Shown here: positions 1 through 53,762 of the stretch, piece by piece
How the letters are laid out: every line of letters starts with the position of its first letter
Position numbering within the stretch: the first letter of the stretch is position 1
Source of the DNA: Octopus bimaculoides
Lineage: Eukaryota
Assembly: GCF_001194135.2 (NCBI RefSeq)
Contig: NC_068984.1
Location: forward strand, 3,091,548 to 3,145,309
Reading direction: 5' to 3'
DNA: 53,762 nucleotides
Made by a program: the position numbers and the translations under genes
Notes under the pieces: model-generated
Databases searched by the model: none
The model's input: the letters and a program-made list of their open reading frames with translations, nothing else
What the model was told of the DNA's origin: nothing

Positions 1-37
<37 letters not shown>

Positions 38-588
38 GCACATATACAATAATATACGAATATCTAAATATATCTATATGTGCCTGTGCATGCCTCTGTG
101 TGTGTGTGTCTTTTATGTACCCTCATACATTGAAAACAGTTCTACATACACTCGTCAACCACTCAATGTACATCAGAAGAGTACAAAATTTCATTTTACA
201 GGATAAATGTTGACAATGATATCGTTCGCTGCCAGTCTAAGGAAATGAAGTGCTCACCGACTGCCGATATAAATTTTGTCTCTGTCTGCATGTGTGCGCG
301 CGCGCGCGTATGTGTGTGTGCGTGTGCTTGTATTTATAGACGTATCTGTGGTCTAAATAACTCCTATTAAACAACGTACATTGTGAAGCCATTCGTGAAC
401 GCAATTTGTATCGATGCATGAAACAGTTGTTTCAAGAGGGCGACCTTGAACTACGGTGTTGTCACAACGCCTAAACTGCTTGTTATTTACGTACTTAATT
501 ACATACAAACACTCACACACACACACACGCATGCATGCACACACATATAATACGTATACTGTGTATATACAATTAATATCCATCTATT

Positions 589-612
589 TATCTATCTATC
601 TATCTATCTATC

Positions 613-638
<26 letters not shown>
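589..638. repeat. Perfect palindrome of (TATC)n joined to (GATA)n
   Basis: 25-nt arms centred on TCTAGA at 611-616, read directly. Confidence 0.9.
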
Positions 639-653
<15 letters not shown>

Positions 654-1490
654 TGTACATATATTATGTGTGTATGTGTGGGTGTTTATATATGTATAAA
701 CACTGAAGTGTAAACAAGTTGGAGGGAAGCGAGTACTCAATACAGGAAGTATAGAAATTCTCTATGGCCTGTAAAAAAATACAAGGAAATATGCTCTATG
801 AACCTTATCTATGAATGTTAACGGCAATCTCTCGTTATATATCAAAGTTACGTACATCTCATCACTTAAGTAAAAATTTACTATGAATGTTGTAGGGATC
901 TAGCGATGCTATGTAGCCCTCATCGCAGAAACTAAGGAAACACTGAAGAGCTGGAATCTTAACACATTTTCTGAATACACAGTTTCTCTGCTTCACATGG
1001 CAAATAAATATATTTGTGACCCAAATGTGAGTTATTAAATATAATTCCTGTGTAGGATATGTTAAATACCTATATATAGCAACTGTAAATGCTTATGGTC
1101 CCAGGTTGGGATATATTTAATATAACTAGCGTGTAGGATATGCTACACACACATATACACACACATATAGCCACTGAGGATGTGTTAAATATAGAGTATC
1201 ATTTGTAACATTCGAAACCAACAATTTTAAATTCAACTCAAGGGAAATAAACCTTTTATCGAGTATTAATATACATTCTGTATTTAGACAGTTTATAAGG
1301 AGGTCATATGCGTATGTAGTGTGTGTGCGTATGTGCATGTATACACACACATACACACACATACACACACACACACGCTTGCGTATATACATACTCTTTA
1401 TTCTAAAGTGTATCTATATTGAGTTGTAACACCATGCTATTAGGATCGCTATGCCAAAGAGATTTTTAAAATCTATACATATATACACAC

Positions 1491-1544
<54 letters not shown>

Positions 1545-1761
1545 TTGTACAAATGTGTGTAATTAGGTGTGTGTATGTATGCATATATGTAGGTCTCTTT
1601 TACATAAACGGCTCTAAATATCTGTATACAGAAGCGCACAAGCATATGTGCGTATGTATGCGCGCGTGCATGTGTACATATATGTGTGTGTGTGTATGTG
1701 TGTGTGTGTGTGCGTATGTGTGTATACATATATGTATGTATATATATATATGTGTATGTCA

Positions 1762-1893
1762 TTATTCAGTTTATTTCAAGATTCCTTGCCAATAAAGAAC
1801 CGGTTTCTAACCTAGATCCAAAGCTCTTTCATTGGAATTTCAACATCAACAACAGGGTATGTATGTATGTATGTACGTATGTATGTATGTACG

Positions 1894-1927
<34 letters not shown>

Positions 1928-1945
1928 TGTATGTATGTATGTATG
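1762..1945 (+). mobile_element. Unclassified repeat 3' end with (GTAT)n tail
   Basis: Unique-looking segment running into (GTAT)n at 1857-1945; retroposon-tail architecture is inferred. Confidence 0.35.
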
Positions 1946-2335
1946 AACAGAAAATATCTCAAAGTGTACCATTTTAGGTGAGGTTTCAATATTTGAAAGG
2001 TTAGATCCGAAATAGATGTTTCATGTTTTACTTAAACCAAACAACCACTTACGTTATTAGTCCAACTCCCACCTGTAAGACTTAATTGATTAAAAAGTTA
2101 ATGAAACAAAGGCTACTTAATTATTGTGAGTATATTAAATCAACAACACTACATGAGTCACCTCGGGGTTAATGGTTTTGTAGAGACAGGATTCCAGTAC
2201 TGACCGAATTGGTTTCATTCTTCAACTTTCTGAACACTTCTGCTTTTACTGTTCGCTCGTCTCTGACTTGATCAAATGAATACCAGTCATATACTGAGAT
2301 TAAATCCACATCCTTCACTATTTTCACTATATATT

Positions 2336-2456
2336 GGCGCAAGCATGGCTGTATGGTAAGAGGTTTGCTTTCCAACCCCATGGTTTCGGGTTCAGTCCCA
2401 GACCGACCAAAGTCTTGTGAGTGAATTTAATAGACGGAAACTAAAAGAAGCCTGTC

Positions 2457-2488
<32 letters not shown>

Positions 2489-2682
2489 GCGTGTGTCTTA
2501 GTGTCTGTGTTTGTCCCCCACCATCACTTGACAACCGATATTGGCGTATTTATGTTTCCGTAACTTAACGCATAGAACACATACCATGCTTAAAAAGAAA
2601 ATTTCTGTTGGAGTCGATTCATTCTTCACGGCGGTGCTCCAGCATGGCAGCAGTCTAATGACTGAAACAAGTAAACGATAAA
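2336..2682 (+). mobile_element. SINE family A (tRNA-like head, internal TA/TG microsatellite), internally deleted
   Basis: Matches the other family A copies: tggtaag...ggttcagtccca, gaccaaag..ttgtgagtg, cagcatggc.gcagtc..atgactgaaacaag. Confidence 0.9.
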
Positions 2683-2985
2683 TTCTTGAGCTTTTGCCAA
2701 TATAAGCAATCAATATTTTGCCGAAATAAATACAAGTATTTGACAAAGAGAGATCTACCAGATCTGGGTTATAAAACAACCCAGGAATATTATGACTCAT
2801 TACTGAAACATCGCAGAAATTATTGGCTGATGTTTGATAGAAAAATAGCTGTAATTGGAGTTGAATGTTTAATTTAGAAATGTTTTTATAGAAAAACATA
2901 TATATACCAAATTGACACAGGAAGGTTAAATAAATAAAATTACAACCCTCAGAAAACTGATGGGAATAATATTTATGTAGTCAAT

Positions 2986-3151
2986 GCGATGCGCTGGCAG
3001 ATTTGTTAGCAAGTGGGGCAAAATGCTTAGCGACGTTTCAACTGTTTTCACGGTCCGGGATTGACTTTGCTTTTCATCAATTTGCATCGATAAAATAAGT
3101 ACCAGTTGAGCACTGGGGTCGAAGGAATCGACTTAACCCCGCCCTCGATAT
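2986..3151 (+). mobile_element. SINE family B, diverged
   Basis: ctggcaga..gttagc, gactttgc.tttcatc, gataaaataagtaccagttgagcactggggtcga shared with other B copies. Confidence 0.85.
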
Positions 3152-3261
3152 TACAACTATTTGAAACTAATTTATTTTCCTTTAAAATTTTAGCTGAAAA
3201 CGCAATTGGTATAAAAAACTTTATGTTGACTCATCTCTGTATCACAGACTCATCTCTAGAT

Positions 3262-3474
3262 TCTTTTCTACTCTAAGCACAAGCCCGAAATTTTAGGGTA
3301 GGGGACCAGTCGATTAGATCGACCCCAGTACGCAACTGGTACTTATTTAATCGACCTCGAAAGGATGAAAGGCAAAGTCGACCTCGGCGGAATTGGACTC
3401 TGAACGTAGCGGCAGACGAAATACCGCTAAGCAATTCGCCCGGCGTGCTAACGTTTCTGCCAGCTCGCCGTCTT
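3262..3474 (-). mobile_element. SINE family B, near full length
   Basis: Reverse complement begins ggcgagctggcagaaacgttagcacgccgggcga; near-identical to copies at 23031 and 24661. Confidence 0.93.
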
Positions 3475-3634
3475 AAACTCATCTCTATAACACACCAATT
3501 CTACAAATAACTCTCAATTGGTAGTCATATTTCTACCAAGAATGATGATGTTTGTGCTTCATAGATATAATCAGAATAAAGCGGGAACCTAATTAAAGTT
3601 GTTTCCCTTAGTTGACAAAATAATTTAAATAGTA

Positions 3635-3995
3635 GGTGCAAGAGTGGTTGTGTGGTAAGATACTTGCTTCGCAACCACATGGTTCCGGGTTCAGTCCTAC
3701 TGCGTGGCACCCTGGGCACGTGCCTTCTACTATAGCCTCGGGTCGACCAAAGCCTTGTGAATGGATTTGGTAGACGGAAACTGATAGAAGCCCGTCGTAT
3801 ACATACATACATACATACATATATNNNNNNNNNNGTATGTTTACGTCCCCGTAACTTAGCAGTTCGGCAAAAGACACCGATAGAATAAGTACTAGGCTTC
3901 CAAAGAATAAGTCCTGGGGTCGATTAGCTCGACTAAAGACGGTGATCCAGCATGGCCGCAGTCAAATTTCTGAAACCAGTAACAGAATATTAGAG
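3635..3995 (+). mobile_element. SINE family A, near full length
   Basis: Head with A/B-box-like motifs, internal (TACA)n plus small gap, 3' half ending gaaaccagtaa. Confidence 0.92.
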
Positions 3996-5237
3996 ATTAG
4001 TTAATATTTGTAATCTGTCTTTCTGTTGAGGGATGGAGCGCTATCCTGGTCACAGGCTTTCGACCTTTCTGGATGGCGATCCCTCATCGCCCGCTGCATC
4101 ATGGGAATGGAACGAATTAAAATAAGCCATTCAGCATTGTACGAGATACTTGTATTATCTTAATTAATAAGTTAGTTTATTAACTCGGATACGTTCTTGA
4201 ATGGCGGAGAGACGAGAATCCCGTTATTTTATGGTAGCCATCTATTAGTTAGAAAAAGTGAGCCTACAATTAGAGCTGACCCCTGGTCATTTACTAAAAT
4301 GTTGTTACTAATGCTGACCATTACTAGTACTGTTTTGGATTCTGCTCTAGAATCTGTCAGGTAAATAAATGCGGCTCCTGGCACAACTGAAATCTGCTTA
4401 CATATTTATTTCTCTCGTTTTTTACAATCATCATAGATTCATTCATTTATTTATTGCGTCCGGCATTTAACTCCAATTCACTTCTTTCATGTCAACTTGC
4501 CTTCGTTCTTTTCCTTGTAAACTTCTGTTAAAACCTCCAGAAACGTGGCATTTGTCTTATTTTATTTTACGATGTTTTAGTCAACAGTTTTAGGTCAGCG
4601 CCGTGTAACAATTACGGTCAGGCCGCTACTTGCATGGAACGTTGTCTTCATAAAAGGTCCGCCAAGCTAACACGGTTTGTTGACTTGCTGAAAATTGTTT
4701 AATCAGAAATAACAGAACAAAGTTGTCAATGGAAGCTTTTGATGTTTTTCTTTTATCATTATTATTATTATTATTATTATTAAATTTTTCTTATAATAGA
4801 ATAACAAACAGTAGCTTCTCGCCACCAAGCAACCGTTTCTTGAGTTTGACATTTTCTCTGCACTCACTCAGCATCGCATCTCACGGCAATGAGCACGCGC
4901 GCACAGGCGTGCGCTTTCTCTCTCATTCTCTCTCCATGTTTTCCACTCTCTCTCTTGTATGTATGTATGTATGTATGTATGTATGTATGTATGTATGTAT
5001 GTATGTATGTATGTATGTATNNNNNNNNNNNNNNNNNNATATATATATATATATATATACACGTACACATACACGCATGTATATAAAAAGAGAGAAAGAG
5101 AGTGGGAGAGACAGAGGTAGATAGGTATATAGTTATATATTTAGATATCTGTCGATCTGCTGTTGTTGAAGATGTATGTGTGTGTATGTGTATGCATGTG
5201 TGTGTATATACGCACACACACACACACACACGTGTAA

Positions 5238-5302
<65 letters not shown>

Positions 5303-5725
5303 NNNNNNNNNNNNNNNNNNNNNNNNNNNNNNNNNNNNNNNNNNNNNNNNNNNNNNNNNNNNNNNNNNNNNNNNNNNNNNNNNNNNNNNNNNNNNNNNNN
5401 NNNNNNNNNNNNNNNNNNNNNNNNNNNNNNNNNNNNNNNNNNNNNNNNNNNNNNNNNNNNNNNNNNNNNNNNNNNNNNNNNNNNNNNNNNNNNNNNNNNN
5501 NNNNNNNNNNNNNNNNNNNNNNNNNNNNNNNNNNNNNNNNNNNNNNNNNNNNNNNNNNNNNNNNNNNNNNNNNNNNNNNNNNNNNNNNNNNNNNNNNNNN
5601 NNNNNNNNNNNNNNNNNNNNNNNNNNNNNNNNNNNNNNNNNNNNNNNNNNNNNNNNNNNNNNNNNNNNNNNNNNNNNNNNNNNNNNNNNNNNNNNNNNNN
5701 NNNNNNNNNNNNNNNNNNNNNNNNN

Positions 5726-5808
<83 letters not shown>

Positions 5809-5821
5809 GTATATATATATG

Positions 5822-5870
<49 letters not shown>

Positions 5871-5914
5871 GTATATATATATGTATACACAAAGTATGGG
5901 GGTTTATTTCACAG

Positions 5915-5940
5915 GTGATCTAAACGAATAGGTACGGTAG
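5915..5940 (+). other. Candidate 26-nt microexon
   Basis: tttatttcacAG acceptor, GTAAGT donor at 5941; motif evidence only. Confidence 0.25.
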
Positions 5941-6737
5941 GTAAGTGCTGTAATGGATTACTAAAGCTCCAAGGTTGTAGCCAAGATGGTAGTTATGGAG
6001 CCATTGCAGATTTCCGATATAGCGGATATATAATTGCAAAAGAGGACAACAAACGTTAAGGCAAGGCAAACACAAAAACCTGCATGTGTATATATATATA
6101 TATATGCACGCACGCGTGTATATGCACGGATTGTTGTCAGGTCGTTTGTCGGTGCTGCAGGTGATATGTAACCTTCTAGAACCTTTTGGCTGTTCGGGTC
6201 GCCGGCGACTGAACTAACAGCATCCCTACCAAGGCAAGAAAAGCAAGGCCTCTCAATTTGCAAATAAATCTAGAGGAATCAACAGCCAGCCTATACACTG
6301 TAGATCTTGCATGCGCTTCCATATATATATATATATATAGATATATGTGTGTGTTTGTGTGTGTGTGGTTAGTGTTATGTTTGCATCTTATTTAAGTATG
6401 GCGTTGAAGAAATACGTAACGTTCATCTCAACAGCTGTGAAATTGTTGATAGCAGAGTATTGGAGGCAACTGGTGCAATCATGTTGTGATGGATGACTGG
6501 AAATCTTGGTGCAGGGCAAACATCTGATATGTTTCGGAGATGCTTTCGGCTAATTTAGCAAACCTTATGCATGCTCAGACAACTTCAGTTTTCTTACTTT
6601 ATTTTGCTGCCGGAAGAAAGAATGGATGAATATTACATGCACGCAGCCTTCTCATTTTATATGAAATACAAAAATAGCAAGAAGGAGGCTACCAACCTGG
6701 TTGATCATTGTCAGATTTGACAGATATCATTTCGTGA

Positions 6738-6782
<45 letters not shown>

Positions 6783-7199
6783 TTTTTCTCTCTTTCCTTA
6801 GGGAATTAGAATGAAAATAAAAAAATCGTATCATGAACATCAGTAGCTAAACAGCTGTTTCTGGTATAGTTGAATGCGTGAGTATCACCCTATGGTAGGA
6901 CGATATTCAAGCATTCAACTACGATCATGTTACAGCAGAAACAACTGTAAGCTAATGAAGTTAAAATTAATGTTCAACATCATCTGCATCTACCACACCA
7001 GCCTGAGAGTTTATGAACAGGGGGCGCTGTCCCTTATCTCTTACTAGATACTTCTAATAAGAATTCATTTGGGGGTTGAGTTTACTAATAATGTAACCAT
7101 GGAAGGACAGGTATTTAACTGTGATTTCCAGCTACTGTTCACGGGTTGAGGGACTGCACCTTCCCCTATGTACTACTGTTATTATTACAAGTAATATCA

Positions 7200-7412
7200 G
7201 GGAGGCGAACTGGCAGAATGGTTAGCACACCAGGCAAAATGCTCAGCGCCATTTCGTCCGTCTTCATGTTCTGAGTTCAAATTCGGCCGAGGTCGATTTT
7301 GCCTTTCATTCTTTCGGGGTCGATAAGATAAGTATCAGTTGAGCCCCGGGGTCGAAGTAATCGACTTAGCCTCTCTCTCGAAATTTCTGCTCTTGTTCCA
7401 AACCTTGAATCT
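7200..7412 (+). mobile_element. SINE family B
   Basis: ggcgaactggcagaatggttagcac...gagttcaaattc...gtcgattttgcctttcatt...gtcgaagtaatcgac. Confidence 0.9.
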
Positions 7413-8084
7413 AACATTACGTGTAAGGTGACATTCGTGCCTGGGGTCTATTCCAAGTTGTAAACTGCACTAGCTCATAGCACCTACTTATAGATAGGTA
7501 GAGTGAGCCAGTGAGAGTGAAATAATATTGTTAAAGACAGAATGCATTGTTTATGGCAAGACTGGCAACATCGAAGCTTAAACTGAGAGTTCCCGGTTCA
7601 ATAGAAATGGCTGGTCGTATTTCTCTGCTGCGCGATAAGATATAAAAAAAGGAATAGTGGTAGGGGTGGGGGAGAAACAAATAGTTTGTAGAGTTTTAGA
7701 GGTGTATATGAATGTATGTGTGTATAAAGTATTTATGCGTATGCATACACACACACACACACATTGATACGTATGTTTATATGTGTGTGTATATATGTAT
7801 AACTGTGAGTGCGTGTTATTCGGGGCTACATTTCCAGTTTGTGCCTCTTTGTGGTTTGTTACAGACGAGGTTTAATGGAATTTTCCCTCTCTTTCTATTC
7901 TTCTTGCAATTACGTCTTCTCACTCCTCCTTCTCCCCTCGTTCTCCCTTTCTCTTCTCCCTTTCTCTTTTCCTCCTTTCCTCTTCTTTCACTTATTTCGC
8001 CATAAACTTTTTTTTACATTCAGTTTTATCGTTTCAATCACATAAAAATTTGATGTTTTCTTCCCTACTTCAGTTCATTTACAA

Positions 8085-8146
8085 TTTCTTCTTTTTCTTC
8101 TTCTTCTTCTTCTTCTTCTTCTTCTTCTTCTTCTTCTTCTTCTTCA
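8085..8146. repeat. (TTC)n microsatellite
   Basis: Read directly. Confidence 0.95.
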
Positions 8147-8302
8147 CATTCACACTGGCACATACACAATGCTCTCTCTCTCTCTCTCTCTCACATATCT
8201 CTGTGTGTTTCTATTCTCACCTATGTATGTTTACGTAATTCTCATGTGCATACACACACACACACCACACACGCACGCACGCACACATGCACAGTATTTA
8301 TA

Positions 8303-8470
8303 GGTGCAGGCGTGGCTCTATGGTAAGAAGCTTGCTACCCGATTACATGGTTCCAGGTTCAGTCCCACTGCGTGGTACCTTGGACGAGTGTCTTCTGTAG
8401 CCTCTGGCCGACCAAAGCCGTGTGAGTGGATTTGGTCGAAAGAAGAAAAAAAAAATGAAAGAAGCCTGTC
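8303..8470 (+). mobile_element. SINE family A, 5' half
   Basis: ggtgcaggcgtggctctatggtaagaagcttgc...ggttcagtcccactgcgtgg. Confidence 0.9.
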
Positions 8471-9048
8471 TTGGTCTTTGTGTGTTATTTTAAATGGCTT
8501 ATAAACANNNNNNNNNNNNNNNNNNNNNNNNNNNNNNNNNNNNNNNNNNNNNNNNNNNNNNNNNNNNNNNNNNNNNNNNNNNNNNNNNNNNNNNNNNNNN
8601 NNNNNNNNNNNNNNNNNNNNNNNNNNNNNNNNNNNNNNNNNNNNNNNNNNNNNNNNNNNNNNNNNNNNNNNNNNNNNNNNNNNNNNNNNNNNNNNNNNNN
8701 NNNNNNNNNNNNNNNNNNNNNNNNNNNNNNNNNNNNNNNNNNNNNNNNNNNNNNNNNNNNNNNNNNNNNNNNNNNNNNNNNNNNNNNNNNNNNNNNNNNN
8801 NNNNNNNNNNNNNNNNNNNNNNNNNNNNNNNNNNNNNNNNNNNNNNNNNNNNNNNNNNNNNNNNNNNNNNNNNNNNNNNNNNNNNNNNNNNNNNNNNNNN
8901 NNNNNNNNNNNNNNNNNNNNNNNNNNNNNNNNNNNNNNNNNNNNNNNNNNNNNNNNNNNNNNNNNNNNNNNNNNNNNNNNNNNNNNNNNNNNNNNNNNNN
9001 NNNNNNNNNNNNNNNNNNNNNNNNNNNNNNNNNNNNNNNNNNNNNNNN

Positions 9049-9779
9049 CTCTCTCTCCCTCTCTCTCTCCCTATCTCTCCCTCTCTCTCCCTCTCTCTCT
9101 CTCTCTCTCCCTCTCCATCTTCCTCTTTCCTTCCTCTCCCATCTCCCCCTCCCTCTTTCCAATTCTCACGCACGCAATCACTCTTCTCTGTTGTTCTAGC
9201 CTTCCCAACCCCCTCCCATTTTCGAACATCACCTCCATATCTCTCTCTCCCCCCACCGAATACCACCACCACCACCACCACCACCACCATTCCTACAACT
9301 ATCGACATATTGAGTTATGCCCAACAACGTAAGTTCCAATCCATCACGGTTGTCCATCAACCACATTCCATTGTTCACGAGAGAAACGCTAGCATCACCA
9401 CCGCCATCACCACTACCACCACTACCACCACTGCCACCACTACCACCACCATTGTCCCCACCACTGCCACCCAACAACAACCAACCATTAGTCACCAGCA
9501 ACCACCACCATCTTCATCACCACCATCATATTGATACCATCGTTCCCATCACCATCACCAACACCGACACTATGCAGCCCCCTCCCCCCCGTTGTTACTT
9601 GGGTCCACCTCGAGTCATTACAACCCACCCACCACACCTTTACCCTTACTGCCGCGGATTCTATCACAATCCACCATCACCCCCACCACCACCACCAATA
9701 CTATCCACAACAACAACAATACTATGCAAAATTACCACACAACGTCCCATCAACACTCCCCCACCCAACTATCACATTT

Positions 9780-9813
<34 letters not shown>

Positions 9814-10070
9814 CCACTATCATCACTATCCCTGCTACTATTGACTTTTTCACCACCACCTCCTCCTCTTCCTCCACCACCACTACCACCATCATTACCA
9901 AAACCATACGCACCACCATCGCCACCAACACAACCACTCAAGGCACGACCGCCACCTCCACCCCTACACAACAATAACAACAACAAAAACAACAACGCGC
10001 CCGCCCTCTTTCTTCCTCTACCAACCAACCAACCAACCAACGGTGCAGCCTTCAGAAATTCTTTCTGCTA
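9049..10070. repeat. C-rich low-complexity mosaic of (CT)n, (ACC)n, (CAT)n, (AAC)n
   Basis: Shifting short tandem motifs; several frames open on both strands. Confidence 0.85.
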
Positions 10071-10189
10071 ATAAAATAAGAGAATTGAAATTAGGTAAGA
10101 ATTAGCGAAATAACGGAACGGTGTGAGTGGAACCATGGTGATGGAGGTGAGTGTAAGTGGAGCCGAAGTGTTGGAGGTAATAATAATAG

Positions 10190-10199
10190 TGATGATAAC

Positions 10200-10270
<71 letters not shown>

Positions 10271-10304
10271 TAATAACAACAACAGCTTTAATAATAATAA
10301 TAAT
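10190..10304. repeat. (TAA)n tract, tail of the adjacent SINE B
   Basis: Read directly. Confidence 0.95.
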
Positions 10305-10490
10305 ATTCCTTTCTACTAAAGGCACAAGGCCTGAAATTTGTTGGAAGGGGACTTATAACTGGCACTTGTTCCATCGTCCCCACCGAAAGAATGAAAGGCA
10401 AAGTCGACCCCGGCGGAATTTGAACTCAGAACGTAAAGACAGACGAAATACCTCTAGCCCGGCGTGCTAACGATTCTGCCAGGTCACTGC
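10305..10490 (-). mobile_element. SINE family B
   Basis: ggcacaaggcc.gaaatt, atgaaaggcaaagtcgac, ggcgtgctaacgattctgccag. Confidence 0.9.
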
Positions 10491-10518
10491 AATAATAATA
10501 ATAATAATAATAATAATA

Positions 10519-10724
10519 ATTTCTACTGTAGGCACTAGGTCCAAAAATTTGGAGTAGGGTGGTAGTCAATTAGATCGACACCAGTACGCAACTGGTACTT
10601 AATTTATCGACCCCAAAAGGATAAAGTTGACCTCGGCGGAATTTGAACTCAGAACGTAAAGACGGACGAAATTCCGCTAAGCATTTTCTCCGGCGTGCTA
10701 ACGTTTCTGCCAGCACGCCACCTT
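10519..10724 (-). mobile_element. SINE family B
   Basis: Same diagnostic motifs; flanked by (TAA)n on both sides. Confidence 0.92.
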
Positions 10725-10725
10725 A

Positions 10726-10807
<82 letters not shown>

Positions 10808-10808
10808 C

Positions 10809-10838
<30 letters not shown>

Positions 10839-10839
<1 letters not shown>

Positions 10840-10915
10840 GTTTCAAATTTTGGGAGAAGGTCAACAGTTTCGGAGGATGGAGTAAATCGATTACATTGAC
10901 CCCGATGCTCAACCC
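10839..10915 (-). mobile_element. SINE family B 3' fragment
   Basis: aatcgattacattgacccc..gctcaac after (GAT)n at 10757-10838. Confidence 0.6.
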
Positions 10916-11990
10916 ACCATACAAGATCTTCCTGAATTCTAAGGGCAAGTGTCCTCCCCAATACTTGTTCTGCGACTCACAGTTGTATACTTAGACCGGT
11001 GCCATCCACTATTGCCATTTTTGCCACTCTCATAATAGTCGAAAATCAGCACTTGTGTGTGCGCACCAGAAATTCTTGTCTCGCTAATGTCAACTATATC
11101 TATGTCGAGCGACCTGAGAACGTTGAGCAAGTGAACTTGCTTCCAAACTGATCCCACACTCTACTCTCTGCACAGTCATGTTCGTTGGAGAAGAAAAGGG
11201 GAATCTCGCTCACCATTTTCTCGAAGCTCGGATGTTCAGGACCTTTTTTCGCTATCATCTTTTTTAAAATACCCAACACTAGCAGGAATTTTCCTCCAAT
11301 TATTTTATACTCATCTTTCGGGACTTTGAGAATGAAATCCTAAACCCCCACCCCCCGAGCGCCCCTCTGTCGTAATTTTATTTTTACTATCATTTGAGTA
11401 TTCCATCAACTCACTTTTGCTTTTATTTACAACAGTGAAATTGATGGAGACTTGTTGTTTTTGTAGTCTCAGTTTTGGTCGTTGTGTATGGTCTCAGACT
11501 GTGGTTTTTGTGTTGATGTTATTGTGTCCTCGGAGTGGGGCCCGGTATCACCCACCTCTTTCACTTTTCCCCTTTGGGGACTATTTACCATGTTTCAGCC
11601 CGTTCTTCTTTTTCCATATCACTCACCCATGTCAGGAGACGGTGAAGTCTTAGTCTGTGGGTAGAGCATACTTCTCCGGACCACTTCGTGCCTACCTCTT
11701 GCTTGCGTTTACTCCTTTTTAACCCTACCTTTCTTGTCCCAGACAGTTCAATATCCTCCTTGTTACCACCAGAGGTGTAGTGATGGTACTAACGCACGTA
11801 TCTTCTGACCATCTTTATGCTGGAGATGTGGACCTCTCAGTTTCTTGTCGAATGTCGGCCCTCGGTTGTCACTGAGGAGGGCGCCATTTCGTTTGCTTCC
11901 ACCCGGTTACTCTCCAAACTGCTTCCTTTGGAAAGAGCTGCAGCAGCATCTTTGCTCATATTCTCTGCAGCCTGTTGATGGTGGCGTTGT
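10916..11990 (-). mobile_element. Decayed Tx1/L1-clade LINE: start of ORF2 (APE endonuclease) plus probable ORF1 tail
   Basis: WKQVHLLNVLRSLDIDIVDISETRI at about 11150-11070 resembles the APE N-terminal D-I-x-x-x-S-E-T motif; the ORF1 assignment of 11420-11990 is weak. Confidence 0.7.
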
Positions 11991-12139
11991 GTTCTCTCAC
12001 CGTTTCTGTTTATCATTCATTTAAAATTCTCCTTTCCTTCTCGCTTTTGTTATAGACACGTCATGATCCTGTGATTGTATTTCTGATAAATTCGGAAAAA
12101 TATTTTTGACATTGCTTATGTAAAGCTATTTATGGGATT

Positions 12140-12176
<37 letters not shown>

Positions 12177-12599
12177 CGCGTAATCGAGGGGCAAGAGTGA
12201 GGCTGGGCAGTAAAGGATAATCAGTGATCAGTTTCATATTACAACACAGTGTGAGGAGAATGTTATTGTGATTGAATTAGAATTTACAGTTGGGTGACTT
12301 GGGATCGAATGTTGACATTTTTAAATGAAGCTAAAAGTAGACACACACACACACACACACACACACACGTAGAGTTACACACATGCACACGTGTGCACGC
12401 ATTATCTGAATGAGAACAAACTCTGCTTGTGTTGATAAGGAATATCTGTTGATGTGAGCGTTGATTCTAATGATGACGAGACCGAAACTATTTCCTACAT
12501 TTTGTTTTCTTTCCTTATTTCCAGACCCAAAATATTTTACTTTCCACTCAATAATTCTCCGAAGGTTTTTTATCAGTTTACGCTACTTTATTTCCAGAA

Positions 12600-12900
12600 A
12601 TGTAGTCGCAGCGTCTCCTCCTCCCGCTCCTCCTACTCGCCCCCTTCCCCTCAAATCTATCGTGTTTGGCACGACAGAAAAATAGACTGAACTGTGTCAT
12701 GTCACATAAGATAACCTTCTTTCTCGTTTTGCTTTGTTTATGTTTTATTGTAATCATTCTTTCCTCAACTTGGTGCGATTCCGCAGTCTCCTTCTCCACC
12801 CACGTCCTCAGCCAATCAGCAGCGCCACCCCTCCCCTCTAGTTTTGCTTCCCCAGTCGACAGGAATGCAGCCGTGTTTCGAGAAACTTTATTTTTGAGTC
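12600..12900. promoter_or_regulatory. Promoter-like GC/CpG-enriched segment
   Basis: AGCCAATCA (CCAAT 12812-12816), CACGTC, local CpG enrichment, no repeat similarity recognised. Confidence 0.3.
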
Positions 12901-13155
12901 ATTTAGGTGTAGTCGTCAGCTTGGAATGTCAACCAACTGATGATAAGCCGAGATATCGAATACTGCCGTTGATATATACATACATATATATATATATATG
13001 CATAATACATACAAACATATATATACATATATCTGTTGATTCACCAGAAGCGATAAATTACGGGAAGAAATATGCATTTTCAAAACTGAGAGTAACTCAT
13101 TACCGAAGATTGGAACCTTTCAGCTATGGTATATATGCATATGTGTATGTTTGTG

Positions 13156-13202
<47 letters not shown>

Positions 13203-13272
13203 GTGTTTATATAAATATATGCACTTTTGCATTTACATATACATACATGATGCATATATATATATATATATA

Positions 13273-14224
13273 NNNNNNNNNNNNNNNNNNNNNNNNNNNN
13301 NNNNNNNNNNNNNNNNNNNNNNNNNNNNNNNNNNNNNNNNNNNNNNNNNNNNNNNNNNNNNNNNNNNNNNNNNNNNNNNNNNNNNNNNNNNNNNNNNNNN
13401 NNNNNNNNNNNNNNNNNNNNNNNNNNNNNNNNNNNNNNNNNNNNNNNNNNNNNNNNNNNNNNNNNNNNNNNNNNNNNNNNNNNNNNNNNNNNNNNNNNNN
13501 NNNNNNNNNNNNNNNNNNNNNNNNNNNNNNNNNNNNNNNNNNNNNNNNNNNNNNNNNNNNNNNNNNNNNNNNNNNNNNNNNNNNNNNNNNNNNNNNNNNN
13601 NNNNNNNNNNNNNNNNNNNNNNNNNNNNNNNNNNNNNNNNNNNNNNNNNNNNNNNNNNNNNNNNNNNNNNNNNNNNNNNNNNNNNNNNNNNNNNNNNNNN
13701 NNNNNNNNNNNNNNNNNNNNNNNNNNNNNNNNNNNNNNNNNNNNNNNNNNNNNNNNNNNNNNNNNNNNNNNNNNNNNNNNNNNNNNNNNNNNNNNNNNNN
13801 NNNNNNNNNNNNNNNNNNNNNNNNNNNNNNNNNNNNNNNNNNNNNNNNNNNNNNNNNNNNNNNNNNNNNNNNNNNNNNNNNNNNNNNNNNNNNNNNNNNN
13901 NNNNNNNNNNNNNNNNNNNNNNNNNNNNNNNNNNNNNNNNNNNNNNNNNNNNNNNNNNNNNNNNNNNNNNNNNNNNNNNNNNNNNNNNNNNNNNNNNNNN
14001 NNNNNNNNNNNNNNNNNNNNNNNNNNNNNNNNNNNNNNNNNNNNNNNNNNNNNNNNNNNNNNNNNNNNNNNNNNNNNNNNNNNNNNNNNNNNNNNNNNNN
14101 NNNNNNNNNNNNNNNNNNNNNNNNNNNNNNNNNNNNNNNNNNNNNNNNNNNNNNNNNNNNNNNNNNNNNNNNNNNNNNNNNNNNNNNNNNNNNNNNNNNN
14201 NNNNNNNNNNNNNNNNNNNNNNNN
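13273..14224. other. Assembly gap (largest; others include 5303-5725, 8508-9048, 18351-18599, 24866-25457, 34501-34902, 39085-39602, 42003-42126, 46817-47591, 52935-53337)
   Basis: N runs, mostly flanked by microsatellites. Confidence 1.
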
Positions 14225-14244
14225 GCCCGCGCTCTTAAACACTA

Positions 14245-14330
14245 CGCCATACAAGATGAGGACAAATATCCGTCAAATGTAAAAAATGTAAATAATGTAC
14301 ATAGTTCTTCATCTCTCAAATATAGAACTG
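14245..14330 (+). mobile_element. Fragment of the Penelope-like repeat also at 31957-32118
   Basis: acaagatgaggacaaatatccgtcaaatgtaaaaaatgtaaataatgta is nearly identical to the reverse complement of 31960-32010. Confidence 0.8.
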
Positions 14331-14331
14331 T

Positions 14332-14515
14332 CTTTAGGGATAGTTCCCAATGCACCTATAATTACTGGAATACATTTTACTCACATTTTCCATAGTCTCT
14401 GTAATTCAATCGTTTCGTCCTGGTACTTGGCTATTTTCTCTTTACCTTCTCATATTGACTTTCTCATCATTTGGGACTGTAAAGTCAATTATCTGGCACT
14501 TTCTTTCCTCTTTGT

Positions 14516-14550
<35 letters not shown>

Positions 14551-14733
14551 GCAGCTGCTGCTGCTAAATCGGGCCTTCTGGCTTGTATTATTCTGTCCGT
14601 CTGACTGTCGAAGTCCTATACATCTTGTACTTCTTTATTTCTAGTACTTTACTAGGTTCATGTTCATACCATTTATCAGTATGGTCAAATCCTAGCTTTC
14701 TACATGACTCCCAGTGGGTTACTCTTCCTATTA
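14332..14733 (-). mobile_element. Decayed R4/Dong-clade non-LTR retrotransposon, restriction-like endonuclease region
   Basis: Frameshifted translation HWESCRKLGFDHTDKWYEHEPSKV / DFDSQTDRIIQARRPDL / DKEERKCQIIDFTVPND / KEKIAKYQD / LWKM*VKCIPVIIGALGTIPK, including the RPD...D..K motif. Confidence 0.88.
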
Positions 14734-14785
14734 TCATCATTGTTGTTGTTGTTGTTGATGTTAATTCAGTATGAACTAAAACCTG

Positions 14786-14866
14786 TTCTTTTTTTCTTTT
14801 CCAGGTGAGTAAATGCCGATTCTGTAACCTTGTTAACAAATAGGTGTTAATGACATCGCGGTAAGA
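14786..14866 (+). promoter_or_regulatory. Candidate recursive splice site with 56-nt RS-exon
   Basis: TTCTTTTTTTCTTTTCCAG|GTGAGT at 14804/14805; second donor GTAAGA at 14861. Confidence 0.45.
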
Positions 14867-15719
14867 CCTCCTCTCTGTCCTTCATTTTCAGATTTATTCT
14901 ATCTATTTCTAGCAAATATTTTATTATTACTCAACTCCCATTATAACTTTGCTATTTTCACTGATCTTGTGACAAGAAATCAATATTTATCATCAATCAA
15001 TGAGTAATCGATGTCAAACAAACTTGAAAAATTCTCTTACATAAACACTTTAACAAGTTTAGTGAGTTAGTATTGGCTATCGATTAGCTGCAGATTGATT
15101 GAGAAATGTAGAACTAACTCTAATATACGTTAATAAATTTATTTAAATATCGAAATGTTAAACCGTCTGGAATTCGAATACTGACACGACCCTTAATAAA
15201 TAAATAAATAAAAAATGCTTGCGATGGAAGCAACGCTTGATCTGGTTCTAGAATTGTTGCGGCGTCCAGATATTCCTTTCAACTCTAAGTCTGAGGAATT
15301 GGAAACTAAAGAAACTGTAAATAACTCTAACAGTTACAGATTCAGTCTTATTCCGTGAAATCCAGACTGGCATAAATGATTTATCTGAGTCTTCCTTCAT
15401 CTTTCTCTAAATGTGTGTGTGTGTGTGTGGGGGGGGAGTGTGTGTGTGTGTGTGTGTGTGTGTGCTTGTGTAGATAGATCAATAGATAGGCAGACATGCA
15501 AGTAGATAGGTAAGAGATTGGTAAATAGATTGTTAGGCACATATTTATTGATAGATAGATAGATAAATAGATAAATCGGTAGATAAATGGATGGGTAGCT
15601 AGATCGATAATTGGACAGGCAGATCAATAGGTAATAAACAGAGATAAATATCCAGACAAATGAGTATGAAGAATATTAGGTTGGTCGATCGATTGATAAA
15701 CAGATAGAGAGAGAGTTAG

Positions 15720-15777
15720 ATAAATGGATAGACAGACAGACAAACAGACAGACAGATAGACAGACAGACAGACAGAC

Positions 15778-15846
<69 letters not shown>

Positions 15847-15848
15847 GA
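15720..15848. repeat. (AGAC)n/(AGAT)n compound microsatellite
   Basis: Read directly. Confidence 0.95.
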
Positions 15849-18599
15849 TCCTATTCTTTCTAAAACGAGTAGCTCTCTTCACCATTTATTTAAAACTGAA
15901 ATCATGTATTGCAATCTTTCGCTCAGGTTGTATTGTCGCAAGTAATACCTATAATATTAAATTGAAATTCTATATTGTATAGAGATTTATATCAATATTG
16001 AAATCAATCATTTCTAAATATCTAACTTTAATAATACCAAACATGATTGCTTTATATCGAATTAGACTATTTCCCAATTCATATATTTCCCCAAAGAATA
16101 AAAAGAAGTAGAAACACATTTTTCATAAAGTTATAACGTCTACATTCGATTAAGTTTCTTTTAAATATCAGCGGAGTCACCAGCGGAGAAAATTAGATGA
16201 AGTTTTTAGTAAAATTATATTTATAATCCATTGACTGACTAAATTTCGAAGTCCGTTCTGTTTCTATGTCTCTTTATTCCTGAATTATATAATCGTTGCT
16301 GTTGGTCAGACTGATGCTCATCAGACTTATGGTTACGTCAGTTACAACATACGAACGGAGATAAGTGTCTGTTGCTGCTGAAAACTATGGATCTGTTGTT
16401 AAGAATATTATTTGCCATATTTGAATACTTCTGGCGATCGTCGTTAAGAGATAGTTAATATTGTTTCCATGGGATTGTCTGTAGATGAGTTCAAATACCG
16501 TCGAATTCACTTCTCCCACTCCTAGGACCGATACAATAAGGTCCCCTCCCGTTCATGGTTGTTGGACTTGTACCTAAATGGAAAAGAATTATGTTGTCTG
16601 TGATCTTTGATGTTATTTCAAGTTGGATTTTCCTAACCACGTGCATTCTCCATCTATCAGTTATTTTTCATTTCTTGTACTCTATATATCCCCACTTTCA
16701 CAGCGCATGCGCATACACACACACACACATACACACACACACACACACGCATAAACACACACACACACACACGCACAAATATACTTAGGTGTTATATTTA
16801 TTCCACTGTTTATAGCTGTTTCCATAATATATGGTGGATAAATCATATAACTGAAGACATGGAAGAAAGCAATAATACTGTCATATTTATTACATAATCT
16901 TTATTATATAATAATTCATCCCCACCCCCAAATAATCTAGTCATAACCCACGTGACTAAATAAATACATTATTTATTTCATGTTGTGTCTGTAAGTTGAC
17001 ATTAGCTCTGCCTTTCTATTCCTTATATTTTTACAGGGAAACAATTTTCTAGCCACATTGCTTATAGTACATACAATATGGTTGTAATATAATGCAATAC
17101 AATTTAATAAAATAAAATTTACATTGGTATATGAGGAATTGTTCCACTCGCAATTTTCCGATGTCTAAACGTATCCGATGCAGTTATGATGATACATATT
17201 TCCGGAAATGTAACTCACATAGCTGTCCAATAATATCAAAACACTTGCTCCATTAGAACTACATACAAGATAGTATCCAATGAAGCATGCAGAACTTGAG
17301 TGGTTTTCTTAAATTCAAAAGCAGGAATGCCTCGATACATCTAAAAATAACGAAGCCATAAATGCAACATTCCGATTAAAATTCCTTCGAATTCCCATTC
17401 AGCCGAGCAGATACTGTTATATATAACAACGTACAGAAACAATAGTATTGCGATTTCAGCTGTAATTCTTCGATTTATAAGTTGAATGCTTTTAATTTGA
17501 TAACAACAGCATATATTTATGTAGAAATATTGAAAAGACCATCTCAAAATAGAAAAAAGGCCGGTTGAAATGGAATTGTTGAAGGCCAATACCTCCATGA
17601 ATCAGCACTTGCCTTAAAACGTTGTTTTCTCAACAGTAACAATAAATTAGGATACTTTTATAATTAAGACTGATTACTTTAATGATTTTGACTGAAATCA
17701 GTTAAATGTAAATTGGATTGATATCTGCCAAGCTCTGAGAATTGATATGAATAGCAAAAACTGTAAAAACAAGCAATTTTCTTAAGAATTCACAAGTTTC
17801 ACCTTTTAAAGATACAATAGTGTTTCACACATAGGTAATATGGTGAATGTGTAACATAGGCACACACACATTTATATATATATATATATATATATCGATA
17901 TACAGCAGTCATGCTGCAGAACGGTTCAGTGAACAGAGAGTAAACGTCCGCAGTTGTGTTGAAATCAAACATGGCTCCTTCATGTCTTTCGCTCACTCGG
18001 TCACCAAGTCCGTTTCACACGGATCTCAGTAGTTATTAACAAAATTTATTCTAATTCATATAAAATTATGTCGTTCTTCTTGTTATTGTAATTGATATTA
18101 AAGTAGCAAATTGGTTGATGGGAGTGAGCTGGTGTCACCATTTGTGCCAACTGAACCGGCGGCGCCACAAGTCTGAGACGGTGAGAAGACAACATCTTTC
18201 TGAATATTAATTATTAAATTACTTATACCCATCGAAGACTGCGTTATTGTTATTGAGTTTGTTTCCATAAAGCAGTCGCTAGTAAACCTTTCTAATCCCA
18301 TCCCATATCAACTGAAATCGTCTGATATGATTATACAAATATATATATATNNNNNNNNNNNNNNNNNNNNNNNNNNNNNNNNNNNNNNNNNNNNNNNNNN
18401 NNNNNNNNNNNNNNNNNNNNNNNNNNNNNNNNNNNNNNNNNNNNNNNNNNNNNNNNNNNNNNNNNNNNNNNNNNNNNNNNNNNNNNNNNNNNNNNNNNNN
18501 NNNNNNNNNNNNNNNNNNNNNNNNNNNNNNNNNNNNNNNNNNNNNNNNNNNNNNNNNNNNNNNNNNNNNNNNNNNNNNNNNNNNNNNNNNNNNNNNNNN

Positions 18600-18676
18600 A
18601 ACCACTAAGTTACGGGACGCAAACACACCAGCATCGGTTGTCAAGCGATGGTGGGGGGACAAACACGGACACACAA

Positions 18677-18721
<45 letters not shown>

Positions 18722-18872
18722 CGACGGACTTCTTTCAGCTTCCATCTGCCAAATCCACTCACAAGGCTTTGGTTAGCCCGAGGCTATAGCAGAAGACACT
18801 TGCCCAAGGTGCCACGCAGTAGGACTGAACCCGGAACCATGTGGTTGGTTAGCATGCTACTTACCACACAGT
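18600..18872 (-). mobile_element. SINE family A, 3' end lost in gap
   Basis: Both halves and the internal (CA)n(TA)n are present on the reverse strand. Confidence 0.92.
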
Positions 18873-18887
18873 CAATGTATATATGTA

Positions 18888-18918
<31 letters not shown>

Positions 18919-19104
18919 GTGTGTCCCATTTCAGTGATACAATATAGTTTATCCTACGCTTTGCTTTTAACAATAAATAATTACTGCCACCCTACTGCCC
19001 CTATTCTGTAAGATGGAAGCAACAGAGAAAGAAAATGGCTTCTTACATGAATGATGCCAAAACTTATAATACATTATATGATGGTTTCACATTATATGAT
19101 GGTT

Positions 19105-19308
19105 TCACATTTTGGCCAGAAATTTCGGGAGAGGGGGGCAAAGTCGATTACATCGACCCCATTCCATTGTTCAACTTGTTCATATTTTGTTGACCTCGCA
19201 AGGCAAAGTCGACCTTCACGGAGTTGGAGCTTAGAACATAAAGACGGACGAAATGCCGCTAAACATTTTGTCCGGCGTGATAACGATTCTACCAACTTAC
19301 TGCCTTAG
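19105..19308 (-). mobile_element. SINE family B, preceded by an 18-nt tandem duplication at 19071-19106
   Basis: gtcgattacatcgacccc, ggcaaagtcgac, ccggcgtgataacgattctacc. Confidence 0.88.
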
Positions 19309-19684
19309 TAATATATTGTAATATATTATATGTTGTATTGTATTACCCGCCAGGTAATTTAAACCCTACTTGGTATCAGAAAATATATTTATTGAGATAT
19401 TCGTCAGTGTTTCTGACTAAAAACATCGACTTGGAAGATCGAACCTGACGAAGTGGAGCAATGTATCTACTGTGCAGCAAGTGGTTTTTGTGCTTTACTT
19501 TCTAGTCAGGAGAAAGGGGCCGTGCCTGCGACCCATCGTAGGGCTTCCAAGACTATGGAGGGTCGGGTGACGGGTGTAAACTCTCCTCAAAGCGGAAATC
19601 TGACCCGGATGCTTGCAACAGGTGGATTCTGCTAAAAACAGCCAAAGTGGTGCTATCGAACTGATTAATGGATTAATCTACCAC

Positions 19685-19890
19685 GTTAAGTTGGCCATGA
19701 TTTGAACGCAGAACGCAAAGAGCCGAAACAAACACCGCAAGGTATACGGTTCCATCAACTCACTACCCTCTATTTTTACTTTTTTATTCTTATCGATCCC
19801 GAAAGAATGAAAGACAAAGTTGACTGCTGTCGGATTTGAACTCAAATTGCAAAGCAATTTGTCCGGCACTCTAACAGTTCTACCACCTTA
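19685..19890 (-). mobile_element. Two adjacent diverged SINE family B fragments
   Basis: atttgaacgcagaacg at about 19700; tatcgatcccgaaagaatgaaagacaaagttgac at about 19790. Confidence 0.65.
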
Positions 19891-20094
19891 TCCTTATATC
19901 AAGTACATACATACATACATACATACATACATACATACATACATACATACATACATACATGTGTGTATGTGTATTTACACGTATAGATATATAAATATAG
20001 AGAAGAAAGGATGATGAAATATGTGTGTGAAAGAGAGGGGGAGGGGGAATTGTACATAGGCATATAGTTGTCCGTTTGTTGAAATCCAGGCGAT

Positions 20095-20175
20095 TAATAA
20101 ATCCCTCATTCAACTAATAAATCCCTCATTCAACTAATAAATCCCTCATTCAACTAATAAATCCCTCATTTAACT
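20095..20175. repeat. 20-bp minisatellite x4 (aataaatccctcattcaact)
   Basis: Read directly; last copy has one substitution. Confidence 0.95.
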
Positions 20176-20711
20176 GGAATCAAATTCATCAATTGTGAAC
20201 AGATCTATTAAGCTAGTGAATTATTAACTAATTATGAACAGCTGCGTTCATAAATTCATCCATAATTAATAGTCATCAAGTATCTTATGGATGAATCCAT
20301 AAACTGACTTAGCAAAGCGTTATTGTTATATTTCACTCACTCATCAGTCATGGGACATTAATCACATTAACCAAACCTGGCGTCGAACGAAATAATAAAA
20401 TTAAGCTAACAGGAAAAACCAATATCATATACTTAACGGACTTGTCAATGTCTACATATGGTGGTTCAAATTGTTAGAAATAGCAAGCGAAACTCTCCCA
20501 CATCATTCTGTTATCTTAGAAATAAGGAGTGACAGATTGGACAATGTGATCCTAATATACAGACGAGCTCGTCATTGTTGGATCGGATTTGTTGATAGAT
20601 TTCTTTTGACCAAGATTGAATTGGGGTATATCAACATTAGCTGGTCAAACGGGAAAAAAAAAACAATTAGACTTTCAATAAGGGTCACGTTTTGTTCATA
20701 TTTAGGTTACT

Positions 20712-20762
<51 letters not shown>

Positions 20763-20772
20763 TTCGAACAAA

Positions 20773-20974
20773 CAGAAGCGTTAGCACGTCAGGCAAAACG
20801 CTTAGAAGCATTTCGTCTGTCTTTACGTTCTGAGTTCAAATTCCAACGAGGTTGATTTTGCCTTTCATCATTTCGGGGTCGGTAAAATAACTACCAGTTG
20901 AGCATTGAAGTAGTTGTAATCGACAAGTCCCCTTCCACCAAAATTTCATCCCTTGTGCCTTTAGTAGAAAGGAT
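20773..20974 (+). mobile_element. SINE family B with (ATT)n tail, preceded by (CAT)n
   Basis: ctttacgttctgagttcaaatt...ttttgcctttcatc...ccttgtgcctttagtagaaagg. Confidence 0.9.
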
Positions 20975-20975
20975 G

Positions 20976-21035
<60 letters not shown>

Positions 21036-21369
21036 GTGTGAGAGAGCAGTATACATCAAAGTGACGCTGGGGGACAAATATACGAAGCCCAGTATACCCA
21101 TCATGACTACCCATCTGATAAGGGTGCACCAGGCACATGCATCATGATCACATGGTGACCACAAATCGCGATGAAAAGCATCTGACCTTGCATGTAGGGC
21201 CTTGTCGAGTAGCGTACCCCGCTCAAAAGGTTCCTGAACAAAGATCGTTTAAAGATGATGAACGAAACACTCCTGTTTCCATGGGGGAATTATTAAAACC
21301 CCAAACAATTCTTCTCAACATATGGCTATGATGCCTCCCTACCCCCACTATTCCTGGCCATGATCAGAG
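21036..21369 (-). mobile_element. Retroposon family F (SINE or LINE 3' end) with (AAT)n tail
   Basis: Non-simple segment whose reverse-strand end runs into the TAA tract; single copy here, family recalled not searched. Confidence 0.5.
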
Positions 21370-21610
21370 TGTGTGTGTGCGCGTGCGTATGTCTTTGTGT
21401 CTATGTTTGTCCCCCACCACCGCTTGACAACCGGTGTGGGTGTTTTTACATCCCTATAACCTAACGTTTCGGCATTAGAAGACCGATAGAATAAGTACCA
21501 GGCTTTAATAAGAAGTAAGTTCTGGAGTTGATTCATTCGACTAAAACCTCTTCAAGGCGGTGCCCCAGCATGGCCGCAGTCTAATGGCTAAAACAAGTAA
21601 AAAATAAAAG
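21370..21610 (+). mobile_element. SINE family A, 3' half
   Basis: tttgtcccccaccaccgcttgacaacc...gaccgatagaataagtacc...cagcatggccgcagtc. Confidence 0.9.
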
Positions 21611-21611
21611 G

Positions 21612-21745
21612 CACCCCAGTACTTTATTTTATAGACCCCAAAAGAATGAAAGGTAAAAACTAACCTTGACGTTATTTGCGCTCAAAATGTCAATGGCCAA
21701 AGTGACTACAAGGAATTTTATCCAACGCTTTAATGATTCCACCAT
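21612..21745 (-). mobile_element. Highly diverged SINE family B fragment
   Basis: cagtactttattttatagaccccaaaagaatgaaagg. Confidence 0.5.
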
Positions 21746-22015
21746 TCAAACATAGCTGATGGGGACGGGGTGTGGGTATAAAGCCCTCTTCACTCTTAAG
21801 ACCAAAATCTCAAGATATTGCTTGAACTGATTCCCATAAGAGAGAGAGAGAGAGAGAGAGAAATTGTACTGTGTTAGAGGCTATGCTAGAATAACTAAAA
21901 TAATTCTTTCAAGAATGAATTTCGGAGTTTATATTTTTGCCTCAAGTCACCTGTATCTTTGTAGTTTGCTGCTTATATAATTCCTGCTACCTATACATTT
22001 ATATCATTTGTTACT

Positions 22016-22053
<38 letters not shown>

Positions 22054-22849
22054 ATACTTCATGTTGTCTTTTGTATTGCTTATTTATAGTTTATTGAGTA
22101 TATATTTATACTTCAGGCTGCCTATACATTTACAGTTCTCGCTGGTTATATCTTTGTATTTCATTCCTCTACATTTCAACGTCACATGACTGGTATTTGG
22201 AGAATTTAATAAGATTGCCACTGATGTAATACTTCTAACGGGGCTTGGAGCATTGAACTTCTGATCGACTTTCTATCGACACAACCTGCTATGATTCATT
22301 TTCAATCACGTACTAAAGCCTTGTTAACAAAACATTAGACTGTTTTACAGTTTCAGTTGATAAGCGTTGCCACACAGATTTTATGTGAATGTCGAATGAA
22401 ACTTGTCTGTTTGATTGACATAAAAAATAACTTCGACTGTGATGTTGTGTCAGTATTGCAATTTAGATGAAAGAGTTAGCAATAAAGCAATGAAATCTCG
22501 ATGACAAAATAGGATAAACTGGAGAAATAGTTGGAAATAAGTACAAAAATAGGAAAAGTGTTCGCTAGAATCTGAATTCGTTTTACTTTTTATGAGCCTC
22601 TAATTTCCAGTGAGTGATTCCCTATAAAATTGTCATCTTCTCCGTTTACAATCACATCAAATACAATTTATATCACTATCCTTAACCTCATTACAATAAA
22701 GCTTTCCCTCGATCGCTGGCAATGGTCTGAAGGTTTACTTTTTAATTGCAAAGTTTATTAGTTTCTTTTTTTCTGTTTCTTTGTTTTTATGTGAGTTATT
22801 GGTCAACTATTTTAGCTGCTGTCCTGTCAGGTCAGAGAACAGACAATGG

Positions 22850-22965
22850 CCGAAAGGCTATTTGTAGTATCCAAAGTTGTTTACACTAGATCGCGTCAAT
22901 CCGGAAACACAAACATCGGATTAACAAAAGGCGGTGGGGGTGGGTGGGGCGGACACGTAAAGAAT
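22850..22965. promoter_or_regulatory. Promoter-like cluster (ETS-like CCGGAA, GC box, G-tracts)
   Basis: CCGGAAAC 22901-22908, GGGGCGG 22946-22952, TGTTTAC near 22878; motif evidence only. Confidence 0.3.
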
Positions 22966-23030
22966 TCGAAAAACTTTTCGAAAGTAACTTGATCCCAGTT
23001 AGCGAAACACATAGGTGCGGNNNNNNNNNN

Positions 23031-23204
23031 GGTAGGGGGGCAATCTATTAGATCGATTCCAGTACGCAACTGGTACTTAATTTATCGACCCCGAAAGGAT
23101 GAAAGGCAAAGTCGACCTCGGTGGAATTTAGACTCAGAACGTACAGACAAACGAAATACCGCTAAACATTTCGCCAGGCGTGCTAACGATTCTGCCAGCT
23201 CGCC
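23031..23204 (-). mobile_element. SINE family B
   Basis: Near-identical to 3262-3474. Confidence 0.93.
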
Positions 23205-23393
23205 TGTATATATATATATATAGTCCCTTTGTCACTCATGAAGATATTTTTGTGGTTTTTGTGTTGTTTTAACTCTTATTTTTAGCATAAGAGGTGGTAG
23301 TCAGTACCCTTTGTCACTTTTGTGACCTCTATTAATTTTGCCTTTAAGTTCTAATTGCTAATAAGCCACCCTTTTAATTTGTTGTATACATAT

Positions 23394-23547
23394 GTGTGGT
23401 AAGCTACTTGCTTACCAACCACATGGTTCCGGGTTCAGTCCTACTGCGTGGCACCTTGGGCAAGTGTCTTCTACTATAGCCTCGGGCCAACTAAAGCCTT
23501 GTGAGTGGGTCTGGTAGACGGAAACTGAAAGAAGTCCTCGTATATAA

Positions 23548-23589
<42 letters not shown>

Positions 23590-23795
23590 TTGTATGTCTG
23601 TTTGTCCCCTCACCATCGCTCGACAATCGATGCTGGTGTGTTTACGTCCCCGTAACATTAGCAGTTCGGCAAAAGAGACCGATAGAATAAGTACTAGGCT
23701 TACAAAGAATAAGTCCTGGGGTCGATTTGTTCGACTAAAGGCGGTGCTCCAGTATGGCTGCAGTTAAATGACTGAAACAAATGAAAAGAAAAAAA
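23394..23795 (+). mobile_element. SINE family A, near full length
   Basis: Both halves with internal (TA)(TG)n. Confidence 0.94.
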
Positions 23796-24660
23796 CGAAA
23801 TATTTCATAACGTATCCTGCACTGTTTTTTTTTCTTTCCCTCTACGGATGTGTGTGTCTGTGTGTCCCCTTGTATCTGTGTGGGATATGTTGATAGGACA
23901 ACGTCATTCAATAGTAATTAGTGCGTGGATAATGTTAATTCTCATCACTTAATACTACAGTGAGATACATCCTGCTTATCTTTTCGTCTGGGATTCAAAC
24001 TTCGCATAATAAAATCCAGATTCAAAAATAATTTTAGAAGATAAGTCACCACAACAAACCACGTGGGATGGTGATGTTTGTTTGCGTCCTACAATAAATC
24101 ATGACCAATTTATTTGGCTCGGAGATTTGCAAGCCGTGCAGCTTCGTGAATTAATTATTCAAATTTGACAACTGGAATTCCATTTATTCCTCTTTCTTTT
24201 TATGGAATCATGTTGATCGTGGAGGAATTTAACGTTTTATTGGAACCGAATTTCCAAAGTGTCATTCTTTGAATATTTGAACAATGTAAACAAAGAGCAG
24301 CTATTAGATACAAAGGTTAAATATAATTTAGCAATGGGAAATAATGAATAAGAATAATTAATGAATAAGACAACAATTGAATAATTAATTTTCTGTTGTT
24401 AATAACAAGAACCGTTTTAATTGTTGTGTCAATTGAAAGTGGTGTCACCCTTAATCGTTCGCAGCTTTGGTAAGAATTTTTATTATATTTTGTGTAAATT
24501 TCTATTCCGTTTATTGTCATGATAATTCAATGATAGATTCCAACACAAATTTTGAGGTCAACAACAACAGAAGAGTAAAGAATAAATAATAAATATTTAA
24601 TATATATAAAAAACAATGCAACAGTATTGAATAATATAAAGACGGTGTTGCGTTGAATAT

Positions 24661-24865
24661 ATTCTTTTCCACTCTAGGCACAAGGCCCGGATTTTCGGGG
24701 AGGGGGTCAGTCGATTAGGTCGACCCCAGTACGCAATTGGTACTTAATCTATCGATCTCGAAAGGATGAAAGCAAAGTCGACCAAGGTGGAATTTGAACC
24801 CAGAACGTAAAGACAGATGAAATACCGCTAAGCATTTCGCCCGGCGTGTTAACGTTTCTGCCAGC
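24661..24865 (-). mobile_element. SINE family B, head at gap edge
   Basis: Near-identical to 3262-3474. Confidence 0.93.
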
Positions 24866-25457
24866 NNNNNNNNNNNNNNNNNNNNNNNNNNNNNNNNNNN
24901 NNNNNNNNNNNNNNNNNNNNNNNNNNNNNNNNNNNNNNNNNNNNNNNNNNNNNNNNNNNNNNNNNNNNNNNNNNNNNNNNNNNNNNNNNNNNNNNNNNNN
25001 NNNNNNNNNNNNNNNNNNNNNNNNNNNNNNNNNNNNNNNNNNNNNNNNNNNNNNNNNNNNNNNNNNNNNNNNNNNNNNNNNNNNNNNNNNNNNNNNNNNN
25101 NNNNNNNNNNNNNNNNNNNNNNNNNNNNNNNNNNNNNNNNNNNNNNNNNNNNNNNNNNNNNNNNNNNNNNNNNNNNNNNNNNNNNNNNNNNNNNNNNNNN
25201 NNNNNNNNNNNNNNNNNNNNNNNNNNNNNNNNNNNNNNNNNNNNNNNNNNNNNNNNNNNNNNNNNNNNNNNNNNNNNNNNNNNNNNNNNNNNNNNNNNNN
25301 NNNNNNNNNNNNNNNNNNNNNNNNNNNNNNNNNNNNNNNNNNNNNNNNNNNNNNNNNNNNNNNNNNNNNNNNNNNNNNNNNNNNNNNNNNNNNNNNNNNN
25401 NNNNNNNNNNNNNNNNNNNNNNNNNNNNNNNNNNNNNNNNNNNNNNNNNNNNNNNNN

Positions 25458-25486
25458 CGGGCCTTGTGCCTAGAGTATAAAAGAAT
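25458..25486 (+). mobile_element. SINE family B 3' end emerging from gap
   Basis: 27 of 29 nt match the reverse complement of 24661-24689. Confidence 0.8.
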
Positions 25487-25561
25487 GCTAAACATACGAC
25501 AAAATATTGTTTCACTGAATAATTTTAGAACATAAAAGAGGAAAGTAATGAGCGAATGAAG

Positions 25562-25720
25562 GAGTCTCTGCTTGGTTCGTCGGTTGACTTGAAATAACAG
25601 CCAAGTCTGACTCAAATTACATAATTCTGTACTAAAACTAAGAAGGACACACTATCACTGTAATAGCTAAATGGTTTTTGATTACAGGTCTGTGAGATCA
25701 GGCGGAACTAGGGCTAAATA
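25562..25720 (+). mobile_element. Repeat family D (SINE-like), diverged
   Basis: gaaata.cagccaa and ctagggctaaa motifs shared with 27125, 27313 and 33680. Confidence 0.55.
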
Positions 25721-26757
25721 TCAGGAGGAAAGTAATAAAAGCCACATATTTGGCGAAAGAGTTAATGGAAACTACTCTTCCCCGATCCTAGCCTTTCTAT
25801 GGTGGTTGCTCTCAGACATTAGAAACGAATTCATCTTGGCATCATTTTAAAACTGTCAGGGGTATTATTCGTTAAGTTCCTTAGTTTTCTGTGGCAGGCA
25901 GCCGTTATTGTTGGCATTTAAATGCCAGGCTGTTACAGAGTAGATTCCTAATGAGAAAAAAAAAATCAACCACAAAAAAAAGAAAGAAAGAAAAAAAGGA
26001 AGTTAGGAATTCTGATAATATCTCCCTTTCTTCATGTTGGTTCTTCCCTGAATGCCAAAATATGTAGCAACGTTGCAGAGAATACAAAGCTTTTTGATTT
26101 GGGTTCTTTACTTTGAGAATAATTTTGTCAAGTTGGTGTTGGCTGATAAGAACTGGTCTGCTGAGACGCTATGGCTGCGACTAATAGTTTGTACTGTTTA
26201 AACTAAGTGATTTCCAGAGAGTTAACATAACTTTTAAAGTTTCACGAAGAGAATTTTCTCAGTCTCCAGGCACTAAGTTCTCTGGATAATCAACAGTCTG
26301 GGGATGTATTTGGAACTAGACAGAACTACAGGCATTTTTATTTTCAGGTCAATGATTCATTAAATGTTTTTGAACTGTTTCTCTTTCTCTCTTTTTTTTC
26401 TTTCTTTTGTAAATGGACTGCATGGAATTTGGATGCCCTGAAAGAAATATTTCTTTATTTCTCCTTGGGATTATTCCTGCTATAACAAATGGCCTTTAGT
26501 TGTTTAGAAATGGATAGTAGACTTAATGCAAAGAGTGGACGTGAAGTCAAATCATTTTAAGACACTGATGGAGAGAACGGTTCGATCTAACGTAGAAACC
26601 TTTAAATTTACTCTAAAGGTTCCCATTAAAACAAACAGCATATAAAATCGTTAAAATATAAAGCAGCTGAATAAAGAATTAAACCAGTGGACTTTCTTCT
26701 AGAAATATCCACTTCTATGTTTCCAGCCTAAACAATTGAAGGTATCCAACACCAAAG

Positions 26758-26792
<35 letters not shown>

Positions 26793-27124
26793 GTCGTCGT
26801 CGTCGTTGTCATTGCTATCGATGTCGTCGTTAAGACGCCAGTCGTGAGAATAGCTGCCACACAACAGTTATTCTCTATTGTGATGGTTTATAGTGTACAG
26901 TAAGTCAGCTTTCCCCCCCTCCCCTTCACTCTTTCTACCTCTCTTTTCCCTTCACTCTTTCTACCTCTCTCCTCCCTCTTTCCCTTCTGCTATTCTCCTA
27001 TAAATATCACAAACAACTAATTAAAAAGCTGCTGGTCACACATATTTAATGAATTTCATTATGTATTTACCTGCATCGAACGGTTCTCTTCCACTCTGCC
27101 CTCTCTCTCCCTTTCTTTTCTATT

Positions 27125-27490
27125 GTCATTTAACCCCAGGCCACACCTAACTGTGACGACCAACCCGTCTTTTGTTCAGGTGTTGACGGCAACAATATTA
27201 TTTTTGGTGGACTTCTTTACGTAAAAGACAGACTAGATGGAGATTTGGCTGCTATTTTTAGCGGGTTGACTTACTTTTGTTGACTTATTGCCGTAGTAAT
27301 AACAGTGATTGCTACTGTTTAGCCCTAGGTCAATCTTAATTGCGAAAACCTACGATTAAAAGTCTTCGAAGCTAAACCAACATTTTAGAAATTGTATATC
27401 AAAGGCCGTTTCTCTAGATTATATCCTTCCTATTGTTTTTAAACAGTTGAGAAGTAATCTGAAGGACGTTTGACTGTTATGTCTAGCAAT
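27125..27490 (-). mobile_element. Two tandem diverged family D copies (about 27125-27275 and 27313-27490)
   Basis: Reverse complements contain aaatagcagccaaatctcc / cataacagtcaaacgtcc and ctggggttaaa / ctagggctaaa. Confidence 0.55.
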
Positions 27491-27728
27491 TATAACAAGT
27501 TTCATTGCTTGCTCGGTATATTTGTGGTTTTAAAACACATACACACACACACACACACACACCTCAATGTTTGTTTTTAAGTTATGATACAAGCAATTTT
27601 ACTTCAATCTGATGGATTGCTTCATACTTTTGTAGAGAACAAATTTATTCTTATACAAGAATATTATTGATAGTGACTTCGAAGTTTCTGGTCGAAACTC
27701 CAAAGTCATTGTCAATAATGTTTCCCTT

Positions 27729-27933
<205 letters not shown>

Positions 27934-27965
27934 GTTAATAATCATGTATGTTTGTATATACATGT

Positions 27966-28106
27966 ATTCTTTTATTCTTTTACTTGTTTCAGTCATTTGA
28001 CTACGGCCATGCTGGAGCACTGCCTTTTAGTCGAACAAATCGAGCTCAGGAGTTATTCTTTGTAAGCCTAGTACTTATTCTATCGGTCTGTTTTGCCGAA
28101 CCGCTA
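27966..28106 (-). mobile_element. SINE family A, 3' half
   Basis: ttacttgtttcagtcatttgact.cggccatgctggagcac...agtacttattctatcggtc. Confidence 0.92.
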
Positions 28107-28777
28107 TGTTATTTATCCACCACCGCGATGTTGCACGCTCATTGCCTCTCTTCGATATTAACGTGTATATGTGCGTGTGTATGCATGCATACATGTATGT
28201 GTGTATGCGTGTGTATGTACATGTGTGTGTGAGAGAGAGAGTGCGTGCATGTGTGTGTGTGGGTGTGTGAGCACGTGTTTCAATGTATTTTAGATTAAGT
28301 GAACGAATCAATGTAAATATGAAGGATTGTATGCGTGTGTCAGCGTATGAGAGAAAAGAATCAACAGTTTCCATAAGTCTACAGGAATGTCAGCGCCTGA
28401 AGATTGGAAGATTATGGGCAATTACCGAAAGATTTGTTCACCCAAGCCATTTAGTGTGTATGTGTGCGCGCGTGTGTGCGTGTATGTGACTGTGTGTGTG
28501 TGTATGACTGTGTGTGTGTGCATTTGTGAGTGTGTGTGTGTGTGCATTTGTGTGTGTGTGCATTTGTGAGTGTGTGCATTTGTGTGTGTGTGCACATTCA
28601 TACACACGAACACACACACACGCACACACAGACAGACAGACCCACGCACGCACGCTCGTACATGCATATATTCACACGAAGATATACAAGACAGTTTCCA
28701 GCTACCAAATTGACAGTAGACGAATGCATTAACACTACATGTGTATAAATATTTACACACACACTCACGCACACATG

Positions 28778-28834
<57 letters not shown>

Positions 28835-29412
28835 TAGGTGTGTATATAAATACACACACACATATACACATCTATATATATCTACATACACATCTATTCA
28901 AATATACATACAAACAAGCATTTCTACGCGCGCACACATACACTCACACGCATACACATACGCACATAAAACGTACATAATTTCTACATGCATACATGCA
29001 CGAACACACGCACACACACACATACATAACAGGATGGGCTTCCACACATTTTCCGTTTGGCATATTCACTCTGTCGGTCATTACGTGTGGTTTTCTATTC
29101 ATTTATAAATTCGTTGATGTTTCAGGCGTTAACCGAATCTCTAATTAGGGTTAAACAAAAAATAATAGTTACACCCACACACACTCATTACCCCTCACAT
29201 TCCAACCCAATTCCTCGCATCCTAATTACTGGCCTTCAATTTCGGTATTTTGAAATCAATTGCAAATAATAAAAATAACAACCGACCGCAACCACACATA
29301 AAGGAATTTCCGAGTTCAACTACCTAGCAGTAGCAGCAGTAGCAGCAGTAGTAGCAGTAGCAGAGGTAGCAGCAGGTGCTCGTCAAATAACGTCTCGATT
29401 GATATATTTTAC

Positions 29413-29662
29413 CTTTTATTTCGTATGTTTTCTGTCATTACATTGCGGCCATACTGGGGCACTGCCTTGAAGATTTTTTTCTTTTTGTTTGTCGAATGAA
29501 TTGACCCCAGTATTCATTCATTTCTTTTTTTTTTTAAGCCTGGTATTTGTTCTATCGGTTTGTTTTGCCGGCTGTTAGGTTACGGGGACATAAACACACC
29601 AACACCGATTGTCAACCGGTGGTGGTGGTGGTGGGAAGAACAAACACAGACACACACACACG

Positions 29663-29704
<42 letters not shown>

Positions 29705-29865
29705 CATACGACGGGCTTCTTTCCCTTTCCGTCAACCAAATCCATTCACAAGGCTTTAATCGGCCCAGGGCTATAACAGAAGACACTTACCCTTAGTGCC
29801 ACGCAGTGGGACTGAACCCAGAACCATGTGGTTGGGAAGTAAGCTTCTTACCACACAGTCAAGCC
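29413..29865 (-). mobile_element. SINE family A, near full length
   Basis: Both halves and internal (CA)n. Confidence 0.92.
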
Positions 29866-31365
29866 AAGCCTGTGTTCAATCGTTTTGTAGTGTGGTAGAT
29901 ACATATCTACCCAATCATCTACCCAATCATCTACCCCTCTGCCCCCTCTCTATCCAACCATCCACACATCCAGTTATCCACCAATCCATCCGAACATCCA
30001 TTGATCCTTCCCCCTCTCTCTTCCTCCTTTCCTTCATCCATGCCTCTAACCCTCCATCCATTCAACCAAACATCCGTCCGCATCTTCCACATTTTAAGCA
30101 TTGTTCTTTATCTAATTCCTCATCAGGAATCATCATTATCAGGGTTCCTAATGTCTTTTACGATTCTGTGCCAGTTTCCAAAATCTATATTTCATGGATG
30201 GAAACACAATGATATTTATTGATGATGAAATCGATCTCACAGGGAAATTAATTAACGAAATCTCAATTAAACATTATAGATTAAAGCAGAAACGCTTGAA
30301 CCGCAACTATGTCACTCAGTAATCTATACCCCCCCCACACACACACACATACACATGTATACACACACACGCACACACACATATATATATACATCTCTGT
30401 ACACATCTATATATATATGCATATATATATACACATCTATTCAAATATATATACAAACAAACATTTCTACGCACACACACACACACACACACACAAACAT
30501 ATACATACATACATACATACACACACACAAACACATACATACTTACATGCATGCATGCATGCAACATTTATAAAAATTTATATCTCGCATATTTAACGCA
30601 AATAAAGCTTTAGCAAATGGCTAATAACAACGGATGCGTTGAAATTCGAATTTAGAAACGTGATGTAAAATATCACTGAAGCGAAAATATGAACAGCATA
30701 TTCTCGCTAGCCATATTGAAAATATGTGCGAAGATGTTATATATTCCCCTGGTCTTTAGTAATGTCTCTTTTACCTCTAAAATTATAAAAATAAACACCT
30801 GTACATTCTTGCCATCGACGGGAGGCAAAGAATCTTTGTGAGAAAATGTTATGTCTCATGCTACTGCTATCTAGCACCTTCGGATGATCTCTACTCGACT
30901 GCTCCTCGTCAGCTATTCAACCACGACTAGACTACCTCTATTTATATGTTTTGGGCGATGCTACTTTTTCACTTAGGGGCGTCGACACAACAGAAAACAA
31001 GTGGTTTTCTTTTACGTCAGTTATGTCAGGAAACAAAATATATCGTAACCAGTTGAAATATGGACGATTCCAATTCTAAAAATCTTTATGCTGAAAAGAG
31101 CTTTTATTTGGTTATTAATACTAATATTCTGAAAAGGGTTCTTGTGGTAAGTATCTTATACACAACGCCATGTCACGTGTCAGGTTTGTTTCGTTTGTGG
31201 TGTTCCCTCTTTACGGCATGCAGCGGAGATAAAGCAATGGCTGTGCTATAAAAGATAAAACGGAGATAAAGTGTGATATAAAGCGGTAGATTAGACATGT
31301 AAATAGATAGACAAGAGATTGATTGAGTAGGAGAGAGAGAGTGAGTAGGGAAGAGAGAGAGAGGG

Positions 31366-31396
<31 letters not shown>

Positions 31397-31593
31397 TTGA
31401 CTAAAAGTCAGCAGCTTGTATGGCATTCGATCATGCGAGCAGACAGCGAAATATAGTGAGACATAAAAAACGAGTAAAAGGAAAAGAGAAAAAGAGAACT
31501 GAAAAGATAAAAGAGAGTTCTTCGTTAAAGACGATGTAAATAGAAAGGTAATGTGATAAAACAGTAATATAGAATGTGTGTGTGTGTGTATGT

Positions 31594-31631
<38 letters not shown>

Positions 31632-31729
31632 TATAAGTGTGTGCTGAGGAAAGACATTTGAAAATGAACAGAGACGAGTTGGAAGACAACTTAGATTAAG
31701 AGAAAATGATAGAAATATATATAAAGTGT

Positions 31730-31789
<60 letters not shown>

Positions 31790-31845
31790 CAGAGAAAGAG
31801 AAAGTGTGAAGGAAAATGGATCGAGGCAAATAGAATAAAAACAGT

Positions 31846-31956
31846 GGAGGTGCGCATGGCTTGGTGATCAAGGTGTTGCACTCACGACCGTAAGATTGCG
31901 GTTTCGATTACTGACCAGGCGATGCTTTGCGTTCTTGAGTAAAACAATTCATTTCA
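31846..31956 (+). mobile_element. SINE family C 5' part (tRNA-like head), truncated
   Basis: A-box-like tggcttggtg, B-box-like ggtttcgattac, then gttcttgagtaaaaca shared with 36571-36863. Confidence 0.7.
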
Positions 31957-32118
31957 TTTACATTATTTACATTATTTACATTTGATGGATATTTATCCTC
32001 ATCTTGTTTGTTGTTAACACAACGTTTCGTCTGATATACCCTCCAGCCTTCATCGGGTGTCTTGGGGAAATTTCGAACCTGGTTTCTCATTCCTCAGGTA
32101 TTTCTCGATGGTTCATAT
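31957..32118 (-). mobile_element. Penelope-like terminal repeat fragment
   Basis: Carries a minimal hammerhead motif and shares sequence with 14245-14330. Confidence 0.7.
32016..32061 (-). ncRNA. Minimal type I hammerhead ribozyme motif, degenerate or variant
   Basis: GACAC CCGATGA A GGCTG GAGGGTATAT CAGAC GAAAC GTT GTGTT: stem I, core, stem II with one mismatch, palindromic AACGTT stem III. Confidence 0.7.
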
Positions 32119-32420
32119 TGTTCCACTCCACTCAACTGGCAAAAATGAAGAACCTCGCAACAGACCAGCGTTTCGTCTAAGTGGAGACAAGGTGATATAT
32201 GCGTCACAGGATCTGGAAGACCAGCATTGTAAGCCTATGGCTCTGGAAGGACCTCTGATCCTTTTATAGAAATAAAAATTGAAACACAAGATGACATTGG
32301 AACAAAACTTGAAGATTAGCTTTTTATTTATAGCCGAGAAGCAACTTGAGTGAGCCACTGATGTAGCTTGGGCAATAAATGAAATCGTATGTATGTATGT
32401 ATGTATGTATGTATGTATGT
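32119..32420 (+). mobile_element. Unclassified retroelement 3' end (AATAAA then (GTAT)n)
   Basis: ggcaataaatgaaatc directly followed by (GTAT)n at 32387-32420. Confidence 0.4.
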
Positions 32421-32700
32421 TTGAATGTGGTGTGTGCCAGAGGGTTTGCAAATCCAATGGGGGTCTTAAAAGACATGTTAGGATCCACAATGAGCAGAAC
32501 TTACTTACAGGTATTGGTAGTGCAAATCAGAGGTGCAATCTGTGTGGGTGTTTTTTCAAAACACTGTCTGGTTTAAAAAGCCACATCAGACGCCATGAAA
32601 GGGCTAAGGTGTAGGTGCAGGAGGTGGTCAAACTCTGTTTAAGGAGTAGACAGCCACCATGTATGTATGTATGTATGTATGTATGTATGTTTATGTATTT
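32420..32700 (+). mobile_element. 5'-truncated LINE 3' end, probably RTE clade, encoding two C2H2 fingers
   Basis: FECGVCQRVCKSNGGLKRHVRIH...CNLCGCFFKTLSGLKSHIRRH, stop at 32612-32614, 45-nt UTR, (TGTA)n tail; no TGEKP linker. Confidence 0.7.
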
Positions 32701-33679
32701 TTCTGCTTCCCACCGATGGCAGGAAGGTACAGGTGATTATTTTCACAATTTAATACCAGAGACATAATTTATGTCTGGGGAAATATTACATATTTGGATA
32801 TATTTTAATATATAATGTATCATATATCATCATAGAATGTGTGTGTTTCAGTAAGTTCACATATGGCGGTGTGTTGGTGTGCGCGTGCGAATACATACCT
32901 AAATACATTAGAGAAGATTCACTAAATATTTAAATAAATAATAAAAGATAAAGATAACAAAATCAGTGAAGCAGTGTTGGCGGAGATTAGAGAAGTTAAA
33001 ACGTAAATCGGCAACAGAAAGGACAATATGGAATGATGTTTTAGTTTAACATTAAAAGAGCAACCAAGCGTGAATTAATAGAGTGTCGCTTGGGAATTTA
33101 AGCAACACTCACTTCCTGTTCATGGTCAACACATCTTAACATTTAGCTATTGATTGGTCGGACAGATGAAAAGGCAGTGAAATGGAGAGGAGGAGGTGGA
33201 GGAAGAAGAGAAGGGGATTAAATTAATGGGAAAAGGAAGACAGAACAACAAAACGAAAACATTCTGGTTTAAATTTCGTATTTCACAGTCTGGGTTTGGG
33301 TCGTATTGTATTTCCATCGTAGGTAGCAGGTGAAATATGAGGTAAGAGGCAGCAAGAGGATACGGTGGGAAGTCTGGACGGATTCACCCTTCGAAATGAC
33401 ATTGATCTGCTAAAGTTCAATAGTTGGTGCATGGTGTATAACCCTAGGTCACCTCTGAGTAAATAAATCCAGTATCACAGGCGTTCTAATTGTACCACCC
33501 AGGCTTTTTTTTTTTTCACTCGATACTGTTTGACTGGACTTATAAATTTCTATTTGGCCTTGATAAATATTTTCAGTTCACTAGACTCAAATAAAATTAG
33601 TTTCTGAACCCAATAAGATAAGGTATTAGAAATATATCAAATCTATTCAACCAACTCTACAACTTTTACAAAAAAATTG

Positions 33680-33870
33680 GTTTAGCACAGAAGAATCGGA
33701 GTTTTGAACTGGTAGAAATAGCTCCCAAATCTCCTTCAGATCATTTCTTCCAATCTTAAAATAAGGAGACATTCGAAAGTTTCATAACTGAAATAGGATA
33801 GGATGGTCATTGCTGGAATGTGTCTGATCATAGCTCTTCTGGATCACGGTTGACCTGATCACTAACAAAA
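33680..33870 (+). mobile_element. Repeat family D, diverged
   Basis: gaaatagctcccaaatctccttcagatc...ggatggtcattgctggaatg...ggttgacctg. Confidence 0.55.
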
Positions 33871-34060
33871 TGGCCAAATCTACCTTGGCAGTAAACGTGG
33901 AAATATCCAGATCAGTTACAAAAGAATATTCCTTCCTTCTTGATAATGTTGATTGTTTGCAGTGTCAGATGTCAGTGTTGGTAAGAATGCGATAAGAAGC
34001 AGCTTTGCCAGCTTTCCTGCAATTCTACTCTTCTATTTCAATATTACCAAGATCCGTAAA

Positions 34061-34220
34061 TTGGAAGAATCGGTGGAACGACGGACGAAATAACTTGAGG
34101 AATTTCTTTCAATTCTCTACGTCCTGAGCTCCGATCTCACCGATATCAACTTTAGCTTCAATCAGTCCGGAATCGATAAGGTACCAGTGAAATACTAATC
34201 GATATAATCGATACAGTTGA
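34061..34220 (+). mobile_element. Very old SINE family B copy
   Basis: tacgtcctgagctc, caactttagcttcaatc, gataaggtaccagtg, tcgatataatcgat. Confidence 0.5.
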
Positions 34221-34434
34221 TAAACGTCTCTTTCAAAGTTATTCGCATTTTACTTATCTGAGAAAGCAATTCGAGTATGATTTTAAAAATATTTTTCGAT
34301 ATTTCAAAACATAAATATTAGAAACGGTAATGATATTCCTTAGACTGGCATTTCCTCATAAGTTTAGTTAAACAGAACCTCTAAACTCTCTGCCTGTTGG
34401 AAGTTGGCTAACCTAGCAAAAATATACATTTATT

Positions 34435-34500
<66 letters not shown>

Positions 34501-35159
34501 NNNNNNNNNNNNNNNNNNNNNNNNNNNNNNNNNNNNNNNNNNNNNNNNNNNNNNNNNNNNNNNNNNNNNNNNNNNNNNNNNNNNNNNNNNNNNNNNNNNN
34601 NNNNNNNNNNNNNNNNNNNNNNNNNNNNNNNNNNNNNNNNNNNNNNNNNNNNNNNNNNNNNNNNNNNNNNNNNNNNNNNNNNNNNNNNNNNNNNNNNNNN
34701 NNNNNNNNNNNNNNNNNNNNNNNNNNNNNNNNNNNNNNNNNNNNNNNNNNNNNNNNNNNNNNNNNNNNNNNNNNNNNNNNNNNNNNNNNNNNNNNNNNNN
34801 NNNNNNNNNNNNNNNNNNNNNNNNNNNNNNNNNNNNNNNNNNNNNNNNNNNNNNNNNNNNNNNNNNNNNNNNNNNNNNNNNNNNNNNNNNNNNNNNNNNN
34901 NNAAAAGCACACACTCCCATCATTCACCCCAGTCGCTGTTTATCAGAAACTACCTTTGCTGTTCCACTTTAAGTACTTTTATGGAAATAATACCATTACA
35001 TATCATACATTATGAAGCATAGCTTGGAACTCTTTCGATCTTACAAATACTAGAACAACCACCGCCACCATCACAGCTCAGAAATAATATTCTATTCTAC
35101 TCTAGGCTAACGTTTCTGCCAGCTCGCCGCGTTGCTCAGCAATAATATTAACAGCAGGT

Positions 35160-35630
35160 TCCGAGAAAGGTTCCGAGAGGTGGTTATTCAATTTGACAAC
35201 CGAGCAAATGCCAGTATATATTGTGGTGATTCGACTTCTGAAGACGGGACAGAAACCGACAGCTTTTAGGACAGACACCAGATAGCGATGGTCCACCCTG
35301 TCAAAAGCTTTGGACTGGTCTAAACTGATCTGAAGTTTTCAATCACATCCTCTTTGTTCGAATCCTTTCTCAGCAGCGTCACCACTCCCAGACTCATACG
35401 ATTGGGAATGCTTCCTGTCTGTTACCAAGAGCAGTAGACAGCTGCTAAAATCGGTGCAAACAAGTCCGACATGTGAGCATATAGTTCATAGGGCAGACGA
35501 TCCAATCCCTGGCGATTTGAGCTCCACGCAGCGGCCCAGCATGTCTTCCGCTTCCTCCACTGAAATCGGCTTCTCGCAGCACCCTCGATATCCTTGTCCG
35601 ATTGGTTCGGCATATCTTCGACGTAAGCAT
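35160..35630 (-). mobile_element. Decayed Tx1/L1-clade reverse transcriptase fragment with internal deletion
   Basis: GLDRLPYELYAHMSDLFAPILAAVY...IP and LDQSKAFDRVDHRYLVSVLKAVGFCPVFRSRI; the D-x-x-KAFD motif of non-LTR RT. Confidence 0.88.
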
Positions 35631-35644
35631 CACTACTACTACTG

Positions 35645-35701
<57 letters not shown>

Positions 35702-35728
35702 ATAATAATAATAATAATAATAATAATA
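35631..35728. repeat. (ACT)n(AAT)n microsatellite
   Basis: Read directly. Confidence 0.95.
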
Positions 35729-36087
35729 TCTAAAAACACATTGTCGTTGAAAAACAGGAAAAGAAGGACAGCAATAATAAAAATACGAAGAAGAATGTTA
35801 ACTGGGAGAAAAAGTGCGGAAATCGTTTGTATGGAGAAGGAAGAAGCCGTAACATTTCAGTTGAATGATTCTATTGTCGCAAAATCGGTGGAAGTTACGT
35901 GTGTATAACATGGTTAACAAAGTGAAATATAGTCTTTAGATTTCCCGCAAACAATTTGCAGTCGATTTTATTAACATAAAAAGTATGACGTGGAAGTATC
36001 GCAATAGAAATGAAAGGAATTTATGCAGATTTAGGTTTTAGTGCTTACATATCATCTTGTACGTGTGTTTGTGTGTGAGCACATATA

Positions 36088-36128
<41 letters not shown>

Positions 36129-36570
36129 ATATGTATGTGCGCATGTATGAATATTTATGTGAGGTAAATAGAGATTACACAACCAACCCAGGTCATGGTT
36201 TCGCTCAATCGACTCTTCTTTTTGGGTCCGTTGTTGTGTATGATGCGCCGAAGAGAATGTAGAACGAAACCTGCTCTCCGGGTTTGCTTATTTCATTCAT
36301 TTAAATTAACATGCACCATTCTCTACACATTTCAACATTAGACTGCTGAGATTTTACGCACATTTACGTTTTTGTTTTTCCACAAAATAACCAAGACTGT
36401 GCATATATATATATGTATGCAGGTAAGACGACACTTCGAAGTCGCTGTCAACATGTTCCTTATTAAAGGTTAATAAATATGCACTCTACTAAAATTATAA
36501 AATATTTCATTTTTATGTTAAATCTCTCTCTCTCTCACTCTTTTTCTCTCTTTCTCTCTCTCTCTCTTTA

Positions 36571-36863
36571 AGCATGGCTTAGTGGTTAGGGTGTTGCATT
36601 CACGATCGCTAGATCATGATTTCAATTCCTAGACTGAGTGGTGCATTATGTTCCTGAGCAAAACACTCCACCTTACGTTGCACTGCGATCATTTCGATAT
36701 CTGACACGTGGTACTCCGTGCAACAGGTCAGGGAACGTCGATTTGATGAGGGAGTGGGCTAATGTGCGGCACATACATTTGGTCACTAGAAACAAGTTAC
36801 TTGTGCAGGTCGTTCGACACAAGTCGAACACTCACACGTCGTTTTCGACGGGAGAGTCCGTCA
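36571..36863 (+). mobile_element. SINE family C (tRNA-like head, (TA)n tail)
   Basis: tggcttagtggttaggg A-box-like, atttcaattcc B-box-like, gttcctgagcaaaacact shared with 31846. Confidence 0.75.
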
Positions 36864-38058
36864 TATATATATATATATATATAATTATGTGTATTTCTTC
36901 TATCTTAATGAATAAAAATTCTTCTGATAAAATAAATGGGTTAATAGAAACCAATGTAGTAAAGAACACAAAATAACTGTGGTTTAGTTCCTGTTTTTAA
37001 GGCAGGAACTCCTTGAAATTTTGGGGTCATAATGTCTTACGTTTAAGATGATTCCCATGCTTTCCCTGATGAGAAGGTTACAATTTTAATATCAAAGATC
37101 CCTATGGATCACACAGGTTGTAATCCTTTGAAACATATGTAGGAATAAAGTATGCAATTATAACATGCGTTTTCTCCATTCCTTAAATTCTTATATATAT
37201 ATATACATATATATACACCCATACAACACAAACATACACGCCCATGCACACACTGAGGAAATGATGGTGTGCCGTCTACGATTTATTTCAGTCTAATATT
37301 ATTTACTTTTCCTTCTCTATTTGACGATGTTCTAATTTAGACAAAGTAAATGGACACACATACAGACACTCACACACACACACACACTCACACACATACA
37401 AACTCACACACACACATACACGCCTGCATCGATAGGTTTAGAGCATAGATGCAAAGTAAGATGGGGGGAATTGTACTGGAGTATCAAATGTAGAAAAAAA
37501 TATATTAAAGCTGACAAACTCTCCAAGCTCTCATTCATTTTACGTGGCTTGTCTGATGATAGGTTACGTGAAACTCGGAACAGACGTTTGTTGAGTTTTT
37601 CAACTTTAATAAAACACGAGGCTAAAATGTAAAAAAAACAAAGGGAAAAACACGATTTACCTTTTACCTAATATTTCAACACTTTGGCTGTCAAGAATAT
37701 CAGCGAATGAGCTTTATTCTGACCTGTGCTGATAGAAAGGGTAAGGCACTGGAGTAAAAGTGAGATTAGCCCAATGTTTGGCTCCAATTTCACTCAGATC
37801 GGCATTGTTTGTTGATATCTGAAAATTTATGACTAAATATTCACAGTTGCGAGGAGACCAAAATGGTGACATCATTCTGCCCAACGGTTAAGACGTGTCT
37901 AACAACAGTTTTACTTGGCAAAACTGGGGATTAGTTCATGCATCTGTGAGTCATTTTAATGTACGAAGGGCTTAACCGTTACGGGAGAAATTTCATAGTA
38001 CATACATGTGTGTGTGAGAGAGAGAGAAAGAGAGGAGAGAGACAGACAGACAGACAGA

Positions 38059-38118
<60 letters not shown>

Positions 38119-38139
38119 CGGTATACAGTTTTACTTGCA

Positions 38140-38249
38140 TCTAGTGATTATTGTCTGGCTGGAAGGAAAATGCTAAAACCGGTTAGAGAAACGTGGAAAG
38201 TAAACAGTGCTGGAATTAAGTTCAAAGAGATTGTGAATAAGAGATGTGC

Positions 38250-38305
<56 letters not shown>

Positions 38306-38400
38306 GGGGATTAGTGGAGTCGGCCTTCGTTCTCTAAAGAATTAAAAACGACCAACTGACGGTTAATGTCGTAAGTTAGGGAACGATGCTCCCAAAAACA
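38140..38400 (+). mobile_element. Possible LINE remnants either side of (TAA)n
   Basis: GVGLRSLK after the tract resembles the GG.GL motif of non-LTR ORFs; weak. Confidence 0.25.
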
Positions 38401-39631
38401 TTAAGTAATTTAGGAAAGGTAGGGAGTGAGTGGGGGGGGGGTAATTATTGTTGCTGTTGTTGCTTTTCATTTGTAATACATCATAACATAAGTAGAAAAT
38501 AGACTGGGGGAAAGAGAGAGAGAGCGTTAGGGGCTGGAGAGAAATTGATAGACAGACAAGGATGGGTAACCAGGGATTCATTATCAATATAAATACTGAA
38601 ATTTGAGATTGTGATGGCATAGGGGTGGTGATGGTGGTGGTCGTGGTGGTTGTAGCAGTGACGGCAGCAGCAGCAGCAGCAGTAGTAGTAGCAGTAGTAG
38701 CGTTGCCAGTAACCTTAGTACCCACTTCAGCGGTGGTACATGTAGTGGCTGCAGTGGCAGTAATAGCGATGGTGGTTTCAGCGGTGCTTGTTTTGTTAAT
38801 ACTAGTAGAAGCGGCGATGGAACACTGGTTCCTCCATTTGTAAGAGAGGGTTGCAGTGGCATTGGAACTAAAATGTCTGAGGCTCTACTGTCTTTGGTGG
38901 CTGAAATGCTTCGGTGAAGTTTCGAACCTATTTTAATCGCCATTTGATTTAAATTTCTTATGATTCCGTGGGAGTTCTTCATTTTCATGCACCACTTCCC
39001 AACTGTGCACCACTCAATGTAAGTCTGTCGGTGTGCGTATATATATGTAGTGTATATATATGTAGTATATATATATATATATATNNNNNNNNNNNNNNNN
39101 NNNNNNNNNNNNNNNNNNNNNNNNNNNNNNNNNNNNNNNNNNNNNNNNNNNNNNNNNNNNNNNNNNNNNNNNNNNNNNNNNNNNNNNNNNNNNNNNNNNN
39201 NNNNNNNNNNNNNNNNNNNNNNNNNNNNNNNNNNNNNNNNNNNNNNNNNNNNNNNNNNNNNNNNNNNNNNNNNNNNNNNNNNNNNNNNNNNNNNNNNNNN
39301 NNNNNNNNNNNNNNNNNNNNNNNNNNNNNNNNNNNNNNNNNNNNNNNNNNNNNNNNNNNNNNNNNNNNNNNNNNNNNNNNNNNNNNNNNNNNNNNNNNNN
39401 NNNNNNNNNNNNNNNNNNNNNNNNNNNNNNNNNNNNNNNNNNNNNNNNNNNNNNNNNNNNNNNNNNNNNNNNNNNNNNNNNNNNNNNNNNNNNNNNNNNN
39501 NNNNNNNNNNNNNNNNNNNNNNNNNNNNNNNNNNNNNNNNNNNNNNNNNNNNNNNNNNNNNNNNNNNNNNNNNNNNNNNNNNNNNNNNNNNNNNNNNNNN
39601 NNATATATATATATATATCTCAGCCCTATGA

Positions 39632-39741
39632 CTTTTACTTTTTTTTAACGTCTAGTACTTATTCTATCCGTCTCTTCTACCGGACAGCCAAGTTACGGGA
39701 GCATAAACACACCAACACCGGTTGTCAAGCGCTGGTGGAGA

Positions 39742-39806
<65 letters not shown>

Positions 39807-39964
39807 GATGGGCTTCATTCAGTTTCCGTCTATCAAATCCACTCACAAGGCTTTTATCAACCCAAGGTTATTGCAGAGGACACTTACCTAATGTGCCACG
39901 CAGTGGAACCGAACTCGGAACTCTGTGGTTGAGAAATAAGCTTCTTACCATGCAGCCACGCCTG
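39632..39964 (-). mobile_element. SINE family A with deletion in the 3' half
   Basis: Head, internal (CA)n(TA)n and part of the 3' half. Confidence 0.9.
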
Positions 39965-40289
39965 TTACCTACTAATACTAATAATAGTAACATTTATCAG
40001 CCTTAATGTATTCTAGACACCCATTTGATTATATAGACATCTCCATGATGACTGTTACAAATACACACACACATACACTCTGTCTCTCTCTCACGCACAC
40101 ACACACACACACACACACGCACACACAACACACACACTCACACGCACACGCACACACACACACCTATCTAGATAAGAAACGTGTACAGTGGGGGATCCTA
40201 TCCGGTAACAGATAGCGATAAACGAGGACTGTTTCATTCATTTTTAACAAAGAAGGGATGTGGTTTTGTTAAGGTGACAACGGAAGGAG

Positions 40290-40870
40290 TTAGGTTACAC
40301 AATGGATGCATGTATCTGTGTGTATATATGTATGCATGTATGTATGCATGCATGTATGTATGCATGTATGTATGTGTGTATATATGTGTGTGTATGTATG
40401 AATGCATACATGCATGTATGTATGTATGTATGTATGTATGCATGCATGTGTGTATAGCTGTGCATATATGTATGAATGCATACATGTATGTATGTATGTA
40501 TGCATGTATATATGTATGCATGTGTGTATAGCTGTATATGTGTGTATGTATGAATGTCTGTATGCATGTACGTATGTATGAATGAATGTATATATGCATG
40601 CGTGCATCTATGAATATATGTACATATGTACTATGTGTGTATGTTTGTATGAATGTATATATGTGTGTATGTATGTATGTATGCATGCTTGTGTGTATGT
40701 AGAGCCGTGTATGCGTACATGCGTGTATGTATGGACGAATCCATGTTTGAATGCATGTACATACATTTTTGATGGGTATAGCTTCGTATACGTGTATTTC
40801 GTGTGTATGTGTGTTTGTATATGTTTGTGTTTGTGTGTATTGTTTATATATGTATGCACGAGCTGTGTGC
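40290..40870. repeat. Degenerate (ATGT)n/(GCAT)n array
   Basis: Read directly. Confidence 0.9.
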
Positions 40871-41239
40871 CTGCATGCGTGTGTGCGTGCGCGCTCGCGA
40901 ACCTAGCTAGGGTTTCGGATAGTCTAACCCTGTAATCGAAACTTCCAGTTACTTTTCTGTGACACATTAATTCTGTTTGAGAATTTAGAGTACAGGTGTC
41001 GTTGTAATACTCAACCACATACAGTGTAATTCAATGATGAGGGCGGGTCACTATGGACTGGCATCCAGTTGCAACTTCTTTTACTTTGTATCCTTGTGTT
41101 CTATAGATATATAGATACATACTTACACACACACACACATATATATATATATAACACATCATACATGTGTATATATTTGTATTGATATATATTTATCTCT
41201 CTCTCTCTCTCTTTTCCTCTCACTATATATATGGTAACC

Positions 41240-41385
41240 ACATGCGAATTGTTGGCGATTTTCTTCCACCTTCTTCCCCTCTATTGGAGTTTTCTCTATT
41301 TCCGAAGAAGAGCGTCTGCTCGAAACGTTAAACCATCTTTCTTTCTTTCCCTGAGTGTCTGCTAATACATTACATATACCACGTC
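41240..41385 (+). mobile_element. Second Penelope-like terminal fragment
   Basis: Inferred from the embedded hammerhead motif; sequence differs from 31957-32118. Confidence 0.5.
41299..41332 (+). ncRNA. Minimal type I hammerhead ribozyme motif
   Basis: TTT CCGAAGA A GAGC GTCT GCTC GAAAC GTT AAA: perfect 4-bp stem II, palindromic stem III, 3-bp stem I. Confidence 0.65.
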
Positions 41386-42002
41386 ATCGAGAAAATAACA
41401 TTCTTCCACTGCTCTAGGGATCAATTTTGTAGGTTTTTACTCCTCCCTAAACGCTTTGCAACGTTTGTTTTTGAAAGTAGTGGTTTTCTGATTGCAGCCC
41501 TCCGGTCAAATCCAGCTTTGTGTAGCTCCCGGCGAACAGTTTTTGTGGAAACTGAGTTCTCGAAGTGGTCATTAAGATCTGCAGTAATTTTGGGAGCTGT
41601 ACTTTTGTGATCCTTTGTAATAATTCGCGTAAGAGTCCGACGGTCCCTATCTGAAAGATTTGGTTTTCTTCCGGAGTTTTGTTTCGACAAGGAGGTTCTT
41701 TCTCTCTTTCTCAAAGGCTGCCATTACTTTCGACACAGTACTTCTTGGTACGCCAAACATTTCGGCTGTTTTTGTTATGCTAGCGCCTGCCATACGAGCA
41801 CCAACAATTTGAGCTCTTTCAAAGTCCGATAGATCTGTCATTTTAATGAATTTTAATTACCTTTTTCTGGTGGTATCTGAAAAGAAATAGTAATTGTAGC
41901 AAAACATATTAAGCAACGCTAATAATAAATTAAAAAAAACTTAAAAAATAAACAAGCTTTTGACGGTTTTATAAATATTTCAAAATTATGATGCTATGAT
42001 GC
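41385..42002 (-). mobile_element. Tc1-family transposon 5' part, frameshifted transposase
   Basis: ATG at 41841 MTDLSDFERAQIVGARMAGASITKTAEMFGVPRSTVSKV, then SGRKPNLSDRDRRTL...TVRRELHKAGF..RAAIRKPLLS, then N*SLEQWKNVIFS; truncated at the first catalytic D. Confidence 0.93.
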
Positions 42003-42128
42003 NNNNNNNNNNNNNNNNNNNNNNNNNNNNNNNNNNNNNNNNNNNNNNNNNNNNNNNNNNNNNNNNNNNNNNNNNNNNNNNNNNNNNNNNNNNNNNNNNN
42101 NNNNNNNNNNNNNNNNNNNNNNNNNNTG

Positions 42129-42200
<72 letters not shown>

Positions 42201-42572
42201 GTATGTATGTATATATGTATGTATTTACGCATACGTGTATGTCTGAGCGTGTGTGTATATATATCTGCATGTTGTGTGTATGTTCACTGCCTGACAAGAG
42301 ATGACGTCATTCCCACTGACACGTTATAGTTTGCAATGGAAACGATTCCCAAACAATTTCTCCCAATAATTCTTACTTTATCTAACATTTTGCTTTCTCT
42401 TCCGTTTTCTCTATATTTCTTTTATTTCTTTTTGTTTTTTCACTTTTTTTTCTTTGTTGTTGTTGATATTTCTAATGTCATTGTTTTTTACGCGTTGCTA
42501 TGTTTTTTCCTTTATCTGTCTAACCTAAAACTGACGCTCAAACTACATACCTCTCTTTCTCTCTTTCCCTTC

Positions 42573-42603
<31 letters not shown>

Positions 42604-42899
42604 ATCCTCTCTCCCTCTCTCTCTCTCATTCTCTCTCCCTCTCTCGTTGCTCAATTCCTATTTTCTCTGCTACATCTCAATCCATCAGTTGCACTGCCAT
42701 TATACATAACTGTGCAAACATTTACTTAAAAATATGGCAAACATAAACACCAGTGTGTGTTGATGTTTTGTCTGTCTGCGTATACGTACATAAAATACAT
42801 AATATACATACATGCATATGTTTATATATACATATATAAACATATATGTTTGTGTATATATATCTATATAAACATATATATGTATAAGCATACATGTAT

Positions 42900-42959
<60 letters not shown>

Positions 42960-43593
42960 ATAGGCATATATATAAACATATATGTGTGAATATATGTATA
43001 TATAAACATACACCTATGTATGTATATATATATAAACATATATATATATACATACAAAGTATGCATATATATTTACATACATATACATACATATGTGTGT
43101 GTGTGTGTGTGTGTGTAGGTTTGTGTAGGTGTGATGCATATAAGCAGAACACTCATCCATTTCTATAAAAATTATATAAGTGCATGTGTGTGCATATATA
43201 CTAAAATATGATCGCAATGTATGCCCCGCCCTCTGCACTTCTCTTTCTCTAGCCCTATCAGCCCCTCTCTATCTCTCCCTCTATCAACATCTATCTCCCA
43301 TTTTATTTTTCCTTACCGTCATCCCTCAGTACACAGGAGAGCGATGACTAAAATCTCTAACTCAGTTATGGCGCATTCGCAGTCATTTATCAAACTAAAC
43401 ATGGCAGCCATATTTAAATTGCATCCGTCATTGAATGCGCAGACTGCAATATATATATATATATATATACATATGTACATATACATATATATATATATAT
43501 ATACACAGACATATATACATGCCCACAAATACATACCTATATATGTTCACAAACAGACACGTATTCATCTATCTATCTATCTGTTTATCTATC

Positions 43594-43646
<53 letters not shown>

Positions 43647-43766
43647 GTCTGTCTGTCTGTCTGTCTATCTATTTATCTGTCTATTTATCAATCGATATAT
43701 CTAATTATATACATATATACATACACACCCGCATATATACATACTCACACATATATACATATACAC

Positions 43767-43935
<169 letters not shown>

Positions 43936-44974
43936 TAGACACACTGACAAAGACATTGTTATAGATATGTAAATATTTGTCAATTTCTTCCGGTGGGATT
44001 GGTGGGGTGATTGTAATTACACAATAAATATATTGCTAAAGAATAAATATGTTTATGCGTGTGTGTGTGTATGCTTTCATGTGTATGCATGTTTGTATAC
44101 GTATATTTTTGTGTACGTATGAATGTGAGCTTATATGCGAACAAATGCTAGCAATAGCCATCCAATAAATAAACAAATGAATAAATAAATAAATAAATAG
44201 ATAAATAAATAAATTAATTAATTAATGAATAAATAAACAAACCATCACGGATTTCTAAATTGGCTGATTTTTCATTTTTAGCTCTCATCTGCATTTTTGT
44301 TTTTGTGAGGGATGTGTAGTGGTGATGGAGCTGATGGCGTTATTGGAAGGTTTAGTTTTATCCTACGTTTCCTGTTTTACATTTTGTTCGTTACACCGGT
44401 TACATTACATTTCCATATCGCAGTATCACACCCACATCCTTAATACTACAAACGTGCGCGCGCACACACACACACACACATTGAAGATGGCTACTTCCTC
44501 TTCTGCCCGAGATGATTGTATAAATTTACTCATATTTGCGTGTGTGTGTGTGTATGCCACTGTATGTTTGTGCATATATAGACACACACATATCTATATA
44601 TACACATACATACTTATATGTGTGTGTGTGTGTGGTACACGACAGTAGCAAGCAGTAATCTAGTACAGAAAAGGAACTAATCCTACTTAATATACATATA
44701 TAAGACGAAGTCACGTGTCCATCTTTTAATTTGTTTGTTTCCTTCTGTGTCTGTCACGTTAGAAGGTGACATATTTTTAATGATTAGATATTTAGATTGA
44801 TATAGAGATAGATGGGGAGAGGTTTATATAGAGAGAAATAGTCAGCTGTCGACCAGTAGTCAGGCGAGCAGACAGGGAAATATAGAAAGGAGGAAGAGTG
44901 AGATAAAGAGAAAGAGAAGAAAGAATGTGTGCAAGGAGTGAGTGATAGAACGCAAAGAGAGAGAGAGAGAGAGT

Positions 44975-45018
<44 letters not shown>

Positions 45019-45141
45019 AAGATGGAATCAGTACATTTATGAATATGACATCATACTTGAATAAACGCATGACATTGAAATCGAGAAACGTTGGGATAGA
45101 AAAGAAGAGGTAGAAACATATATATGTGTATGTGTGTACAT

Positions 45142-45179
<38 letters not shown>

Positions 45180-45388
45180 TGATATAGATAGATAGATAGA
45201 TAGATAGATTGATAGATAAGAAATAAAACGACAAGGTGTATGAGGCAATGAGAAGTTAAAAGAAACTATACAAGAAGTCAGGCAACAACATGTGGCAAGT
45301 AGAACGAAAAGAAATGACAGTTGCCAGAGAAAAAAGAAAATAAACGATACTGATGACGTCTGTTTAGATTCAAAGGAATTGGAGTGAA

Positions 45389-45724
45389 AAATAGTGAGGG
45401 AGAATGAGTGAAGTATACGGAATAGTGAGGGAGAATGAGTGAAGTATACGGAATAGTGAGGGAGAATGAGTGAAGTATACGGAATAGTGAGGGAGAATGA
45501 GTGAAGTATACGGAATAGTGAGGGAGAATGAGTGAAGTATACGGANNNNNNNNNNNNNNNNNNNNNNNNNNNNNNNNNNNNNNNNNNAAATAGTGAGGGA
45601 GAATGAGTGAAGTATACGGAATAGTGAGGGAGAATGAGTGAAGTATACGGAATAGTGAGGGAGAATGAGTGAAGTATACGGAATAGTGAGGGAGAATGAG
45701 TGAAGTATACGGAATAGTAAGGAG
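45389..45724. repeat. 31-bp minisatellite (gaatagtgagggagaatgagtgaagtatacg), at least 9 copies, internal gap
   Basis: Read directly; units identical and without spacers. Confidence 0.97.
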
Positions 45725-45769
45725 ACAAAATGAAACATAAGAACAAAATAGAAAAATGATTGCAATGGT

Positions 45770-45994
45770 TCTTGGTAAACCCGTGGGGAGGAGAGTTAAA
45801 CAGGGTGGGACAAAGCTATATCTTTCTGAATTAATGATATACTGTTTCTCCGTTCCTCGATTTCCACTCTGAAAGTATGGATCGATCCGAGGCGAAAAAA
45901 ATTGTATTTATCCAAGATAACTACACAGTGCGATCGAGCCAACAACGTTTTGGCTTTAAGGTGACCTTCCCAACCATTCGGCCACAGAGCGCCT
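45770..45994 (-). mobile_element. Diverged tRNA-headed SINE (family E)
   Basis: Reverse strand GGCGCTCTGTGGCCGAATGGTT (A-box-like) and GGCTCGATCG (B-box-like); 3' boundary uncertain. Confidence 0.55.
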
Positions 45995-46637
45995 ACATAT
46001 GATAAATATGTGTGTGTATGAGCGTGTTTCTGAATACATGTGTGTATAGATGTATGTGTATGTACGTATAAATGTATTTCTGTTTTTGACCGCCTCGCCT
46101 TCTATACCTCTCGTACACAAACACACACACACTATATCTCTTTCTCTCACCCCTCTATTTACCTATTTATCTATTATCTATCTATCTATCGATCTATCTA
46201 TCTATCTACCTATCGATCTATCTTTCTATCTTTTTCACTGTTCATCTCTGCCTATCTAAACATCCATCTCTCTCTTCACAAATTCCCAGCGGCACACATT
46301 TCAAACGCTATCGTTATTCATTTGTTAATCTACTTTCAACTTTAATACACGATTTCCACCAAAATTTATTCATCAAATTCCTTACCTCTTTTCCCTTCTT
46401 TCTCTCACCCCTCTCTCTTACCTTCACCTTTTTTTGTTTGTTTCTTTCTTTCATTCCTTGCCGCTATTTCCTGTTTCTTGCCAAACTTATTATCATGCCA
46501 CAGTCAACCCTATGAATCTTTAGTCTTTATGCAATTTTGTAATTCTACAAATCTACAAATATATATCCGTGCACACATCTAAATGTATATGTATACACAC
46601 TCAACTCCCCCCCCACACACACACACATACATAACAT

Positions 46638-46791
46638 GACAAGCTTCTTTCGGTTTCCGTCTACTAAATTCACTCGCAAGGATTTGGTCGACCCGAGACT
46701 ATAGCAGAAGAGACTTAATCAAGGTACCACACATTGAGACTGAACCCGGGACCATGTGGCTGGAAAGCAAACTACTTACCACGAAGCCACG
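46638..46791 (-). mobile_element. SINE family A, 5' half
   Basis: tttccgtctact.aattcactc.caagg.tttggtcg.cccgag.ctatagcagaag...gaacccgggaccatgtgg. Confidence 0.9.
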
Positions 46792-47592
46792 TCTATATAT
46801 GCATGCATGCATATATNNNNNNNNNNNNNNNNNNNNNNNNNNNNNNNNNNNNNNNNNNNNNNNNNNNNNNNNNNNNNNNNNNNNNNNNNNNNNNNNNNNN
46901 NNNNNNNNNNNNNNNNNNNNNNNNNNNNNNNNNNNNNNNNNNNNNNNNNNNNNNNNNNNNNNNNNNNNNNNNNNNNNNNNNNNNNNNNNNNNNNNNNNNN
47001 NNNNNNNNNNNNNNNNNNNNNNNNNNNNNNNNNNNNNNNNNNNNNNNNNNNNNNNNNNNNNNNNNNNNNNNNNNNNNNNNNNNNNNNNNNNNNNNNNNNN
47101 NNNNNNNNNNNNNNNNNNNNNNNNNNNNNNNNNNNNNNNNNNNNNNNNNNNNNNNNNNNNNNNNNNNNNNNNNNNNNNNNNNNNNNNNNNNNNNNNNNNN
47201 NNNNNNNNNNNNNNNNNNNNNNNNNNNNNNNNNNNNNNNNNNNNNNNNNNNNNNNNNNNNNNNNNNNNNNNNNNNNNNNNNNNNNNNNNNNNNNNNNNNN
47301 NNNNNNNNNNNNNNNNNNNNNNNNNNNNNNNNNNNNNNNNNNNNNNNNNNNNNNNNNNNNNNNNNNNNNNNNNNNNNNNNNNNNNNNNNNNNNNNNNNNN
47401 NNNNNNNNNNNNNNNNNNNNNNNNNNNNNNNNNNNNNNNNNNNNNNNNNNNNNNNNNNNNNNNNNNNNNNNNNNNNNNNNNNNNNNNNNNNNNNNNNNNN
47501 NNNNNNNNNNNNNNNNNNNNNNNNNNNNNNNNNNNNNNNNNNNNNNNNNNNNNNNNNNNNNNNNNNNNNNNNNNNNNNNNNNNNNNNNNNNT

Positions 47593-47651
<59 letters not shown>

Positions 47652-47935
47652 CTATGTATATATATATGCATATATATATACACATAAAATATATATATAT
47701 ATATGCATAGAATATATATGCATGTGTGTATGAATACATAGAACCTGTATGAACACACACAATCACTGAAACGCACGTATATACTTTCAAAACTGTAAAT
47801 ATGTATTTATTTACGTGTGACTGCATGTGTGTGGTGGGTGGTGGGTTATTACAAAAACTCTGGTTGCCATCAAATTAACAAGGCTTTCTTATTCGATTCA
47901 AGAGACTTCCAGGCACTTGTCCATATGTAAATTTG

Positions 47936-48010
47936 TCTACAGGTGTTTATATAATACTTATATCTACAGGTGTTTATATAATACTTATATCTACAGGTGT
48001 GTATATAATA
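47936..48010. repeat. 27-bp tandem repeat, about 2.7 copies
   Basis: tctacaggtgtttatataatacttata. Confidence 0.9.
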
Positions 48011-48145
48011 TATATACATATATATAAATCTGTATATAATGTATGAGCATATAATATGTAAATGTGAGTATATGAGTATATAATATAAATATGCAAATGT
48101 GAGCACTCGTCCATGCACATGTGAATTCGTGTACATCTGTTTGTT

Positions 48146-48188
<43 letters not shown>

Positions 48189-48340
48189 ATATCTTCACAT
48201 TTTTATACTTATGTGAGTGTATAATGTTTTCGTACATATTCGATAGCTGTGTCCTTCCCCTACGAATCTGTATGTATGTGTGTGAGTGTTTGTACATGTA
48301 TATACACTCGTGTCTGTGCATGTTTAAATAGACATATAAA

Positions 48341-49248
48341 CAGGGTGCGGTGAATATACTGTCATCTAAATTACGCAAAAACGAAAATAACACTGATATC
48401 TCATTTTAACAGATATATTTACCAAAATTATATAAAAATACCCTGAAATACTAAAGAGTAAATGTATTCAATAAAATCGTCATTGGCTGCACCACGGCTT
48501 CCAGACGACTTTGGAATCTCCTGCAACTCTTTTGAACAGTCTCCTCGTTAAGTTGGTGAATGCTGTCGTAATCCTTGCCTTCAGTTCATCTTTGATGTTA
48601 CAAGGAGTTTTGTTGGTCTCTCGCTCAACTGCACCCCACACATAATAATCAAGGGGGTTGCAGTCTGGAGAGTTAGGTGGCTAAATGTTAGGGGTGNNNN
48701 NNNNNNNNNNNNNNNNNNNNNNNNNNNNNNNNNNNNNNNNNNNNNNNNNNNNNNNNNNNNNNNNNNNNNNNNNNNNNNNCTTGTGTGACATGGTGCAGAG
48801 TCCTGTTGCTAAATAGAGGGTCTTCTAGCAGCCACCCTCTTGACCCAGGGCAGCATTACCTCCTCCATGCACTTGATGTAGGCCTCCGTGCTGAGTCTGA
48901 GACCCTGCTGGAAGATGAATGGAGGCATAACGTCACCATCACTTGTGACCACTTCAAACACCATGAAGTTGACTGGATGTTTGATATTTATTACTCTCGG
49001 TACATGTCCTCAGATTGATAGCCAAAGACACTGAAATGTTCGTATTGGCGCTTCCAGTGCAAATGCCAAGCAGTAGAGCATGTCGTTTCCAAATTTCTGG
49101 CAGAGTGAATTGCATCATGGTGCTGTTTTTCTCAAAGACGGTACCCAGCTGACCTACTATACTATGTAGTCGACAAAATCAAAAGCAAACAATGCGCATG
49201 CGTGAGATTAAAAATATAAAATGGTGACAATTTACCCATCACATCCTG
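48341..49248 (-). mobile_element. Tc1/mariner, maT (DD37D)-like, internally deleted, degenerate TIRs
   Basis: TIRs CAGGGTGCGGTGAATATACTGTCA / CAGGATGTGATGGGTAAATTGTCA, TA at 49249; KHPVNFMVFEVVTSDGDVMPPFIF...QQDSAPCHT and *PPNSPDCNPLDYYVWGAVERETNK; D-D spacing hidden by a gap. Confidence 0.9.
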
Positions 49249-49634
49249 TATATGCAATGGATGTGTATATATATATATACCAGTAGACACCAGTATAAAT
49301 GTATGTTTTAAATGAACCTACTTGTGTGTATATAAATATTTCCGTGTGAGTGTTTGTGCGTACATAAGTATATGCGTCTATGCACTTCTATGTATGTAAA
49401 TGTGAGCGTTTAATTGTGCGTGTGCGTGTGTGTGTGTGTTCGTGTGAGTATGTATGTATGAATATTTATCCGTGTATATATAAGAATGTGTAAGCATGAG
49501 TGTGTATGTATATGTTACTATTTTTGTGTAAGTGCATAAATGTGAGTGTGTGTACTTATGTGTATACAGCTGGGGTATCATGAATGCTGATGTATAATAT
49601 ATGCAAATGTAAAAAAAATATATATGTATGTATG

Positions 49635-49684
<50 letters not shown>

Positions 49685-49697
49685 TATGTATATATAT

Positions 49698-49729
<32 letters not shown>

Positions 49730-49975
49730 ACATATATATACATATCGGGAGGTGTTCAATTAACTGTAGTCCCTCGTTGATGTTGCTCATGTCGGCAACT
49801 TCAAACAAGACATGCACACCTGTGGGACAACTGACCCCTAAAAGAGAACATGAGTTTTTGGATAAATATCCCCAAAACCCCGATATCAGACAGGTTGTGC
49901 TTCATCCACGTACATGCTTATATTACCATCTGCTGCCATCTTACATATGTGCGTGTGTATGTGTGTGTGTGTGCA

Positions 49976-50009
<34 letters not shown>

Positions 50010-50243
50010 TGTGTGTCTATTTACCTGTGAAATATACAGGGATTACATACGCGACAAAGGGTTTCGGTTGACCGCCCGCGTCGTCAGGTTGGAAAGAAAT
50101 GAAAGGACAGCTGTTAATGCAGAAAACCGTGGAGGATGCTGTTGTTGTTGTTGTTGCTTATTCTACGCAGAAATAGATCACATTCCGCATACCTCGAAAC
50201 AGAATTATTTTGCGCACTTTTACGTTATTGTACCATAAAATTA

Positions 50244-50285
<42 letters not shown>

Positions 50286-50578
50286 GAATATATATACTTG
50301 TGTGTGTGTGTGTCTGTGCGTGTGTAGGTATTTATGTATGTACGTATATACGTACATACAAAAAACGAATGGCTGTATGTATATGTATATGCATTTATGT
50401 ATGAAGGAATATAAGCATGTTTATGTGTATGTGTGCGTGCGTGCGTGTGTCTGTTTCCGTGTGTGTTTTCATTTATTTATTCAAATTAATTGTCGATGAT
50501 GACTGACTGTCTAATTTACCCAAATTTCATTAATTTGGGAATTCAGATTAAAATGGTGAGACGCATATAAGCATTGAA

Positions 50579-50634
<56 letters not shown>

Positions 50635-51789
50635 GCATGTATGCAGAGACATATGCACTCATATATACATAGTTACGCAGGCAGATGCATACACACAAAT
50701 GTCAATGTTTACATAGGAAAATACATGCGTACACACATACACACATATATGTACATACAAATAAACACACATACTTAGACACATACATTCAGGCATGTAT
50801 ACATTCATACATGCATATATACAAGCATATCTCCATATATACCTTCAGGTATATATACATCCGTATATACATAGATGCATATTTTGATGCTGACAGAGAG
50901 ACAAACGTAAAATATTTCATTTCATTTTGTTTGGAAACAACCTAACTCTAATTTCCGTTTCCATCTAACTCCGTGGAAATAGTGAAAGATAACAAAACAT
51001 ATCGGAAGGTCTTGTTGTCACTTCCTGCCAAATATTACTCATTGATGTATAATCTCCAGAAACGGAGAGCATCATCGATGATGCCTTCCATCCACAGGAA
51101 TCAACGAAAACAAAAATATGCCATAAAAAACATGGAGGCTTATCTGTGAGATATGAGGGGAATAAAAAAACTATCTAACGTTTAGACAGGGCAGCTTACA
51201 GCAAAACCCGCCTGGCACGAAACGGTAGGTATATCACTTCACTTCCTGACAAACTAACATTCGTTACTTTATTTAAATATATCAATATTTATGTGTTTAT
51301 TCCTTCATTTATTTGCTTCCATACGAAAGCTGAGTGTGTGGTTAAGCTACTATCTATCGATTTGATGCTGTAACTGGAAATAGCCGTATTTTTTTATTAT
51401 TTCACTGTGAATAAACCCCAAACATCGTTATATCTTCACTTTTCCTGAGAGCTACGTAAAGATCGCACACACATGCACACACAGACACACATATACACAC
51501 GCAATATACATACATACGTACACACACAGAGAAACACACACAGGCACACACATATATATGCAATCCATATATGTATATGCGTATATGTGTATACGGTACA
51601 TTTGTATGTATATAGAGAGAGTACACGCATATAGGTAGACGCTTAAATGAACATCATAACCCAAAGCATGTGTCAGATGCCCCAACAACCAACTTCTAAA
51701 GGCAGACACCACGAACCTTCTGCTTAAAGATTTTGCCTCTTTAAAGTGATGATAGACAGAGCACCGGTAACATCCGCTGAGACGAACAA

Positions 51790-51990
51790 TACTAAACTTA
51801 TTCCAAACAACTTCAAGTGCTGAGACAACCACCATTTACAGTCGTTTAAATCAATTGATCAGAAGAACCGTGCAGCTTTGTCGCAGTACTTTTGGCAATT
51901 AAGAGATCATCCAAATAATGTAAACTATTGTGGACAGAGCTCTCCCATATAACAATGGAGCTGTAAAATATGATTGTCTTGAGGCATTGA
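51790..51990 (+). mobile_element. Penelope-like GIY-YIG endonuclease C-terminal fragment, decayed
   Basis: NHHLQSFKSIDQKNRAALSQYFWQLRD, frameshift, IVDRALPYNNGAVK..CLE. Confidence 0.75.
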
Positions 51991-52360
51991 TCCTGGAATG
52001 GTCAGGGTTAATGCTGTACAGGAAATGCGTTGGCTTGTTCCTTTCCTGGCAGTGGAGACCTCTTCTTGGCAATTTTTATCCTTCCGAAGTATCCATGGAA
52101 CTTCCATAGTCTTCACAACCCACTAGACTATATCAGTTGTAGTACCGCTATATTTGACACTCGAACATCAGATCTTTGTACTCTTCACTACACAGTAGTA
52201 AATAAAACTACCAGCGATAACTTTATCTAGAATTAGTAACACGAGTAATCAAACGGCCATGAATCAATCGGTGTTTCATCAGTAAATCACTTTGTCAGGG
52301 TTCATTTCTAAACTCCTTGAACATATTCTTGTAGCATGAAACTCTGAGTAGTAATAGAGT

Positions 52361-52473
52361 GAATAATTACTAGGCTTACAAAGAATAAGTCCTGGGGTCG
52401 ATTTGCTCGACTAAAGGTGGTGCTCCAGCATGGCCGCAGTCAAATGACTGAAACAAGTATAAAAGTAAAAGAG
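52361..52473 (+). mobile_element. SINE family A 3' end
   Basis: actaggcttacaaagaataagtcctggggtcgatttgctcgactaaagg.ggtgctccagcatggccgcagtc. Confidence 0.92.
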
Positions 52474-53636
52474 TTAACCAGTCCAATTTTAGTTTTTTTA
52501 AAAATTTCTCACTCATGTCGATTATTTTTATATTTCCCAAATCCTCCAAACTGTCTGGGATTGGGAGATTGTTGTCTGTGAGACTAAAAACACTTTGGAA
52601 ATACTGAAAGTATTATTTGCAACTTTCACACAAAATTCTTGACATAAAAATACTTATTAGAAATATTCGATTTGCCACTGTGTTTATATTCGTAAGCCAC
52701 GTCATAGACGGTAGGTCTTGGATCATTTTGGTTACTTCACAGAGAGAAAATCTATCTTAGGTGATCCTTCCAAAATCATGTAGTTCCTAGCAAAATTCCT
52801 CATTTCAACCAACATCCCTCACTGGCAGGTAGTTGTATTAGGAGTAAATTATTATTAATATTATTGTTATTATTATCATCATCATTAACAATAATAATAT
52901 AAATAAGAAGGAGGAGGAGGAGGAGGAGGAGGAGNNNNNNNNNNNNNNNNNNNNNNNNNNNNNNNNNNNNNNNNNNNNNNNNNNNNNNNNNNNNNNNNNN
53001 NNNNNNNNNNNNNNNNNNNNNNNNNNNNNNNNNNNNNNNNNNNNNNNNNNNNNNNNNNNNNNNNNNNNNNNNNNNNNNNNNNNNNNNNNNNNNNNNNNNN
53101 NNNNNNNNNNNNNNNNNNNNNNNNNNNNNNNNNNNNNNNNNNNNNNNNNNNNNNNNNNNNNNNNNNNNNNNNNNNNNNNNNNNNNNNNNNNNNNNNNNNN
53201 NNNNNNNNNNNNNNNNNNNNNNNNNNNNNNNNNNNNNNNNNNNNNNNNNNNNNNNNNNNNNNNNNNNNNNNNNNNNNNNNNNNNNNNNNNNNNNNNNNNN
53301 NNNNNNNNNNNNNNNNNNNNNNNNNNNNNNNNNNNNNTATATATATATATATATATATATATATGCGTGTGTGTATGTATTTATGTATGTATGTTTGTAT
53401 GTATCTCGTAATGAGTCTTGTATAAATGATTATGTGCGGTATATATATTGAGTTGGTGCCTGTGTGCAGGTGTGTATGTGTGTACGTTCATGTTTGTGCA
53501 AGCACCCATATGTATGTGTGTGTACGTGTGTATGCTGTCTACTTAAAGTGTGTATATTTCCAATCCTTGTTCAACTATTTTGCTGTGCAACCGTGTACAG
53601 GCTGTGTGTTATGTAACTGTAGAAGTAAGTATTCGG

Positions 53637-53667
<31 letters not shown>

Positions 53668-53723
53668 AGTACAACTGGCTTAATGATATGCACAGTATGG
53701 ATGTATAAATTGTACGGTACAAC

Positions 53724-53762
<39 letters not shown>

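What the first reader, a model, noticed from the sequence alone, without database searches (positions are those of the whole stretch)
14770..14866. Candidate recursive splice site (ratchet point) with a poison RS-exon
Plus strand: branch-like ACTAAA near 14775, 15 straight pyrimidines, CAG, then GTGAGT immediately (14805). A second donor CG|GTAAGA follows 56 nt later (14861). The 56 nt have stops in all frames: TAG 14841, TGA 14806, TAA 14810 (all seen). This is the architecture established for recursive splicing in long Drosophila and vertebrate introns. I know of no description in cephalopods. It would imply the window is part of a very long plus-strand intron, which fits the lack of CDS (inference). 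It is one motif, so chance or an ordinary acceptor is possible.
Basis: partly seen in the sequence, partly recalled or inferred. Interest (0 to 1): 0.75.

Follow-up and report, generated by a model that had tools for sequence, protein, structure and literature searches.

The report
Candidate recursive splice site, unproven
A very strong "acceptor-then-donor" splicing signal followed 56 bases later by a second donor really is there and is far stronger than chance predicts. It looks exactly like the stepping-stone sites used to remove giant introns in flies and vertebrates, but nothing available here can show that it is transcribed or used.

Summary
The motif is real. On the plus strand there is a branch-like CTAAA (A at 14779), a 17-nt pyrimidine run (14786-14802), CAG|GTGAGT with the junction at 14804|14805, and a second donor GCG|GTAAGA at 14861, 56 nt later. 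It is the only such site in the window. With a generic splice-site matrix the joint acceptor+donor score is 30.4 bits; the next best AG|GT on either strand scores 18.7. Null models expect 0.00 to 0.03 such sites per window. Every sequence-level feature of a Drosophila or vertebrate recursive splice site with a cryptic RS-exon is met, including TT at -5/-6, a roughly 50-nt RS-exon, a regenerated donor stronger than the downstream donor, and an out-of-frame body with stops.

The features that decide function could not be tested. No host gene or coding exon was found, the window shows no strand asymmetry, no orthologous or paralogous sequence could be retrieved, and no RNA data are available. The cephalopod origin was not verified. 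"Stops in all frames" is weak evidence, because GTGAGTAA itself supplies two of the three.

Verdict: a good motif-level candidate for a known mechanism, with about 0.4 probability of being a working ratchet point. The rivals are an ordinary short non-coding exon or unused sequence. Interest is modest.

The parts
14775..14780 (+). Branch-point-like ACTAAA. The CTAAA core places a candidate branch A at 14779, 25 nt upstream of the acceptor G.
   Evidence: It matches 4 of 5 positions of yUnAy. Alternative TTAAT has its A at 14764 (-40). No AG occurs between 14770 and 14802 (an AG-exclusion zone).
14786..14801 (+). Polypyrimidine tract TTCTTTTTTTCTTTTC (16 Y; 17 counting the C of CAG), with TT at positions -6/-5.
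   Evidence: Only 20 of 96,824 positions (both strands) have a 14-nt tract score as high as this one. TT at -5/-6 is present in 196 of 197 Drosophila ratchet points.
14802..14804 (+). CAG acceptor; the junction lies after 14804.
   Evidence: the generic acceptor matrix scores 17.2 bits, the highest in the window.
14805..14810 (+). GTGAGT: a consensus donor directly abutting the acceptor. This would be the regenerated (ratchet) 5' splice site.
   Evidence: the donor scores 13.3 bits in its genomic context, and the joint score of 30.4 bits compares with a next best of 18.7.
14805..14860 (+). 56-nt putative cryptic RS-exon. Its length is not a multiple of 3, it has stops in all frames, and its GC is 39%, against 34% upstream and 29% downstream.
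   Evidence: As an exon-like unit it scores 25.9 bits, against a next best of 20.8 on either strand.
14861..14866 (+). Second donor GCG|GTAAGA, the RS-exon 5' splice site needed for exon definition.
   Evidence: it scores 8.7 bits, weaker than the GTGAGT donor.

Best explanation
This is a plus-strand exon-definition unit that acts as a recursive splice site (ratchet point) with a cryptic 56-nt RS-exon.

Inferred mechanism:
1. While a long plus-strand intron is being transcribed, U2AF/U2 bind the CTAAA branch site, the 17-nt pyrimidine tract and the CAG.
2. U1 binds the GTAAGA donor at 14861, which defines the interval 14805-14860 as an exon.
3. The upstream exon is ligated to 14805. The junction then reads exon|GTGAGT, a consensus donor.
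4. That donor out-competes the weaker GTAAGA, so the second step removes the 56 nt together with the rest of the intron. No trace is left in the mRNA.
5. If the downstream donor were used instead, a frame-shifting, stop-containing exon would be included.

What is shown: the sequence anatomy, its statistical rarity and its uniqueness in the window. What is inferred: transcription of the plus strand, use of the site, and the order of the steps.
For: - The sequence is read directly.
- There is one strict match in the window against 0.00 expected in shuffles.
- The joint matrix score is 30.4 bits against a next best of 18.7. As an exon unit it scores 25.9 against 20.8.
- The order-5 Markov expectation is 0.0014 per window for a score of at least 30 bits. 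Requiring a downstream donor as well gave 0 in 700 simulations.
- An empirical estimate (observed tract frequency multiplied by observed core-motif frequency) gives 6e-4 to 0.03 per window.
- The published family features are all matched. These are a tandem acceptor|donor, a cryptic RS-exon of about 50 nt with a downstream donor, a body that is out of frame, and the rule that the stronger donor wins (PMC8605326). Also matched are a prominent pyrimidine tract and TT at -5/-6 in 196/197 ratchet points (bioRxiv 10.1101/006163).
- Higher GC downstream than upstream of a recursive 3' splice site has been reported (PMC13105047). Here the values are 39% against 34%.
Against: - No host gene, exon or promoter was found in the 53.8 kb.
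- There is no plus/minus asymmetry of 5'ss-like motifs (40 vs 39) or of AATAAA (75 vs 61, slightly the wrong way).
- No orthologue or paralogue is available for a conservation test.
- There are no RNA data.
- The organism is unknown, and recursive splicing has not been described in its presumed clade.
- The splice-site matrices are generic and recalled from memory, not trained on this species.
- At genome scale, tens to about a hundred equally good sites would arise by chance, and the number of windows the first stage screened is unknown.
Confidence: 0.4

Rival explanations
1. Unused sequence. A T-rich low-complexity run happens to abut CAGGTGAGT in DNA that is intergenic, or antisense to a gene, or sense but ignored by the spliceosome. 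The T-run could, for example, be the antisense of an A-rich retroposon tail; it sits beside (TTG)n and (TAC)n microsatellites.
For: - Microsatellites lie 25-290 nt upstream, and the window holds 134 pyrimidine runs of at least 10 nt.
- No evidence of plus-strand transcription was found.
- The order-5 null gives 0.0014-0.03 per window depending on stringency. Across a gigabase genome that means tens to more than a thousand chance sites.
- The site was chosen by eye after the window had been read, so the selection is post hoc.
Against: - For this one window the full architecture is about a 1-in-1000 event or rarer.
- The score gap to the next best site is 12 bits.
- The extra downstream donor, the AG-free zone, the branch-like CTAAA at -25 and TT at -5/-6 all agree with a working site.
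- The region is not part of any repeat detectable in the window.
Confidence: 0.35
2. An ordinary short exon (14805-14860) of a non-coding RNA or a UTR, or a regulated poison cassette exon, that is included in mature RNA. On this reading its GTGAGT start is incidental and is not re-spliced, or is repressed as in annotated RS-exons.
For: - It has the same acceptor and donor and the best exon-like unit score in the window.
- In mammals, expressed RS-exons far outnumber fully suppressed intronic ratchet points, with about 6,400 potential cases against nine definite ones (PMC8605326). Hundreds of annotated RS-exons are kept in the mRNA because the exon junction complex represses re-splicing (PMC6224609).
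Against: - An exon starting with a perfect GTGAGT is rare, roughly 1 in 1000 by composition (my estimate).
- The first donor is stronger than the second (13.3 vs 8.7 bits), which by the donor-competition rule favours skipping.
- There is no coding potential and no homologue.
Confidence: 0.2
3. An ordinary 5' splice site. An upstream exon ends at 14804, and GTGAGT is simply its donor. One candidate is the ATG-initiated, signal-peptide-like ORF 14704-14808. On this reading the pyrimidine run is exon sequence.
For: ORF 14704-14808 reads MTPSGLLFLLSSLLLLLLMLIQYELKPVLFFFSR and runs into CAG|GTGAGT.
Against: - The hydrophobic stretch comes from a (TTG)n microsatellite.
- The best acceptors for an internal exon ending at 14804 score no more than 7.1 bits.
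- This reading does not explain the acceptor-grade tract, the AG-free zone or the second donor.
Confidence: 0.05

Closest known systems
Drosophila intronic ratchet points with cryptic RS-exons (Ubx, kuz, Bx, luna; Hatton 1998, Burnette 2005, Duff 2015, Joseph 2018, Joseph & Lai 2021)
   Same: - (Y)n-CAG|GTRAGT with a prominent pyrimidine tract and TT at -5/-6.
- A short RS-exon of about 50 nt ending in a second, weaker donor.
- An RS-exon body that is out of frame and carries stops.
   Different: - No host intron is known, whereas the fly sites lie in introns of 11-133 kb.
- No conservation or RNA evidence is available.
Vertebrate RS-sites in long neuronal genes (Sibley 2015; e.g. CADM2, cadm2a) with PTC-containing RS-exons
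   Same: A YAG|GT site defined through an RS-exon, competition between the regenerated donor and the downstream donor, and PTCs introduced on inclusion.
   Different: The vertebrate sites were found from junction reads and saw-tooth profiles; this one rests on sequence alone. The motif here is closer to the very strong fly consensus.
Annotated RS-exons whose re-splicing is repressed by the exon junction complex (Blazquez 2018)
   Same: The exon begins with a donor-like GTRAGT, so ligation recreates a 5' splice site.
   Different: Those exons are coding and constitutively included. This 56-nt stretch has no coding potential.
Pseudoexons, decoy exons and exonised antisense retroposon tails
   Same: An intronic acceptor+donor pair with a strong tract that need not serve any function. 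The tract could derive from an antisense A-rich tail.
   Different: No repeat membership was detectable here. Pseudoexons do not normally carry a consensus donor exactly at the acceptor.

Membership tests
Recursive splice site (ratchet point) with cryptic RS-exon | 3' and 5' splice-site consensus juxtaposed around AG|GT | tested here: met
   TTCTTTTTTTCTTTTCCAG|GTGAGT. The joint score is 30.4 bits, the top of the window by 12 bits.
Recursive splice site (ratchet point) with cryptic RS-exon | Prominent pyrimidine tract with TT at -5/-6 (196 of 197 fly ratchet points) | tested here: met
   for the site; for the criterion.
Recursive splice site (ratchet point) with cryptic RS-exon | Downstream donor about 50 nt away that defines an RS-exon | tested here: met
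   GCG|GTAAGA lies 56 nt downstream and scores 8.7 bits. Criterion.
Recursive splice site (ratchet point) with cryptic RS-exon | Regenerated donor stronger than the RS-exon donor, so that the exon is skipped | tested here: met
   13.3 vs 8.7 bits with a generic matrix. The true -3..-1 bases would come from the unknown upstream exon, so this holds only for the intronic part (GTGAGT vs GTAAGA).
Recursive splice site (ratchet point) with cryptic RS-exon | RS-exon body out of frame or carrying premature stops | tested here: met
   56 nt with stops in all three frames. This is weakly informative: 19.7% of 56-mers here do the same, and the motif itself supplies two of the stops.
Recursive splice site (ratchet point) with cryptic RS-exon | Lies in the sense strand of a long intron (more than about 10 kb) | tested here: inconclusive
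   No exon, host gene or strand asymmetry was detectable in the window. No annotation of the source genome was reachable.
Recursive splice site (ratchet point) with cryptic RS-exon | Core motif strongly conserved while the RS-exon body drifts | not testable with these tools
   No orthologous or paralogous sequence was found. The collections hold no close relative of this genome (best transposon matches 69-78% identical).
Recursive splice site (ratchet point) with cryptic RS-exon | RNA evidence: junction reads from an upstream exon to the site, a saw-tooth read density, and lariats to and from the site | not testable with these tools
Ordinary cassette, UTR or lncRNA exon | Flanked by a functional acceptor and donor and present in mature RNA | tested here: inconclusive
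   The splice signals are present. Inclusion cannot be tested.
Transposon-derived exonisation (antisense A-tail becomes the pyrimidine tract) | Flanking sequence belongs to a repeat family | tested here: not met
   No second copy of 14600-15400 exists in the window other than microsatellites, and there is no Pfam or protein match. Genome-wide copy number is untestable here.

The most novel reading that the evidence does not exclude
Recursive splicing through a cryptic RS-exon also operates in a lophotrochozoan (cephalopod) giant intron, using the same strong motif grammar as Drosophila. That would make it an ancestral bilaterian solution to long introns rather than a feature of insects and vertebrates only.
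Probability: 0.3. Interest if true: 0.5.

Novelty: new member of a known kind. Interest (0 to 1): 0.3.

Why it matters
If the site is used, it would extend a mechanism documented in insects and vertebrates to a third major animal lineage with very large, intron-rich neural genes. It would also give a concrete site for RT-PCR, lariat and minigene tests. The held literature contains no paper pairing recursive splicing with octopus, and only incidental mentions alongside cephalopods or molluscs. The field already regards the mechanism as unified across metazoans, so a single new site would be an expected extension, not a surprise. As it stands this is one sequence motif without expression data.

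Tried and rejected
- Repeat membership: BLAST of 14255-16500 against the window found only microsatellites and a 55-bp repeat (14248-14302 / 31956-32010) that stops about 500 nt before the motif.
- Structured RNA: there are no Rfam or tRNA hits anywhere in the window.
- Related sequences through proteins: the minus-strand ORF spanning the site has no homologue. Ten local ORFs are not in the protein collection, though that look-up may have failed because the references included the stop codon.
- Organism and host gene through transposon ORFs: the Tc1 fragment's best hit is 78% identical, and named hits are a mantis shrimp and fish. A composite query of ten ORFs (transposon-like fragments plus ORFs flanking the site) mostly hit a pseudoscorpion, plus unnamed contigs. 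The contig look-ups gave ENA ERZ21867824, GCA_024449705.1 and GCA_041192925.1, which I could not map to species. All three homologue searches are now used.
- Exact 22-mer scan of metagenome contigs: 0 hits.
- Strand-of-transcription signals (5'ss-like sites against poly(A) signals): no asymmetry.
- Coding exons: six-frame ORFs of at least 55 codons showed only transposon remnants and low-complexity sequence, by eye and by Pfam on ten of them. The larger set of at least 40 codons was prepared, but I did not run it through Pfam because the expected yield was low.
- The 'poison exon' argument was rejected as evidence.

Full report
**What is there.** On the plus strand, 14770-14866 reads TATGAACTAAAACCTG-TTCTTTTTTTCTTTTCCAG|GTGAGTAAATGCC...CATCGCG|GTAAGA.
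- ACTAAA is at 14775-14780. Its CTAAA core puts a candidate branch A at 14779, 25 nt before the acceptor G.
- There is no AG between 14770 and 14802.
- The uninterrupted pyrimidine run is 14786-14802, with TT at -6/-5.
- CAG is at 14802-14804 and GTGAGT at 14805-10.
- The second donor GCG|GTAAGA has its GT at 14861-62, which leaves a 56-nt interval.

The only correction is that the run has 16 pyrimidines before CAG, not 15.

**Is it more than chance?**
- The strict pattern (eleven Y, then AG|GTRAGT) occurs once in the window, on the plus strand. It was expected 0.00 times in 100 dinucleotide-preserving shuffles.
- A looser regular expression is expected 0.000, 0.007 and 0.027 times per window under Markov models of order 1, 3 and 5.
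- With generic metazoan splice-site matrices, which I recalled from memory and did not train on this species, the acceptor scores 17.2 bits and the abutting donor 13.3. The sum of 30.4 compares with a next best of 18.7 for any AG|GT on either strand. As an exon-like unit (acceptor plus a donor 25-300 nt downstream), 14805-14860 scores 25.9 against a next best of 20.8.
- Under an order-5 null trained on the window itself, which is conservative because it includes the site, a joint score of at least 30 bits is expected 0.0014 times per window. Requiring also a donor of at least 8 bits 25-120 nt downstream gave 0 in 700 simulations.
- An empirical estimate multiplies the observed frequency of tracts this good by the observed frequency of YAGGTRAGT. 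It gives 6e-4 to 0.03 per window.

So for this window the motif is an outlier at roughly the 1e-3 level. Over a gigabase genome, tens to about a hundred chance sites of this quality are still expected. I also do not know how many windows the first stage screened.

The 'poison' argument adds little. In this window 19.7% of all 56-mers have stops in all three frames, and GTGAGTAA itself supplies two of the three.

**Context.** The window is a gappy draft of an AT-rich, microsatellite-rich eukaryotic genome, with 15 N runs totalling 5,142 N.
- It has no Rfam or tRNA hits.
- The only protein-like sequences I found are transposon remnants. There is a frameshifted Tc1/mariner HTH at 41424-41856(-), with PF01498 at 1.6e-15. 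There are reverse-transcriptase bits near 35.1-35.9 kb(-), transposase C-terminal bits at 48.5-49.0 kb(-), and a C2H2 pair at 32354-32611(+).
- The stretch 14600-15400 is single-copy within the window. Only (CTA)n at 14516-14550 and (TTG)n at 14740-14762 lie upstream. A 55-bp repeat at 14248-14302 does not reach the motif.
- No candidate host exon stands out on either strand.
- 5'ss-like motifs (40 vs 39) and AATAAA (75 vs 61) show no strand bias that would suggest plus-strand transcription.

**Related sequences and organism.** Attempts to reach orthologues or annotation failed.
- The minus-strand ORF spanning the site has no homologue.
- Local ORFs are not in the protein collection.
- A 22-mer across the junction has no exact match in metagenome contigs.
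- Transposon queries gave best hits of only 69-78% identity, in unnamed contigs, a mantis shrimp, fish and a pseudoscorpion.

**Comparison with the known family.** Drosophila ratchet points have several published features:
- They are tandem acceptor|donor sites with a cryptic RS-exon of about 50 nt and a downstream donor.
- The stronger of the two donors wins (PMC8605326).
- They lie in introns of 11-133 kb (bioRxiv 10.1101/006163).

Vertebrate RS-sites follow the same RS-exon logic, with PTC-containing RS-exons (PMC5126111; PMC6224609). The present site meets every one of the sequence-level criteria. The location, conservation and RNA criteria are untestable here.

In the held library no paper pairs recursive splicing with octopus. 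The pairings with cephalopod or mollusc terms are incidental mentions.

**Most likely mechanism (inferred).** The unit is recognised by exon definition, with U2AF/U2 at the tract and CAG and U1 at 14861. An upstream exon is ligated to 14805, and the junction recreates exon|GTGAGT. That donor beats GTAAGA, so the 56 nt are removed with the remainder of the intron. I put this at about 0.4.

**Rivals.**
- Unused sequence arising by chance or as a relic, about 0.35.
- An ordinary short non-coding or poison exon that is actually included, about 0.2.
- An ordinary donor of an exon ending at 14804, about 0.05. This is suggested by the microsatellite-derived, signal-peptide-like ORF 14704-14808. It is disfavoured by the poor upstream acceptors.

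**Verdict.** If true, it is a new member of a known kind in a new lineage. Interest is modest (0.3) until the host gene is identified and RNA evidence is obtained.

Noticed in passing
window 41424-41856 (-): A frameshifted Tc1/mariner transposase N-terminus, with HTH_Tnp_Tc3_2 at 1.6e-15 and HTH_23 in a second frame. It is 75% identical at DNA level to an ENA contig (ERZ21867824 ctg122566l).
   Followed up: partly
window 48483-49009 (-): Two ORF fragments resembling the C-terminal DDE_3 part of a Tc1-like transposase ('PPNSPDCNPLDYYVWG...'). They have no Pfam hit on their own but gave 37-46% matches to pseudoscorpion transposases.
   Followed up: partly
window 35105-35900 (-) and 10942-11160 (-): LINE remnants. 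There is a weak RVT_1 hit, and matches of 69-75% amino-acid identity to unnamed reverse-transcriptase proteins. An endonuclease-like 'LNVRSL..DIVDISETR' ORF was recognised by eye only.
   Followed up: partly
window 32354-32611 (+): A short ORF ending in two C2H2 zinc fingers (PF00096 at 1.1e-8), preceded by microsatellite-derived sequence. It may be a transposon tail or a gene fragment.
   Followed up: no
window 2172-2426 (-), 29760-29900 (+), 39809-40003 (+), 46754-46810 (+); also 3276-3500, 7280-7447, 24749-24860: At least two short interspersed repeat families recur in both orientations. They are visible as the recurring pseudo-peptides 'GTEPxTMWLxSKLLTTQ' and 'GRNVxTPGExLSGISS'. No tRNA or Rfam match was found.
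   Followed up: no
window 8000-10100: A strongly C-rich low-complexity block (GC skew -0.61) gives long proline/threonine/histidine-rich pseudo-ORFs on the plus strand. It is interrupted by a 541-N gap.
   Followed up: no
window 14248-14302 and 31956-32010: A 55-bp inverted repeat at 91% identity that contains an (AAATGTAAA)n-like core. It lies next to the 952-N gap upstream of the finding.
   Followed up: yes
window 14704-14808 (+): An ATG-initiated 34-codon ORF with a signal-peptide-like leucine run runs into the CAG|GTGAGT junction. The leucines come from a (TTG)n microsatellite, so this is probably coincidental.
   Followed up: partly
whole window: 15 runs of N totalling 5,142 bases, most of them flanked by CA/TA/GATA microsatellites. 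These are assembly gaps at simple repeats, so distances across them are unreliable.
   Followed up: no
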